Shown: positions 1 to 64,000 of the stretch, piece by piece
Layout of the letters: every line of letters begins with the position of its first letter
How positions within the stretch are numbered: the first letter of the stretch is position 1
NCBI GenBank assembly: GCA_964291215.2
Contig: OZ219791.1
Location: 1,664,001-1,728,000, forward strand
Reading direction: 5' to 3'
DNA length: 64,000 nucleotides
Source: Alphaproteobacteria bacterium
GTDB taxonomy: Bacteria > Pseudomonadota > Alphaproteobacteria > MPNO01 > UBA830
The notes under the pieces: generated by a model
Told to the model about the DNA's origin: nothing
The model's database searches: none
Seen by the model: only the letters and a program-made list of their open reading frames with translations
Translations under genes and position numbers: made by a program

Positions 1-452
1 CTCGGCTACGGCCACGGCGCGAGAAGATCGCTGGCCGCGTTCAAGCGACTGGGGATAGAACGGATCGTCCCCGTGACCGGCCGTCTTTGGCACCTGAACG
101 GCAACAGGGGGGTGTCGATCCGTTTGGGCTTGTAGCCGTTGGCATAGCCCTGTCGCTCCGGCGTCCGTTCGTAGTGGCCCGCTTTCAAGTACTGCTCGCG
201 CTCGATTTGCATCGCAAGCTCGAAGAGCTGGCCAAAGACCCGCCCCAGATCCGTTGCTCCGTTTGCGATCAGATGTTCCAAAACAGTCCCGATCGTCGTA
301 GTGTGTCGCAGGTCCATTCGCTTCCTCCATGAAGGTTTACAGCTCCATGGGATAGCACGATGGCGCCGCGTTTCACTGGGGGTCTAGCCCCCCAGTGAAA
401 CGCCTCAAAGCGCAAACCTCGGACAAATTTCCAGACATCAAGTTACAGTACC
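1..452 (-). mobile_element. IS256-family element, left end plus frameshifted 5' part of the transposase (runs off the window start)
   Basis: ORF 6..317 has the IS256/Mutator N-terminus (AMQIEREQYLKAGHYERTPERQGYANGYKPKRIDT). After a frameshift near 105 it continues as VPKTAGHGDDPFYPQSLERGQRS. The end sequence GGTACTGTAACTTGATGTCTGGAAAT (minus, from 452) resembles an IS256 IR. Confidence 0.8.
368..403. repeat. Perfect 15-bp inverted repeat hairpin in the IS256 left end
   Basis: GCGTTTCACTGGGGG (368-382) / CCCCCAGTGAAACGC (389-403), 6-nt loop. Confidence 0.85.
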
Positions 453-835
453 ATCTGCACGCGACCCGGCGTTCGTCGCAGCGCTACCGCTTCGAGTATG
501 CGGAGGCCGACCACGTCGCGCTGCTTGAGCTGCTCAAGGGTCTGCCCTGCCAGGTGATGGTCTCGGGCCACCCGTCTGCGCTCTATGACGACCTGCTGTC
601 GGGCTGGCGCCGGCTGGCGCTGCAGGTGACGACCCAGGCCCGGGTGCGGACCGAGGTGGTGTGGTTCAACTTCGCGCCCGACCGGGTGCACTGGGCGCGC
701 TTCGCCGGCCGGAACTTCACCGACCGCCAGCGCATCAAGCGCAAGGCGGCCAACTGGGGCCGGCTCTACGAGGCCATGCCGGCGGGCGAACGCCTGGCGG
801 TGCTGGCCGCGATCATGGCCGGCGAGGTCCCGTGA
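453..835 (+). pseudogene. DNA adenine methyltransferase (Dam/D12-like), 3' half, cut at the DPPY motif by IS256
   Basis: LHATRRSSQRYRFEYAEADHVALLELLKGLPCQVMVSGHPSALYDDLL; near-identical paralogue at about 35870-36221 retains VYSDPPY. Confidence 0.7.
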
Positions 836-903
836 CGGTGGCGCGAGGACCTCGCCGGCCACGACGAGGCTTTTGCGTGCCTGCAGGACCTTTTCACCCC
901 ACA

Positions 904-2405
904 ATGCCTGGCGATGACGGTCATCAAAGCCATCCGGGCCAGGGGCTGCTGCGCCTGAGCGCGGCGCTGGTCAGGGAGAACGACGCGCTGGAGCGGGAGA
1001 ACGCCCACTTGCGCGAGCGGATTGCCGAACTCGAGCGCAGTGCCGCGCTCGACAGCACCACCAGCTCCCGGTCGCCGGCCAGCGACGGTCTGAAGAAGAA
1101 GAGCGGACCCCAGCGCACCCGGAGCGGCACGTCCGACAGGCGGCGGCCAGCCACAAGGGAACCACTCTGGAGCGGACCGCGACGCCCGACCACGTCGTCG
1201 ATCATGATCCCTGCGCCTGTGCGGGCTGCGGCGCGCCGCTGTCGGCCGCTGAGCGTCACCGAGCCCCCGTCTGCCGGCAGGTCTTCGATGTGCCGCAGCC
1301 CCTTGAGGTCACCGAGCACCGCTGCCTCTGTGCCGCCTGCGGCACCGTGACGACAGCCGTCTTCCCGAACGGCGCCCCGGTCCAGTACGGGCCGCGTATC
1401 ACCGCGTGGGGGACCTACCTGCTGCACGCGCAGTTCATTCCGGAGAAGCGCGTCGCCGAAGTCATGAGCGACCTCTTCGCGGTCAGGCTCTCAACCGCCA
1501 CCATCGCCGCCATGGGCAGACGCACCGCCCGGCGCTTCGAGGGCTTCCTCGACCGTGTCGGCGAGATCATCCGCACCGCGGCCCCGGTCAAACACCTCGA
1601 CGAGACCGGCATCCGCATCGCCGCCCGGACCCAATGGCTCCACGTACTGTGCACCCCGTTGCTGACCATCCTGCGCATCGCCGCCGGGCGCAGCCACATC
1701 GACGAGAAGCTCAACGGCATCGTCATCCATGACGACTACGCCACCTACTTCGCTCTCCAAGGCGTGCGCCACGGGGCCTGCAATGCCCATCACCTGCGCG
1801 AACTCCAAGCCCTGATCGAGATCGAGAACTGGGCAGCCACCACGCACCGGCTCCTCAGCCGTGCCAACAGAGCCGCCCGCTTCGCCCGCAAGAATGACCG
1901 CGACCTGCCCGCTTCACTGGTGGCCCGCATCTCCCGAGCCTGGGACCGCATCCTTGAGCAGGCCATCGCCTCTCACGAAGAGATGGCGCCCCTCCAGAGC
2001 GGAAAGCACGGACGACAAAAGCGCCGCATCGGTCACAACCTCGCCCTCCGGCTCCAGAAATACAAGGAGGGCTGCCTGCGCTTCCTCACCGACCCGAGAA
2101 CCCCCTTCTCGAACAACCAGGCCGAGCGCGACCTCCGCATGGGCAAGCTGCGCCAGAAAATCTCGGGCGGCTTCCGATCAATGCAAGGCGCCCGCGACTT
2201 CGCCAGCCTGCGTTCCGTCATCGCAACAGCCCGAAAGCAACGCTGGAATGTCCTCGAAACCCTGGCGCATCCCGATCCCATGCAGCTGATCCCGAGACTG
2301 CGCCTCTGAAATCCCCCGCCGCTCGCCTCCGCGTCCGCGGCAGCAGACCGGAAGATTCAGTCCATAACCCGTGGCTGATCGCCGGAAGCAGACCTGGGCA
2401 GTTAC
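904..2405 (+). mobile_element. IS66-family (ISBst12-like single-ORF) element with frameshifted transposase
   Basis: Coiled coil LERENAHLRERIAELE plus DSTTSSRSPASDG; CAGCG Zn finger; HLDETG, CNAHHLREL, PFSNNQAERDLRMGKLRQKISGGFRS; right IR CCTGGGCAGTTAC at 2393-2405. Confidence 0.88.
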
Positions 2406-3074
2406 AAAAAAACTGCCTCAAGCCATGGCAGCGGGTTGGGTGGGTGATTCCTCCTCAAGGGAACGCCGACTTCGCCGCAGCGAAGGTGCTCGATGTCTAT
2501 CGCCGCCCCTATGATGCCGCCTTCCCCGTGGTCTGCATGGACGAAACGCCCCGACCGGCGAGACACGGCAACCGATCGCCATGGCGCCGGGACGGGCGTA
2601 ACGACTACGAGTATCGACGTTGCGGTACCTGCAACGTCTTCACGGAACCCCTGGCCGGCAAGCGCATGACCAAGGTAACCGAGCGCAAGATCGATTGGGC
2701 GCAGTTCCTGGCCGACATCGCCGGGCGCTACCAGGACGCCACCACCATCACCCTGGTGATGGACAACCTCAACACTCACCGGCCCGGCGCCTTCTATGAG
2801 GCCTACCCGCCGGACGAGGCCAAGGCCCTGTGGGACCGCTTCGAGTTCGTCTACACTCCCAAGCACGGCAGTTGGCTGAACGTGGTCGAACTCAACGTCA
2901 TGATCCGCCAGTGCCTGAACCGCCGCATCGACTGCATCGAGGTGCTACGCCGGGAAGTTGCCGCCTGGCAGGCGACCGCATCCAGGCCAAGGTGGATTGG
3001 CAGTTCACCACCGACGATGCCCGCGTGAAACTCAAACGCCTTTATCCGACATTTGACGAATGACAAGACACTAG
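2406..3074 (+). mobile_element. IS630-family relic (DDE half only, several indels)
   Basis: VVCMDETP, DYEYRRCGTCNVF, LVMDNLNTH, YTPKHGSWLN, WQFTTDDARVKLKRLYP; ends GACACTAG; begins at an A7 run. Confidence 0.88.
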
Positions 3075-3539
3075 CTTAGCCCCAGTAAGAATGCCTCAAG
3101 CATGTTGCGCTCCGCCCCCGTCAACCTAGGCCGCAACATGCCGGAGCCGGCCGAACCGGAACACTGCGGAGACGCGTGAATCCGAGTTCCGGTCAGTACC
3201 AATCGGCTTGCGACGATCCGCATCCGAAAACCGTGGGATGGAAAACCCACCGTTTTCACAATACTGGGCAATACGGATCATGATCAGGACCATTCTGTTG
3301 TCGCGATCGGCGGCGGACAACCGTGTCAGAGTGGCCGTTCTTGAAGTTGGTGGCACCGTCTCAAGGTCGGAACCGGCATATCGACAACGAAATCCGCCCC
3401 CGAATGGACCTCCAGATCTGCCTACAACGCCCCCTCGTCGGACGGAACCGTACAAAAGAAGAGCCTTGGGATCATGATCGCAATGCCCGATTTGCAACCA
3501 CGGTCAGGACTCTTGGCCGGACTAACGGTTCTTGAAACC

Positions 3540-3692
3540 CGGCGGCATCAGTGCCCGGTCGCCAAACCACCAGACGGTCGCCGTCGAAGCGGAGATGAAT
3601 ACGTCAAGAAACTGGTCCACGGATCGCGGGCCAACACCTATACCCTGGTTTTCTACAACGCCGCGCCGGTCGTCTGGGTCAAGCGCGCCTAG
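3540..3692 (+). pseudogene. Possible C-terminal relic of an S24 peptidase (LexA/CI-like repressor)
   Basis: C..DGR..YVKKLVHGSRANTYTLVFYNAAP.VVW resembles the S24 catalytic Lys strand; no intact N-terminus. Confidence 0.3.
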
Positions 3693-3936
3693 GTCCCGGC
3701 CGCCGAACGGCGCCTGGCTCTCCACGGCCGCCGGGACGTGAAATCCTCGCGGCGGCAATTCGCGCGGTCGGGCATCGGGTTCTGCCTGGAGGTTCTGCGG
3801 CCGGCTCTCCGCGCCGGTGTTTCGGACCGGCGCCGCCTCGCGGAGCGCCGGCTCCTCGGTCATTTCGCGGACCTCTCGGCCTACGTTCGGCTGACTAGCT
3901 TTTGAGCCGCGTCCCCTCTCCCCCTTCTTCAGGGGG

Positions 3937-5159
3937 CTACTGGATTCACACATCTGGTTTGAGTTGGTATCCGCGTTGTATGGCTCTGAACTGGTAGAGG
4001 CCGTTGAGCATGACGACGGGTCCGGGTTTTCCATAGTATCCGGTCCATCCTCCGAGGCGGGCGCAGACCCATGCGGCGAAGGCGAGGGAGCCTTTTGGAT
4101 GGGGGCTTTTCTGTTTTTCGGTCTTGCCTTCGAGCGCGGGCCGGTCTTCGGCGTCGAAGACATCCTGGAGTGGTCTTCCCCCGCCGCCATCGCGGTCCTG
4201 GACCATCTGCATGCAGGAGACGCCGGCCACGAGCGTCATCGCGCAGAGCGTCGTGAAGGGCGCGGTCTCCATGGAGACGCGCTCGATGTCGAAGCCCTTG
4301 GACTTGATGGTGCGGAACACCTGCTCGATCACCCAGCGCCGGCGGTAGAGTTGGGTGATCTAGCGCGCCTGCTCGAAGCTCTCGACCCGGTGGCTGGTCA
4401 GCAGCCGCCAGTGCGCCGGCGTCACCCCGGGCGGCGGGTCGATCTCGCGCGCCTCGACAAGGAAGACGGGCTGGCTGGCCGGGCGCCACGGGCCTGTTCC
4501 TCGGATGCCGAAGCGGAGGGCGATCCGGGCCTTGCGCTTCCGTTGTCCGGGACGGGCCGGCAGGTCGATCATGTGCTCCTTCTCCGGCCTGTCGGCCAAG
4601 CTGGAGAACAGCTTGCCCGTCCCCTCCGAGACCGCCCGGTCCTGCGCCGCCCGGATCAGCACCTCCACCCCTTCGGGCTGGTCGGCGAACATCTCGTAAA
4701 TGTCGCCCTCCCGGTCGCAAACCGCCGTCACCCGCGCCGCCCCCGCCAAACAACGCTCGCTGGCCTGCAGGCCGTCGTCGCGGAAACTCGTCGTGTCCTG
4801 GATCGCCAGAATATCCAGACCCTCAACCCGCTCCGCCGTCCCCGACGACGCCTGTTCGACAATCTTCTCCACCGTCACCTTGCCGTTCCGCAGAAACCGG
4901 CCGATCCGAACCTCGCCCGCCCGATCGCCCCCCAGACGACGCACCGAAATACCCCGGGGACCGTGCCGGACAAGACAATCATGCAAAAACCGACACGACC
5001 GGTCCACACGACGGTCGCCGAAATGCGCCACAGTGTTGGCCATCCCTCCACACCTCTCGACAATGCTCAAACCCCGCCAGGCAAAGAAGCAGAACCGCAA
5101 AAAAACCGTAAACCGTCACCCATAAAACACATCACGGGCCAGATATGTGAATGCAGTAG
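3937..5159 (-). mobile_element. IS4-family element with inactivated transposase
   Basis: IRs CTACTGGATTCACACATCTGG (3937) and CCAGATATGTGAATGCAGTAG (to 5159); FGDRRV, IQDTT, VCDREGDIY, YRRRWVIEQVF motifs; in-frame TAG at 4360-4362 and internal deletions. Confidence 0.88.
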
Positions 5160-5253
5160 CCCTCGGGGAGAGGGATGCGAAGGCTTGGCGAGCCTGCGAG
5201 TCTTAGCCGTAGCTGGGTGAGGGGGGTAAATCGACACTCCCCCCTCACCCGGC
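5160..5253. repeat. REP-like palindromic element (GGGGAGAGGG...GGGTGAGGGG type); possible terminator for the upstream minus-strand operon
   Basis: GCTGGGTGAGGGGGG / CCCCCCTCACCCGGC hairpin at 5212-5253; half-hairpin CCCCTCTCCCCC at the other IS4 end (3913-3936). Confidence 0.6.
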
Positions 5254-6168
5254 GCCGTCCGGACCCCTGAGCCGCGCCCGGGCCTGCTCTACCAAATGCT
5301 CGTTGAACCGGCGCCGGGCCTCGGCGACCTCCTCGGGCGTCCATTCCCGAAAACCCTTCCCGGCGTCCATGCCGAGTTCCCCGGCCGCCACCTTGTCCGT
5401 CAGCAGTTCTTGAGGTTCGGTCGAGCGGTCCAGATCGGCCAGCAGCGTCCGGTGAATGTCGAGCGTCAGGTTGAGCCCGACGAGATCGGAGTTTTCCAGC
5501 GGGCCCATGACGGCGAGCCGCATGCCGAACCCTTCCTTGACCACCAGATCGGCGGTCTCCGCGTCGCAGATTCCGTTTTCCACCAGGGCGATGGCTTCCC
5601 GTTTGAGGGCGTGCTGGAGGCGGTTGCCGATAAAGCCGGGCACATCCTTCTTCACGTGGACGGCGGTCTTGCCCACCGAACGCAGCAGTTCGATCGTCGG
5701 TTCGACGATCGCCGGGTCGGTCCGGTCCCCCTGGATGACTTCCACCAATGGCACCAGATGAGGCGGGTTCCAAAAGTGGGTACCGATCACCCGGCCCGCG
5801 TCACTCAGCTCCCGGGCAATTTCACTGATCGGCAGTCCGGAGGTATTGCTGGCGAGGATCGTTCGGTCGCCGGTCATGGATACCAGATCGGCAAATATTC
5901 GCCGCTTCAGCTCCAGCTTTTCGGGCGCCGCTTCGATGACCAGATCGGCATCGCCGACCGCGCCCTCCGGTTCGCCTGTCAGTTCCAGGCCATCTAGCCC
6001 GGCGGCATCCAGTTCCAGTAAATTGAAGATCGACCGGATGCGCTCGGGCGCGCTCGCCAGCGTATCCGGGTCCGGATCCTGCAGCGCCACCGGATGCCCG
6101 GCGGCGAGAAATACCTGGGCAATGCCGTGGCCCATGAGGCCCGCGCCGAGTACAGCGATCCGTTTCAT
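5245..6168 (-). CDS. 3-hydroxyacyl-CoA dehydrogenase family protein
   Basis: GAGLMGHG, IEAAPE, ASNTS, HFWNPPHLVPLVE, PGFIGNRLQ. Confidence 0.92.
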   Translation of the reverse strand: MKRIAVLGAGLMGHGIAQVFLAAGHPVALQDPDPDTLASAPERIRSIFNLLELDAAGLDGLELTGEPEGAVGDADLVIEAAPEKLELKRRIFADLVSMTGDRTILASNTSGLPISEIARELSDAGRVIGTHFWNPPHLVPLVEVIQGDRTDPAIVEPTIELLRSVGKTAVHVKKDVPGFIGNRLQHALKREAIALVENGICDAETADLVVKEGFGMRLAVMGPLENSDLVGLNLTLDIHRTLLADLDRSTEPQELLTDKVAAGELGMDAGKGFREWTPEEVAEARRRFNEHLVEQARARLRGPDGAG

Positions 6169-6177
6169 CGGCGACGG

Positions 6178-6990
6178 CTAACCGGCGGTGAAGCCGCCAT
6201 CCACATACATGACCTGCCCCGTGCAAAAGTCGGATGCCGGCGAAAGGAGATACAACGCCATTCCCATCAGATCTTCGACCTCCGCCAAACGGCCCAGGGG
6301 GATTCGCGAGAGCGATCTGGCGCGGGTCGCCTGCCCCAGCTCGTCCTCTTCGTCATACATCCACGCCGTGAGCTTCGAGCGGAACACGGTCGGCGCGATG
6401 GCGTTCACGGTGATGCCGTACTTCGACCATTCGGTCGCCAATACCCGGGTCAATGCATCCGTGGCGCCCTTCGAGGTGCAGTATCCGGTATAGCCGGAGA
6501 TGTTGCCGTGGCGCCCGCGGACGGACGACATCATGACCATCTTGCCCTTGACCTCGTTTTCGATCCAGTAGGTGCCGAGTGCCTTGGCCATGAACCAATT
6601 GCCCCGGACATTGGCGTCCATCACCGCCTGCCAGGTCTCATAGTCGAGTTCGTGAATAAACCCGGCCTTGTTGTAGCCGGACCCGATCGCCAGCAGGTCG
6701 GCGCCCCCGAACTCGTCGAGGGCGGCCTCGAGCATGGCCTCGGCGTCTTCGAGCGTATCGGGCCGCCGGTAGACGGCAATCGCGTTTCCGCCGACGTCCT
6801 TCACATCGGCGACCGCCTCATCGAGGTCTTCCTTGGTCCCGGACGCCATGACCACGTTCGCCCCGAGCGCGCCCAACGCTATGGAAACGCCCCGCCCGAA
6901 CGCGCCCGAGGCGCCGGTCACGACGGCGGTCTTGCCCTTCACGTCGAACATGCTGAGCGGATTTCTGAGGGTGTCGCTGATCTCCCCCAT
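6178..6990 (-). CDS. SDR family oxidoreductase
   Basis: TGASGAFG, YCTSK (YxxxK), TGQVMYVDGG; start MGEISD with RBS GGAGG. Confidence 0.92.
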   Translation of the reverse strand: MGEISDTLRNPLSMFDVKGKTAVVTGASGAFGRGVSIALGALGANVVMASGTKEDLDEAVADVKDVGGNAIAVYRRPDTLEDAEAMLEAALDEFGGADLLAIGSGYNKAGFIHELDYETWQAVMDANVRGNWFMAKALGTYWIENEVKGKMVMMSSVRGRHGNISGYTGYCTSKGATDALTRVLATEWSKYGITVNAIAPTVFRSKLTAWMYDEEDELGQATRARSLSRIPLGRLAEVEDLMGMALYLLSPASDFCTGQVMYVDGGFTAG

Positions 6991-7025
6991 GCGGGCCTCC
7001 CAATTCTGTTTCTCAGGTGTTTTCG

Positions 7026-7856
7026 TTAGCTGCCGGTCTCGAACCGGAAGTCCTGTCCGGGATCGACCACCGCCAATATGCGCACCCCGCATCCGTCGCC
7101 GCCCTCCCAACGCCATGGGAAGCACATGAAGGTGCAGCGCTTGCCGGTTACCTTGTCCAGATCCCCGCCCACGTTCTCGATGCCCGGAATGCCGCCGCCG
7201 ATCATCAGCGTCTTGTGTCCGGCCTCCCAATCCGGGAAATCCTCCTTCGGATCCCGGCCGAACTCGGCCTTGTATTCCTCGATCAGGTGGGGGTGGGTCG
7301 GCCCGAGACCGTGATCGACCAGCTTGGTCGCCATGGGATGGTCGTTGGACTGCACGTCATACCCGACCAGCTTGACCTTCCTGTCCACCAGCCACTGGGC
7401 GCCTTCCTTGTAGATACCCGGCGAGTAGGCGTAGTAGTCGTCGGTGTCTTCCATGTGATGATGCATGCCGGTATTGATCATCACCATGTCGCCTTCCCGG
7501 ATTTCCGGCCGGGCGTTTTCCAGATCCTCGGCGGTGATCACCTCCCACCGCTTTTTCGGAATAGAGACCGCGACACCGGTGCCGAAGAACCGCCAAATGG
7601 AATAATCCATGATATGCGGCGTGTTTTCCGTCACATGGATGGGAGCATCCATATGGGTGCCCCGGTGCATGATGCCTTCGAACTCGGCTTGGTAAACGCC
7701 GTCCTTGGCGTGGAATTTCCTGACGTGGACGTTGACCCCCGGGGTCGACGGCCATTCCGGCATGTGATGGCCCCAGTCCTGACTCAAGTTGTAAATGGTC
7801 AGGCTTTCATTGCCGCCCGCCAGGTCCAGGTCTTCGGATGTGCGGATATCGTCCAT
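7026..7856 (-). CDS. Cyclase family (kynurenine formamidase/isatin hydrolase-like) metal hydrolase
   Basis: HRGTHMDAPIH, GIENV. Confidence 0.9.
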   Translation of the reverse strand: MDDIRTSEDLDLAGGNESLTIYNLSQDWGHHMPEWPSTPGVNVHVRKFHAKDGVYQAEFEGIMHRGTHMDAPIHVTENTPHIMDYSIWRFFGTGVAVSIPKKRWEVITAEDLENARPEIREGDMVMINTGMHHHMEDTDDYYAYSPGIYKEGAQWLVDRKVKLVGYDVQSNDHPMATKLVDHGLGPTHPHLIEEYKAEFGRDPKEDFPDWEAGHKTLMIGGGIPGIENVGGDLDKVTGKRCTFMCFPWRWEGGDGCGVRILAVVDPGQDFRFETGS

Positions 7857-7857
7857 G

Positions 7858-8670
7858 TCAGTCCACCTCCTTGCCGCTGTCGATTCGGCAGTTTCCGCCG
7901 GGATCGATCATGGCCACGAATCTCACCGGGCACGCATCGCCCTGGTCCCATTTCCACGGCGCGCCGTGGAACGTCGCCCGCTTGCCGAGCAGATCATCCA
8001 CATCCCCGCCGACCTGTTCAATGGTCGGGATGCCGGCGGCCAACAGCGTCCTGTGGGCCGCGTTCCACTCGGGAAAATCGTCCTTCGCCCGGCGCCCCGT
8101 CGCCTCCTCGTATTTCGGAACCAGCCTGTTCATCAGCGGCCCGCCCCTGTGCGGGCCCAGCGACGTCGCCAGGGGGTGATCGACCTGCGGCGTATCGACG
8201 GCCACAAGCCTGACCTCGCGGGCCGCCAGCCACTCGGCGGCGTCCTTCGACAGTCCCGGCGAATCCCCGAAGTATTCGAGGCTGTCGGAGTATTTACGGT
8301 GCCAGCCGGTGACGATCACGACAAAATCGCCGCGCCGGACGCCGGGAGCCGCCGCCTCCAGGTCTTCCGTGGTCACCAGTTCCCACATCCCCTTGGGAAC
8401 GGACAGGACGACGCCGTTGCCGAACAGATGCTCCAGCGCGATCTGGCCGACGGCGGCCCCCCGCTGAACCAAATGAAGCGGCGCATTCATATGAGTGCCG
8501 GAATGCATGACCATCCTGATGCGATGGGTCATGACGCCGTGTTGAGCGTGCTTGACGGAACGATACATCCGGACGTCGTCGTCGCCCGGCATGGAGGGCG
8601 CGCCCACGCCCCAAACGTGGCTGAGCTCGAACAACTGAAGGCCCGAATAGGGATCGACAACGGCATTCAT
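7858..8670 (-). CDS. Cyclase family protein, second paralogue with altered metal motif
   Basis: HSGTHMNAPLH, TIEQV; shares DHP(L/M)AT and F(P)(E/D)W..(A/G)H(R/K)TL blocks with its neighbour. Confidence 0.88.
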   Translation of the reverse strand: MNAVVDPYSGLQLFELSHVWGVGAPSMPGDDDVRMYRSVKHAQHGVMTHRIRMVMHSGTHMNAPLHLVQRGAAVGQIALEHLFGNGVVLSVPKGMWELVTTEDLEAAAPGVRRGDFVVIVTGWHRKYSDSLEYFGDSPGLSKDAAEWLAAREVRLVAVDTPQVDHPLATSLGPHRGGPLMNRLVPKYEEATGRRAKDDFPEWNAAHRTLLAAGIPTIEQVGGDVDDLLGKRATFHGAPWKWDQGDACPVRFVAMIDPGGNCRIDSGKEVD

Positions 8671-8804
8671 GAATCGTTTTCCCGGCTGAACTGTTTGGCT
8701 TCCATCGGTTCCGTTTGGCGGTCTTCAAAAACGGATCACGTTCATTTTTGTATTTGGGTCGGTCTTTGTCGAATGCCCAATGAGCATGGGCGGGGCAACA
8801 AATT

Positions 8805-9617
8805 CTATGGCAGCCGCAGGGCCCGGTTTGCGCGCATCGCGGCAATTATGGACGAGCCAAGCATGAAATTCCGCGCCCGCGCCGGATCGGCGGCCGTCGA
8901 CCGCAACTCGTCCAAGAATTTGGCGCGTCTCGCCGGGTCCTTGGCTTCCAGCCTGCGCTTGTTTTGAATTGTCTGCTGCTGAACGAATTCCTCGGCGAAC
9001 GTCCTGCGCTGATGGTCGTACAGGTCCAGTTCGTCTTCGGCCGCCCCGTCCCGTATCACCGCCGCCAAGCGGCCGCTCAAATTCATCGCATCCTGAATCC
9101 CGCCGTTCAGCCCCATTCCGCCAATGGAATTATTGACGTGAGCGGCGTCACCCGCGATGAGGACGCGGCCCTTGCGAAAAGACGCCGCCACCCGTTGATG
9201 CACCGTATAGAGGTTGCGGTGAACGATGTCGTACGGCTCCTTCCGCGGAAAGAAATTCTGCAGCTTCGCCTGTACGAAATCGTTGGCGAGCAATTCGTCC
9301 TCGTGCGCCTCGGGGTCCGCCGGATATACGGTGCGCCAGAGCCCCGGCGGTCCGTCCCCGGCCACCTTGAAGCAATTGCACCATTCCTCGGGGTCGGCGA
9401 TGTAGTTGCGGTAGCACATACCCCGCTCGGCCTCGAAATCGAATGGCGTGGTGAGAACCAGAAAGCGCTCGGGTTAGGTAAACCCCTCGAACGGTATCGT
9501 CATTTGCTTCCGCACAAGGCTTCGGCCTCCGTCGCCGCCGATCAGATAATCGCCCGAGAAAGTTCGAACGCCGTCCGGCGTATCCACGTCCACTTCGACC
9601 GACGCCGATCTGTGCAT
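8805..9617 (-). pseudogene. FAD-dependent aromatic monooxygenase, N-terminal deletion plus in-frame TAA
   Basis: DYLIGGDGGRSLVRK, GRVLIAGDAAHVNNSIGGMGLNGGIQDA; TAA at 9474-9476; GxGxxG region missing. Confidence 0.8.
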
Positions 9618-9621
9618 TTGC

Positions 9622-10003
9622 TTATTGAATCGCCTCGGATTTTCGGACCTCGTTGATCATCGAGGTCCGCACGAGCAATTCCCGCGATTTCCCGGCGTCT
9701 TCGGCAACCGCCCTCAACTCATCCTGCCGCCGCTTTCGGACGGCCGGGTCCTTCTCCTCAAGATTCTTCTTGTTCCGGATCGTCTGCGCCTGGACATATT
9801 CGACCGCGATGGGCCGGCGCTGGCGGTCATACCGGTCGAGGAGATCGTCGCTCTCTCCTCCGCGGATGATGCGGACCAGATTGTTGGCGAGGTTGATGCC
9901 GTCATGCAACCCACCGTTCATCCCCATTCCGCCGAGCGGGTTGTTGACGTGCGCCGCATCGCCGGCAAGCAGAATACGTCCCTTCCGATAGGTCTCCGCG
10001 ACC
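9622..10003 (-). pseudogene. FAD-dependent monooxygenase, C-terminal fragment truncated by IS630
   Basis: YRKGRILLAGDAAHVNNPLGGMGMNGGLHDG; 5' part replaced by IS630 DNA. Confidence 0.82.
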
Positions 10004-10652
10004 CGCTAAAAAAGAGATCAAGCCGTGGCTGAAGCAGTACTGGTGCATTCCACCGCACCGGAGCGCACAGTTCGTGGCGGCGGACATGCTTGACATTTGT
10101 CAGCGGGACTTTGCCGGGAACGAGGTGCTGAGACCAGCCGGCAGCAGACGAAGCCCCCCCCCCCCCGGTCAGCCGGAGGTGGTCGACCATGAATATGAGC
10201 GCAACGGCCAACCTTTTCCTGGCCTTTACGCCCAACGAGAACTGGCGCACGGTGAAAGTCACCGACCGCTGCGGGACCGGGCGCACTTCATCCGGGAGCT
10301 TGCCGACGACCATTTCCCCGACAGGAAGATCGTGCTGGACAATCTGAACACGCACAGTCCCGCATCACTGTATGAAGCCTTCGAGCCCGAGGAGGCGGGT
10401 GCGAAAGCGGTTCGAGTTTCGCTACATGCCGAAGCACGGAAGCTGGCTCAACATGGCCGAGATCGGTGCGCTGTCGCGGCAATGCCTTCGGCGACGCATT
10501 CCCGACCGTGACACCATGCGACGGGAGACGGCGGCGTGGGTGGAACGGCGCAATGCGGCCGATGTCACTGTCGACTGGCGTTTCACGACGAAGGATGCCC
10601 GGACGAAACTGAAGTCTCTATATCCGTCAATCCAATAATTCCAGACTGCTAG
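10004..10652 (+). mobile_element. IS630-family relic (DDE half, frameshifted)
   Basis: KPWLKQYWCIP, DHEYERNG, IVLDNLNTH, MPKHGSWLNMAEI, WRFTTKDARTKLKSLYP; ends CTGCTAG. Confidence 0.86.
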
Positions 10653-11278
10653 GGCCGACACAGAGCGGCAGGGGGCGTTGGTGGCGGACTTCGAGGCGAG
10701 GGTGACGTCGATGCTCAGTTTCAAGGCGCTGGCGGGCCCGATCGAAATCTGGTTCCAGGACGAAGCGCGCGTCGGCCAAAAAGGGATGACGACGCGCGTC
10801 TGGGCGCATGGGAGGCAACGTCCGCGCATCGTGCGCGACTATCACTATGGCTATCTGTTCGGCGCCACCTGTGCATAGCGCGGCGTCGCCCATGTGGCGA
10901 ACAGGGCGAACTCGGCGGCGATGAACGAGCATCTGGCGGCGGTCGGCGCGGCCGTGGCGCCGGGTGCGCACGACGTGATCATACTGGACGGGGCAGGCTG
11001 GCATCGCTCGGGCGACCTTCTCGTGCCCCCCAACCTGACGCTCCTACATCTGCCGCCATACAGTCTGGAACTCAGTCCCATGGAGCAGATCGTCCTGGTC
11101 CTGAAATCGAACCGCTTCGCCAACCGTGTGTTCAAGGATGTCGCCGCCCTGAGGGAAGCCTGCGGGACGGCATGGCAATGGCTCATCGAGCAACCCGACA
11201 TCATCACCAAAACAACCCGACGAAGCTGAGCCATCGCGCCACAGTGACGACCCTCACGACTCAATGCATAGGTCTATA
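10653..11278 (+). mobile_element. IS630-family relic of a different subgroup
   Basis: IWFQDEARVGQKG, ILDGAGWH, LPPYSLELSPMEQ; internal stop; TATA end near 11275. Confidence 0.82.
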
Positions 11279-11391
11279 TGACTTGCGGTTGGTATTATTA
11301 GCATGGGATGATCGTGGTTTGCGGCGGCTCGGCGGCGACAAGCGCTGCCGTTCACTGTATAGTGCGGGCGCAACCAGACGGTAAGTCCTTG

Positions 11392-14184
11392 ATGTCTCGG
11401 ATTTTCCAACCCCGCCGGATTATCGACCGGGCGGCCCTGTCGGCGAGGCTTGACCGGATGCTCGCCGACGGCACCGCGCCGCAGCAGATGCGTCAGGAGT
11501 TTTTTGACCTGCTGAAGGCGTCGGACGACGCCGGCAGGTTCGAGATACGACGCCGCTTGGAGGCCGGAGAGGCCGACGGCGAGCAGTCGGCCCGGGCGCT
11601 GGCGTTTCTTGCTGATCAGACCATCCGGTTGATTTACGACTTCGCCACCGGTCACGTCTATCCGGCCGCCAATCCCAGCGCCGGGGAACGGCTCTGCGTT
11701 GCCGCGGTCGGCGGCTACGGTCGCGCCGAACTTGCGCCCCATTCCGACATCGATCTCCTGTTTCTCCGGCCTTACAAGATCACGGCGCGCCAGGAACAGG
11801 TCATTGAATATGTGCTCTACATGTTATGGGACCTCAAGCACAAGGTCGGCCATGCCGTGCGCTCGATCGACGAATGCCTGCGCTTGTCCGAAACCGACCT
11901 GACGATCAGCACGGCGCTGCTCGAGGCGCGCTACCTGTGGGGAGACCGTCCGCTGTTCGATGCATTGCGGGAGCGTTTCCGGATCTCGGTCACGGAAAAG
12001 ACCGGGCCCGAGTTCGTCGAGGCCAAGCTGGCGGAGCGCGACGCCCGCCATCGCCGGACCGGAGATTCGCGTTACGTCCTCGAGCCCGACGTCAAGGAGG
12101 GAAAGGGCGGCCTGCGGGATCTCCAGACGCTGTACTGGATCAGCAAGTTCCTCTACCGGATCGACGATGTCGACAAGCTCATCGACCTCGGGGTTCTCAC
12201 CGAGGAGGAGGTGAGCCGCTTTTCCCGCGCCTGCGGGTTCATGTGGAATGTCCGGTGCCATCTCCACTATCTCGCGGGACGCGGCGAGAATCGCCTGATC
12301 TTCGACGCACAGCCCGAGATCGCGGCGCGGCTGGGCTATCGCGACCGTGTGGGCATGCGCGGCGTCGAGCGGTTCATGAAGCACTACTATCTGGTTGCCA
12401 AGGAGATCGGCGACCTCACACGGATTTTCTGTGCCGCGCTCGAGGCCGAGCACAAGCGCACCCCGCGGTTCCGTCTGCCGTCGCTTGGCCGGTCCCGCAA
12501 AGCCCCCGATGGCCTCGTGTTCGACGGCGACCGGCTGTCGTTTGCGCCCGGGCGGGAGCTTGCAGACGATCCCGTCAAGATCCTCGAACTGTTTCACTTT
12601 GCCCAGGCCAACGGGCGCGACATCCATCCCAACGCGCTCAGGTCAGTTACCCGGAATCTCGCGGCCGTCGACGCGATCCGCGACGACGAGACCGCCAACC
12701 GGCTGTTCGTCGAAATGCTGACGTCGCGGAACGATCCGGAAACGACGCTGCGACGCCTCAGCGAGGCCGGCGTTTTCGGCCGTTTCGTTCCCGATTTCGG
12801 GCGCGTCATCGCCCAGATGCAGCATGACATGTATCACGTCTACACAGTCGACGAGCACACCGTGTTCGCGATCGGAGTCCTGTCAGGGATCGAAGACGGC
12901 CGTTTCGTCGAGGAGATGCCGGTCATCTCGGAGGTCGTGCACAGGATCCATTCGCGCCGGGCACTCTATGTCGCGCTGTTGCTGCACGACATCGCGAAGG
13001 GCAGGGGCGGCGACCATTCGGAACTGGGCGCTGACGTCGCGCACGAACTGTGCCCGAGGTTCGGGCTCAGCGATGAGGAGACCGACACCGTCGCGTGGCT
13101 TGTGCGCTACCACCTGCTGATGAGCAACACCGCGTTCCGCCGCGAGATCAATGATCCCAAGACGGTCGCCGATTTCTGCTCGGTCGTGCAGTCTGTCGAA
13201 CGGTTGCGCCTGCTCCTCGTCCTGACGGTCGCCGACATCCGTGCAGTCGGTCCGAATGTCTGGAACGGGTGGAAGGCGGCGCTGCTGCGGGAACTCTACC
13301 AGGTTGCTGAAGAGCGCCTGACAGGCGTGCGTGAATCGGAGGCCGCGGAGGCGCGCGTCGTCCAGGCGCAGGCGGTGCTGAGGGAACGGGTTTCCGACCT
13401 GCCGGAGCCTGAGCTCGACGCCCATGTTGCGCGCTGCACGTCCTTCTACTGGCAGTCCTTCGACGCCGAAACCCATGCCCGCCATGCCCGCCTCGCCTGT
13501 GAGGCGGGTCTTCAGTCCGACGATCTGACGATCAGATCCCGCGTCGATCACGGGCGTTCGGCCACCGAGATCACCGTCTACGGGCCCGACCACCCCAGCC
13601 TGTTTACGCGGATTACCGGAGCGATGGCAGTGCGCGGCGCAAATATCGTGGATGCGAGGATCTTCACGACCAGCGACGGGATGGCGCTCGATACCTTCTG
13701 GATACAGGACGACGGCGGCCAGGCCTTCGACCAGCCGGACAGACTCGCGAGGCTGAGCGCCTCGATCGAACAGGCGCTTTCGGGCTTGCTGCGGCCGCGG
13801 GACGAACTTGGCCGTGCATCGCCGATGTTGAGCCGGACGAGCGTCTTCAAAGTCGCCCCCCGGGTGTCGATCGACAACGAGCTCAGCCGCACCCATACCG
13901 TTATCGAAATCGACGCTCGAGACCGGCCGGGGCTTCTCTACGACATTGCCCGTGCCATGACCTCGCTCAACCTCCGGCTGTCGTCGGCGCATGTCACGAC
14001 ATTCGGCGAGACGGCGGCCGATGTCTTCTATGTCAAGGATATCTTCGGACTGCAGATCACCCACGAAATCAAGCTTGAGCGGGTTCGCGAAACCCTGCTT
14101 GCGGCAATCACCGACGATGATCCCGCTTCCGGGACCGGTGAACGGCCGCCCGGCCGGGAAGTGGTGGCGAACGCGGCCGAATAG
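11392..14184 (+). CDS. glnD: [Protein-PII] uridylyltransferase/uridylyl-removing enzyme
   Basis: AVGGYGR..LAPHSDIDLL, KEGKGGLRDL, HVYTVDEH, LLHDIAKG, two ACT domains. Confidence 0.97.
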   Translation: MSRIFQPRRIIDRAALSARLDRMLADGTAPQQMRQEFFDLLKASDDAGRFEIRRRLEAGEADGEQSARALAFLADQTIRLIYDFATGHVYPAANPSAGERLCVAAVGGYGRAELAPHSDIDLLFLRPYKITARQEQVIEYVLYMLWDLKHKVGHAVRSIDECLRLSETDLTISTALLEARYLWGDRPLFDALRERFRISVTEKTGPEFVEAKLAERDARHRRTGDSRYVLEPDVKEGKGGLRDLQTLYWISKFLYRIDDVDKLIDLGVLTEEEVSRFSRACGFMWNVRCHLHYLAGRGENRLIFDAQPEIAARLGYRDRVGMRGVERFMKHYYLVAKEIGDLTRIFCAALEAEHKRTPRFRLPSLGRSRKAPDGLVFDGDRLSFAPGRELADDPVKILELFHFAQANGRDIHPNALRSVTRNLAAVDAIRDDETANRLFVEMLTSRNDPETTLRRLSEAGVFGRFVPDFGRVIAQMQHDMYHVYTVDEHTVFAIGVLSGIEDGRFVEEMPVISEVVHRIHSRRALYVALLLHDIAKGRGGDHSELGADVAHELCPRFGLSDEETDTVAWLVRYHLLMSNTAFRREINDPKTVADFCSVVQSVERLRLLLVLTVADIRAVGPNVWNGWKAALLRELYQVAEERLTGVRESEAAEARVVQAQAVLRERVSDLPEPELDAHVARCTSFYWQSFDAETHARHARLACEAGLQSDDLTIRSRVDHGRSATEITVYGPDHPSLFTRITGAMAVRGANIVDARIFTTSDGMALDTFWIQDDGGQAFDQPDRLARLSASIEQALSGLLRPRDELGRASPMLSRTSVFKVAPRVSIDNELSRTHTVIEIDARDRPGLLYDIARAMTSLNLRLSSAHVTTFGETAADVFYVKDIFGLQITHEIKLERVRETLLAAITDDDPASGTGERPPGREVVANAAE

Positions 14185-14266
14185 GTCCGGGCAACGCGCA
14201 ATGCCGCTCCTTCCGGCCCGCGAAGACCCGCCGCGCCGCGCCCCACCCGACATGCGCCTCCGCAGG

Positions 14267-15835
14267 ATGTCCCTGCTTCGCCCGATCTTCACTGTGAGCG
14301 GCTACACGATGATCAGCCGCGTGCTGGGGTTCGTGCGCGACATCCTGATTGCGGCCATCCTCGGAGCGGGCCCGGTCGCCGATGCCTTCTTCGTGGCCTT
14401 CAAGCTGCCGAATTTCTTTCGCAGGCTCTTTGCTGAGGGCGCGTTCAATGCCGCCTTCGTTCCGCTTTTCACGGGACACATGACAAGGGACGGGCGCGAG
14501 GCGGCATGCCGCTTTGCCGAAGAGGTGCTGGCGGTCTTCGTCGCGGCGCTACTTCTGCTGGTGACCGCGCTGCAGGTGACGGCGCCCTGGCTTATGCATG
14601 TCTTTGCCCCCGGTCTTGCCGCTGATCCCTACAGGTTCGAACTTGCCGTCGCGCTGGCGCAGATCACCTTTCCCTACCTGTTGCTCATTTCCGTGGTTTC
14701 GCAGCTCGGCGGCGTTCTCAACGCGCTCGACCGGTTCGCGGCGGCGGCGGCGGCGCCGATCATTCTCAATCTTTGCCTGATCGCCGCGATCCTCGTGCTG
14801 TCGCCGCTGGTGGAAACGCCGGGCCACGCGCTTGCCTGGGGGGTGGCAGCGGCAGGCGCGGCACAGATGGTGTGGCTGGTTGCCGCCTGCACCCGGGCAG
14901 GGCTAAATCTGCGGCTGGTGCGGCCGCGGCTAACACCCCGGGTCCGGCGTATGCTTGTGTTGTTCGTGCCCGGCGCGCTCGGCGCCGGCGTCGTGCAGCT
15001 GAATTTGCTGATCGACATCCTGATCGCGTCCTTCCTGCCGCGCGGGTCGCTGTCGTATCTCTACTATGCGGACCGTGTGAACCAGCTTCCCCTCGGTGTG
15101 GTCGGTGTTGCGGTCGGAACGGCGCTGCTCCCGCTCCTGTCGCGCCAGCTGCGCGACGGCAGCGAGACCGAGGCGGCGGCGATGATGAACCGGGCACTCG
15201 AGATCGCGCTCCTGTTGACGCTGCCGGCCGCGGCGGCGCTCCTCGTGATTTCGGAACCGGTGGTCGCCGTGCTGTTCGAGCGCGGCGTGTTCACAGCCGC
15301 AGAGACTGCCGCCACCGCAGCGGCGCTTGTCGCCTATGCCACCGGCCTGCCGGCCTATGTGCTGATCAAGGTGGCAGCGCCCGGCTTCTTTGCCCGCGAA
15401 GACACGGTCACCCCGGTCAAGCTTGCCGGGCTGTGCGTCGCCGTCAATCTGGCTCTGAACCTTGTCCTCATGGGACCGTTGCAGCATGTCGGAATCGCAC
15501 TTGCGACATCGGTATCGGCGTGGATCAATGCCGGGCTGCTGCTGTTCGTCCTCATGCGCCGCGGGCATTTCGTTTTCGATGCGCGCCTGCTGCGATCGCT
15601 GCCGAGGATCCTGATCGCCTGTGCAGCGATGGCGGTGGCGTTGTGGACGGCGGAGCTTGCCCTGTCCGCCTTCGCTGCAGCCGATGTCTGGCAGCGTGCG
15701 CTTGCGCTGGCCGTTCTGATCGCTCTCGGACTTGCCTCCTTTGCCGGCGGATGCGTCCTGTTCGGCGCGGTGCCGATTGCCGAGCTTCGGGCATACGGAG
15801 CCCGTATCCGATTGCTGACGCGGATGCGGATCTGA
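14267..15835 (+). CDS. murJ: Lipid II flippase MurJ
   Basis: SRVLGFVRD, AFKLPNFFRRLFAEGAF, YYADRVNQLPLG; glnD-murJ synteny. Confidence 0.96.
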   Translation: MSLLRPIFTVSGYTMISRVLGFVRDILIAAILGAGPVADAFFVAFKLPNFFRRLFAEGAFNAAFVPLFTGHMTRDGREAACRFAEEVLAVFVAALLLLVTALQVTAPWLMHVFAPGLAADPYRFELAVALAQITFPYLLLISVVSQLGGVLNALDRFAAAAAAPIILNLCLIAAILVLSPLVETPGHALAWGVAAAGAAQMVWLVAACTRAGLNLRLVRPRLTPRVRRMLVLFVPGALGAGVVQLNLLIDILIASFLPRGSLSYLYYADRVNQLPLGVVGVAVGTALLPLLSRQLRDGSETEAAAMMNRALEIALLLTLPAAAALLVISEPVVAVLFERGVFTAAETAATAAALVAYATGLPAYVLIKVAAPGFFAREDTVTPVKLAGLCVAVNLALNLVLMGPLQHVGIALATSVSAWINAGLLLFVLMRRGHFVFDARLLRSLPRILIACAAMAVALWTAELALSAFAAADVWQRALALAVLIALGLASFAGGCVLFGAVPIAELRAYGARIRLLTRMRI

Positions 15836-15907
15836 AGCGGCAGACCTGGGCGGCCGTCGGATACGAGCTGTGTTGCAGAGGGTCCGGCTTTGGGGTCTGA
15901 TGGGTCT

Positions 15908-16972
15908 ATGGAATTCGGCATAAACATCGCGCCTGCGGCGGATTCTTGGAAGATCGTGCAACGCGCCGAGGAACTCGGCTTCGATCATGCGTGGTTCATC
16001 GATTCTCCGCTGATAAACGCGGATCTGTTCGTCTCCATGGCGGCAGCGGCGATGAGGACCGAGCGCATCCGCCTCGGCACGGGGGTGTTGATTCCGTCCA
16101 ACCGGCTGGCGCCGGTGGCCGCGAGTGCGCTCGCAAGCCTCAACGCCCTGGCGCCCGGTCGCGTGGATTTCGGGGTCGGAACCGGCTTTACCGGCCGGCG
16201 CACGCTGGGCGTGGGGCCGATGAAGCTGCAGGCGGTGTTCGACTACATCGAACAGGTATGCACGCTGCTTTCGGGTGGGATCGCCGATGTCGAGGTCGAG
16301 GGTGCGCTCCGTCCGACGGGGTTCACCAATCCCGAACTTGGCCTCATCAATCTTGAGGATCCGATACCCGTGCACGTCTCGGCCTTCGGCCCGAGAGGCC
16401 GCCGCATGATCGCCGCGCACGGCTACGGCTGGACCAACTCGGTGGCGTCGCTGGCAGGCGCCGAAGCCGCGATGGCCGACATGAAGCGGGCGTGGGGCGA
16501 GGCCGGACGCGAACCTGCCGATCTCCACGCCAATGCGAGCAGCGGCGGCGCCGTGCTGGAGACGGCGGGAGACTGGGACACGGAGTATATGAAGGCGCAG
16601 GCCGGGCCGTCGGCGGCGATCCTTCTTCACAACCTCGCCGAGGAACGGGAATTTGGCTCCATCTCGGCCTCGCCGCCGCCCGAACTGGCCGAGCGGCTCG
16701 CCTCGTACATGGATGTCTACCGGCGCTACGAGCCGGCCCGTACAAGATATCTCGCGAACCATCGGCACCATCTCATGGCGGTGCGGCCCGAGGAAGCGCA
16801 TCTGATCACCGGCGATTTCATCCGTGCCGCGACGCTCTCGGGGACGAGGGAGGAGTTGCGCGACAGCATCCGGGCGCTCGCCGCCATGGGGTATCGGCGC
16901 TTCAGCGTCCACATTCGCGCCGTGCTGCCGGAGATGGTGGAGAGCTGGGCGGAGGTGATCGCGGCCGTGTGA
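15908..16972 (+). CDS. LLM-class (luciferase-like) flavin/F420-dependent oxidoreductase
   Basis: AEELGFDHAWFIDS, TERIRLGTGV, APGRVDFGVGTG. Confidence 0.88.
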   Translation: MEFGINIAPAADSWKIVQRAEELGFDHAWFIDSPLINADLFVSMAAAAMRTERIRLGTGVLIPSNRLAPVAASALASLNALAPGRVDFGVGTGFTGRRTLGVGPMKLQAVFDYIEQVCTLLSGGIADVEVEGALRPTGFTNPELGLINLEDPIPVHVSAFGPRGRRMIAAHGYGWTNSVASLAGAEAAMADMKRAWGEAGREPADLHANASSGGAVLETAGDWDTEYMKAQAGPSAAILLHNLAEEREFGSISASPPPELAERLASYMDVYRRYEPARTRYLANHRHHLMAVRPEEAHLITGDFIRAATLSGTREELRDSIRALAAMGYRRFSVHIRAVLPEMVESWAEVIAAV

Positions 16973-17089
16973 CGGGAGGGGCCTGGCCGCCACGCTGCCG
17001 TTTTTGCAATTCGGGCGCCGCCGTGATTGGTTCACGTGCCGTGCGCGGCGCGGGACAGCCGCCGCGCAGATTGCTACCTGGAGACGGTC

Positions 17090-17887
17090 ATGCTTGAACT
17101 CTACCACAACGGGATGTCGTCTTGCGCCCAGAAGGTGCGGTTGGCGCTTGCCGAGAAAGGCCTCGACTGGGAGGGACATCATCTTGACCTCCGGGCCGGC
17201 GAGACCCGCACGCCGCAATATCTTCGGCTCAATCCGCGGGGCGTCGTGCCCACGCTCGTGCATGACAGGCGGGTGGTTCGCGAATCCAACGTCATTCTCG
17301 AATATCTCGACGACATCTTTCCGGATCCGCCGCTGCGTCCCGGAGATGCCTGGACGAGGGCGCAGGTCCGGTTGTGGAACAAGCGCCTTGACGAAGGGCA
17401 TCATGACATCGCCACGGCCACGGTCAGTTCCGCGATCGCGTTTCGCCATCAGTTTCTGGCGCTCGGCGAGGCAGCGTGCGAGGCGGCGCTCGCGAGCGTC
17501 TCCGATCCCGAGAAGCGCGAGCAGCGCCGCGACCTGATCCGGAACGGAACGGCTTCGCCCCGGTTTCGGACAGCGGTTCGGATGTGGGTCTTGCTGCTCC
17601 GGGACATGGAGGCGGCGCTCGGCGAGACCACATGGCTCGCCGGTGACAGATATTCGATTGCGGATGCAGCCTATACACCTTACCTCACGCGGCTCGACCA
17701 CCTCCGAATGTTGGGGCTGATCGACGGCAAGCCGAGGCTTGCGGACTGGTACGAGCGGATTCGCGCCCGTCCGAGCTACGAGATGGCGATGATGCGCTGG
17801 TTCGATCCCAAATATCTCGTGCTCATGGCGGAGAAGGGCGACGAGGAGTGGCCACTCGTTGCGGAAATCGCCGCCGAGGCAGTATGA
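17090..17887 (+). CDS. Glutathione S-transferase family protein
   Basis: SSCAQKVR, LNPRGVVPTL, ESNVILEYLDD, WLAGDRYSIAD. Confidence 0.92.
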   Translation: MLELYHNGMSSCAQKVRLALAEKGLDWEGHHLDLRAGETRTPQYLRLNPRGVVPTLVHDRRVVRESNVILEYLDDIFPDPPLRPGDAWTRAQVRLWNKRLDEGHHDIATATVSSAIAFRHQFLALGEAACEAALASVSDPEKREQRRDLIRNGTASPRFRTAVRMWVLLLRDMEAALGETTWLAGDRYSIADAAYTPYLTRLDHLRMLGLIDGKPRLADWYERIRARPSYEMAMMRWFDPKYLVLMAEKGDEEWPLVAEIAAEAV

Positions 17888-17942
17888 GCGCGCTTGGCGC
17901 GATTTTGCGCCCGGCGGCCGCTGGCGCTATACAGACTGCCAT

Positions 17943-18259
17943 GCGGGCGTGGCGAAATCGGTAGACGCAACGGACTTGGGGCCTGCTTGAGTGCGCGCGC
18001 GGAAACGCGCGACGTAGAACTGCTCAAATTCGGGGAAACCTGTCAGATGGCAATCCCGAGCCAAGCCCGGGCGGCGACTGATCGGCCGGGAAGGTGTAGA
18101 GACTAGACGGGCAGCGCCTAAGGCATGCGCTAGGGCGAAGGGATAGTCCAGACCACAAACCTGTCCCTCAAGATCGGGGCGGGGCGGCGAAAGCCGTAGA
18201 TGGTATGAAAATCCGTTGGGCGTATGCCCGTGGGGGTTCGAGTCCCCCCGCCCGCACCA
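17943..18259 (+). tRNA. tRNA-Leu(UAA) split by a group I intron; exons 17943-17977 and 18208-18259
   Basis: Acceptor stem GCGGGCG/CGCCCGC, discriminator A plus CCA, D-loop with GG, anticodon stem ACGGA/TCCGT, spliced loop CTT|AAAA, long variable arm GGGCGTATGCCC, T-arm GGGGG-TTCGAGT-CCCCC. Confidence 0.93.
17978..18207 (+). ncRNA. Group I self-splicing intron (IC3-like, 230 nt, no ORF)
   Basis: P TCAAATTCGGGGAA, Q AATCCCGAGCCAAGC, R GTAGAGACTAGACGG, S GAAGGGATAGTCCA; P7 GACTA/TAGTC; IGS GAGT pairs with exon ACTT giving a U.G at the splice site; GAAA tetraloops; terminal G at 18207. Confidence 0.92.
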
Positions 18260-18397
18260 GCGCCTTCGTGGTTCGTGCTGGACGCTTTCGGGGCGGCGTT
18301 TCCGTCGTCCTCCGGTTCCGTTTCCAAACGCCTCCGCGGTGCCGGGCGTGGTTCCGGCCGACACATGCGGCGGATCAGGGCAGCAAGAGGATTGAAG

Positions 18398-19885
18398 ATG
18401 AGCAGTGACTGGGACGTGATCGTGGTAGGCGGCGGCAACGCCGCATTCTGCGCCGCTCTGGCGGCGCGCGAGCAAGGGGCTTCGGTCGTCATGCTTGAGG
18501 CTGCGCCTGAGGACGAGGCGGGCGGCAACAGCCGCTTTACCGCCGGCGCCATGCGCGTTGCCTATGGCGGGGTCGAGGACATCCTGAAGCTGGTTCCCGA
18601 TCTCTCCGAGACCGAGATCGAGACCACGGATTTCGGATCCTACACCAAGGATCAGTTCTTCGACGACATGGCGCGCGTGACGCAATACCGGTCCGATCCG
18701 GAACTCGTCGATCGGCTGGTGACCGGGAGCCTCGATACGCTGATCTGGATGCGCGAGAAGGGCGTCCGATTCGTTCCCATCTACGGGCGCCAGGCCTTCA
18801 AGATCGATGGCAAGTTCAAGTTCTGGGGCGGGCTCACGGTCGAGACCGTCGGCGGCGGCCCCGGCCTCATCGACATGTGGACCGGCATCGCGAAGCGCGA
18901 GGGGATAGAAGTCCTCTACGAGCACCGGGTGCTCGACCTCCTCCGAGATGACGACCGCGTCAGCGGCGTGAAGGCCCGCCATGACGGGGAGACCGTCGAA
19001 TTCTCGGCAGGGACAGTGGTGCTCGCCTGCGGCGGCTTCGAGGCCAACGCCGAGTGGCGTACCCGTTATCTGGGCCCCGGCTGGGATCTTGCCAAGGTGC
19101 GCGGGACCCGTTTCAACACCGGGGACGGAATCCGCATGGCGCTCGACATCGGGGCCAGCCCCTTCGGAAACTGGTCCGGCTGCCATGCCGTCGGCTGGGA
19201 AATGAATGCGCCGGAATTCGGCGACCTTGCGGTCGGCGACCAGTTCCAGAAACACTCCTACCCGTTCGCCATCATGGTCAACGCGACGGGTCGGCGTTTC
19301 GTCGACGAAGGCGCGGATTTCCGCAACTACACCTATGCCCGTTACGGCCGCGTGATCCTTGAACAGCCGGGGCAGTTCGCGTGGCAGATCTTTGACCAGA
19401 AGGTCAAGCACCTGCAGCGCGACGAATACAATATCCGCCAGATTACCAAGGTGACGGCCGATACGATCGAGGAGTTGGCGGACAAGCTCGACGGCGTAGA
19501 TTCGGGAGCATTTGTCGACGAGATCGCCCGTTACAACGCTGCGGTCCGCCAGGATGTTGAATTCAATCCCAACGTCAAGGACGGACGACGCACCGAGGGT
19601 CTCGCTGTAGACAAGAGCAACTGGGCCAATACCATCGACGAGCCGCCCTATGAGGGGTACGCCGTCACCTGCGGCGTGACCTTCACGTTCGGGGGGCTCC
19701 GCATCAACGAGGAAGGCGAAGTGCTCGATACCGATCACAAGCCGATTCGCGGCCTGTTCGCGGCCGGCGAACTCGTCGGCGGCCTCTTCTATTTCAACTA
19801 TCCGGGTGGGAGCGGGCTGACCTCGGGTTCCGTGTTCGGGCGTCTCGCTGGCGCCTCGGCCGCCCGCCGCGCCACTGACAACTGA
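18398..19885 (+). CDS. tcuA: FAD-dependent tricarballylate dehydrogenase TcuA-like protein
   Basis: GGGNAAFCAA, GGNSRFTAG, LACGGFEAN, GRRFVDEG, YPGGSGLTSGSVFG; substrate not verifiable and no tcuB nearby. Confidence 0.75.
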   Translation: MSSDWDVIVVGGGNAAFCAALAAREQGASVVMLEAAPEDEAGGNSRFTAGAMRVAYGGVEDILKLVPDLSETEIETTDFGSYTKDQFFDDMARVTQYRSDPELVDRLVTGSLDTLIWMREKGVRFVPIYGRQAFKIDGKFKFWGGLTVETVGGGPGLIDMWTGIAKREGIEVLYEHRVLDLLRDDDRVSGVKARHDGETVEFSAGTVVLACGGFEANAEWRTRYLGPGWDLAKVRGTRFNTGDGIRMALDIGASPFGNWSGCHAVGWEMNAPEFGDLAVGDQFQKHSYPFAIMVNATGRRFVDEGADFRNYTYARYGRVILEQPGQFAWQIFDQKVKHLQRDEYNIRQITKVTADTIEELADKLDGVDSGAFVDEIARYNAAVRQDVEFNPNVKDGRRTEGLAVDKSNWANTIDEPPYEGYAVTCGVTFTFGGLRINEEGEVLDTDHKPIRGLFAAGELVGGLFYFNYPGGSGLTSGSVFGRLAGASAARRATDN

Positions 19886-19915
19886 ACCACCGGCCTCCGG
19901 GCGGAGCCGGATGCC

Positions 19916-20446
19916 GTGAAAAGGCTCTATCTGCTTCGTCATGCGAAGTCGTCCTGGGGCGATCCTGGGCTTGACGATCACGAACGACCGCTGTCGCCGC
20001 GGGGTCATCGCGCAGCGCCGCTTGTCGGTGCCCACATGGCCCGGGAGGCCTACCACCCGGATCTGGCGCTGTGCTCGCCGGCGCACCGCGCGCATGCGAC
20101 CTGGTCGCATGTCCGCGACATCCTCGATTGCGAGATTGACGAGGAGATCCGCCGTGACGTCTATCTGGCATCCCTGTGCGAACTCTTCATCCTTGTTCGT
20201 TCCATCGAGGATCGCTACGCCAGCGCCATCGTCATAGGGCACAATCCGGGCATGGCCGAATTTGCCATTGAGTTGACGGGTGGCCTCTCTAGGGACGAGA
20301 AGATGGCCACCTTCGGAAAATATCCGACAGGGGCGCTGGCGGTATTCGACCTTGCCGCCGATGGCTGGCAGGAAACTGCGCCCGGTGGATGCCGCCTGGT
20401 CGAATTCGTCCGTCCGTCCGATCTCGAAACGATACCGGATCGGTAA
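19916..20446 (+). CDS. Histidine phosphatase family protein (SixA-like)
   Basis: LLRHAKSSW, DHERPL, GHNPG, YPTG. Confidence 0.9.
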   Translation: MKRLYLLRHAKSSWGDPGLDDHERPLSPRGHRAAPLVGAHMAREAYHPDLALCSPAHRAHATWSHVRDILDCEIDEEIRRDVYLASLCELFILVRSIEDRYASAIVIGHNPGMAEFAIELTGGLSRDEKMATFGKYPTGALAVFDLAADGWQETAPGGCRLVEFVRPSDLETIPDR

Positions 20447-20684
20447 TCATTGTCCGGCTGGCGGTGCGCGCCCAATGGTTCCGGATCGATCGATCCTGGC
20501 CCGTGTATTTCAGTAAGCCGTGGAAAGGCGCGTTTTCTGGCGGGCGGGAACCCGACCCAACAACTGTCGCTCCGGTACAACGGAAACCTTGTCGTACAGT
20601 TTCACACCCAGCTTGTTGGCGGCAGGCTGAAAAATTATCATCATCAGCGCCCGCCGCTGGCCTTTCGCCGTGCTGCCCAACGAG

Positions 20685-21321
20685 TGTTGTCGGTTGGATA
20701 AAACGGCGGGATTTCGGCGATTCGCCGCGCTTTTCAGGATCGTGTTTCTTTGCTGTTGTCAGGTCCTGTTGTCGCGGTTTCAGTGTTTGTCTGTTTGTCT
20801 CTGTGAATGCCGCCCGTTTTCTTCCCTGTTGTCGTTTCGGTCCGGTTCCGGTTTTTCTGCCGGCATGTGATCCGGGCTTCTGAGGGTTGTCGGGAGGGTT
20901 CTGGTGTTTCGTGGGATCGTCTGCCTTTCCTGTCGCCCGGGTCCTGTTGTCCGGGCCCGGGGCGCCCTCGCGACGCCAGCACCAACAGATCAGCATCGCC
21001 GCAAGAAGCCTTTCCAACGTCAGGACCATCGTCCTCGCGCAGGACCAAGACGAGGCCGGAGAACGTCAGGCCGAAACCCTGCGCACAAGGATGAAGGTTC
21101 CCCCTCGCGTCACGCTCCACAGACGCCGACCGCCAGAAAACGCCGACTGGAACGACATCATCAACACCAGAGCACAGGACCCGACAACAGGCAAAAAACG
21201 AAGACCGCGCGGCCTCTTGTCAACGCCGCACGTCCTTGTACCCGTGTTTGCCCAATCCACACACCGCTCAAAAGCGCGGTTCTCCGCCGAAATCCCGCCG
21301 TTCTGAATCGCCGCCGACAAC
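20685..21321. mobile_element. Putative miniature element bounded by long imperfect inverted repeats, carrying a Toprim fragment
   Basis: AACGGCGGGATTTCGGCGATTCGCCGCGCTTTT (20702-20734) versus AAAAGCGCGGTTCTCCGCCGAAATCCCGCCGTT (about 21270-21302); repeated GTTGTC/GACAAC cores. Confidence 0.5.
20980..21170 (+). pseudogene. Toprim domain fragment (plasmid/ICE primase-like)
   Basis: TIVLAQDQDEAGERQAETL...PPENADWNDII (DxDxAG and DWND motifs). Confidence 0.65.
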
Positions 21322-21367
21322 GAGCGATCTCTCCATCACCTGAATCAGCGGCCGGTGTCATCGGCAC

Positions 21368-21673
21368 CTAACCGGTTGCGTGCAGGCCCGTTCCGGCATC
21401 CAGCGTCGGCAGCTGAGCGATCTTCGCCCCGTTCTTCTGTTCCGCATACCGCAGTTCGTAGAGCTTCTGGAGGTTGAGCCAGGACTCCCCCGAGGAGCCG
21501 AAGATGTGTCCCAAACGCTGGGCGGTATCGCCGGTGACGGACCGCCGACCATCGAGAATCTCGGCGATGCGGTTTGCCGGCACTTCGATCTGCCGCGCCA
21601 ACTCCGCCGCGTTCATGCCGAGAGCGTCGAGGTCCTCGCGCAACGTCTCGCCGGGATGGATGGGTTCACGCAT
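21368..21673 (-). CDS. higA: HigA family addiction-module antitoxin
   Basis: PIHPGETLRE, AELAR, NRIAEILDGRRSVT, WLNLQKLYEL. Confidence 0.9.
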   Translation of the reverse strand: MREPIHPGETLREDLDALGMNAAELARQIEVPANRIAEILDGRRSVTGDTAQRLGHIFGSSGESWLNLQKLYELRYAEQKNGAKIAQLPTLDAGTGLHATG

Positions 21674-21686
21674 GTCAAACCTCTTC

Positions 21687-21897
21687 TCAATGGAAGTCGA
21701 CGATTTCCACCTCGGTCGGGCCGGGGCTGCCTTCAGGCGATTTGAATCAGATCTGCCACTGGTTTGTTGATGCGAGTGCTCGACGGCCCCCTGCGCCGCC
21801 CTCGATCGCCTTCAGACGATTGTCGGGACGCGCCAAGTTACCCAGGTGCGCGGCGGCATCGAACTGGTCGAGCTTGTAGGAAGCGCCGCAGGCAAAA
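21687..21897 (-). pseudogene. higB: HigB/RelE-like toxin pseudogene, 5' end replaced by an IS end
   Basis: KLDQFDAA..L..PDNRLKAI...RIN.QWQI*F...PTEVEIVDFH*, with frameshifts and a stop; lies directly upstream of higA. Confidence 0.7.
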
Positions 21898-21996
21898 CTC
21901 AGATGTCCTGACCTCGTGAGTTGACTTGATCCGTCCGGCTCCCCTTTTTTCCAACACAGTCAACGATTTTCCCGGTTTTTGCTTGACAACGTAGCC
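21898..21996 (+). mobile_element. Isolated about 100-bp end of an unclassified IS (same end as 36599-36698, inverted)
   Basis: TCAGATGTCCTGACCTCGTGAGTTGACTTGATC.GTCCGGCTCCCCTTTTTTCCAACACA.. closely matches the reverse complement of 36599-36698. Confidence 0.75.
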
Positions 21997-23600
21997 GTAA
22001 GCGTTCGTTCGTGCGGTGAGGTGTTGTTGCTTCTGTCCGTTTGACGGGCTTTTGTCAGGGAGTTCCAGCGTCACCCGGAGCGGTTTCGTGCACCGGGATG
22101 CGCGGTGAGGGGCACTGGCGCCATGCCGTGTTTCCCGCATTGGTTGCGGTTTTGTCCCGGCGTTGCGGAGGAGGAGCTGAGCGCCATCCTGTGCCGGTTG
22201 CAGGGGTCTGAGGGTCCGCTCCTTGCGGAGCGGGCCAGATGTCCTTCTTCGGCTTCTGTCATGTCGGTCGTAGCGGCCGCTGGTTGTTCCGACGCGGCCG
22301 GCAGACGCCGCGGCGCGGGCCCTCGACCAAGGTCTCGCAGGGCACGGGCGTGGTGTTGCAGCGCGCGGTCCATGCGGCGGTCGAGAAGCAGCGGCTCGCC
22401 GCATGGACCGCCTAGCGTATCTGCGCGCCGACCAGGCGCGTGTATCCGAGGTAGTATCAGCGGGCAACGAACTCGTTCCACAACTGGCCTTCTCGGGTGC
22501 CCACGATCCGGAAGTCAGCGGGCGGAGCTCGTCGAGGGTCTTCGGGGCGGCGGTGTGATCAGCTTCGGGGCTGGCGGCGGCAGAAGGCGCGGGCGATGGG
22601 GTCCGCTCCGTGATCGTTGCAGCCGCCGCATCTCCGCGACCATGAAGTCGCGCCCTCGACCTCACGGCGGCGCTGCGAATCTCCGCCGCCTCTCCGGGCT
22701 CACGGCAACCAGGGCGACAGATCGCCGGGCCGCCGTTCTCCGCGCAGGCATCAAGCCAGCGCAGAACATCGAGGCCGCTCCTCGCGACCGTGTACATGAC
22801 CGCCGACAGCCGTCCATGCTGTCGGAACCGAAGCCGGGCTTCCGCCCGTTGGCCGGGCCCCTGACAGCCCTTTCCCCGAAATTGTTGTCCATGGTCGACG
22901 AACACGCGATGGTTGAGCGCAGCGGCCTGCCTTCCGGCGCCGCTTTCGGAAGCCTCGGCGCTTCCGCAAACAGCGCGGCGACCGCAGTCTCCAGCGCCGC
23001 CTGCGCGGCCTGCCGCCGCCGACCGGCCGCCGGAAGCAGGGCAGTCGAGCCGTGTTCAGGCGGCAGATCTCCGCGATCGATCCATTCCCACCCCTCCAGC
23101 TGCGGCCGGCGCAGTCCGGAAAGTCGCGCCGACAATGCGCCTGGCAACAGCACAGGATGATGAAGGGCCACAGGCGCGCCAGCTTCTTGCAGGCGCCGTA
23201 GCGGCCGCAGACATGGGGGCGTCCGCGAACAGCTTCGCCGCGACCTCGGCGCTGCGCGAGGGAGAGAACCGCGTCACGGCTGACCGATGTCCGGAGCCAG
23301 GCGCGACTTCCGGACCTCCCTCGGGGCCTGGATGCATCGGCATGGCACAGACCCCGGTGCGCGGGGATCGCGTCCCGAAGCGGCTCGAACAGGGGCAGCA
23401 TCCGGCTCGCTGGCCAGCGTTCCCGGCGAAAGCCCCTGGACGCGGCGCAAGGGCCGCATGCACGCGCTCGTGCAGCACATGCGTCCACACCCGAATGCGG
23501 TGCCGGGAAACAGCCGCCACCGGTGAACCGAGGCAGTCACAGCCCCGGCGGACAATCCGCCGCTTTTGATCTCGATGATCCTGGTGCGAACCGTTGGCAA
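21997..23600 (-). mobile_element. Heavily decayed IS66 element: transposase relic about 22700-23600 plus DUF4338-like passenger relic
   Basis: IR GTAAGCG at 21997; pieces PLFEPLRDAI, HADA, CQAHCRRDF, MDNNFGERAVRG..NGRK...FGS. Confidence 0.7.
22365..22660 (-). pseudogene. DUF4338/DruA-like fragment
   Basis: PKTLDELRPL..RIVGTREGQLWNEFVAR*YYLGYTRLVGAQIR*AVH, matching the W....RYHYLG....GAQ.RY motif. Confidence 0.6.
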
Positions 23601-23701
23601 CGTGCCGCCTCGATGACCACCACTAAACGAATCGGCCTGCAGTGTCAAATCTCCACGAAAATCCGTTCGTTGCTCTACCCCGACATCAAGCCGGAACCAA
23701 G

Positions 23702-23767
23702 GGGTGAGCAGTTACGTTGCTTCTTGGTATCTGCTCACCCGCCTCTACGGAGGGGTGAGCAGATACC
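23702..23767. repeat. Three IS66(ISBst12)-type terminal repeats, two forming a perfect 15-bp IR with a 12-nt spacer
   Basis: GGGTGAGCAGTTAC 23702-23715; GGTATCTGCTCACCC 23726-23740 / GGGTGAGCAGATACC 23753-23767. Confidence 0.75.
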
Positions 23768-23879
23768 TCGCACAAACCGAACCTTCGCCGCAGGACTCTG
23801 ATCGCTCCGAGGACGAACTCACGAAAGATACCATCGCTGAAATCGCCCGGATTCGCCACGATCGCTAAGCCCGCAAGAC

Positions 23880-24280
23880 ATGGACCTTGTCCTGATTGCA
23901 ATGTTCTTATGTCGGTGGCTCGATTCAGAGAGGTGTGCATCAGCGTGATCATTCAGGCGATGCGTGATTACGAGATTGTGCTCTCCGTGCCCATACTTAA
24001 GGAGAACAAAGCCGTTGTCGGACGCTTCGGGCGCGCTATGTACCGGGAAGGTCTGTTCGCCATCATTGGGGAACTTGAGCGAGGCGCTGTATTGGTCGAA
24101 CCGTCAGATGTCGCGTTCGGGCTCGCTGATCCGGATGACGAAGTCTGCCTGGCGACTGCGACGGCTGGCGGAGCCGCTCTCATTACGGGCAACAGCCGGC
24201 ACTTCACGCAAGCACGATAGGGGTTGGTGGAAGTTCTTTCTCTGCGCAGCTTCCTCGATCGAACGGCCCGGGCGGTGCCT
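23880..24280 (+). pseudogene. PIN-domain toxin (TIGR00305-like) pseudogene, with a small antitoxin remnant upstream
   Basis: MDLVL/(D)CNVLMS frameshift, ADPDDEVCLATA..GG..LITGNSRHF, premature TAG at 24218-24220 then LVEVLSLRSFL. Confidence 0.7.
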
Positions 24281-24475
24281 ACGGAGCACTGACAAGCATG
24301 CCGAGCCCGGCGAGGTCATGATGAACTGGCCGGGAAACAATGTGGGCCAGCGTCGAAATCAGGCTGTTGGCAAGATGGCGACAGCCATTAGCGAATTGCC
24401 GCCCCCTCGATCCGTTGGCAAGGTGCGCTTTCCCGGATCCTGCCCCGTGCAGCCTTTGGCGCCGGGATGTCCGGA

Positions 24476-25099
24476 TCAGCGAACCGGCGAGAACGGCGCC
24501 GCGAGAACGATCTTGTTGGCCTGGGTCTGGAGCGTCTCGTAGGGCCCCTTCGGAGGCCAGATGCCCTTCTTGACGGCCTCGCTCCGCACCTCAGCGCGAT
24601 GTTCGAAGCTCTCATAGGCCCAGATGTGGACGAACTTGTTGAGGTCGCCGGCATCGGTGTGCATGGCCATCACGAGTTCCGACATCTCGAGCCTTTTCGG
24701 CAGCGCTTTCGCCCAGCTCTCGTACAGGTCCGGAAGCGCGCCAGGCTTGATCATGTATTCCCGCCACTCGAAGATCGGGCCCTTGTCGCCGCTCAGGAAA
24801 GTCGGCGATAGCGGGGAAGGGGTGAATATCTCGGACCGCATGTGCTCTTGCAGGTGTGCGACCTTGGGCGGCCAGGAATACTGCTTGTCGGAAACCGACT
24901 GCGCACGAGTTCTCTCGCGATCCTCGGCGTTCTCGTACGGCCAGATGTGGATGACTTCGTTGAGTGGTCCGATTTCCGTGTAGAAAAAAGCTGCGAGTTT
25001 CGAGAGATTCTGGCGCTTCTCGTAGGCTTTGCCGAAAGTCTTGATGAACTCCGGCACGCCGCGCGGAGCGAGGCGATAGGTTCGCGCTTCGTAGATCAT
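24476..25099 (-). CDS. NIPSNAP family protein (two repeats)
   Basis: IYEARTY...TEIGPLNEVIHIWPY; FEWREY...LNKFVHIWAYESFEHR; PFSP end. Confidence 0.92.
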   Translation of the reverse strand: MIYEARTYRLAPRGVPEFIKTFGKAYEKRQNLSKLAAFFYTEIGPLNEVIHIWPYENAEDRERTRAQSVSDKQYSWPPKVAHLQEHMRSEIFTPSPLSPTFLSGDKGPIFEWREYMIKPGALPDLYESWAKALPKRLEMSELVMAMHTDAGDLNKFVHIWAYESFEHRAEVRSEAVKKGIWPPKGPYETLQTQANKIVLAAPFSPVR

Positions 25100-25263
25100 G
25101 CAGGTTTCTCCCTGTACTGTTGACGGCGGAGGCGGCCGCCGCATGTCCGCACGCCGTCCGGCCAGCGGGGTAGTGCGCGGCCGATCCAGCCGCCCAGTTG
25201 TCTTGCGCACGCGGCGACCGGTGTTACACTAAAGGCCGCAAAAGGCAAACGGGAGACAGGGCC

Positions 25264-25866
25264 ATGCCGGATACCGGATTGGGTGCGGTGGCGCAGTCGT
25301 CGCTGGCCACTCGCGGTGTGCATCATCTGGCGTTGACGACCGAGGACATGCAATCCACGACCGATTTCTATGTCAACGTCGTCGGTATGCCGCTCGTTCA
25401 CGCGATGAAGGTGCCGCCCGGTGTCGGGACGGGACCGGAGAATCGCGGCAATCCGCCCTACGAGGAAGTCAGGCACTATTTCTTTGACATGGGCAATGAC
25501 AGCCTGCTTGCGTTCTTCGAGATTCCGAAGGGCGAAAAACCGCAATCGGACCGCGACGCCATTGGTGGCATGCAGCACTGCGCCTTCGCCGTGACGCCGG
25601 CCCAGTTCGAGGCGTTGCAGGCGCGGCTTGCCGATAGCGGATACGATTACGACGGCCCGATCGACATCCTTCCGGGCCTCGTCTCGATCTATTTCTACGA
25701 CCCCAACGGCATACGCCTCGAGGCCTGTTGTCAACCGGACGCAGGCGACGAGCCTGCGGTCATCGGCTCGGTGCTGCAGAACAGGGCGGAGGCACGGGGA
25801 GAGCTCGACACCACCGGCGCGCCGGAAGAATGGATCGAGAAGATCACCGCAGGCCTCTCGCCGTAA
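25264..25866 (+). CDS. VOC/glyoxalase family protein
   Basis: GVHHLAL, HYFFDMG..LAFFE, SIYFYDPNGIRLE. Confidence 0.9.
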   Translation: MPDTGLGAVAQSSLATRGVHHLALTTEDMQSTTDFYVNVVGMPLVHAMKVPPGVGTGPENRGNPPYEEVRHYFFDMGNDSLLAFFEIPKGEKPQSDRDAIGGMQHCAFAVTPAQFEALQARLADSGYDYDGPIDILPGLVSIYFYDPNGIRLEACCQPDAGDEPAVIGSVLQNRAEARGELDTTGAPEEWIEKITAGLSP

Positions 25867-25906
25867 CGGCCGTTTAGGTCGCCCGCGAAGCGGTGCCCCC
25901 TCGGCG

Positions 25907-26983
25907 TCAGACTGAAAGCGCGTCCGTGAGGCCTTCGATCAGTTCGGCGACATCGGCCATGTTGTGCCGTCGCGAGGCGACGGCGATGTGCGGGCTCAAC
26001 ACCACGTTGGAATAGGACTTGAGCGGCTCGTCCGCGGCGCCGGGCTCCACGTAATGCACGTCGAGCCCGGCACCGCCGAGCCTGCCGCTGTCGAGCGCGG
26101 AGACCAGTGCGTCCCGGCGAACGATCGCCGCGCGCGAGATGTTGACCAGGATCGCGCCGGGCTTCAGGTGGGCAAAGGCAGCGGAATCGACCATACCTTC
26201 CGTGTCTTCGGTCAGCGGCAGGTGGATGCTGAGAAAATCCGCGCGCTCCAGAAGTTCGGCATAGGAGACGTAATGCGCCGCGTATTCCTGCTCTATGTCC
26301 GGCGGCAGGCGAGAGCGTTGGTGGTAGAGGATCTCCATGTCGAATGCGCGCGCCCGCCGTGCGACCTCGCGACCAATTTCTCCGAGGCCCAGCGCACCCA
26401 GCGTCGAGCCCTGCAGGCTGCGCAGTCCGGGTATCCGCGCCCAGTTGGCGCCGGCCACATGCGCGGTGTCGAACAGTCGGGGAGTGTAGCCGAGCGATTC
26501 CAACGACGCGAAATCGAGTGCGCCGTTGGTTTCCACCAGCTTGCGGCCAACGGCCATCATCATCATCAGCGCGTGTTCGGCGACCGCCGCGTTGACCCTG
26601 CGGCGCAGTGTGCGAACCTCGATCCCGGCCTCGTGGCAGGCCTCGATGTCGATGTTGCGGGTGTCGATCCCGAACTTCTGGACGAGCCTGAGGCCAAGTG
26701 CTGCCCCGATGTCTTCGGCATCAATCCTTAGCCCCTCGGTCACCACCGCGTCAGCGCCGGGAAGCGCCGCCCGGAGCGCATCACGGTCCGCGACCATCGT
26801 CACCTTGACCGGACGGATGGTCGCCGCCCGTGTGCGCAGGGTCTCGAACCACTCCTCCGGGTCGGGCTCGTCGAAGGACAGGTAGTCGCCGAAGGCCGCG
26901 CAACGCTCCGGACTTGCCTGCGCATCGAGGATGACTTCCAGGAACCGGAGGATCTTGTCGTCTTCGGCAATGATGGTCGTCAT
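25907..26983 (-). CDS. D-isomer-specific 2-hydroxyacid dehydrogenase family protein
   Basis: AVAEHA, GLGEIG, LVNISRA, GLDVHYVEP, LSPHIA. Confidence 0.88.
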   Translation of the reverse strand: MTTIIAEDDKILRFLEVILDAQASPERCAAFGDYLSFDEPDPEEWFETLRTRAATIRPVKVTMVADRDALRAALPGADAVVTEGLRIDAEDIGAALGLRLVQKFGIDTRNIDIEACHEAGIEVRTLRRRVNAAVAEHALMMMMAVGRKLVETNGALDFASLESLGYTPRLFDTAHVAGANWARIPGLRSLQGSTLGALGLGEIGREVARRARAFDMEILYHQRSRLPPDIEQEYAAHYVSYAELLERADFLSIHLPLTEDTEGMVDSAAFAHLKPGAILVNISRAAIVRRDALVSALDSGRLGGAGLDVHYVEPGAADEPLKSYSNVVLSPHIAVASRRHNMADVAELIEGLTDALSV

Positions 26984-27036
26984 GTCCGTCTCCGCTATGA
27001 TGGAGCCCCGTCTTACGGCAACAGGAGCCTGCTGCG

Positions 27037-27570
27037 ATGGCCCGCGTGCCACTGATCGATCCCGAGAACGTTCCGGGCCTTGCGGATTTTGCAGCCCACA
27101 TTCGCGGTCGCCGGCGCGGCCGCATGATCAACGTCTACCGCATGCTGGCGCACAGCCCTCCGCTCGCGCAGAGCTGGTTCCAGCACGTGAACGCCGTGCG
27201 CTGGGAGACGAAGATCGACGGGCGGCTGCGCGAGATCGTGATCATAAGGCTGGCCCATGCTTCCGCGTCCGCCTATGTGCTTCGCCAGCATGTCCCGAAG
27301 CTCGCGGAAGCCGAGGGCCTTTCGGCGGAGGCCTGCGAGGCCCTGAAGGACTGGTGTGGCTCTCCGCTGTTTGACGAGCGCGAGTGCGCCGCTCTTGCTT
27401 ACGCAGATGCGATGGCGGCTGCGGCCGCAGTGCCTGATGCGGCCTTCCGGTCGCTTCGGGACCATTTCGGCGATCGCGAGATCGTCGAACTGACGATGCT
27501 CGTCGGTGCCTACGTCTCCCATGTGAGGGTGCTCGGTGCGCTCGAGGTCGATCTCGAACCGGACGGCTGA
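27037..27570 (+). CDS. Carboxymuconolactone decarboxylase/AhpD-like protein
   Basis: NVYRMLAHSP, RLREIVII, FDERE.AALAY, EIVELT. Confidence 0.85.
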   Translation: MARVPLIDPENVPGLADFAAHIRGRRRGRMINVYRMLAHSPPLAQSWFQHVNAVRWETKIDGRLREIVIIRLAHASASAYVLRQHVPKLAEAEGLSAEACEALKDWCGSPLFDERECAALAYADAMAAAAAVPDAAFRSLRDHFGDREIVELTMLVGAYVSHVRVLGALEVDLEPDG

Positions 27571-27599
27571 CGCCGCGCATTCCGGAAATCCGCCCTCCG

Positions 27600-28202
27600 T
27601 CAGGACGGGAGATCGGGCTCCGCGTCCGCGGGCAGTTGCGCATCGAATGCAATGAGCGTGGCCGCGGTCATTGCGTACATGCCCATGAGGTGAACGAGGT
27701 CGACGAGCAGGCGCCGCTCAAGACCGTCCGCCAACCGCCGGTAGGTCTCGGGCGATACCTGGCGCCTGCCGAACAGTTCACGTCCGAAGGCAATGATTGC
27801 CGCGCTGCGATCGTCGAGCCCGTCGACGGGGCCGCGGGTGCGGATCGCGTCGATCACGTCGTCGGAGACGCCCACCCGGCGGGCCTCGGGCTCGTGCGCG
27901 GCCCATTCGAACCGACAGTCATGTTCGCGCGCCGTCGTCAATATCGCGACCTCCCGCCAGCGCGAATCGATTCCGGCCCGGTCGCGGAGATAGAGGTTGG
28001 CGGGGCGCAGACAGGCGGAGAGCGCCGGGCTGTGCAGCCTTATGCCGCCGGGCCCCTGAAGTCCGGCAAGACTGCCGCCAACCGGGTTGGCGAGCTGATC
28101 ATAGACACGTTGTCCCGCGTCGTCGAGCCCGTCCCGTGCGGGAAGTGGAAGCCTGTTTCCCGATTGCGGGTCAATGTCGGGAGGCCGGGGCGCCTGATTC
28201 AT
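27600..28202 (-). CDS. Carboxymuconolactone decarboxylase/AhpD-like protein
   Basis: GP...LHSP, REVAILTTAREHDCRFEWAAH, LVDLV.LMG.Y. Confidence 0.85.
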   Translation of the reverse strand: MNQAPRPPDIDPQSGNRLPLPARDGLDDAGQRVYDQLANPVGGSLAGLQGPGGIRLHSPALSACLRPANLYLRDRAGIDSRWREVAILTTAREHDCRFEWAAHEPEARRVGVSDDVIDAIRTRGPVDGLDDRSAAIIAFGRELFGRRQVSPETYRRLADGLERRLLVDLVHLMGMYAMTAATLIAFDAQLPADAEPDLPS

Positions 28203-28387
28203 GCGATGGCTCCTTGTGGACGATTCGTGAACGAACTTGGGCGGTTTCTCGTCCGGTGCGGCCGGCTGCGCGGTTGCGTCGCGACCGTACGGCCCGCCAT
28301 CCTCGCCATGCCGCCGGGTTCGGGCGTGCCGATGCAACAGTTATGGTATGATCTTGCGGCCATGAGCCAAGGGGCGGAATCGGTGCA

Positions 28388-28876
28388 ATGACGGAAATAG
28401 TTCTGGCTGGCGGCTTTCTTTCGCGTGATCACGACCACGATCATTGCATAGACGATGCGCTGAAGACCGCCGAGAAGATCTGTCTTGAACGCGGTCTCCG
28501 CTTCACCCGAACCCGTCGGCGGGTTCTCGAGATCGTGTGGCAGCGCCACGGACCGATCGGCGCGTACGATATCCTCGAGGTGCTGCAGCAGGAGCGCCGC
28601 AAGACGGCACCGCCGACCGTCTACCGCGCTCTCGAATTCCTGCTCGAACACGGGTTCGTGCACAGAATCGAATCGCTGAACGCCTTTGTCGGTTGCAGCA
28701 GGCCGGAGGGCGCCCATGTCGGCCAATTTCTGATCTGCACCGGGTGCGGCCAGACTGTGGAACTTGATGATTCCGACATCGCCTTTCTCATAGCCGAAAA
28801 GACGGCCAGCGCCGGCTTCGACGTCTCGCGCCAGACGATCGAGATTCAGGGTCTCTGCAGCGGCTGCGGTGCCTGA
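28388..28876 (+). CDS. zur: Fur family regulator, Zur-like
   Basis: HDHDHC, AYDIL, PPTVYRALEFL, HRIESLNAFVGC, two CxxC motifs. Confidence 0.88.
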   Translation: MTEIVLAGGFLSRDHDHDHCIDDALKTAEKICLERGLRFTRTRRRVLEIVWQRHGPIGAYDILEVLQQERRKTAPPTVYRALEFLLEHGFVHRIESLNAFVGCSRPEGAHVGQFLICTGCGQTVELDDSDIAFLIAEKTASAGFDVSRQTIEIQGLCSGCGA

Positions 28877-28932
28877 CCGGCGGGCGAAACCAGCCGGCGG
28901 GCGGTTGCCGACGGACGCCATGGCAACGCTGG

Positions 28933-29913
28933 TCAGAGTTCGATACCGAAGAGTTTCAGTGAATTGAGCCGACCGATCTTCCGGCGGTCGGCTTCGCTGA
29001 TCGTGCAGTTGTCGAACCATATGGCGGCGTGGTCTATGTTCTCGAACGGCCAGTCGGCCGAGAACAGGATACGGTCCGCGCCCACCTCCAGCATGGCGTT
29101 GATCAGGGCTTGGGTCCGGAAATTCCCGGATGTGGTGATGTAGAAGTTCTCCTGGAGATACTCCGAGAAGGTACGCTTGGCCGGATAGGCCGGCGGTGCT
29201 TCGGTCCACGCGTTGCGGTTGTCGCAACGCCAGATGCTGAACGGCAGCCCTTCGCCCATGTGTCCCAGGACGATCTGCAGGTTCGGGTGTTCGTCGAACA
29301 GTCCGCAAGCCATCAGCCGCAGGGCATGGACGGCGGTCTCCTGTCCGAAGGCCCAGGTGGGGCCCATCAGCCAAGGATGGCCGTCATAGATCTGCGCCAT
29401 GCTCGGAAGCGGATTGCGCGGATGAAGATAGAACGGCACCCCGAGTTCGGCCATGACCAGCCAGAACGGGCGGAACTGCGGCAGGTCGTAATAGTAGGCA
29501 GTGTGCGGTTCGTCGATTTGCGAGAAGCCGTTGACCAGGGCGCCGACGAATCCGAGGTCGTTGACGCAGCGTTGCATTTCGGCGCAGGCCATGTCGATAT
29601 CCTGAAGCGGCAGGGCGGCGAAGCCGCGAAAGCGCCCGGGATGGCGCTCGACCCATTCTGCGAGCACATCGTTCGACTTGCGCGCTATATCGTTGGCTCT
29701 CCCGCGATCCGGGATCGCCTGCACCGCCGGCGCGTTCAGCGACAGGATCATCAGTTCAACGCCGTTCCTGTCCATCTCCTCGATGCGCCGGCCCTCGATG
29801 TCGAGGACGCGGGCGGAGAGTTCTGCCCAAGTGTGCTCCGGCAGGTAGCCGGCCGAATCCATGAGGGTGTCCTCTATGGCGTAGTGTTCCTCGAGCGCGA
29901 TCTTGTCTTCCAT
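28933..29913 (-). CDS. Amidohydrolase-2 family, gamma-resorcylate (2,6-dihydroxybenzoate) decarboxylase-like
   Basis: KIALEEH, LSLNAPAVQ, YLHPRNPLP, GPTWAFGQETAVHALRLM, TTSGNF, DWPFE. Confidence 0.85.
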   Translation of the reverse strand: MEDKIALEEHYAIEDTLMDSAGYLPEHTWAELSARVLDIEGRRIEEMDRNGVELMILSLNAPAVQAIPDRGRANDIARKSNDVLAEWVERHPGRFRGFAALPLQDIDMACAEMQRCVNDLGFVGALVNGFSQIDEPHTAYYYDLPQFRPFWLVMAELGVPFYLHPRNPLPSMAQIYDGHPWLMGPTWAFGQETAVHALRLMACGLFDEHPNLQIVLGHMGEGLPFSIWRCDNRNAWTEAPPAYPAKRTFSEYLQENFYITTSGNFRTQALINAMLEVGADRILFSADWPFENIDHAAIWFDNCTISEADRRKIGRLNSLKLFGIEL

Positions 29914-30168
29914 GGCCCGTTCCTCTGTTGACGGCGCATCTGCGTCCCTCTTCCGCAATTATAGGATGTAGCGGCACACATGCATCAGGTGCGGGACAGG
30001 CACACCGATGCGGCCGCCGAGCTCGTGCCGGCAGCCGGCGCGGCTGTCGAGTTAGCAAGCCGGATCGGAGATCGCGGGCTGGCGGCTCCGTTCTGAGGCG
30101 CTGCAGGTCGATCCGCCAACCCGGTTCCGGAAAGCGCCAAGCGCTCCGGCCGGCAGGGTCCGTGAACG

Positions 30169-32505
30169 CTACTCCGCGGCGATCTGTCCCCCTGTTTCCG
30201 CTGCCTGTTCCCGGAGCGCCTTGAGCACCTTGGGCGGTGACATCGGATGATCGCGAAGGCGCACGCCGACGGCGTGGTAGATCGCATTCGAGATTGCCGC
30301 GAGTGGCGGAATGATCGGCACTTCGCCGATGCCGCGTACGCCGTAGGGATGATCCGGGTTGGGGACCTCGACGATTTCCGTGTTGATGAACGGCACGTCG
30401 GATGCAACCGGCACCCGGTAATCGAGGAACCCGGGATTCTCGAGCACGCCCTTCTCGTTGTAGATGTACTCCTCGTTCAGGGCGAAGCCGATGCCCTGAA
30501 CTGCGCCGCCCTGGAATTGGCCCTCGATGAACTCGGGGAACACGGCCTCGCCGGCATCCTGGACGATAGTGTAGCGGAGGACCTTGACGGCGCCGGTCCT
30601 GCGATCGACCTCGACATCGACGATATGGGTTCCGAAACCGGGGCCGCCCTGGGCGACATTGATCTCGGCATGTCCGGCGATGGTGCCGCCGAACCATGAG
30701 GCTTGCCGCGCGAGTTCCGCGACCGTCATCGGCGCGAAGTCGCCGACATTGGCGCCGGCCGGCCGCGCCGCGCCGTTCTCCCAGACCACCTGGTCGGGGT
30801 CGACCTCCCACTTGCGGGCGGCGATCTCGCACATGCGGGCGATAGCGTCCCGCGACGCCTTGACGGCGGCCATGCTGCCCGCGGCCGTGCCGCGGCTTCC
30901 TGCCGTCATGAAGTTGAAGCCGAGCGCGCTGGTGTCGCCTGACATCGTCCGCACCTTTTCGAAGGGGATGCCCAGCTCCTCGGCCACGATCATGGCGAGC
31001 GCGGCGCGCCCGCCTCCGGTGACGTCGACGGTGCCGAAGATCAGGCTCGCGGTTCCGTCCTCGCCGATATTGAGCGTTGCCGAGGTTTCGGCGCCGAGCG
31101 TGAACCAGAAGCCCGATGCGATGCCGCGCCCCTGGTCGGGTCCGAGTCTCTCCTGCATGTGCGGATGGGCCCTGGCGCGCTCCAGCGTCTGGATGAAGCC
31201 GATCGTGCCGAGCTTGGGCCCGAAATGCGTCTGGGTGCCTTCCTTGGCCGCATTCTTCAGGCGGAACTCAAGCGGGTCGATGCCGAGCTCTTCGGCAATC
31301 TCGTCGATCACCGTCTCGACGCCGAAGGCGACCATCGGCGCACCGGGCGCGCGATAGGCCGCGACCTTGGGCCGGTTGGTGGTCACGTCGTGGCCGACCA
31401 CCAGCACGTTCTCAAGATCGTAGCGCGTGAAGACGGTGATGGTGGCGAGCGGCAGCGATGAGCCGGCATAGGCGCCTGACTGGTAGTTGAGTTCGGCCTG
31501 TGCCGCGGTGATGCGGCCGTCCCTTGTCGCGCCCATCTTGATCTTGACGTTGGTCCCGGAGGTCGGGCCGGTGGAACGGAAGACCTCGTCCCGGGTCATC
31601 GCAATGCCCACCGGGCGATTCGCCTTGCGCGAAAGCACGACCGCCAGCGGTTCGAGATACACGTTGTTCTTGCCGCCGAAGCCGCCGCCGAGCTCGGCGG
31701 CCGTGACCTTGACCTTCGACATGTCCATCTCGAGGAGCTTGGCGATCTGGGCGCGGAACACGAAGTGGCCCTGGGTCGAGGTCCACACCTCCGCGTAGCC
31801 GCCCTCGGTGTAGTTCGCGACGCAGGCCTGCGGCTCGATATAGCCCTGGTGGACTGGTTTCGTGTTGTACTCTTGCTCGACGATGACGTCAGCCTCGGCA
31901 AAGCCCTTCTCGATGTCACCTAGCTTGCTCTCCATGCGCGCGGCGATGTTCGACGGCTTTTTCGGCTTGGGCTCGACGCCGCGCGTGAACTGGTCGGCGT
32001 GCAGGACCGGTGCGTCGGGTTTCATCGCCTCGACGACATCGATGACGTGCGGCAGCACCTTGTACTTGACCTTGATCAGCTTCAACGCCTTGCGCGCCAC
32101 AGCCTCGCTGGTGGCTGCGACCGCGGCCACCGGGTGGCCGTCATAGAGCACGTTTTCTCGTGCCATCATGTTCCGCGTCACGTCGCGGAAGTTGACCATG
32201 AGTTCGCCGGAGGCTGCGTGCTCGACCTCCATGTCCGGGAAATCGTCGCGCGTGACGACCGCCTTTACGCCGGGAAGCTTTTCTGCCTTCGAGGTGTCGA
32301 TCGAGACAACGTCGGCGCGGGCATGCGGGCTCCGCAGGACCTTGCCGACGAGCTGCCCGGGCAGACGGATATCGGCGGCGTAGCGGGCGCGGCCGGTGAC
32401 CTTGTCGACGGCGTCGCCGCGGTCTACCGGGTTCGTGCCAACGACCTTCAGGTCCTTCTTCTCGTAGGGGATCTTGGTGGCGAACGGTGACGGAGGGCGT
32501 CCCAT
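30169..32505 (-). CDS. Xanthine dehydrogenase family molybdopterin-binding large subunit
   Basis: KVTGRARY, HQGYIEP, GGGFGGK, AYRAPG, GQFQGG, GIGEVP. Confidence 0.92.
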   Translation of the reverse strand: MGRPPSPFATKIPYEKKDLKVVGTNPVDRGDAVDKVTGRARYAADIRLPGQLVGKVLRSPHARADVVSIDTSKAEKLPGVKAVVTRDDFPDMEVEHAASGELMVNFRDVTRNMMARENVLYDGHPVAAVAATSEAVARKALKLIKVKYKVLPHVIDVVEAMKPDAPVLHADQFTRGVEPKPKKPSNIAARMESKLGDIEKGFAEADVIVEQEYNTKPVHQGYIEPQACVANYTEGGYAEVWTSTQGHFVFRAQIAKLLEMDMSKVKVTAAELGGGFGGKNNVYLEPLAVVLSRKANRPVGIAMTRDEVFRSTGPTSGTNVKIKMGATRDGRITAAQAELNYQSGAYAGSSLPLATITVFTRYDLENVLVVGHDVTTNRPKVAAYRAPGAPMVAFGVETVIDEIAEELGIDPLEFRLKNAAKEGTQTHFGPKLGTIGFIQTLERARAHPHMQERLGPDQGRGIASGFWFTLGAETSATLNIGEDGTASLIFGTVDVTGGGRAALAMIVAEELGIPFEKVRTMSGDTSALGFNFMTAGSRGTAAGSMAAVKASRDAIARMCEIAARKWEVDPDQVVWENGAARPAGANVGDFAPMTVAELARQASWFGGTIAGHAEINVAQGGPGFGTHIVDVEVDRRTGAVKVLRYTIVQDAGEAVFPEFIEGQFQGGAVQGIGFALNEEYIYNEKGVLENPGFLDYRVPVASDVPFINTEIVEVPNPDHPYGVRGIGEVPIIPPLAAISNAIYHAVGVRLRDHPMSPPKVLKALREQAAETGGQIAAE

Positions 32506-32525
32506 GGCTCGGTCCTTTCCTATTC

Positions 32526-33008
32526 CTATTTCGCGCCAGCGCGCATTTCGCGGGCGGCATCCTGAACCGCCTCGACAACCTTGTGATACCCGGTGCAGCG
32601 GCAGAGATTGCCCGCAAGTCCATAGCGGATCTCCTCCTCGGTCGGGTCCGGGTTCTCGTCGAGCAGCGCCTTCGAGGCGATGAGGAGACCGGGTGTACAG
32701 ATGCCGCACTGCAACGCAACGTGATCGATGAATTTTTGCTGCAGCGGGTGCAACCCGTCTCCCGACGCCATTCCCTCGATGGTTTCCACGGTCTTGCCGT
32801 CGGCTTCTAGCCCCAGCATCAGACACGAGCAGACCAGAACACCGTCGACGATGACGCTGCAGGCGCCGCAGTCGCCAGTGGCGCAGCCTTCCTTGGTTCC
32901 AGTCATGTCGAGTTCGTCGCGCAACACGTCCAGAAGCGTTTGGGTGGTGTCGCAGAGAACCTCGGTCTCGTCGCCGTTGATGGTGGCGGTTACATGGTGT
33001 CTGGCCAT
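32526..33008 (-). CDS. Xanthine dehydrogenase family 2Fe-2S small subunit
   Basis: GCATGDCGACS, QCGICTPG, GNLCRCTGY. Confidence 0.95.
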   Translation of the reverse strand: MARHHVTATINGDETEVLCDTTQTLLDVLRDELDMTGTKEGCATGDCGACSVIVDGVLVCSCLMLGLEADGKTVETIEGMASGDGLHPLQQKFIDHVALQCGICTPGLLIASKALLDENPDPTEEEIRYGLAGNLCRCTGYHKVVEAVQDAAREMRAGAK

Positions 33009-33877
33009 TACGATCGTGCCCTTTCAAGCGCTATTGCCGCTGCGCGCTGCGCCAGCACGCCGGCAACCTCAATGCGGTATTCGACGGTTCCCCGTTTGTC
33101 GTCTATCGGCTTGCAGGCGGCGCGGGCCGCCGCCGCGAGCTTGTCCATCGCCGCCTCGCCGACTGGTGTGCCAATCAGCGCCTTGGCGGCGACATTCACG
33201 AGCAGGGGGGTTGGGGCGACGGCGCCCAGAGAGACCCGTGCCGCAGTGCAGATGCCCTTCCGGTCCAGGGTCAGGTTGACGGCGGCGCCGACCACGGCAA
33301 TGTCCATTTCGGTGCGCGGCGTGAAGCGGAGATAGGCATCGCCCGACCTTGGCGGACGCTTCGGAAGGTCGAACGCGACGACCACCTCGCCGGGTGCCAG
33401 CGATGTCTTGCCGGGGCCGCGGATAACTTTCTCGACCGGAGCCTCACGCTCTCCGCGTGGCCCGGCGATGACGGCCGTTGCGCCCGCGGCGATCAGCGGC
33501 GGTACGCTGTCGGCGGCCGGCGAAGCGTTGCACAGATTGCCGCCGATGGTCGCTCGTCCGCGCACCTGGAGCGAGCCGATGAGGCGCACCCCGTCCATGA
33601 TGCCGGGCCATGCGGCGTTGAAGCCGGCATGGTTCATGAGCTCCTTGCCTGTAACCGCTGCCCCGAAACGCCAAGCGTTTCCCTTGCGCGAGATCTTGCG
33701 CATCTCGGGGATGTTTTTCACGTCGATGAGGAGATCGGGCTCGACGATGTCGGCATGCATCTGGACGAGCACATCGGTGCCGCCGGCCAGAAATCGGGTC
33801 ACCCCGGGTTTGTTGCTGCCTCTGCCCCGGGCCAGCGCGACGGCGTCGTCTAGGGACGTAGGTGCTTCATACTGCAT
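33008..33877 (-). CDS. Xanthine dehydrogenase family FAD-binding medium subunit
   Basis: LAGGTD, ATIGGNLCNASPAAD, PIDDKRGT.EYR. Confidence 0.93.
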   Translation of the reverse strand: MQYEAPTSLDDAVALARGRGSNKPGVTRFLAGGTDVLVQMHADIVEPDLLIDVKNIPEMRKISRKGNAWRFGAAVTGKELMNHAGFNAAWPGIMDGVRLIGSLQVRGRATIGGNLCNASPAADSVPPLIAAGATAVIAGPRGEREAPVEKVIRGPGKTSLAPGEVVVAFDLPKRPPRSGDAYLRFTPRTEMDIAVVGAAVNLTLDRKGICTAARVSLGAVAPTPLLVNVAAKALIGTPVGEAAMDKLAAAARAACKPIDDKRGTVEYRIEVAGVLAQRAAAIALERARS

Positions 33878-33924
33878 ATCGGTTCCTTGCTCTGATGGGC
33901 GGTGCAGTTCTGCGGAGACGGTGG

Positions 33925-34641
33925 TCAGACAACGGCGCTCTGCTCGCCGATCGCGGTCGCGTACTTGTAGATGTCATCATACATCAGATGTTGGATGTCG
34001 AGCATCTGGCGCACGGTCTTGAGCACGAGCCTGCGGTCCTCCTCGGTCGTGGCAAACTGGTCAAGGAGTTTCCGGCCGACATCGGAATGCTCCTCGTCGG
34101 CGCTGTCATGGATGATCCAGTAGGCGACGGCCTCTTCGTCGAGGCCAAACTGTTCCTGGAGTTTCCGGGCAATGCGGATATAGAGCCCCGGAATGGCGGC
34201 CTCTCCAGCAAGCATGTGCGCGGACACGCCTTCGAGGAAGCTCTTCGAGCATATGTGCGCGAAATAGGCCTGGAAGGCGACGACACCGGCGCAATAGGGC
34301 GGGTCGTACATTTCCTCGGGCTTGAGGCCCATGCCCCTGGCGTAGTTCAGATAGAGGCGGTGATGCGAGATGCCGCCCGACATCAGCCGCCCCGTGGCCT
34401 CCTCATAGGCGACCTCGGCGATCATCTCCCGCCATGCCGGATCGGGACAGATGACGTAGAGATTGCCGTGGTAGTTGTGGTTGTGGAGCGGGATGCCGCC
34501 ATGCTGCTGGCAGATGTAGCGCGACTGCTCCCAGTTCCACGTGCCCTCGACCATCCCCGTCCACAACGGATGGCCGTACATCGGGAGCTCCCTGTGGATA
34601 TCGGCGATGCGGTCGAGAACCCCTTGGGTCGTCAAGGCCAT
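33925..34641 (-). CDS. Heme-oxygenase-like diiron (PqqC/TenA/CADD-type) redox enzyme
   Basis: YEEATG...SHHRLY, E.AIP..Y, YWIIHDSADEEH. Confidence 0.75.
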   Translation of the reverse strand: MALTTQGVLDRIADIHRELPMYGHPLWTGMVEGTWNWEQSRYICQQHGGIPLHNHNYHGNLYVICPDPAWREMIAEVAYEEATGRLMSGGISHHRLYLNYARGMGLKPEEMYDPPYCAGVVAFQAYFAHICSKSFLEGVSAHMLAGEAAIPGLYIRIARKLQEQFGLDEEAVAYWIIHDSADEEHSDVGRKLLDQFATTEEDRRLVLKTVRQMLDIQHLMYDDIYKYATAIGEQSAVV

Positions 34642-34860
34642 GGTCGCCCCTTCCTTATCGGCTCGGTTCGCGAATATACCAGATTTGGGTTGTCGGACTA
34701 GCGCCCCTTGGCAGCCCTCAGGACCATTTTTCCAGCCGAGTTCGCGGTCCCGGAGCAAATCGGGCTGACAGGAGGTGCTCGGAGCTCACCGGGTGCGGCT
34801 CTGCGGGATCCTGGGAAGGTTTGGAGTTGTCGGAGCGTTTTTCGCTCGGATGGCCGGCGC

Positions 34861-34942
34861 GTAATCTGCCCCGGATGATCCTCTCCCGTTGAAGTGATCC
34901 ACTCTCGGGTTATGGAAAGAGGAGGACCGACGATGGCAAGGA
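34861..34942 (+). mobile_element. IS3-family left-end stub (IR, RBS, first codons of orfA)
   Basis: TAATCTGCCCCGGA end, GGAGG RBS, ATGGCAAGG cut by an IS66-type IR. Confidence 0.45.
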
Positions 34943-34986
34943 GTATCTACTCACCCTTACTGATCACGAATCGTTTTTCCTGACGG

Positions 34987-35771
34987 CGTTTGCTGTGAAA
35001 CATTTCTGATCCCTCCGATGTCTTTTGTTGAACAGGACACGAGCGACCTGTCGGTCAGGCGCATGCCTGACCGCCTTGTGGTGGTGCTGGCTGACGCCTG
35101 TTGACGAATCTTGGACCTTTCCGGCTGCCTCGCGTCCATGGTCATCAAGGGTCTGGTTCGTTCAGGCGTCAGGGATGGGCGTCTGCCCCTGTCAAGCCGC
35201 GATCCTGGTGGTCCACGTTGAGGGATCAACGCCATGTTTCTTCAACATTCGGACCCGGCGTGGGCCATTGCGTTGGACCATCAGGCGCTCGTAGGTCTCG
35301 GGGTCGCGGTAGACCTCACCGGTGATGCGCATGGTATAGATGATGCGCAGCAGTTTGTGAGCGACTGCGACATGGCCACCGCTTGTGAACCAGGCTGCGC
35401 CAAGTGCACCGTCGCCGTGATCTGCATCTTGTGAACGTCAAGACCCGCGGCGCGGGCATGGACGACATTGAGGGCATCAACACTCTGCATCAGGCTTCTT
35501 CCGGTTGTGGGGCAGGTGGAGGCGGAAACCAGCGGATAGCAGGGTCGCGAACCCCAAGAGGCTCGTGCTCCATTTTGCTGTTCGTCCTCGGCCAGGCCGG
35601 GTACATCGCGGGGTGCGGTGCTGCTGGTCGGGCACAGTTTGGAAACGGGCTCGATGGCGCCAAAATGCAAGCGAACTCGTCACCCACCTCCACCTGCTCG
35701 CATTATCGTGCACCAACACGCCGGATCAACGCACTCGTCCAACGGCCACAACAGGCTCACATTTCATGGCG
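34987..35771 (-). mobile_element. Internally deleted IS110-family element with both non-coding ends
   Basis: N-terminus MQSVDALNVVHARAAGLDVHK (ATG 35490) joined near 35370 to C-terminus VAVAHKLLRIIY...YRDP...RMLKKHG (stop 35192); GGCG at both junctions (34985-34988, 35768-35771). Confidence 0.82.
35495..35765 (-). ncRNA. Candidate IS110 bridge RNA
   Basis: 11-bp closing stem 35512-35522/35687-35697 with internal hairpins; 35607-35615 equals flank 35770-35778; 35574-35581 equals element end 34989-34996. Confidence 0.6.
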
Positions 35772-35869
35772 CGGGGTGAGCAGACACGCCGACGTTCATG
35801 ACTGTTTGGATCAGGCCTCTTCTCTTGCCACCCACTCGCTGCCGATGACCTGTGCGGGCTTCGATTGGC

Positions 35870-36221
35870 GTTCGCCCGGCGGCATCTTCCGGTACCCCGC
35901 CGCCCAGCGGGCGACCTTGCGTTTGATGCGTTGACGGGTCCGTGCGGTTCCGCCCGGCATCGCCGGCCGAGTGCATCCGCCCGGGCTCGAAGTCGACCCA
36001 CACTACCTCGGTGCGAACCCGGGTCGTCACCTGCACGACGATGCGGCGCCAGTCCCGCAGCAGGTCGTCGTACAACGTCGAGGGGTGGCCCGAGACCATT
36101 ACCTGACACGGCAGCCCCTTGAGCAGTTCAAGGAGTTCGACATGGTCGGCTTCGGTGCAGTCGTGGCGGTACCGCTGGCCCGACCGGCGGGTCGCCTGCA
36201 AGTACGGCGGGTCGCTGTATA
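35870..36221 (-). pseudogene. DNA adenine methyltransferase 3' fragment (second copy)
   Basis: VYSDPPYLQATRRSGQRYRHDCTEADHVELLELLKGLPCQVMVSGHP; frameshifted tail. Confidence 0.75.
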
Positions 36222-36222
36222 C

Positions 36223-36698
36223 TCAGACGTCCTGACCTCGGCTTTGATTTCTTCCAATCAGGGTGATGCTTCTGGGCCGAGTTTGCGTGCGTTGTCTGGC
36301 AGTTCGTAGATCATGCGGAGGCCGGGTCCGAAGCTTCTTCACCGCCCGCTGCACGGTCGCGCGGCTCACGCCGTCTGCAGGTCTCTTTGAGGAACGCGGT
36401 GCCTGGCGATCCGCAGCAGCATCGCCGGCCGGTCGCCCTCGTTGTGGCAGGGCTCCATGTTCGAGAAGTAGACGGTCTGTCCGTCGACATCCGCAAGGGA
36501 GAAGCACGAGGTTCCGATGGCTTCAGGAAGGTGCATCGCGAGCGTGTTCATGGCCGGGAGTATCCAATTACAGGGGTCATGTTATATCGGGCCATCACGC
36601 GGCTATGTTGCCAAGCAAGAACCGGGAAAATCGTTCATTGTGTTGGAAAAAAGGGGAGCCGGACTGATCAAGTCAACTCACGAGGTCAGGATGTCTGA
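36223..36698 (-). mobile_element. MITE-like deleted derivative of an unclassified IS (HTH transposase N-terminus relic)
   Basis: IRs TCAGACGTCCTGACCTCG (36223-36240) / CGAGGTCAGGATGTCTGA (36681-36698), 17/18 match; VSRATVQRAVKKLR HTH fragment. Confidence 0.7.
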
Positions 36699-36724
36699 AC
36701 TTGGGGTCAGATAATGTGCTAACG

Positions 36725-36987
36725 CTCAACCGTCTGCCGATCCTGGCGCGGCGCCAATGGCGGTAGTGCGGGCCGAGCGTGCTGCCCTGACGGTACTCGC
36801 CCCGGGATGGGTCGAGCGGGACGACCTCCAGCATTAGCCGGCTCAACGCCTGGAACAGCTTGACGTTCGCATTGGATGCGAACACTGTCGGATCGCTTCG
36901 TTGTGCGCGTTGGACTGCATTGTGGAGTTGGCGCAACTGGTCGATGAGGCAAACGTGGAATAGTAGCGTCCATCCGTTGCGCTGCAT
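36725..36987 (-). pseudogene. yhaV: YhaV family toxin, 3' truncated
   Basis: NGWTLLFH, NANVKL, VPLDP..EYRQGSTLG..YRHWRRAR; similarity stops before the RLFFRY-type segment. Confidence 0.82.
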
Positions 36988-37313
36988 CAGAGATCGACTT
37001 CACCGTCGATATTCTCGTCTGGTCCCGATTCGCGCTCCGCATGTTCGAGCATGTCCTGTGCCAGATCGTCCGGAATCGCCCGAACATGCCGTCCGGCTCG
37101 GATATCACCGGTGAGCAGATCCAGGAACGCACCGATCGCCGGATCTTCATGTTCGGCGTCGACACGGCTGACGACGATCTGTCCGTCATCGTGGAGTTCG
37201 AATGCCACCTTGGCGCCGACATCGACCCCTAGCGCCTGACGAACCGTCTTGGGCAGGGCGATCTTGCCCTTCGCCGTCATGGTTGCGACTTCGTGGATGA
37301 TCGACACTCCCAC
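36987..37313 (-). CDS. prlF: PrlF/SohA (AbrB-fold) antitoxin
   Basis: ATMTAKGKIALPKTVRQALG, EHEDPAIGAFLDLL..DI; stop overlaps the yhaV start. Confidence 0.85.
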   Translation of the reverse strand: MGVSIIHEVATMTAKGKIALPKTVRQALGVDVGAKVAFELHDDGQIVVSRVDAEHEDPAIGAFLDLLTGDIRAGRHVRAIPDDLAQDMLEHAERESGPDENIDGEVDL

Positions 37314-37324
37314 CGTGCCGCACG

Positions 37325-37353
37325 GCCGTAAGGAATATTCCTTACGGCGTCAA
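37325..37353 (-). promoter_or_regulatory. Perfect 24-bp palindrome, probable PrlF operator, abutting a TTGACG -35 box
   Basis: GCCGTAAGGAATATTCCTTACGGC 37325-37348; CGTCAA at 37348-37353; 11 bp upstream of the prlF start. Confidence 0.75.
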
Positions 37354-37514
37354 CGCGATATGGAGATTGCAAGCTGGATGCGCGCCGATGTGACCTGCAT
37401 TGCGGAGGACGCCGCCGCTTCTCCTGCTACCGATCCCAGAGCGATCGTGGACTTGCCGGCCCGCGCACCCACGACATGAGCGCCTCGGTGGGCGCCGCAG
37501 CCGGGGGCAATATC

Positions 37515-37700
37515 AATGCGCTTGCCCCAGGGTTCGCGGTTCCGGTCCTTCGGGGGGCGCTCCAGTTGACCCAGACGACACTGAAACCGGGCTCCGTTTC
37601 GGGGTAGCTGGAACATCTCATGTCGGTGAAATACAGGCACACGCCCGGCCGGTCGCCCTTCCTCAGCATCGCCTCCACCGCCACGACCGTGGGGCCGTAG
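37515..37700 (-). pseudogene. VWA-like (DUF2201-type) C-terminal fragment
   Basis: P.VCLYFTDMRCSSYPETEPGFSVVWVNW. Confidence 0.5.
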
Positions 37701-37704
37701 ATGA

Positions 37705-37960
37705 GCCCGAACCGCTCCAGCGGGTTGACTCGGGTCCCGGCCGTGGCGATGAGCGGCACCGTCGGGCGTGCGGATGTCGCGCGCGACCGTGATGGCGGGG
37801 TCCCACAGACGGCTGCGTTCTTCCAGCGCCGGCGCGATGCTCGGAACACGAGCCGGTAGCGCCGGTTCTCGCGCGAAGCCTCCTCGCGCCCGACCCCGTC
37901 GCACGGGCGTTGCTGTTGGCAAGCGAGACGTGGTCCGGCTCGACCGGGAGAAGCCTGCCG
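37705..37960 (-). pseudogene. traW: F-type conjugation TraW fragment
   Basis: RLWDPAITVARDIRTPDG..IATAGTRVNPLE. Confidence 0.65.
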
Positions 37961-38007
37961 CCGAAGCGGTTCACCTCTTCGGCGAACCGTGTCCGGGCGC
38001 GCCCGTT

Positions 38008-38838
38008 TCAGAAATCGGCGCGATAGCTTGCGGGGGTGAGCCAGACGTATTGGTCCAGCGGTGGCCTGATTCGGTATGCCGCGGGCACCCTCGAAAAATC
38101 GTAAAGGCGGGCTATCCGGAAGATGTCCCGGCGCTCTTCGGAAACGCGCCGCTCGTTCTCCGTGAGCCAGAAGGGCGTGGTCTGCGGGCCGTTCGTCGTC
38201 TTCACTTCCAGCCATCGCTCGGCGCCGTCTCTCGAGAACGACAGGATGTCGTAGCCGGCGCCGTCCCCGTCCTCTTTTGCCACCCAGCGGACCCGCTGGG
38301 CGAGGTCGTCGCGCCCCAAGGCCGACAGCCGGTTCTGTTCGGCCTCGTAAAGGAAACGTTCGCCGGCTTCGCCGAGAGCCCGCGCACGCTGATCCCGTTC
38401 TGCCGGATCGTACTTCCGGAGCATGCGGCCGATGACGGGGTCGTCCGGTGGCGGTTGATCTCTTCTCGCCGGCGGCCGTCCGAAGGCGAGACCTGCGGAC
38501 GGTGCGTTGGTTGTCGGCGGTTCGATGGCATGCTGGCGAAGAAGCCGACCTTTGACCAACTGCACCTCGACAGCTTCGAACAGGGCGCGCTGATAGTTCG
38601 AAGCGGGTTTGTAGCCCCGTATGTAGGGCAGGCCGAACAGCATCAGGATTGCGCTGATGTTCTGGTGCTTGTATTCGATCGAGCCGCGGGAGCGGCCGAT
38701 GATCTGCTGCAGTGCGCGGTTGCGCTCTGCCTTGACCACCCGTTCGCCGGTCAGTTCTGCGCGAAGCATGTCTCCGTAATCGGAGACGATGGCTTCGATC
38801 TCCAATCTGGTCCAAGGGGTGCCTGCGCGCTCGGGCAT
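38008..38838 (-). CDS. DUF3883 (NO VEIN C-terminal, PD-(D/E)xK) endonuclease with N-terminal HTH/winged-helix domain
   Basis: WT..E...DY..ML..E, GRSRGSIEYKHQNISAIL; GEAGE, DGDGAGYDILSF, LEVKTT, LTENE. Confidence 0.8.
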   Translation of the reverse strand: MPERAGTPWTRLEIEAIVSDYGDMLRAELTGERVVKAERNRALQQIIGRSRGSIEYKHQNISAILMLFGLPYIRGYKPASNYQRALFEAVEVQLVKGRLLRQHAIEPPTTNAPSAGLAFGRPPARRDQPPPDDPVIGRMLRKYDPAERDQRARALGEAGERFLYEAEQNRLSALGRDDLAQRVRWVAKEDGDGAGYDILSFSRDGAERWLEVKTTNGPQTTPFWLTENERRVSEERRDIFRIARLYDFSRVPAAYRIRPPLDQYVWLTPASYRADF

Positions 38839-38952
38839 CCGGCGGATCCCATTCTAACTCCGGCCGATGGCCGGTCGGGAGCCTCGGTGCGGACCGGGTA
38901 ACCTCGGGATAGGCCCTTTGCGGCGCGTCCCGGGATGCCGCAGGGCCGGACT

Positions 38953-39777
38953 TCAGGTGTAGTACGGGTTGGCACCGGCGGCGTGGTCGGTGACGTCGAC
39001 GACATGGGCGATGGACGGCACCAGCCGCTTGATCTCGACCTCGACGCCCTGACGCAGCGTTGCCGATGAGGCGGAGCATCCCTGGCATCCGCCTTCGAGT
39101 CGAACGAAAGCGGTATTTTCCTTGACGTCGATCAGCGAGATATGGCCGCCATGGGCGGCAACCTGCGGATTTATGTGCACGTCCAGCAATTCGAGGATTG
39201 CCTTGCCTTCCTCGGTCTGCAGTCCCGGCCGGTCCTCCAGTTCGATGGCGTCCCGCACATCCTCGACCTCGGGAACGTAGTGTCCGAGCATGTTCCGGAT
39301 CGGTTGCATCAGCCCGTAGGCGGCTCCGTCGAAACGCAGATAGGCAACGTTGTCACGAAAGTCGACGAAGGAGACATCGCCACCGCCGTCCCTGGCCGCC
39401 GGACGGATGCGGGTTTCGACGATTTCCGCGATTTCGGCAGCGGGACCTGTCAACTCCCGATCCTCTTCGGCATCCGGCCGGACCGTGGCCTGTTCCTCGA
39501 TGACGGGCATGCCCGACATGAAATGGTCCATGATCGCGGCGAGGATGCGCGGCCGCAATTCGTGCCATTCAGCGTCCGGAGTCCGCGTCACGCGTATCTC
39601 GTCCGTGCCGAGCGCGATCCGCGAGATCGATCCGAGTTCGAACAACCGTTTTGCCAGCGGGATTCTCGCGGCCTCCGCCGGCGACGCCAGATCGAGGCTG
39701 CCGCTCGCGAGCACCTCGCGGCCGGGCAGAAACCTGACGGTCTCGGCACTCAGTGTGTCTTCGGTCTGTATGAACAT
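38953..39777 (-). CDS. NifU/NFU1-family Fe-S scaffold with a duplicated C-terminal domain
   Basis: MFIQTE..(Nfu_N); IRPAARDGGGDV (no CxxC); INPQVAAHGG..GGCQGC. Confidence 0.85.
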   Translation of the reverse strand: MFIQTEDTLSAETVRFLPGREVLASGSLDLASPAEAARIPLAKRLFELGSISRIALGTDEIRVTRTPDAEWHELRPRILAAIMDHFMSGMPVIEEQATVRPDAEEDRELTGPAAEIAEIVETRIRPAARDGGGDVSFVDFRDNVAYLRFDGAAYGLMQPIRNMLGHYVPEVEDVRDAIELEDRPGLQTEEGKAILELLDVHINPQVAAHGGHISLIDVKENTAFVRLEGGCQGCSASSATLRQGVEVEIKRLVPSIAHVVDVTDHAAGANPYYT

Positions 39778-40068
39778 CGCTTCTTCCCGTCTCGATCCCG
39801 TGAAACCTCCGGCAATGACAGACAAACTAGGGTTTTTGCGGAAAAATGAAAGGGGCCGTGGCCATCCCGAAGGCCTGCCGCCATCCCCGCGACCTGCTGA
39901 CACGCGGCCGGGATGTCGCTTCCGCCAGCGCCCCGGTGTGGATGTGGGCGCTCCTGCAAGGGGTCCTGGCGGACGTTGCGTGAAGCGGCACGGCTGCGGA
40001 TCCGGTGCGCCGGCTGCCCGGTCATTTTCTCGTGTCGCTTGCTCCGCCGCCGCGGCACAAGGCGGGAG

Positions 40069-41103
40069 TTACAGCTGCCTTCGGCCGAAACGAGGCCTTC
40101 GCGCTGCGCCCTGCCAGGCCCAGATCGCGCACGAAAAGAGAACCATGGCGCCCGCCTGATGTGCCCAGGCAATGGAGAGCGGGGCGCTGTAGACCACCGC
40201 AACCGCACCGAGGGCGAACTGGCAGGCGGCGGTGGCGGCCATTGCTGACAGGCGGCGCGCAAAGCCCCTCCGGCGGGCGGTGAGCCACAGGGCGAATATC
40301 GCGCCGAGCGTCGCTAGTGCCAGGACGCGATGCGTGAACTGGATCGTTGCGACGTTCTCGAACAGATTCCGCCACCACGGATGCAGGGTCATCGCTTCCG
40401 GGGGCACCACGTGGCCGTCCATCAGGGGAAAGCTGTTGTAGACCCCGCCGCCGTCAAGCCCTGCCAGAAACGCGCCCATGATCATGGTTGCGACGACCAT
40501 GCCGGTGACCAGAATGATGGCGCCGACCGATCCGCTGTCCCGACGGCGCCCGGCGCGGAACATGTCGAGGCCGCCATGGAGCAGGAAGCCGTATATCAGA
40601 ACGGCCAGGCCGAGATGGGCGGCAAGCCGGTACTGGCTGACCGATGGCTCGTCCACGAGCCCCGACTTCACCATGTACCAGCCAAGGAAGCCCTGCAATC
40701 CGCCGAGGACGAAGGGAACCGCGAGCCGGAATATCATGCGTCCGGGTAGCCGGTATCGCACGGCAAACCAGACAAAGGGCAGGAAATAGGCGACGCCGAT
40801 GATGCGGCCGAAGAGCCGGTGGAGATATTCGAGCCAGAAGATGCCCCGGAAATCCTCGAGCGTCATCCAGGAATTGACAAGCCGGAATTCCGGGGTCTGC
40901 CGATAGGCCTCGTAGACGGACAGCCATTGTTCATGGCCGAGAGGGGGCAGCCAGCCCGTGAGCGGCCGCCAGTCGACCATCGAAAGGCCGGAACCGGTCA
41001 GCCGGGTGAGGCCTCCGAGGAGAACCATCAGGAAGACAAGGGCCGCGCAGGCGAGCAGCCAGATTCCGATCGCGCGCGCAGGAAAAGGTGATGTTGCCGT
41101 CAT
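40069..41103 (-). CDS. ctaA: Heme A synthase COX15/CtaA
   Basis: GGLTRLTGSGLS, FWLEYLHR, GWYMVKSGL, YRLAAHL, QFTHR, HQAGA. Confidence 0.95.
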   Translation of the reverse strand: MTATSPFPARAIGIWLLACAALVFLMVLLGGLTRLTGSGLSMVDWRPLTGWLPPLGHEQWLSVYEAYRQTPEFRLVNSWMTLEDFRGIFWLEYLHRLFGRIIGVAYFLPFVWFAVRYRLPGRMIFRLAVPFVLGGLQGFLGWYMVKSGLVDEPSVSQYRLAAHLGLAVLIYGFLLHGGLDMFRAGRRRDSGSVGAIILVTGMVVATMIMGAFLAGLDGGGVYNSFPLMDGHVVPPEAMTLHPWWRNLFENVATIQFTHRVLALATLGAIFALWLTARRRGFARRLSAMAATAACQFALGAVAVVYSAPLSIAWAHQAGAMVLFSCAIWAWQGAARRPRFGRRQL

Positions 41104-41363
41104 CCCGTATTTTCGAGCACAGCGCCGGTTCGGGCGGGGAATCCCGCGATCATCCCGACTTCCGGAACATTCGCGGCGTCATGGCTGTCCCGGCTGACGA
41201 TACTGACCGCTCGTTTTTCGGGAATCCGCCTGACGTGGTTCTCGGGAACGGTCGTGGGTCGAGCCTCTCTTCGGACCGGCCGGACGAGGCGCAAAGGCGC
41301 TTGCTGCGCATATTCCCGCTGCGGCCAGCGGTCCGGCCGCAGCGCGGGCCGCGACATACCGGT

Positions 41364-41915
41364 TCACGCCATCGCCGGCTCGCGGGCAAGCTTACGGTAT
41401 GTGGTCAGCGGCGGCGGCCGGCTGTCGGTCCATGCCTTGAGATCGTCATGCGCGCGGTCGCGGGCCGTCTGGCGTGCGTCCTCGCCAGTGACTTCACAGG
41501 TGATCTCCAGCCGCATGCCGTTCGGGTCGAAGAAATAGATCGACTGGACGAACCCGTGGTCGGTTATGCCGACGACCTCGATTCCGGCATCTTCGAGCCG
41601 CGCTCTCCAGGTCTCGACCTCGACGACGGTGTTCACCGCCATCGCGAAGTGATTGACCCACGATGGTGTCTCCGGATCGGGGGTGCACGCGGTCTCGTCG
41701 CCGAGATCGAAGAAGGCTATGTAGCTCCCGTCCGCAAACTCGAAGAACAGGTGTACGTAGGGGTCCGAGGCGCCCGTGCTCGGCACCGTGTCCGCCTTGA
41801 TCACGTGCGCAAGCGGCAGTCCGAGCAGGTCTTCGTAGAAGCTCCTCGTCTCCTCGGCGTTGCGGCAGCGGTAGGCGAAGTGGTGCAGTCCGCTTATCCG
41901 GTCCAACTGGGTCAT
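41364..41915 (-). CDS. VOC/glyoxalase family protein
   Basis: LHHFAYRC, YVHLFF, DHGFVQSIYFFDPNGMRLE. Confidence 0.9.
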   Translation of the reverse strand: MTQLDRISGLHHFAYRCRNAEETRSFYEDLLGLPLAHVIKADTVPSTGASDPYVHLFFEFADGSYIAFFDLGDETACTPDPETPSWVNHFAMAVNTVVEVETWRARLEDAGIEVVGITDHGFVQSIYFFDPNGMRLEITCEVTGEDARQTARDRAHDDLKAWTDSRPPPLTTYRKLAREPAMA

Positions 41916-41969
41916 CGTCAGGGCCTCCGAATGATCTCAGGGCGAAAACGGAAAGACCGGCCGGGAGGG

Positions 41970-42443
41970 CTATAGCGTCCAGGCAGCCACGCGTCGGCGG
42001 ATTTCGGCGAGGGTCGAGACGACGCCGCTGAAATAGCTCTGCGACATGCGCTCGGCATAGGCTGCTTCCTCGTCACTCCCGTGCGCGATGCCGTCGACTT
42101 CGAGCGAGAAGCTGAAACGCAACTCAAGTTCACCGTCGTCACGTTCGATGATTTCGTTCGTGACGGTGCCCATTGCGGAACTCCGTGTACGCTCGAAGAC
42201 GATCCGGTTTTCCGGCTCCATCGTAACACGTTCCTGCATGTCTTCGCCACGCAGGGTGAAGTCACGCAGCAGCCAGTTCTCGCCGCGCTCGACAATCGTG
42301 CAGGCGCTCATCGAGTCGAGAAACGGAACCGGGTTTTCCGCCTTCAGCAACAGCCCCTGCCAGATCTCGTGGCGGGAGAGGGGCGGGCCGTCGCCCCGCA
42401 GTTCCGGATCGTTCACCGGTACGGCATGGCTCAGTGTGAACAT
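41970..42443 (-). CDS. SRPBCC/AtaL-like (DUF1857) protein
   Basis: PVN..LSR.EIWQGLLLKAENPVPF, G.V.NEI...ELELRFSF. Confidence 0.75.
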   Translation of the reverse strand: MFTLSHAVPVNDPELRGDGPPLSRHEIWQGLLLKAENPVPFLDSMSACTIVERGENWLLRDFTLRGEDMQERVTMEPENRIVFERTRSSAMGTVTNEIIERDDGELELRFSFSLEVDGIAHGSDEEAAYAERMSQSYFSGVVSTLAEIRRRVAAWTL

Positions 42444-43051
42444 GTGCGCATTCTCCCCATCCGCCATCTCATCACGGAACACCGGTGGGGGTCAACGCGA
42501 TGACATGTCTGACATGCCGATCTCCTTTGGGAATAGGTGAGAAACATCTCTTCGGGAGACCGTGCGATTCCAGCTTCGGCCCGGGTGAGCATCTGTTGAT
42601 AGGAAATCCGCGTTTCGGTCGATCCCGGCATGAGAAATATCACTGCTACGCTGCCCTACGATCTCGCGACATGACCGCGTTGGTCAGGTCTGGCCTCCTT
42701 GACCGCGGCGAAGGTGGCCGCATGAGCTTCTCCTAATAACGGTGTCCGCATGGAAGTGGATCTCATGCACGCCACCTGACGGAGCCGCGTGATATGGACC
42801 GCATTGTTGGCAAGGCACGATGGGCTGGTCTTGCGAAGCGCGTCGGGAGCCGTGCGAACGCAGCTTGGCGCCAGTCGCCACAGTCGTTTGAGAGAGATGG
42901 GGAACGTGCGTCGGCCGGAGGCCGGATCACGAAGTTCCATCGCGCGTTGATACGGTACCGGCCGCCGAAACGCGAGGTATCGCTGCCGTAGCGATGACCG
43001 CCGTGCGACTCGGCTGTGAACGACATACGGAATCGCGAAGCCGCTTTCCGC

Positions 43052-43516
43052 TCAGTCGCGGGACCGGCCCGCCATCATGCGCACGGCGCGGTACTGGATC
43101 ACCGTTTCGCCCTTCTGGTTCACGATCTGGTTGTCTGTGGTGACGATGCCCCGGTTACCCTTCCTCGTCGGACGTATGGTGGTGACCTCGACCTCTGCGT
43201 GAACGGTGTCGCCCGCGAATACAGGCGCGAGGACCTTCTTCTCGACTTCGAGAAGCGCAAGCCCGGTCTCCTGCATGACGGACTGGCACAGGAGGCCCTC
43301 GATCATGGTGTAGGTGCAAGCTGCGGGGACCACCCGGCCGCCCATCAGCCCGCCACCCTTGTCGCCGAAGGTCAGATCGGTGAACAGCGTCTCGACCATG
43401 CCGGTCACGCCGATGAAGTTGATGATGTCCGCCTCGGTGATCGTGCGGTTGAGTGTCCTGAATTGCTGGCCGACTTCCAGTTCGTCCCAGTGGAGACCGA
43501 TGCCCATTGTCTTCAT
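43052..43516 (-). CDS. MaoC/hotdog-fold dehydratase
   Basis: RTITEADI..F, PVFAGDT, NQKGE. Confidence 0.88.
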   Translation of the reverse strand: MKTMGIGLHWDELEVGQQFRTLNRTITEADIINFIGVTGMVETLFTDLTFGDKGGGLMGGRVVPAACTYTMIEGLLCQSVMQETGLALLEVEKKVLAPVFAGDTVHAEVEVTTIRPTRKGNRGIVTTDNQIVNQKGETVIQYRAVRMMAGRSRD

Positions 43517-44727
43517 GACCCGTTCCTTTCCTCTGACGGCCGGCTGGTCTCTCCGGATCCGGCCAGCGCCGCGATTTCGTCATCGTTGAGCCCGGCCTCG
43601 CGCAGGACCTCGGCACCGTGCTCGCCGAGGCCGGGCTGCAGCCGCGCGATTTCGCCGGGTGTGCGGCTGAAACGCACCGGCGCATCCACCATCGTGATCG
43701 CGCCCTCGCGCGGATGCACCACATCGTTGAACAGACCCACGGCCTGGAGATGCGGGTCGTCCGTGAGATCCTCGAGCGGCGCCACGCGCCCGCAGGGTAT
43801 TTCGAGGCGCGTGAAAACCTCGAGCCAGTCGTCGGTGGGCCGCTCGGCGACGAACGAGGCCGCCAGCGCGTAGACTTCGTCGATGTTGTCGGCACGGCTT
43901 CCGAGCGTGTCGAAGCGCGGATCGGCTGCGTATTCCGGATGGCCGACTTCGGCCCAGAAGCGCTGCCACTGGGCATCGGTGTAGATGAGGGTGCAGATAT
44001 GGCCGTCGAGCGTCCTGTAGGGACGGCGCGACTGCGCTAGCACGCGCGTGTAGCCGAGTGGCCCCTCGGGCGGATCGAACACGTGCCCGTAGAGGTGATC
44101 CGCCATATTGAAAGCGACCATGGTTTCGAACATCGGCACCTCGACGAACTGGCCGAGGCCCGATCTCTCGCGCTCGAAGAGCGCGGCGGTGATGGCATAG
44201 GCGGCGACGAGTCCGCAGGTCTTGTCTGCCATGATCGTCGGCATGTAGCGGGGCTCGCCAATCAGCCGCGCCATCAGGTCGACGCTGCCGCTCATGCCCT
44301 GGATGACATCGTCGTAGGCCGGCGTTCCGCCGTACGGCCCGTCCACGCGGAATCCGTGGATCCCGGCATAGATCAGGCGCGGATTGCGGGCGGAGACTTC
44401 CTCGTAGCCGAAACCTAGCCGTGCGACGGCCTGCGGCCGGATGGAATGGACGAACACGTCGGCGCCGTCGATGAGGCGCCACAGCGCGTCGCGCGCGGCC
44501 TCCTGTTTCAGGTCGAGCACGATCGAGCGCTTGTTGCGGTTGAGGCCCATGAACAGCGCCGCCATGTCCGGAGACCTCCGCGGTCCGGTGTGGCGCGTCG
44601 TGTCGCCTGCCGGACTCTCGATCTTGATCACGTCGGCCCCGAGATCGCCGAGGATCTGGGTTGCCAGCGGCCCCAGGACCACCGAGGTAAGGTCGAGGAC
44701 GCGAACGCCGGCGAGCGGCCCGCTCAT
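43513..44727 (-). CDS. CaiB/BaiF family III CoA-transferase
   Basis: PLAGVRVLDL, LGDLGADVIKIE, NRNKRSI, AYDDVIQ, LGEH. Confidence 0.93.
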   Translation of the reverse strand: MSGPLAGVRVLDLTSVVLGPLATQILGDLGADVIKIESPAGDTTRHTGPRRSPDMAALFMGLNRNKRSIVLDLKQEAARDALWRLIDGADVFVHSIRPQAVARLGFGYEEVSARNPRLIYAGIHGFRVDGPYGGTPAYDDVIQGMSGSVDLMARLIGEPRYMPTIMADKTCGLVAAYAITAALFERERSGLGQFVEVPMFETMVAFNMADHLYGHVFDPPEGPLGYTRVLAQSRRPYRTLDGHICTLIYTDAQWQRFWAEVGHPEYAADPRFDTLGSRADNIDEVYALAASFVAERPTDDWLEVFTRLEIPCGRVAPLEDLTDDPHLQAVGLFNDVVHPREGAITMVDAPVRFSRTPGEIARLQPGLGEHGAEVLREAGLNDDEIAALAGSGETSRPSEERNGS

Positions 44728-45665
44728 GAAGAGAGCGTCTCCCGCATCGCGGCGAGTGTTTCCATCTGTTCGCGATCCCGGGTGCCCGTGAAGCGGACGC
44801 ACAGATGAGACGCTCCGGCGTCGGCAAACTGCCGCAGCCAGGCTGTGACTTTGGACAGGTTGCCTGCGTAGCAGTACTGCTGTTCACGAATGCGCGCGGC
44901 CGGAAGGAGGTAGTAGGCCTCAAGATAGGCGTCGAGTTCGGCCTCGGCCCGCGCGCTGTTGACGGCGACGGTCACGTAGGCGGCGCCGGTGACCTCCGCC
45001 GGATCGCGTCCCGCTGCAACCGCCGCTTCTTGCACCTGCGTCCATCCCCGGCCCCAGCTCTCGCCGTTGCCCGGCCCCGACGGGAACCAACCGTCAAAAT
45101 TCCGCCCGCACCGCGCGAGTGCGGCAGGTACGCCGCCGCCGGACCAGATCCGAGGACCTCCGGGTGTGAACGGCGTCGGTGCCAGTTCGCCGCCATTGAC
45201 CGTCCAGCGCCCCGACCAGTTAGTCTTGCCGTTGTCGGCCCAGAGAGCCCGGCACAGGCGGATGCCTTCCATCATCGTGCCGATCCGCTTTTCGAACGGA
45301 ACTCCGGCCGCGGTGAATTCGGCGCGAATCGCCGGAGTGTCGCGCGCGATGCCGATGCCGAGCACGAAGCGGCCCTCGCTGATGTGGTCGATGGTTGCGA
45401 GCTGGTGTGCCAGCAGGACCGGGTTGCGCAGCATCGGCAGGAGTACCGCGGTGCCGAGGCGGACGGCGCTGGTGCGGCTGGCGATCGCGGAAATCAGCGT
45501 CAGCGGCTCGTGGCGTGGTTTTGCAAGCAGCGAGTCTCCGACCCAGACGGCGTCAAGCCCGACGGCTTCGGCATGAACTCCGAGTTCGATGATCTCGCGG
45601 GTCTCGTGCACTCCCGCCATCACCCGTTCCCTTGTCGGCAGCAGATAACCGAGGCTGATCGTCAT
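44724..45665 (-). CDS. LLM-class flavin/F420-dependent oxidoreductase
   Basis: VWVGDS..PRHEP, LGTAVLL, ISEGRFVLGIG. Confidence 0.88.
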   Translation of the reverse strand: MTISLGYLLPTRERVMAGVHETREIIELGVHAEAVGLDAVWVGDSLLAKPRHEPLTLISAIASRTSAVRLGTAVLLPMLRNPVLLAHQLATIDHISEGRFVLGIGIARDTPAIRAEFTAAGVPFEKRIGTMMEGIRLCRALWADNGKTNWSGRWTVNGGELAPTPFTPGGPRIWSGGGVPAALARCGRNFDGWFPSGPGNGESWGRGWTQVQEAAVAAGRDPAEVTGAAYVTVAVNSARAEAELDAYLEAYYLLPAARIREQQYCYAGNLSKVTAWLRQFADAGASHLCVRFTGTRDREQMETLAAMRETLSS

Positions 45666-46028
45666 CGGCAGTGTCTTCCTGTCTCCGGGCGCACCGTGTC
45701 GCGCTTGCCCCGCTTCATAGCCGAGCAGCGCGCCGTCGTCATCCACAGCGTCTGTGCCCCACGATGGTTTCATGCTGATTCGGAGACGCGAAATCCGAGT
45801 GCGTTGGGCTCGCGTTATCGCAGATCGCCCCTTGATCGCGATTTTTCGCGCCGAGAAGGCCTCATCGAGCCTTGGCGGCACGATTGCAGCGCGACGCAGA
45901 CCGAAAAATCTCGCTAGTCGCCGCTGGATGAGCAACGTGGAATTGTCGTGCCCGCGCCCGGCCGCCGACTTATGGCCATTCCCGCGGTGGTAAACTATGA
46001 TGCCGCCGGAACGAGAACGGAGAGAGCC

Positions 46029-47198
46029 ATGCAGTGCTTCCTGTTTCATCTCATGCCCTATGCGGATCTCGATCTCGAGTACGATAAGCACTACAAGGCG
46101 TCTTGGGTCGTCTATCCGAACTCGAACTTTGACCCGAAGGTGGGCAACTATCTCTACAACATCTATCTCGACGAGCTTGAGCTCGGCGAGGAACTCGGGT
46201 TCGACGGGCTCTGCGTCAACGAACACCATCAGAACGCCTACGGGCTGATGCCGTCTCCGGTGGTCCCGGCGTCAGCCCTGGCGCGGCGTACGTCGCGCAC
46301 CAGGATCGCCATTCTGGGCAATGCCTTCGGCATCCGCGAGCACCCGCTGACGCTGGCCGAAGAGCACGCGATGATCGACTGCATCACCGGCGGCCGCCTG
46401 ATTAGCGGCATGGTCCGCGGCATCGGCGCCGAGTACTATTCCCTTGCGGCCAATCCCGCCTTCAGCCACGACCGCTTTCACGAGGCGCACGACCTCGTGG
46501 TGCGCGCCTGGACCGAGGAAGGTCCCTTCGCATTCGAGGGCAAGCACTATCATTTCGAGTACGTGAACGTATGGCCGCGGCCGTTCCAGCAACCCCATCC
46601 GCCGATCTGGTGCCCGTCGCAGGGTTCTCTCGAGACAATCGAGTTCGCGGCGCACCCCGAGCGCAAGTACACCTACCTGCAGACCTACAGCCCGTTCGAC
46701 GCGGTACGGAAGTTCCTGCATCTGTATCGCGAGGTAGCGCGCGACACCTATGGCTACGAGGCCGTCGATGCGCAGGTCGGGTGGGCTGCGCCAATCTATG
46801 TCGGCGAGACCGACGAGCAGGCGATCGAGGAAGCGCGGCCGCACATGGAGGCCTTCTTCAACAAGTTTCTGCGCATGACGCCGGAAATGCTCCTGCCGCC
46901 CGGCTACCTGACGCTTCGCTCCTACAAGAACGTCATGAAGCACAAGAGCGGCCTGTCGAAGGTGCGGTCGATCGAGGAGTTGATGGAGACCGGCATCGTG
47001 GTCGTCGGTTCTCCCGACACCGTGCGCCGGCGCCTCGAGTACTGCCATGCCGAAGCCGGCATCGGTACCTTCCTCGGCATGTTCCAGGTCGCCAGCATGA
47101 AGCATGACATGACGGTCGCCAGCATGCGCCGCTTCGCCCGCGACGTGTTGCCTGCACTGCGCGAGTTCGGCGCCGCCGAGCGCGTCGCGGCGCAATAG
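46029..47198 (+). CDS. LLM-class flavin monooxygenase (paralogue A)
   Basis: LFHLMPY, GFDGLCVNEHHQ, GGRLISGMVRG, PRPFQQPHPPIW. Confidence 0.92.
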   Translation: MQCFLFHLMPYADLDLEYDKHYKASWVVYPNSNFDPKVGNYLYNIYLDELELGEELGFDGLCVNEHHQNAYGLMPSPVVPASALARRTSRTRIAILGNAFGIREHPLTLAEEHAMIDCITGGRLISGMVRGIGAEYYSLAANPAFSHDRFHEAHDLVVRAWTEEGPFAFEGKHYHFEYVNVWPRPFQQPHPPIWCPSQGSLETIEFAAHPERKYTYLQTYSPFDAVRKFLHLYREVARDTYGYEAVDAQVGWAAPIYVGETDEQAIEEARPHMEAFFNKFLRMTPEMLLPPGYLTLRSYKNVMKHKSGLSKVRSIEELMETGIVVVGSPDTVRRRLEYCHAEAGIGTFLGMFQVASMKHDMTVASMRRFARDVLPALREFGAAERVAAQ

Positions 47199-47261
47199 CC
47201 GGCTCCCGGGCGGGGCGACCGTCCGGAGCCTGCGGCCGCCGTGCAGGGAGGTGCGTAGCGG

Positions 47262-48458
47262 ATGAAGGTCTACCTGTTCCACCTGATGCCTTACGGGTAT
47301 ATCGATCCGGAGTACGACCGGGAATATCCGTCCTGCTGGGTGATCTATCCGAATTCGAAATTCGATCCCCGGAAGGGATTCGAGCTCTATAACCGCTATC
47401 TCGACGAGATCGAGTATGCGGAGGAGTTGGGATTCGACGGCGTCTGCGTGAACGAGCACCACCAGAACGCCTACGGCCTCATGCCCTCGCCCGTGGTCAT
47501 GGCCGCGGCGCTGGCACGCCGCACCGAACGCGTCCGGATCGCCATACTCGGCAACGCCTTCGGCATCCGCGACCATCCCCAAACGCTGGCCGAAGAGCAC
47601 GCGATGATCGACTGCATCACCGGCGGCCGCCTGATCAGCGGCATGGTGCGCGGGCTCGGCTGCGAATACTATTCTCTCGGTTCCAATCCCGCCCTCAGTC
47701 ACGAGCGCTTCCACGAGGCGCACGACCTCGTCATCCGCGCCTGGACCGAGGAGGGGCCGTTCGCGTTCGAGGGCAAGCACTATCATTTCGAGTACGTGAA
47801 CACCTGGCCGCGGCCATACCAGCAGCCGCATCCGCCGATCTGGGTGCCGAGCCAAGGCTCGCGCGAGACCATAGAGTGGGCTGCTCACCCGGACCGCAAA
47901 TACACCTATCTCCAGACCTATTCGCCGTTCCAGAACGTGGTCAGATTCCACGATGCCTACCGGCAGACCGCCCATGACAACGGCTATGCGGCAACCTCCG
48001 GCCAGCTCGGATGGGCAGCACCCGTCTATGTTGCGGAAACCTGCGAGGCGGCGATCAACGAGGCCCGGCCCCATGTCGAGATGTTCTTCAACAAGCTCCT
48101 GCGCTACACCCCCGAAATGCTGCTGCCTCCGGGCTACATGTCGGTCGCTTCGTACAAGCGCATCCTGAAGACCAAGTCGAGCCTCGTCTCGACCCATTCC
48201 ATCGAATCGCTGATGGAGCGCGACGTCATCATCGTCGGCGATCCGGATTCGGTCGGGCAGAAACTTGCGGAATGCCATGCGCGGGTCGGTCTCGGCTATT
48301 TCCTCGGCATGTTCCAGATCGCTTCGCTGCCGCGCGAACTGACGGTGCGGTCCATGGAGCTGTTTGCCCGCGAGGTCATGCCGGGGGCGATGGCGCTTCA
48401 TGGCGAAGGGCAGTGGGAACCCGGATACACCGAGGTCGCCACGCAGGCGGCGGAATAA
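47262..48458 (+). CDS. LLM-class flavin monooxygenase (paralogue B)
   Basis: Same motifs; long identical blocks shared with paralogue A. Confidence 0.92.
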   Translation: MKVYLFHLMPYGYIDPEYDREYPSCWVIYPNSKFDPRKGFELYNRYLDEIEYAEELGFDGVCVNEHHQNAYGLMPSPVVMAAALARRTERVRIAILGNAFGIRDHPQTLAEEHAMIDCITGGRLISGMVRGLGCEYYSLGSNPALSHERFHEAHDLVIRAWTEEGPFAFEGKHYHFEYVNTWPRPYQQPHPPIWVPSQGSRETIEWAAHPDRKYTYLQTYSPFQNVVRFHDAYRQTAHDNGYAATSGQLGWAAPVYVAETCEAAINEARPHVEMFFNKLLRYTPEMLLPPGYMSVASYKRILKTKSSLVSTHSIESLMERDVIIVGDPDSVGQKLAECHARVGLGYFLGMFQIASLPRELTVRSMELFAREVMPGAMALHGEGQWEPGYTEVATQAAE

Positions 48459-48503
48459 CGGGAACCCGGACATGTCGGCCACGTGCAACCGTCCGGTCTG
48501 GTC

Positions 48504-48881
48504 ATGACGGACAACAGTTCCGGGCCGGCGCTGTCGCCGCTCGCGACGGGGCTGGCGGCCAGATGCCCGCGCTGCGGAAAGGGCCGGCTCCTTGAAAAGG
48601 TTCTCGATGTCCGGGCGCGCTGCGACGTCTGCGGACTCGACTTGTCCAACCACGATTCCGGCGATGGGCCGGCCGTCTTCGTGATCCTGTTCCTGGGCGC
48701 CGTCGTCGTCGGCCTCGCGGTCGCGCTTGAGGTCGCGTTTACGCCGCCGATGTGGGTCCACGCGGCGGTATGGATTCCCCTGATCTTGGGACTTTCGATC
48801 GTGCTTTTGCGCCTGTTCAAGGGGGTCCTGATCGCCCTCCACTACAGGAACCTGCGCCACGAGTACCGCGATGGCTGCTGA
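48504..48881 (+). CDS. DUF983 family membrane protein
   Basis: CPRCGKGRL, CDVCG, DSGDGPA, two transmembrane helices. Confidence 0.88.
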   Translation: MTDNSSGPALSPLATGLAARCPRCGKGRLLEKVLDVRARCDVCGLDLSNHDSGDGPAVFVILFLGAVVVGLAVALEVAFTPPMWVHAAVWIPLILGLSIVLLRLFKGVLIALHYRNLRHEYRDGC

Positions 48882-49587
48882 GGTGCCGCGGCGCTGCCGG
48901 CTCCGCCTCGATCTCCGCCTGACCCTGTGCGCGGTGCCGGCGCTTGCCTTGCTGATCGGCCTCGGCGTCTGGCAGCTGCAGCGCCTCGAGTGGAAGGAGG
49001 GCCTCATCGCCGAGCGTGCGGCGCGGCTCGCGGCGCCGGCGCTTGCCATTGAAGACATTCGGGAGGCGGACTGGAAGGGGCTTGAGCATCGGCGGGTGCG
49101 TCTCTCCGGCCGCTATCTTCACGACCGCGAAATGCTGGTCGTCAACCGCCTTCGCCGCGGACGCGCGGGCTACGGGCTGGTGACACCGATGCTGCTCGGG
49201 GACGGCACTTCGGTCCTCGTGGACCGTGGCTGGGTTCCGCTCGAGTGGGCCGACCGCCGGCCTGCCGTCCGTCTGGCGGACGGCAGGCCGGCGGTCGGCA
49301 TGCTGCGCGCCGGCGGGCGCCTGAATTCGTGGCTGCCGGACAATGACCCCGCCGGCGCACAGTGGTTCTTCGTGGATGTGCCTCAGATGTCCGCCGCTGC
49401 CGGCCTGGAACGCGCGCGGCCGTATTACGTGCACCTGCTGTCGGCGGCGGGCCGGGCCGGGTTTCCGGAGCCGCAGGACGCGCGCGGGGGGATATCGAAC
49501 CGGCATCTCGAATACGCCCTGACCTGGTTTGCGCTGGCGGTGGTGCTCGTCGTCATTTTTGCGCTCTATCACTTGCGCCGGAGATAG
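48871..49587 (+). CDS. SURF1 family cytochrome oxidase biogenesis protein
   Basis: LGVWQLQRLEWK, VLVDRGWVP, NRHLEYALTWF. Confidence 0.93.
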   Translation: MAAEVPRRCRLRLDLRLTLCAVPALALLIGLGVWQLQRLEWKEGLIAERAARLAAPALAIEDIREADWKGLEHRRVRLSGRYLHDREMLVVNRLRRGRAGYGLVTPMLLGDGTSVLVDRGWVPLEWADRRPAVRLADGRPAVGMLRAGGRLNSWLPDNDPAGAQWFFVDVPQMSAAAGLERARPYYVHLLSAAGRAGFPEPQDARGGISNRHLEYALTWFALAVVLVVIFALYHLRRR

Positions 49588-49595
49588 GAGGGACC

Positions 49596-51080
49596 ATGGA
49601 CGCCTATCGTGAACTCGAGGCCCGCCACCGGCAGATCGGCGCGCTCCGCGAGGCCGCCGGCATGCTCCACTGGGACATGGCCGTCATGATGCCTCCAGGC
49701 GGCGCGGACGGGCGTGCCGAGCAGCTTGCGGCGTTGAAGCAGATCACCCACCGGATGGAGAGCGATCCGGCGCTCGGCGAACTTCTCGACCGGGCGGACG
49801 GCGCCGGTGTCGCTGATTCGTGGCAGCGCGCCAATCTCGGCGAGATGCGCCGGCGCTGGATTCACGCCGTCGCCGTCGACCCCGATCTCGTCGAGGCGGC
49901 CACCCGGGTGCGCCTCGCCTGCGAGATGGCATGGCGCCGCGCGCGTCCGGCGAACGATTTCGCGGCGGTCCGGCCGCACTTGGAAGATGTGCTCGATCTC
50001 ACCCGGAAGCAGGCGGAGGCGAGGGCGCTGGCGCTCGGATGTTCGCCCTACGAGGCCCTGCTCGACGCGTACGAGCCGGGGGCGCGGACAGACATGATCG
50101 ACCGCCTGTTTGCCGATCTCGCCGCGTTCCTGCCCGATTTCCTGGATCGCGCGCTGTCGGTGCAGGAGGATCGCAGTCCGCTGCCGCTGCCGTGCGCGGC
50201 ATTTGCCGTCGAGCGGCAGCAGGCGCTGGCCCGCCGGCTCATGGAGGCCCTCGGATTCGATTTCGACCGCGGCCGTCTCGACGTCAGCCTTCATCCGTTC
50301 TGCGGCGGCGCCTCCGGCGACATGCGCGTTACCACCCGCTATGCCGACGACGATTTCTCGCAGTCCCTCATGGGAGTTGTCCACGAGACCGGGCACGCGC
50401 TCTACGAGATGGGCTTGCCACGGGACTGGCGTTATCAGCCGGTGGGCGAGGCGCGCGGAATGACGCTGCATGAAAGCCAGTCGCTGCTTGTCGAGATGCA
50501 GGTCGGCCGCAGCCGGGAGTTCTTCGAGTTCGCGGCGCCGCTGATCGCCGCCGCCTTCGACGGCGACGGCCCGGCCTGGGAGGCGGGCAATCTCCATCTC
50601 CTGCATACCCGCGTCGCGCCGGGCCTGATCCGCGTCGATGCCGACGAAGTGACGTACCCGGCCCACGTCATCCTCCGCTACCGGATCGAGCGCGCCCTGA
50701 TCGAGGACAGCATGTCGGTGGCCGATGTTCCCGAAGCGTGGAGCGACGGGCTGTTCGAACTTCTCGGCGTCCGGCCCCCCGACGACCGGCTCGGCTGCCT
50801 CCAGGACATCCACTGGTACGACGGGGCGTGGGGGTATTTTCCGACATACACCCTCGGCGCGCTTGCCGCCGCGCAGCTCTTCGCTGCGGCCAAAGCGGAA
50901 ATCCCGGATCTCATGGCCGCAATATCGAAGGGGGAGTTTGCGGGGCTGCTGGGGTGGCTCGGTGAGCATGTGCACGGGCGCGCGTCGTCCGCAACGACGG
51001 ACGAGCTGGTGGCCGCCGCGACCGGGGCGCCGCTCGGGACCGGGGCGTTCGAGGCCCACCTCGAGGCGCGGTACGGTTGA
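49596..51080 (+). CDS. Carboxypeptidase M32
   Basis: HPF, HETGHALYE, HESQ, IRVDADE, GYFPTY. Confidence 0.95.
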   Translation: MDAYRELEARHRQIGALREAAGMLHWDMAVMMPPGGADGRAEQLAALKQITHRMESDPALGELLDRADGAGVADSWQRANLGEMRRRWIHAVAVDPDLVEAATRVRLACEMAWRRARPANDFAAVRPHLEDVLDLTRKQAEARALALGCSPYEALLDAYEPGARTDMIDRLFADLAAFLPDFLDRALSVQEDRSPLPLPCAAFAVERQQALARRLMEALGFDFDRGRLDVSLHPFCGGASGDMRVTTRYADDDFSQSLMGVVHETGHALYEMGLPRDWRYQPVGEARGMTLHESQSLLVEMQVGRSREFFEFAAPLIAAAFDGDGPAWEAGNLHLLHTRVAPGLIRVDADEVTYPAHVILRYRIERALIEDSMSVADVPEAWSDGLFELLGVRPPDDRLGCLQDIHWYDGAWGYFPTYTLGALAAAQLFAAAKAEIPDLMAAISKGEFAGLLGWLGEHVHGRASSATTDELVAAATGAPLGTGAFEAHLEARYG

Positions 51081-51151
51081 CGTGCCGGGTTGTGAGGCCG
51101 TTGCCGCTCGGATAGAAGAATGAGGCCCGCCCGCCGCAACAGGAGGTCATC

Positions 51152-51547
51152 ATGGAGAATCGCGCCTTTTATCCTGAAATCATGCAACCGCCCCTCGGTC
51201 TCTACGCGCACGGCGTCGAGATTCCGGAGAACGCCAAGCTGACATTCGTCGCTGGCCAGGTCGGCATCGATTTCGAAGGCAACCTGCCCGACGACTTCGA
51301 GAGCCAGGCACGCAATGCGTGGGCGAACTGCATGGCCGTGCTCGAGCACAACCGCCTCAGGATCAGCGACGTCGTCAAGATCACCCACTTCCTCACCGAC
51401 CCCGCCAACATCCCCGCCTATTCGGCGTTGCGCGCCGAATATCTCGGTGAGAACCGTCCGACATCGACGCTTCTTGTGGTTGCGGGTCTGGCCGATCCGA
51501 AGTTCCTCGTCGAGGTCGAGATGATCGCCGCGGCGACGCGACGCTAG
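51152..51547 (+). CDS. RidA/YjgF family protein
   Basis: YAHGV, FVAGQV, PTSTL..V..LA.P..LVEVE. Confidence 0.9.
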   Translation: MENRAFYPEIMQPPLGLYAHGVEIPENAKLTFVAGQVGIDFEGNLPDDFESQARNAWANCMAVLEHNRLRISDVVKITHFLTDPANIPAYSALRAEYLGENRPTSTLLVVAGLADPKFLVEVEMIAAATRR

Positions 51548-51607
51548 CGGTTGCTTTCGACGCTGCGGTCCCGGGGACCGAGCCGCAGCAGATCGCCAGA
51601 CAGCCCG

Positions 51608-52387
51608 ATGTCCGCTACCTGCCCTTCCGGGTTCGCTGCGATCGCCCACGCGTTGGCCGATGCGAGCGGTTGCGTCATCCGCCGGTATTTCCGTGCGCCG
51701 ATAGGGGTGGACGACAAGGAGGATGCGTCGCCCGTGACGGTCGCCGACAGGGAAGCCGAACAGGCCATCCGCGAGCTTCTTGCGCTGAAGCGTCCCGGGG
51801 ACGGCGTCGTCGGGGAGGAGTTCGGCGGCGAACGCACGGACGCCGAGTTCGTCTGGGTCATCGATCCCATCGATGGCACGAAGTCGTTCCTTGCCGGACG
51901 TCCGCTCTTCGGAACCCTGATCGCCGCCATGCGGGGAGGCGTTCCAATTCTCGGCGTGATCGACCAGCCGGTTTCCGGCGAACGGTGGATCGCATGCCGC
52001 GGCGCCGGCGCCGCGTTCAACGGCGAGCCGGCGAGGGTCCGCAGTTGTCCGAGGCTTGCCGAAGCCGTGGTTGCCACGACATCGCCGCGCCTGTTCACGC
52101 CCGACGGGGTGTTGCGATTCGAGCAGGTCGAGAACGCGGCCAGGTACGCCGTGTTCGGCGGCGACTGCTACAATTATGGCCTTCTCGCGATGGGACGGGT
52201 TGATGTCGTCATCGAGTCCGGCCTGAAACTCCATGATTTCTGCGCGCTCGCGCCGATCGTCGAGGAGGCGGGCGGAACAATCACCGACTGGTCCGGCAGG
52301 CCGCTCGACGCGGACTCCTCCGGCGATGTCGCTGCTGCCGGCGACGCCTGCCTGCACCGGGAGGTCCTGGCAGCGCTCGCGGATTGA
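51608..52387 (+). CDS. hisN: Histidinol-phosphatase, inositol monophosphatase family
   Basis: SPVTVAD, GEEFG, DPIDGTKSF, GGDCYNY. Confidence 0.85.
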   Translation: MSATCPSGFAAIAHALADASGCVIRRYFRAPIGVDDKEDASPVTVADREAEQAIRELLALKRPGDGVVGEEFGGERTDAEFVWVIDPIDGTKSFLAGRPLFGTLIAAMRGGVPILGVIDQPVSGERWIACRGAGAAFNGEPARVRSCPRLAEAVVATTSPRLFTPDGVLRFEQVENAARYAVFGGDCYNYGLLAMGRVDVVIESGLKLHDFCALAPIVEEAGGTITDWSGRPLDADSSGDVAAAGDACLHREVLAALAD

Positions 52388-52417
52388 GCGGCCGGGCCGC
52401 GGCAGGGAGACGGAAGG

Positions 52418-52774
52418 ATGGAGGTCAACATTTCCGAGATCGTGGCCGAGGTTGCGGAAGCCTTCATGGCCTACGAAAAGGCGCTCCTTGCCGACGATGT
52501 CGACGGGATCGACGAGCTCTTCTGGAATGATGCCCGGACGCTGCGCTACGGCCCCAACGGCACGCTCGTCGGCTATGCGGCGTTGTCCGCCTTCCGCCGC
52601 GGCATCGGCCCGTGGACGCGGACGCTGAGAGACATCAGAATCGTCACCTTCGGCCGCGACTTCGCTGTTGCCAACACCGAATCGACACGGCCCGGCACTG
52701 CCGCCGTCAGCCGCCAGAGCTGGACCCCGGACGGATGGCGGATCGTGGCGGCCCATGTCTCGGACCAGCCCTGA
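52418..52774 (+). CDS. HpxZ/AtzH-like (DUF3225) protein with short internal deletions
   Basis: YEKAL..DV...ELFW..TLRYG, TFGRDFAVAN, GWRIVAAHVS. Confidence 0.8.
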   Translation: MEVNISEIVAEVAEAFMAYEKALLADDVDGIDELFWNDARTLRYGPNGTLVGYAALSAFRRGIGPWTRTLRDIRIVTFGRDFAVANTESTRPGTAAVSRQSWTPDGWRIVAAHVSDQP

Positions 52775-52909
52775 GATCGGTTCCCGGCGCGCTGCGGGGA
52801 CGCTTCCGGGCGGCGGCGTTCCCGGGCTGCAATCGGGTTATGAAGACGGCCGCCGCGCCGGTATATTCGCTGCCGTCGGACCAACGTTTCGCAACAGGGA
52901 GAGACAGGC

Positions 52910-54727
52910 ATGAAGCTGTCCGCCACGGCCGCCGCGGTTCTTGTCGTACTGTCGGCGCTCGTGCCATCCGGAGTGCTGGCGGCAGATGACGGCACCACGG
53001 TCGCCCATGGCCTCACGCTGGTCGGCAAGCTCAAGTATCCGCCGGATTTCAGGCATCTCGACTACGTCAACCCCGACGCGCCCAGGGGCGGTGTGCTGCG
53101 CCAGCACGCCATCGGAACCTTCGACTCCTTCAACCCGTTCAGCATCAGGGGCACGCCGGCGGCCGGGCTCGGTTTCGTCTACGAGACCCTTCTTGCGTCG
53201 GCACCCGACGAAATTTCTGCAGAATACGGCGCGATTGCCGAGAGCGTCGAGGTCCCGGACGACCTTTCCTGGGTCGTCTACACCCTGCGGGCGGAAGCCC
53301 GTTTTCATGACGGCTCGCCGATAACGGTTGATGACGTGATCTGGTCGTTGAACGCGCTCAAGGAGAAGGGCAGGCCGCATTTCCGTTTCTATTACAAGAA
53401 CATCACTCGGGCGGTGAAGGTCGGCGAGCGCAAGGTGAAGTTCGAGCTGAGCGGTCCGCCCAATCGCGAGCTCCCCCAGATCACCGGCCAGCTGCCGGTA
53501 CTGTCCCGGAAATGGTGGGCCGAACGTCCCTTCGACCGGACCACGCTGGATCCTCTGCTCGGCAGCGGGCCTTACAGGATCGCGGCCTTCGAGACGGGCC
53601 GCTTCGTCGAACTCGAACGGGTGCCGGACTGGTGGGGCGCCGCCCTTCCGATCAATAGCGGCCGCTACAATTTCGACCGCATCCGCATCGACTATTACCG
53701 CGACCAGACCGTGGCGCAGGAAGCGTTCAAGGCCGACAGGTATGACTACCGCATCGAGACCAACTCGCTGATCTGGGCTACGGCCTACGATTTTCCGGCG
53801 CGCCGCGACGGCAGGGTCAAGCTTGAACAGGTGCCGCACCGCCGGCCGACGGGCATGCAGGCGTTCGTCTTCAACCTGCGCCGTCCGCAGTTCACCGACC
53901 CTGTCCTGCGCGAGGCTATGGCCTTTGCGTTCGATTTCGAGTGGTCGAACAGGAATCTCTTCTACGGGCAGTATGCCCGGACGAAGAGCTTCTTCTCGAA
54001 TTCGGAACTGGCGGCGCGGATGCCGCCGTCGCCGGAGGAGCTTGCGCTGCTCGAGCCCTGGCGAGGCCGAATACCGGACAGAGTCTTCTCGAAGGTTTAC
54101 GAACCGCCTTCCACGGATGGTTCGGCAAATGTCCGCAAGAATCTGGGCAGGGCGCTCACGCTGCTCAAGGGGAACGGCTACCGGATCAGCGAGAACCGCC
54201 TCATCTCTCCGGTGACGTCGAAACCTGTGTCGTTCGAAATTCTGCTCGTCTCGCCTGCCTTCGAGCGGATCGTCACGCCGTTTGCTCGCAACCTCAAGCG
54301 TCTCGGCATCGACGCCTCGATACGCACGGTAGACCAGTCGCAATACATCAACCGCCTCAACGCGTTCGACTTTGATATGATCGTCGGCGGCGCGGGCCAG
54401 TCCGAATCTCCGGGCAACGAGCAACGCGACTACTGGAGTTCGGCCGCCGCTGGCCGTCAGGGCAGCCGGAACCATGGCGGCATCAGCAATCCCGCGGTGG
54501 ACGATCTGATCGAGAAGATAATCGCGGCGCCAACCCGGGCCGGCGTCGTCACGGCGACTCGCGCCCTCGACCGGGTTCTGCTGTGGAACCACTACGTGAT
54601 TCCGCAGTGGCATATCCGCATGACCCGCCTCGCCTACTGGGATCGGTTCGGAATACCTGGGCATCCCGCATACGGGCCGGACATCACGAGCTGGTGGCAC
54701 GAGGGCGGGAAGGCGGCCCGCAAGTAA
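52910..54727 (+). CDS. yejA: YejA-like peptide ABC transporter substrate-binding protein
   Basis: Signal peptide, KYPPDF.H.DYVNPDAP.GG, PLLGSGPY, SPGNEQR..W, RALDRVL; no permease genes adjacent. Confidence 0.85.
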   Translation: MKLSATAAAVLVVLSALVPSGVLAADDGTTVAHGLTLVGKLKYPPDFRHLDYVNPDAPRGGVLRQHAIGTFDSFNPFSIRGTPAAGLGFVYETLLASAPDEISAEYGAIAESVEVPDDLSWVVYTLRAEARFHDGSPITVDDVIWSLNALKEKGRPHFRFYYKNITRAVKVGERKVKFELSGPPNRELPQITGQLPVLSRKWWAERPFDRTTLDPLLGSGPYRIAAFETGRFVELERVPDWWGAALPINSGRYNFDRIRIDYYRDQTVAQEAFKADRYDYRIETNSLIWATAYDFPARRDGRVKLEQVPHRRPTGMQAFVFNLRRPQFTDPVLREAMAFAFDFEWSNRNLFYGQYARTKSFFSNSELAARMPPSPEELALLEPWRGRIPDRVFSKVYEPPSTDGSANVRKNLGRALTLLKGNGYRISENRLISPVTSKPVSFEILLVSPAFERIVTPFARNLKRLGIDASIRTVDQSQYINRLNAFDFDMIVGGAGQSESPGNEQRDYWSSAAAGRQGSRNHGGISNPAVDDLIEKIIAAPTRAGVVTATRALDRVLLWNHYVIPQWHIRMTRLAYWDRFGIPGHPAYGPDITSWWHEGGKAARK

Positions 54728-54821
54728 GCACTTCGAGCCGTGGCGGCGCGATTCGCGCAGGTTGACGCCGAATACCCGACCGACTAATAGCGCTGGCGAA
54801 ACCTTGGGAGATTGTTGACCG

Positions 54822-55751
54822 ATGAGCATCGTGACCATATTCGGTGCCTCGGGCTTTATCGGCCGCTACGTCGTCGCCGAGTTTGCCCGCACAGGCGCGC
54901 GGGTCCGTGCCGCCGTGCGCCGGCCGGAACGCGCCGGCTTCCTGAGACCGCTGGGCGATGTCGGTCAGGTCACCCCCGTGCAGGCCAACATCCGCGATGA
55001 CGCCTCGGTCGCGGCCGCGGTGCAGGGCGCCGGCACCGTCGTCAATCTTGTCGGCCTGCTCGCCGAGCGCGGCAGGCAGAACTTCGCCGCCGTCCATGTC
55101 GAGGGTGCGCGGCGGGTTGCCGCGGCGAGCCGCGACGCCGGGGCTGCATCGCTGGTGCACGTCTCGGCGATCGGCGCCGATCCTGCTGCTGCTGCCGTCT
55201 ACGCCGCAACGAAGGGACGCGCCGAGACGCTTGTCCGCGAGGCCTTCCCCGCAGCGTCCGTTGTGCGTCCCAGCATCGTCTTCGGCCCCGAGGACGATTT
55301 CTTCAACAAGTTTGCGGTGATGGCGCGGCTGGCTCCGGCGTTGCTGCTGATTGGCAGTGGCCGCACCAGGTTCCAGCCGATCTATGTCGCCGATGTCGCG
55401 CGCGCGATTGTGGCAATCACCGGAGACCGCGGGCGCGAGGGGCAGACATGGGAGCTTGGCGGGCCCCAGATTTTCGAGTTCCGGGAATTGATGGAAATGT
55501 TGCTGGCGGAAATTGACCGGCGGCGGCTCTTGGTTCCGGTTCCCTTCCCGCTGGCGGCCTGCATCGGGCTGGTGCTCGAACAGCTTCCCCGCCCCCCCCT
55601 TACCCGCGACCAGGTGCGGCTGTTGCGTTGCGACAGTGTCATTACGGGGGAGCATCCGGGGCTCGACGATCTCGGAATCGAACCGACCGCGGTTGGCGCG
55701 ATCCTGCAGACGTATCTCAGGCGCTACCGGCGCGGCGTCTGGCACCGCTGA
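54822..55751 (+). CDS. Complex I NDUFA9-like NAD(P)-binding protein
   Basis: FGASGFIGRY, LRPLGDVGQV, RPSIVFGPED.FFN, FQPIYV. Confidence 0.92.
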   Translation: MSIVTIFGASGFIGRYVVAEFARTGARVRAAVRRPERAGFLRPLGDVGQVTPVQANIRDDASVAAAVQGAGTVVNLVGLLAERGRQNFAAVHVEGARRVAAASRDAGAASLVHVSAIGADPAAAAVYAATKGRAETLVREAFPAASVVRPSIVFGPEDDFFNKFAVMARLAPALLLIGSGRTRFQPIYVADVARAIVAITGDRGREGQTWELGGPQIFEFRELMEMLLAEIDRRRLLVPVPFPLAACIGLVLEQLPRPPLTRDQVRLLRCDSVITGEHPGLDDLGIEPTAVGAILQTYLRRYRRGVWHR

Positions 55752-55758
55752 TCGCGAA

Positions 55759-56547
55759 TCACAAATAGACCCAGGCGAGAACGGTGCCTCCGAGCGCCAG
55801 CCGGTAGACGACGAACGGCGTGAAGCTTGAGCGGCGAATCCAGTTCATCATGAGCCGGATCGCAACGATCGCGGTACAGAAGGCGATGACTGCGGCGACG
55901 AGGGCTTCCTCGACGAGTTGAAACGTTCCCAGGTTCCACAACTTCCAGGCGCCGGCGGCGCCGGCGGCGACTATTGCGGGAATCGCGAGTAACATGGAGA
56001 ACCGAGCGGCGTCGGTCCGTTCGAAGCCGAGAAGGCGTCCTGCCGTGATCGTCACGCCGGCGCGGCTGGAACCGGGTACGAGAGCAAGGACCTGAGCGAG
56101 GCCGATCAGCAACGCGCTGCTCCAGGTCATGTCGGCGAGCTGGCGGCTCGTGCCGGCGAAACGGTCGGCAAGATAGAGCAGTATCCCGAATGCGAGCGTC
56201 GTCCAGCCCACCACCTCGGCGCTGCGAAGGAGCGAACCTGCGTAAAGGAATACCAGTCCGCCGACGACCAGGACGGGAATGGTGGCAAGCACGGTCTGGC
56301 CGAGAAGCCGCCGGTCGCTGCCGAATCCGCTGTCCGGCGACAACTGCAGCATGCGCTGGAGATGCGGCCACAGATACACGATCACCGCCAGCAGCGTTCC
56401 GACATGCACGGCGACATCGATCAGCAGGCCCTGGTCAGACCAGCCGGCCAGGGTCGGAACCAGAACGAGATGGCCGGAGGAGCTGACCGGCAGGAATTCG
56501 GTTACGCCCTGGATCGCGGCGAGAATGGCAAGCTGGAGCAGTGTCAA
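55759..56547 (-). CDS. uppP: Undecaprenyl-diphosphate phosphatase
   Basis: QGVTEFLPVSSSGHL, PGSSRAG.T, FVVYR. Confidence 0.95.
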   Translation of the reverse strand: MTLLQLAILAAIQGVTEFLPVSSSGHLVLVPTLAGWSDQGLLIDVAVHVGTLLAVIVYLWPHLQRMLQLSPDSGFGSDRRLLGQTVLATIPVLVVGGLVFLYAGSLLRSAEVVGWTTLAFGILLYLADRFAGTSRQLADMTWSSALLIGLAQVLALVPGSSRAGVTITAGRLLGFERTDAARFSMLLAIPAIVAAGAAGAWKLWNLGTFQLVEEALVAAVIAFCTAIVAIRLMMNWIRRSSFTPFVVYRLALGGTVLAWVYL

Positions 56548-56616
56548 GTGAATCGTCCGGCATCGGCGGGGGTGGCGGACTATAGCCGCATGGCGGATCG
56601 CCTGCCACCGCGCGGG

Positions 56617-57797
56617 CTAGAATACGTTGGCTTCGAGAACCGGGGTGTTGGCTGCGATCCGTTCGAAACCGAATCGCGTCAGATCGATCGCGCGGTATTC
56701 GCCGAACGAGATCAGTTCCGAGATCGCACGGCCGGCCGCTGCCGCCTGCTGGACGCCATGGCCGCTGAAACCGTTGCAGAACAGGAGTCCGGCGATTTCC
56801 GGATGGGGGCCGAGGATGGCGTTGCGGTCGAAGACGTCGAAGTCGTAATGACCGGCCCAGAACGCGGTTACCTTCACGCTCCCGAATGCCGGCACGCGGT
56901 GCGCCAGGGCGGGCCGGATGATATCGTCCCACGGCGCATGGTCGACCTCGAAGTCGAGCGGATCGCTGTCGGGATCCTCCTCTTCCGGCGGTGAGAGGTG
57001 CCGAGATACTGGCCGCTCTCGGGCTGGAAGGTTGCGCCGCCCGGGTCGATCGTCAGCGGCGCATGCTGCAGGTCGCTGCGGCAGTCGAACACGTAGACGT
57101 AGCGCTTCCTGGGCCGGACCGGCAGGAACACATCGGCGGTTCGCGCCATGGCTCCGGCGCTGGCCCCCGCGGCAAGCACGGTCACGCCCGCTGCAATAGT
57201 CCCGTGTTCCGCCGTCCGGAAGCCGTGAACGGTGTTGGCCGTGCGGTCCAGTTGCATGATCTCGTCCTTGAGGAAGTTTACGCCGAGCGATCGTGCCTTG
57301 CGCCGAAATCCGGAAAGCAGCGTGTTGGGATCGAGCCAGCCCTCGTTGGCATAGCCGAAGACTGCGCCGCCGATGTCCTCCCGGTTGAGCCACGGGAAGC
57401 GTTCGGCCAGCGCATCGCCCTCGAAGAACTCGACCGCGGCGCCGAAACGGCGCTGCAGATTCAGGTTCTGCCGCAATGTCCCTGTTCCCTGCTCGCTGGC
57501 CATCATCAGATAACCCTGTTCGCGAAAGGTTACATCGCATCGCTCGCCGTCGACGCTCAGCAGTTCGCCGGCGGCGCGGGCGAATTCTGCGCCGAACACC
57601 GACATGCGTATGTTCTCGGGCATGGTGAACTGCTGGCGTATGCCGCCCAGAGAGCGGGTTGCCGAACAGGTCTCGTAGGTCGGGTCGCGCTCGACGACGA
57701 CTACCGAACCGCTGAAGTCGGGCGATGCCGCAAGGAAATAGGCTGTCGCGCAGCCCATGATCCCGCCACCCGCTATTGCTACGTCGCAATGCCGCAT
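56617..57797 (-). pseudogene. FAD-dependent oxidoreductase (DAO/FOXRED1-like) with one frameshift near 56995
   Basis: GGGIMG, ERDPTY, GGIRQQF...EN in one frame; WAGHYD, GFSGHGVQQ in another; the indel may be real or a sequencing error. Confidence 0.75.
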
Positions 57798-58109
57798 CTT
57801 CATCCGCAAGACAGTTGTCAGGCCGCCGCCGGAGCGTTGCCGAGTATATTCACCCGGCCGTGTCTCGTGCAATCGGTCAGCGCTGCGGGCGGGGCCGGAA
57901 GGGACAGCCGCGCGGCGCCGGATCCGCGGAATCTCTGCCTTGACATTGCCGCGAGACATCCGATCCCGCGGTCGCGGACATCGGAAATCGTCAGCGTTTC
58001 GGCTTTTCGCGATTAGTACCATTTTATGACAAAAAATCGAGCATTAAATCAGTCTTCTAGTTCGTGTGTGGAAAAATTACCTGTTCCTGCGCAAAGAAGG
58101 ATGCTGATG

Positions 58110-58138
58110 TTGACATTTTCAGGGTTTTCTGCTCAAAT
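58110..58138 (+). promoter_or_regulatory. Possible sigma70 promoter of gltDB
   Basis: TTGACA at 58110 in an AT-rich intergenic region; -10 box is weak. Confidence 0.3.
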
Positions 58139-58225
58139 ACGCCTCGTGCATGTGGCTGGATGCGCGATTGATACGGGCGTCACGCCGACACGCGTGACGT
58201 TTCCGGGGTGCCGACGGGGGAATCG

Positions 58226-59665
58226 ATGCCCGAGCAGATGCTGAAGTTCGTTGACCGTGATCGCCGGACGCCGGAGAAGCGTCCGGCGGACATGCGTCGT
58301 GCGGACTTCGACGAGATCTACCGGCAGTTCGATCCGACTGCGGCGGCCGAACAGGCCGGCCGTTGCTCGCAATGCGGTGTGCCGTTCTGCCAAGTCCACT
58401 GTCCGGTGCACAACAACATTCCGGACTGGCTCATGCTGACCGCCGAGGGGCGGCTTGAGGAAGCCTACGAGGTTTCCTCGGCCACAAACAACATGCCAGA
58501 GATCTGTGGCCGGATCTGTCCCCAGGACCGGTTGTGCGAGGGCAACTGCGTCATCGAGCGGGCCGGGCATGGCACCGTTACCATCGGTTCGGTCGAGAAG
58601 TACATCACGGACACGGCCTTCGAGCGCGGCTGGGTACGGCCGGTGTCGCCGCTCAACGAACGCGGGGAGAGCGTCGGCGTCATCGGCGGCGGTCCGGCCG
58701 GTCTTGCCGCGGCGGAGGAGTTGCGCCGCCACGGCTACCAGGTGCATGTCTATGACCGCCACGACCGGATCGGCGGTCTGCTGGTTTACGGGATACCGAA
58801 TTTCAAGCTGGAGAAGCATGTCGTCGGGCGGCGCGTCGACCTCTTGAAGCGGGGCGGCGTCGTCTTCCACCCCGGGTTCGAGGTCGGGCGGGACATGTCG
58901 TTCGCCGAATTGCGCGAGCGCCACGATGCGGTCCTGATCGCAACCGGTGTCTACAAGGCCCGCGATATCAAGGCGCCAGGTTCGGGTCTCGCCAATATCG
59001 TGCCAGCGCTGGACTTTCTCATCGCGTCCAACCGCAAGGGCCTTGGAGACAGCGTGCCGGCCTTCGATGACGGCACGCTCAACGCCGAGGGCAGGAGGAT
59101 CGCCGTCATCGGCGGCGGCGATACGGCGATGGACTGCGTGCGCACGGCGGTGCGCCAGGGAGCGCTGTCGGTGAAGTGCCTCTATCGCCGCGACCGCGCC
59201 AACATGCCGGGCTCGCGCCGCGAAGTTCAGTATGCCGAGGAAGAGGGTGTCGAATTCGCTTGGCTGGCGGCTCCCGAGGCGTTTCTGGGAGACCACCGGG
59301 TGCGCGCTGTCCGCGCACAGCGGATCCATCTCGGCGTGCCCGATTCCTCGGGCCGCCAGACGCCGGAGCCGATTCCGGGTTCGAGCTTCGACGAGAATGC
59401 CGATCTCGTCATCAAGGCTCTCGGCTTCGATCCCGAGGAGCTGCCGCTGCTGTTCGACACGCCCGAGCTGGGCGTCACCGGCTGGGGCACGGTTGCCGTT
59501 GACCACAGGACGATGGCGACGAGCTTCGATGGAGTGTTTGCTGCCGGCGATATCGTGCGCGGCGCATCGCTGGTGGTCTGGGCAATCCGGGACGGGCGCG
59601 AGGCGGCCGCGTCGATTCACACCTATCTCGAGGCGAAGGCGGCGGCGACGGCCGAAGCGGCCTGA
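58226..59665 (+). CDS. gltD: Glutamate synthase small subunit
   Basis: RCSQCGVPFC, CGRICPQDRLCEG, GGGDTAMDC, GASLVVWAI. Confidence 0.96.
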   Translation: MPEQMLKFVDRDRRTPEKRPADMRRADFDEIYRQFDPTAAAEQAGRCSQCGVPFCQVHCPVHNNIPDWLMLTAEGRLEEAYEVSSATNNMPEICGRICPQDRLCEGNCVIERAGHGTVTIGSVEKYITDTAFERGWVRPVSPLNERGESVGVIGGGPAGLAAAEELRRHGYQVHVYDRHDRIGGLLVYGIPNFKLEKHVVGRRVDLLKRGGVVFHPGFEVGRDMSFAELRERHDAVLIATGVYKARDIKAPGSGLANIVPALDFLIASNRKGLGDSVPAFDDGTLNAEGRRIAVIGGGDTAMDCVRTAVRQGALSVKCLYRRDRANMPGSRREVQYAEEEGVEFAWLAAPEAFLGDHRVRAVRAQRIHLGVPDSSGRQTPEPIPGSSFDENADLVIKALGFDPEELPLLFDTPELGVTGWGTVAVDHRTMATSFDGVFAAGDIVRGASLVVWAIRDGREAAASIHTYLEAKAAATAEAA

Positions 59666-59675
59666 GGGGCGAGAG

Positions 59676-64000
<4,325 letters not shown>

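Follow-up and report, generated by a model that had tools for sequence, protein, structure and literature searches.

A classical Leu(UAA)-type group I intron in the only tRNA-Leu(UAA) gene of a probable alphaproteobacterium

The only tRNA-Leu(UAA) gene of the genome studied here is split at the U^AA site of its anticodon, and the interrupting segment is confirmed, as far as sequence comparison can tell, as a group I intron of IC3-type anatomy. Very probably this intron is active, belongs to the classical tRNA-Leu(UAA) class and is likely to remove itself in two guanosine-started steps. Positions refer to the window, meaning the whole analysed stretch of 64,000 nucleotides; the host genome is designated G000 and its relatives are labelled G001, G002 and so forth.

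Joining 17943-17977 to 18208-18259 yields an 87-nt tRNA-Leu(UAA) for which ARAGORN draws a full cloverleaf with a long variable arm and CCA. Run in intron mode, the same program independently returned the identical 230-nt intron, i(36,230), and a single one of 49 junction offsets tried combined a UAA anticodon with a U as the last base of the 5' exon and a G as the last base of the intron. An intron of 230 nt at U^AA of tRNA-Leu(UAA) had been proposed in a preliminary description of this DNA, and both its coordinates and its length prove exact by ARAGORN and by exon joining. In default mode ARAGORN called no tRNA in the 64-kb window; by default calling the genome thus appears to be without a tRNA-Leu(UAA), an annotation gap that the split gene closes. 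The gene comprises the following features:

17905..17933, plus strand: likely promoter of the tRNA gene, TTGCGC, a 17-nt spacer and TATACA, a putative function read from the sequence
17943..17977, plus strand: 5' exon of tRNA-Leu(UAA), ending at U34, its terminal ACUU being the 5' strand of P1
17978..18207, plus strand: group I intron at the Leu.3Ug site, ORF-free, 230 nt, 63% G+C, terminal G
18208..18259, plus strand: 3' exon of tRNA-Leu(UAA), with the long variable arm and an encoded CCA

The promoter-like hexamers and their 17-nt spacing are conserved in G001 and in G004, the spacer sequence itself differing in G004. A generic sigma-70 promoter scan and a terminator scan called nothing at the locus, the TTGCGC/TATACA element included. 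The preliminary description was right that the intron lacks a homing endonuclease, as its longest sense-strand open stretch measures 39 aa. ARAGORN intron mode also proposed a second split tRNA, a tRNA-Arg(CCU) at 39084-39405 on the minus strand. We rejected this call as a false positive because the DNA reads by eye as protein-coding (an NfuA-like ORF), Rfam gives one group I intron genome-wide and an uninterrupted Arg(CCU) gene lies elsewhere.

The Rfam model RF00028 matches positions 17979-18178 over its whole length (E 1.8e-9), and this match is the sole one in the host genome. In this check against Rfam, which the preliminary description had proposed, the score of 44.7 bits stays under the gathering score of 50 bits. 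Bacterial tRNA introns have been accepted from 18-20 bits, and no bacterial sequences were among the original seed sequences (Williams 2020, bioRxiv 10.1101/2020.01.27.920355).

The structure was assessed on a MAFFT alignment of 105 distinct genes, made of the G000 gene, those of four relatives and 100 loci from a genome scan; three long introns, one long intron mis-called in mapping, one intron with a doubtful 5' end and 15 unmappable loci were excluded. These rows are related to each other; the helices were drawn on the window's intron and pairs were counted in each row. Both the terminal G and the 3' strand of P7 were prescribed by the search pattern, and mapping required the U before the intron, so that these invariances exist by construction. 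The elements of the intron, all on the plus strand, are:

17978..17992, plus strand: P1 extension and L1 with the GGGG start, pairing as G.U, G.U and G-C with 17986-17988
17989-17992, plus strand: internal guide sequence GAGU, of which G17989 wobbles with U34
17987-17988, plus strand: possible P10, a UU that can pair with AA of the 3' exon
17993..18015, plus strand: P2 with its GAAA tetraloop (18002-18005), showing many two-sided changes
18020..18114, plus strand: core helices P3 (18020-18025/18109-18114) and P4 (18030-18035/18054-18059)
Within 18020..18114, plus strand: short P5 (18039-18050), P6 (18060-18062/18093-18095), P6a (18066-18070/18086-18090) and J6/7 GUA
18099..18149, plus strand: P7 (18099-18105/18144-18149) with bulged A18100
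18115-18137, plus strand: P8 with the tetraloop-receptor variant CCUAAG/UAGGG
18152..18207, plus strand: P9.0 (18152-18155/18201-18204) and terminal G18207
18160-18183, plus strand: variable extra hairpin, whose column-wise pairing reaches only 49%
18184-18197, plus strand: P9 with its GAAA loop (18189-18192)

Across the 105 rows, pairing amounts to 97% in P1, 86% in P2, 100% in P3, 99% in P4, 100% in P5, 99% in P6, 89% in P6a, 100% in P7, 98% in P8 and 92% in both P9.0 and P9; control partners shifted by one or two columns pair in 2-68%. Two-sided changes are found in every helix except P1 (84 in P3, 28 in P5, 110 in P8). The helices P3, P4, P6, P7 and P8, including the P3/P7 pseudoknot, are 98-100% paired with two-sided changes in all five. 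P10 is paired in 89%, which is no better than slid controls because only A residues stand on its exon side. The G partner in the P1 wobble U17977.G17989 occurs in 105/105 rows although the search did not require it, and both J6/7 = GUA and the bulged A of P7 occur in 105/105. Group I introns bind guanosine at a G-C pair in P7, and the corresponding pair G18101-C18148, following bulged A18100, is invariant in the 105 rows. The statement that all core elements are present is thereby upheld, since P1 with its U.G through to P9 can be drawn and the helices hold across the homologues.

IC3 introns carry GNRA loops on P2 and P9 and the receptors for them in P8 and P5. The host intron displays the two GAAA loops (conserved in 99/105 rows in L2 and in 97/105 in L9), CCUAAG/UAGGG in P8 and tandem C-G pairs in P5. 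It has no P5a-d extension, P5 being a 12-nt hairpin, and an excerpt of PMC11835236 gives P5(a-d) as absent from IC3.

The site CUU/...g/AAAA defines Leu.3Ug, one of four classical classes, all IC3, that together account for 3,453 of 5,292 introns; the same survey holds 72 Leu.3Cg introns, all in Proteobacteria (Williams 2020, 10.1101/2020.01.27.920355). The host intron shares with Leu.3Ug the site between U34 and A35, the U at -1 and the terminal G, and no difference that matters separates them. Williams 2020 may already count many proteobacterial Leu.3Ug cases, plasmid copies included.

How common are such introns? Among 60 relatives, four carry one at the U^AA site, namely G001 (97%), G004 (85%), G055 from another family (84%) and G003 (71%), making the distribution patchy in the order-level sample (5/61 genomes including G000). 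An uninterrupted UAA junction was seen in 48/60 relatives and in none of the four intron carriers. In a class-wide sample of 400 other genomes, each at least 90% complete, an exact pattern joining the 3' end of the intron to the 3' exon matched 23 (about 6%, a lower bound), or 21/295 genera when G000 is counted; a reversed-pattern control gave 0. Scanning one genome per species in an all-genome collection with the exact pattern gave at least 120 matches, of which at least 104 could be placed in a Leu(UAA) gene with U at -1. Pseudomonadota, Acidobacteriota, Planctomycetota, Bacteroidota, Bacillota, Chloroflexota, Bdellovibrionota and Binatota are represented among the matches listed. No cyanobacterium is named in the record titles of the 120 matches listed, the pattern having been chosen to disfavour cyanobacteria. 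The opinion that this site is only sporadically occupied outside cyanobacteria and plastids finds no support in the 23 class genomes and at least 104 all-genome loci. With about 6% of the sampled class genomes carrying the intron, the cyanobacterial and plastid picture is outdated. Literature searches, with older subscription papers outside their reach, found no paper devoted to alphaproteobacterial Leu(UAA) introns.

The features singled out at first as distinctive lose most of their weight in this comparison. Among the matches listed, intron length has a median of 235 nt and a range of 194-702, with 44/104 at or under 230, and 20/104 reach a G+C content of at least 63%; at 230 nt the host intron is of average length, and its 63% G+C matches the 64% of the genome, so neither value sets it apart as a small, GC-rich ribozyme. 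The canonical P8 receptor is CCUAAG/UAUGG, a form found in 9/105 rows. The receptor comes in 44 variants in the 105 rows, 31/105 having G at the variable position and 6/105 the exact CCTAAG/TAGGG. P5 measures 12 nt or less in 41/70 measurable rows, and some hairpin folds before P9 in 85/104. All the features listed in the preliminary description are indeed present in the sequence, but the P8 variant, the short P5 and the P9 hairpin are common, and it is the GGG start that is restricted, to G000, G001 and G004 (L002-L004) of one genus (3/105). In G004 the P1 extension is kept, its partner strand being altered to CCCU. The preliminary description had made novelty depend on the rarity of such introns; they are common, and this one is an ordinary Leu.3Ug member. 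Taken alone, the locus is of little consequence and brings a further small IC3 ribozyme to a large natural set; the class, taken together, is of greater use.

The host genome is 99.3% complete and holds tRNA-Leu(UAA) in single copy; its other leucine tRNAs (GAG, CAG, CAA and UAG) are all uninterrupted, and a search of G000 found no other UAA gene or half-gene. By established decoding rules the anticodons GAG, CAG, CAA and UAG do not read UUA, a codon that occurs 399 times in 339 of 2,713 crudely called ORFs. Because this is the genome's only tRNA-Leu(UAA) and no other tRNA reads UUA, we infer that splicing takes place and must work in the cell.

By the chemistry expected of group I introns, an exogenous guanosine held in P7 would attack after U34, the position marked by the P1 U.G wobble. 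The freed exon would then attack after the terminal G, in a register set by P9.0 and the short P10, and the GAAA loops of P2 and P9 would dock on P8 and P5. This mechanism, and the bias of group I introns towards tRNA and rRNA genes, are covered in the excerpted text of Hausner 2014.

The joined junction of the tRNA-Leu(UAA) gene was found in none of eight public runs, all of them contigs, which cannot show absence. In three sponge or host-associated RNA runs, contigs contain unspliced pieces of close relatives. Joints across the intron that looked like spliced product were rejected, as their differing variable arms or anticodons assign them to other tRNA genes. These contigs speak neither for nor against splicing. 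That the intron is dead, the gene a pseudogene and UUA read by another tRNA would agree with the lack of spliced RNA in the eight runs, with the Rfam score under its cut-off and with UUA being the rarest leucine codon of the host. It is nonetheless very improbable: there is no other UAA gene and the CAA anticodon cannot read UUA, the core is intact, the differences from G001 and G004 preserve pairing, and the promoter-like element is conserved.

A more serious, though still unlikely, alternative is that the intron is not self-sufficient and requires a host protein, an RNA chaperone or a maturase-like helper, for a useful splicing rate. Both its P1 extension and its P10 offer little stability (wobble pairs, 2 bp). 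The G+C-rich RNA has many near-equal folds (MFE frequency 0.001; z -1.54 against shuffles, 14/200 of which fold as well), folding energy being uninformative for a pseudoknotted ribozyme. Host factors are reported for some group I introns in the excerpted Hausner 2014. Against such a dependence, every catalytic position matches the class consensus and both GAAA loop-receptor pairs are present; the relatives work in very different hosts, which suggests little need for any particular one. An intron that removes itself remains our reading.

Two-piece tmRNA and GcrA are class markers of Alphaproteobacteria. The host has a two-piece tmRNA according to ARAGORN and matches to the GcrA family, but the GcrA control matched Caulobacter and also Sulfolobus. 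Both markers agree with the probable alphaproteobacterial host named in the preliminary description. The genes around the split tRNA run in the order glnD, murJ, luciferase-like, GST, tRNA, FAD oxidoreductase and SixA-like. This order from glnD to the SixA-like gene is conserved in G001, and in G004 without the GST. Some 3.7 kb beyond the SixA-like gene (window 20511-24180) are missing from G001 and G004; this region contains an HTH antitoxin-like ORF (21368-21673) and a weak PIN match (23909-24220). IS-type DDE fragments in the window lie also at 10074-11229.

On the origin of the split gene, we hold it for somewhat probable that a common ancestor of G000, G001 and G004 received the tRNA gene and its intron jointly through horizontal transfer, that the pair took the place of the uninterrupted gene of the family and that it has since been inherited in place. 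The exons of G000 show 95-97% identity to their counterparts in the split genes of Thermohalobaculum, Sphingobium and G055, and only 67-80% to 36 uninterrupted tRNA-Leu(UAA) genes of its own genus, family and order (77% in G002). Such close exons in distant intron-bearing genes, against at most 80% in relatives, point to transfer of the whole gene. Across the 105 genes, exon and intron identities correlate (Spearman 0.72, reached in 0/500 permutations), a relation that is not independent of host kinship. Complete intron-split genes are present on conjugative plasmids. Additionally, the split gene of G055 is preceded, at a distance of 45 bp, by an orphan 5' half from a different tRNA-Leu(UAA) gene, and such halves lie within the flanks of about 1 kb in 8/98 other loci (7/75 scan loci and 1/23 class loci). 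An orphan half upstream is as expected after integration of an element bringing a replacement gene.

The orphan halves are of the uninterrupted type and are listed at 80-430 bp upstream, as L037:5304-5342 (G055) on the minus strand and in L040, L045, L050, L062, L069, L090, L118 and L240. An island-borne replacement in G000 itself was considered and rejected, as there is no displaced tRNA half and none of the 13 neighbouring ORFs scanned (GlnD, MurJ, luciferase-like, GST, FAD oxidoreductase, SixA-like and IS-type DDE fragments) is a tyrosine integrase.

Some observations go against transfer. In G009 the uninterrupted gene, too, has the downstream oxidoreductase nearby, and the locus may accordingly be near the ancestral one; uninterrupted genes of the G000 exon type also exist in other organisms (metagenome DNA contigs). 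Two independent acquisitions within the genus were considered, as in the intron tree G003 falls in a clade supported at 97/99, separate from the group of G000, G001 and G004 (96/100), the bootstrap not having converged. A single clade for the genus's four introns was, however, not rejected by the AU test (p 0.60; 99 rows after exclusion of 6 long-branch rows, on a poorly searched quick tree).

The same active intron might also have entered the resident tRNA gene alone, through homing by an HNH endonuclease since lost or through reverse splicing, a scenario we regard as possible but doubtful. A homing route exists in the class, as an HNH-type ORF is carried by the long introns (about 685-702 nt) of four of the 120 matched loci listed, and the tRNAs Arg(CCU), Thr(UGU) and Thr(CGU) of relatives contain related introns. 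The exons of G003 are 89% like a native exon type of the family, and the locus sits in the backbone. Against this scenario, the exons of G000 resemble none of the 36 uninterrupted genes sampled from the order and are very like those of distant intron-bearing genes. A single HNH query found no relative in G000, a weak argument in the same direction. The joint arrival of gene and intron remains the reading we prefer.

The HNH-type ORFs of the four long Leu(UAA) introns, 158-176 aa in length, are found at L087:163-666, L091:1453-1926, L093:1349-1876 and L097:637-1143. Two are sense and two antisense to the intron, and they are candidate tRNA-Leu homing endonucleases.

Going further, endonuclease-free tRNA-Leu(UAA) introns could spread among proteobacteria as whole cassettes of tRNA and intron, on integrative elements and conjugative plasmids, that replace the host gene. 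G000 would then be an old domesticated product, and the same family would have reached enterobacteria in the aac(3)-IId module. We give this general proposal even chances. If true, cassette spread would explain the long-noted patchy distribution without homing, and the exon evidence offers a testable route of spread that needs no homing endonuclease.

Several plasmids carry relatives of the split gene. A complete intron-split tRNA-Leu(UAA) gene lies on pCTX-M3 (NC_004464.2, L216:3958-4256), flanked on one side by ISCfr1, DUF3883 and two small ORFs and on the other by an AAA-ATPase, aac(3)-IId and IS26. Of 72,556 plasmid records, 1,257 contain at least 80% of this gene, with 1,273 matches of 99% identity or more; their hosts include Escherichia, Klebsiella, Salmonella and Acinetobacter. 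The pCTX-M3-type gene also occurs in 625 of 5,426 complete E. coli genomes, unannotated in the 10 matches listed, and the E. coli plasmid NZ_CP135650.1 has the same gene truncated within the intron (L218:3958-4175). In the tree, the pCTX-M3 intron (a row including five exon bases) groups with introns of Enterovirga and Bradyrhizobiaceae in a mostly alphaproteobacterial clade; this placement suggests that the aac(3)-IId module may have come from an alphaproteobacterium, and the split gene may be a marker of its origin. The literature listings contained no published mention of a split tRNA-Leu(UAA) gene in this module. On the Bradyrhizobium plasmid CP094621.1, a complete tRNA-Leu(UAA) with a 204-nt intron (L217:4959-5249) lies about 2 kb from trb conjugation genes; split genes of this type are on four plasmid records.

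Among other known tRNA introns, the cyanobacterial and plastid trnL(UAA) intron shares, by description, the gene, the insertion site and the subgroup anatomy. According to an excerpt of PMC4476775, that intron is present in most cyanobacteria, whereas the one described here is patchy even at the level of the order.

The Azoarcus BH72 tRNA-Ile intron is in use as a 197-nt ribozyme form, and 816 Azoarcus homologues already serve in ribozyme design (excerpt of PMC12373953), so that one more small natural ribozyme adds little. By description, this IC3 intron and the host's are both small and without P5abc, with GAAA on P2 and P9 and a P8 receptor of the 11-nt type. The insertion there is in tRNA-Ile(CAU), as Ile2.5Ug, and here in tRNA-Leu(UAA), which places the host intron outside Ile2.5Ug. 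In the Azoarcus intron P5 is longer and contains an 11-nt receptor, and P9 is not preceded by a hairpin; the host intron differs by its 12-nt P5 with tandem C-G pairs and by the extra hairpin before P9.

Related short introns interrupt other tRNAs of relatives, Thr(UGU), Thr(CGU) and Arg(CCU), at L032:2651-2940 (G004), L033:2237-2527 and L007:1430-1717 (G048), with further ones at L008:1384-1665 (G021) and L009:1380-1667 (G017). Isotypes were read by eye, two having been mislabelled Ile by ARAGORN; G004 and G048 have two split tRNAs each, and Arg(CCU) cases are found in G021 and G048. A phage collection yielded 6 matches, all partial, and the Gordonia phage Daredevil has an unannotated 77% match to the intron core (NC_048021.1:41897-42013). 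Paquin reportedly described tRNA-Arg(CCU) introns in alphaproteobacteria in 1999, and Vepritskiy is said to have found a tRNA-Leu(UAA) intron in a subsurface gammaproteobacterium in 2002. Those introns and the one analysed here are alike as sporadic, horizontally spread IC3 tRNA introns; those were single reports, whereas the Leu(UAA) counts obtained here show such introns to be common.

Follow-up and report, generated by a model that had tools for sequence, protein, structure and literature searches.

A decayed IS110 element whose predicted bridge RNA may recognize a folded single strand as its donor

A mini-IS110 element in a 64,000-nucleotide stretch of an Alphaproteobacteria genome (contig OZ219791.1, positions 1,664,001 to 1,728,000; hereafter the window, whose numbering is used unless a contig is named) carries a candidate bridge RNA, which raises the question of what DNA such an RNA would read. 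A sequence-only reading of the window held that the 9-mer CACCCCGCG in this RNA is a left-target guide aimed at the terminal inverted repeats (IRs) of IS66-type elements. Much of what that reading described is in place. An 11-bp stem closes the RNA (35687-35697/35512-35522), CACCCCGCG at 35607-35615 is identical to 35770-35778, ACAGCAAA at 35574-35581 is identical to the right end of the element, and GTATCTACTCACCC is an IS66-type IR, several copies of which lie about 150 bp from PF03050 matches. Because the 9-mer is not rare (3 occurrences in the window versus 2.28 expected) and the RNA of the window copy, taken by itself, is no more stably folded than shuffled sequences (z = -0.38), data from the wider family were needed. 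Relatives came from several searches, two of which contributed the best 80 of 589 and the best 80 of 162 matches, with 8 named plasmid records added. They fall into a close clade of approximately 50-88% identity and a distant group of 36-42% identity; MAGs of Alphaproteobacteria, Gammaproteobacteria, and Acidobacteriota are among the record titles of the close clade.

The boundaries of the element were established from empty copies of the repeat in which it resides. Ten such copies in the same genome (G000; 6.15 Mb in two contigs) align across the junction and place the left end at 35807 with AA as the core; they have the same length at the core, with seven carrying G for the first A and three gapped there. 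The whole element thus spans 34992-35807 on the minus strand, or 816 bp including one AA core. The left core is at 35806-35807, and the flank beyond it ends in TCC (35808-35810), which constitutes the left target. Empty host repeats together with a family alignment of loci place the right core at 34990-34991 and the right end, comprising an inverted-repeat arm (TTTCA) and the left donor (CAGC), at 34992-35003 (all minus strand). AA is present at both junctions with no longer target duplication, a trait of the IS110 family. Contigs from three runs of one study (X1, X2, and X3) bear on the same boundary: two X1 contigs skip 816 bp (34987 to 35804, with at most 3 bases of play), although these may represent paralogous repeats rather than alleles, and two X2 contigs match the window only as far as 35809. 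The host repeat (34943-34989, plus strand) has an IS66-type IR at its end (34943-34956), and the insertion point is 47 bp inside this repeat, not at the IR.

These boundaries differ from those of the sequence-only reading, which had placed the left junction at a CG core. Since the empty repeats and the contig joint put the boundary about 30 nt further out, CTCACCCCG, previously taken as the left flank, falls inside the element, and the circle junction that had been proposed is likewise wrong: the joint would be at AA, with the extra 30-odd bases included. With the left boundary wrong, the IS66-targeting reading fails. The motif CACCCCG lies approximately 30 nt inside the left end, and it does so also in multi-copy relatives and miniature derivatives (MITEs) with unrelated flanks. 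The tabulation of flanks that had been suggested as a check gave the outcome that the sequence-only reading had itself named as refuting; 12 loci of one relative (L044-L053, L066, and L091) keep the motif while their flanks, 32 nt further out, differ. Ten family left ends occur in the same genome (two long copies, six MITEs of 208-210 bp, one lone end, and the window copy), and all ten have the motif 25-31 nt inside a left end with differing flanks. IS66-type elements are very dense in this genome, with 71 PF03050 matches (E <= 1e-6), many containing stops, and 426 IR-like sites. None of the 425 real IR-like sites carries the element; the family end motif follows one of the 426, which is the window's own look-alike. 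Targeting of IRs as by IS4321/IS5075 is therefore absent here, given these 0 of 425 sites and the ten left ends with differing flanks. In favor of IS66 targeting, 13 of 15 bases agree between the IR and the left end of the window copy, which sits within an IS66-ended repeat. Against this, MITEs of another genome (G002) have the same 12 bases within their own ends, and the relatives' flanks, the empty repeats, the contig joint, and the left ends of the same genome all oppose it. The proposal that the element is programmed for IS66 ends is refuted, and we assign almost no probability to the 9-mer being a left-target guide for them. What survives is a variant bridge system that a wide IS110 subgroup has in common.

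The element is a non-autonomous IS110 derivative that kept both ends and lost its recombinase, as had been recognized from the sequence. The gene is cut to an N-terminal stub of 39 aa (35374-35490, minus strand) and a C-terminal stub of 55 aa in another frame that runs to the stop codon (35192-35368, minus strand). Neither stub was matched by Pfam; they align to the full-length relative L019 at 68% and 52% identity. An intact paralogue (L015, at G000 C1:480856; 59% identical to L019) carries both the DEDD domain (PF01548) and PF02371 (Transposase_20). That this paralogue could mobilize the window copy is plausible. The window copy is decayed. Contigs of all three runs carry the family letters at 35130, and contigs also carry them at the first RNA helix (35674 and 35675) and at 35761 in the repeat arm. 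A shorter derivative is represented by one X2 contig, in which 35173 is connected directly to 35663 and sites B and C (described below) are both kept. A 1197-nt X3 contig matches 35371-35590 and then continues as the undeleted gene would. A second long paralogue, L002 (G000 C1:883369-886576), has its RNA interrupted by the insertion of an element that, from its protein, looks like IS256; two MITEs follow L002, the first of which is joined to it head to tail at the AA core.

The 5' non-coding region is a bridge-RNA-type RNA, as the sequence-only reading held, and that signal comes from family covariation (111 loci in 35 clusters, with permutation across clusters). The predicted RNA spans 35512-35697 (minus strand), and its guides lie upstream of the recombinase gene. 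In an alignment of 38 sequences the consensus fold has 26 pairs, 19 of which changed on both sides, and leaves four strands open; the stems that close the loops are conserved across the 38 aligned RNAs. An Rfam search returned one chance snoRNA match only (E = 0.92). Just upstream of the RNA is a putative sigma-70-like promoter (35702-35729, minus strand), the sole match in 34950-35850 where 0.1 would be expected.

Two of the four open strands behave as ordinary guides, and a third is a candidate for one. The candidate right-target guide (35662-35671, minus strand) is weak: its match to the right flank is 3.88 versus 3.68 +/- 0.13 (p = 0.066, 20 clusters), although the match is clear by eye in some elements, and the helix before it carries two changes from the family motif in the window copy (35674 and 35675). 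The left-target guide (35637-35645, minus strand; TTTCC-AA-AC) comprises flank, AA core, and the first 2 nt of the element. It matches the flank at positions -4 to -1 in 16.3, 25, 25.8, and 30.2 of 32 clusters (z = 4.7-8.0), and the same strand also tracks the first bases of the element. The left-donor guide (35573-35582, minus strand) matches CAGC plus AA of the right end, consistent with the earlier assignment of ACAGCAA as a donor guide; at each of the four positions compared, it agrees with the right end in 25.5-26 of 26 clusters (z = 4.7-5.9). Targeting is loose, involving about 4 nt of left flank plus AA, and the site predicted by the window copy's guides occurs 109 times in the genome. 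In genome G004, two near-identical elements (L018 and L022) have left-target guides that differ, each matching its own flank, an instance of natural reprogramming.

The fourth open strand, here termed guide B (35606-35614, minus strand), occupies the fourth guide slot and shares a CG...YG frame with the three guides above. The consensus fold leaves it unpaired, and an RNA hairpin (35583-35605, minus strand) separates it there from the left-donor guide. Its match is an internal one of the same sense, site B (35770-35777, minus strand), which lies 25-33 nt inside the left end across the family and had been taken for target flank. Guide B tracks site B at position +5 (27 of 32 clusters versus 9.4 expected, with disagreement in the other 5) and at +6 (19.8 versus 8.8), and does not at +7. 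Among 32,296 RNA-DNA pairs compared all against all, the +5 pair ranks second (z = 7.0, against a 99.9th percentile of 3.7). In that comparison no guide tracks the core-adjacent left end (+2 to +17; best z = 3.8 versus the 99.9th percentile of 3.7), and no conventional right-donor guide, which would be on the opposite strand and adjacent to the core, was found. A partner for guide B within the RNA itself was also sought, and the best candidate (21 of 34 versus 14 expected) was unconvincing. Collectively, covariation across the family shows the target loop to read about 4 nt of left flank plus AA, and the donor loop to consist of the right-end guide and the guide to site B.

In Bacillota, Actinomycetota, and Betaproteobacteria, the sequences of guide B and site B have changed in step and are quite unlike those of the close clade. 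When each guide was compared with its own left end, the match was 7.2 of 9 versus 5.9 when permuted, and own-sequence controls gave 4.2-4.6. The corresponding z values are 11.6 (43 clusters at 80%), 9.9 (30 clusters), 5.7 (12), and 4.7 (9), counts that overstate independence, since the clusters include a few near-duplicates whose proteins are broken (L195/L196 and L122/L138). With rules widened from a stricter form that had accepted 24 loci, 148 of 199 loci could be parsed automatically and 51 could not. On a 48-row tree the guide changed 9 times at +5, the site 11 times, and the joint state 13 times, with 7 changes shared; tests on independent pairs could not reach significance because there were fewer than 6 pairs. 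In the close clade, CCCCG is nearly invariant. Inversion between site B and the right end was considered and rejected; one such pattern, searched in five genomes, had a single match, at the place expected for the normal right end of a copy already known, and a second pattern had no match in the window's own genome.

The left end has a constant layout around site B. Its first 8 nt (35798-35805, minus strand) pair with no guide except through the 2-nt extension of the left-target guide. These are followed by a DNA hairpin (35778-35797, minus strand) that is imperfect in the window copy, then by site B, and then by the internal arm of a sub-terminal inverted repeat (TGAAA; 35761-35766, minus strand). 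Among 42 representatives (L017, L184, and L043 were dropped as mis-anchored), the left-end stem scored 3.86 of 5 versus 3.00 +/- 0.10 for shuffled sequences, which reached this score in 0 of 2000 trials. The stem starts 7-10 nt after the core in all representatives and at 8 nt in 23 of 42, a narrow range that in part reflects the restriction to six start offsets, and it ends just before site B. A full grid of offsets has a single ridge at the register of the hairpin. The hairpin is in register with both of its neighbors. Many hairpins of the close clade contain mismatches, and whole left ends fold no better than shuffled sequences. The inverted-repeat arm begins 10-15 nt past the start of site B, or about 40 nt inside the left end, and pairs with its own right end (6.9 pairs versus 4.5 +/- 0.2 permuted, 37 elements). 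The repeat varies in sequence yet stays complementary. Rebuilt circle junctions close the inverted repeat with P > 0.5 in 23-24 of 37 elements; the lowest-energy fold of the window copy's own junction leaves it unclosed.

MITEs indicate which of these parts are retained when the remainder of the element is lost. A 65-bp MITE consisting of left end, 11 nt, and right end was present at 6 of 10 loci fetched (of 40 matches) from genome G078 (L229, L234, L245, L250, L252, and L254). Its interior is a perfect 11-bp hairpin, and its flanks match the left-target guide of the helper. The 65-bp MITE is probably the minimal donor. In G002 (L200-L226), 12 of 15 loci fetched (of 29 left-end matches) are MITEs of 230-247 bp, and a search of that genome with one query identified no helper at E <= 1e-60.

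An inverted copy of the guide B/site B sequence, here termed site C (35128-35134, minus strand, with one mismatch at 35130), is present in the right end. In the close clade, 24 of 26 elements have the motif at a distance of 100-136 nt from the right core, compared with 9, 1, and 3 of 26 in other distance intervals. It lies in a hairpin loop by a fixed-register stem score (3.56 versus 2.66 at 101 control sites); stem length in free register is no longer than that of controls (4.36 versus 4.45). Site C tracks guide B (18 of 28 versus 8.6 expected), with several anchors, including that of the window, picked by hand. Pairing between sites B and C was rejected as the main link, being weaker (15.7 of 26) than that of either site with guide B. 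The site is kept in all six MITEs of the window's genome and in all 12 parsed MITEs of G002, and it is absent from the 65-bp MITE and from the distant group. Site C looks accessory.

In integron attC sites and in CTX-phage attP, a folded single strand is one recombination partner and one strand is exchanged; these systems use tyrosine recombinases and no guide RNA. Comparison of the sequences inclines us to the interpretation that the bridge RNA of this decayed, non-autonomous IS110 likewise recognizes a single, folded strand of the element's DNA as donor and not a plain double helix. A helper recombinase would copy one strand out as a circle, and the circle junction would take up a fold with a stem, a bubble, and a cap, built from the inverted repeat and the hairpin. 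Site B would then face the 8-nt end, with the core held in the bubble between them, such that the two donor guides could pair on opposite arms and on opposite sides of the core, reproducing the IS621 geometry on one strand. With site B lacking an AA to lie opposite the core, exchange would be limited to one strand, leaving replication to complete the insertion. Both donor guides are same-sense and so read the same strand, and the match between guide B and site B stops at +6, thereby covering the 7 nt expected to lie opposite the unpaired end. The left-target guide's 2-nt extension may fit the handshake logic of IS621 on the strand that both donor guides read. The 65-bp MITE keeps only the parts of the proposed folded donor: ends, hairpin, site B, and repeat. 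A folded single-strand donor also fits because single-stranded circles have been reported for IS621 (10.64898/2026.08.31.748434) and top-strand insertion for CazIS110-1 (10.1101/2025.10.25.684509). Several observations count against it. No circle joint was detected in the three contig sets, and neither strand was preferred (G-T versus A-C pairs, 11 versus 7; bottom strand lower in energy in 22 of 37). When the matching palindrome of ISPpu9 was mutated, minicircles were still detected by PCR (PMC12288879). The mismatched hairpins of the close clade, the ordinary folding of whole left ends, the unclosed repeat at the window copy's own junction, the underpowered tree tests, the 5 clusters with disagreement at +5, and the 51 unparsed loci also weigh on this side, and a folded donor does not account for site C.

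The same covariation of guide B, site B, and the hairpin would be expected if guide B paired with site B in double-stranded DNA, with the hairpin extruded locally or the DNA looped into a U-turn or distal tether, and with both strands exchanged as in IS621. The lack of strand asymmetry agrees with such pairing, as does the aid that a target stem-loop gives ISPpu10 in plasmid assays (10.64898/2026.03.19.712850). However, this explanation does not account for an inverted repeat that varies freely yet stays complementary, for the tight spacing on either side of site B, or for the perfect 11-bp hairpin interior of the 65-bp MITE, and we consider it rather unlikely.

A somewhat more doubtful alternative is that sites B and C are regulatory or docking sites and that neither takes part in recombination; a complex on these sites would repress the element's own promoter, or site C in the 3' UTR would pair with guide B such that the unprocessed RNA is inactive. 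Site C is suggestive in this regard, being in a hairpin loop, in place in 24 of 26 elements, tracking guide B, and able to pair beyond it, and site B is about 40 nt upstream of the promoter candidate. Yet MITEs without RNA or gene retain site B, even at 65 bp, and the donor loop would otherwise be without a partner for the left end. A regulatory role may apply to site C alone. That the match between guide B and site B reflects a DNA motif read by protein, or shared ancestry, instead of RNA-DNA pairing seems very improbable. The near-invariance of CCCCG in the close clade would suit this explanation, and the tree-based pair tests are underpowered, but the match persists across unrelated sequences in distant lineages and ranks with the accepted guides in the all-against-all scan.

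The family resembles several known systems and differs from each of them. IS621 and ISCro4 (PMC11208160, PMC11208158; PDB 8wt6, 9t56) share with it the DEDD and Transposase_20 domains of the intact paralogue, a left-end RNA that has a target loop and a donor loop, a 2-nt core, and handshake guides that the 2-nt guide extensions resemble. They differ in that only a C-terminal stretch of the recombinase aligns (E = 4.5e-13), in that the core is CT there and AA or AG here, and in that the right-target guide seems to be the first in order here. Whereas the donor guides of IS621 (PMC11208158) pair beside the core, on opposite strands and on either side, those described here are same-sense and one of them matches a site 25-33 nt inside the element. 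Members of the IS1111 group, including IS4321/IS5075 (PMC11187229), share sub-terminal inverted repeats (about 7 pairs here), a top-strand target match preceding the bottom-strand match, and a multi-loop donor domain; unlike in that group, the RNA here is upstream rather than downstream of the gene, the protein is about 415 aa, and the left repeat arm is about 40 nt inside.

ISPpu9 and MITEPpu9 of Pseudomonas putida have an AG core, a conserved 43-bp left 'A box' in which 8 nt precede a GCCC-N4-GGGC hairpin, as in the present family, and a short right box (PMC12288879). MITEPpu9 moved in trans and was found in tandem behind its parent, comparable to the arrangement behind L002 (PMC12288879). 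In contrast to the present family, the available text on ISPpu9 assigns no guide to the interior of the A box, and ISPpu9 targets REP sites specifically, whereas targeting in the clade examined here is loose (PMC12288879). ISArsp3 of Arthrobacter sp. FB24 (NC_008538; L289), at 34% identity, has the same layout by eye, with core AG, 8 nt, a hairpin, a 6-nt match to the fourth guide, and an inverted repeat; it differs in having a short right end. A literature search whose scope mostly excluded subscription journals yielded no description of a donor guide directed to an internal site.

By extension, we tentatively propose, at close to but somewhat short of even chances, that a large IS110 subgroup with recombinases of approximately 400-420 aa in Bacillota, Actinomycetota, Proteobacteria, and Acidobacteriota uses an RNA-programmed, attC-like folded single-strand donor with exchange of one strand, that the 65-base unit is a complete donor, and that the inverted site in the right end of one clade is a built-in anti-guide. 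Whether IS110 circles are single- or double-stranded is disputed in papers from 2025-26. Because the guide RNA appears to be written for a folded single strand, the question of strandedness could be tested with short oligonucleotides and compensatory mutations. Boundary and guide calls restricted to core-adjacent bases will misread this subgroup, as occurred in the sequence-only reading. If the 65-base unit is indeed a complete donor, then any single-stranded cargo between the repeat arms would be insertable; bridge editors that accept single-stranded cargo could follow, with the natural 65-bp minimal donor as a starting point.

Several further features of the family and the locus were noted. 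Full-length elements form head-to-tail arrays in several genomes (L047/L048/L091, L235/L239, L251, and L264-L268). A second copy of the host repeat, at G000 C1:252348-252413, keeps only the last 22 bp of the window element's right end; this piece is cut off by an IS66-type IR and its flank is identical to that of the window copy, so that the two perhaps represent one insertion copied along with the host repeat. The genome contains dozens of copies of a motif located at 35854-35900. An ORF remnant at 35764-36201 (minus strand) gave no match in a Pfam search; we take it to resemble the end of a DNA adenine methylase. Finally, 30169-34758 (minus strand) comprises a three-gene set that is molybdopterin dehydrogenase-like, with a TenA/PqqC-like gene upstream, all named by eye.
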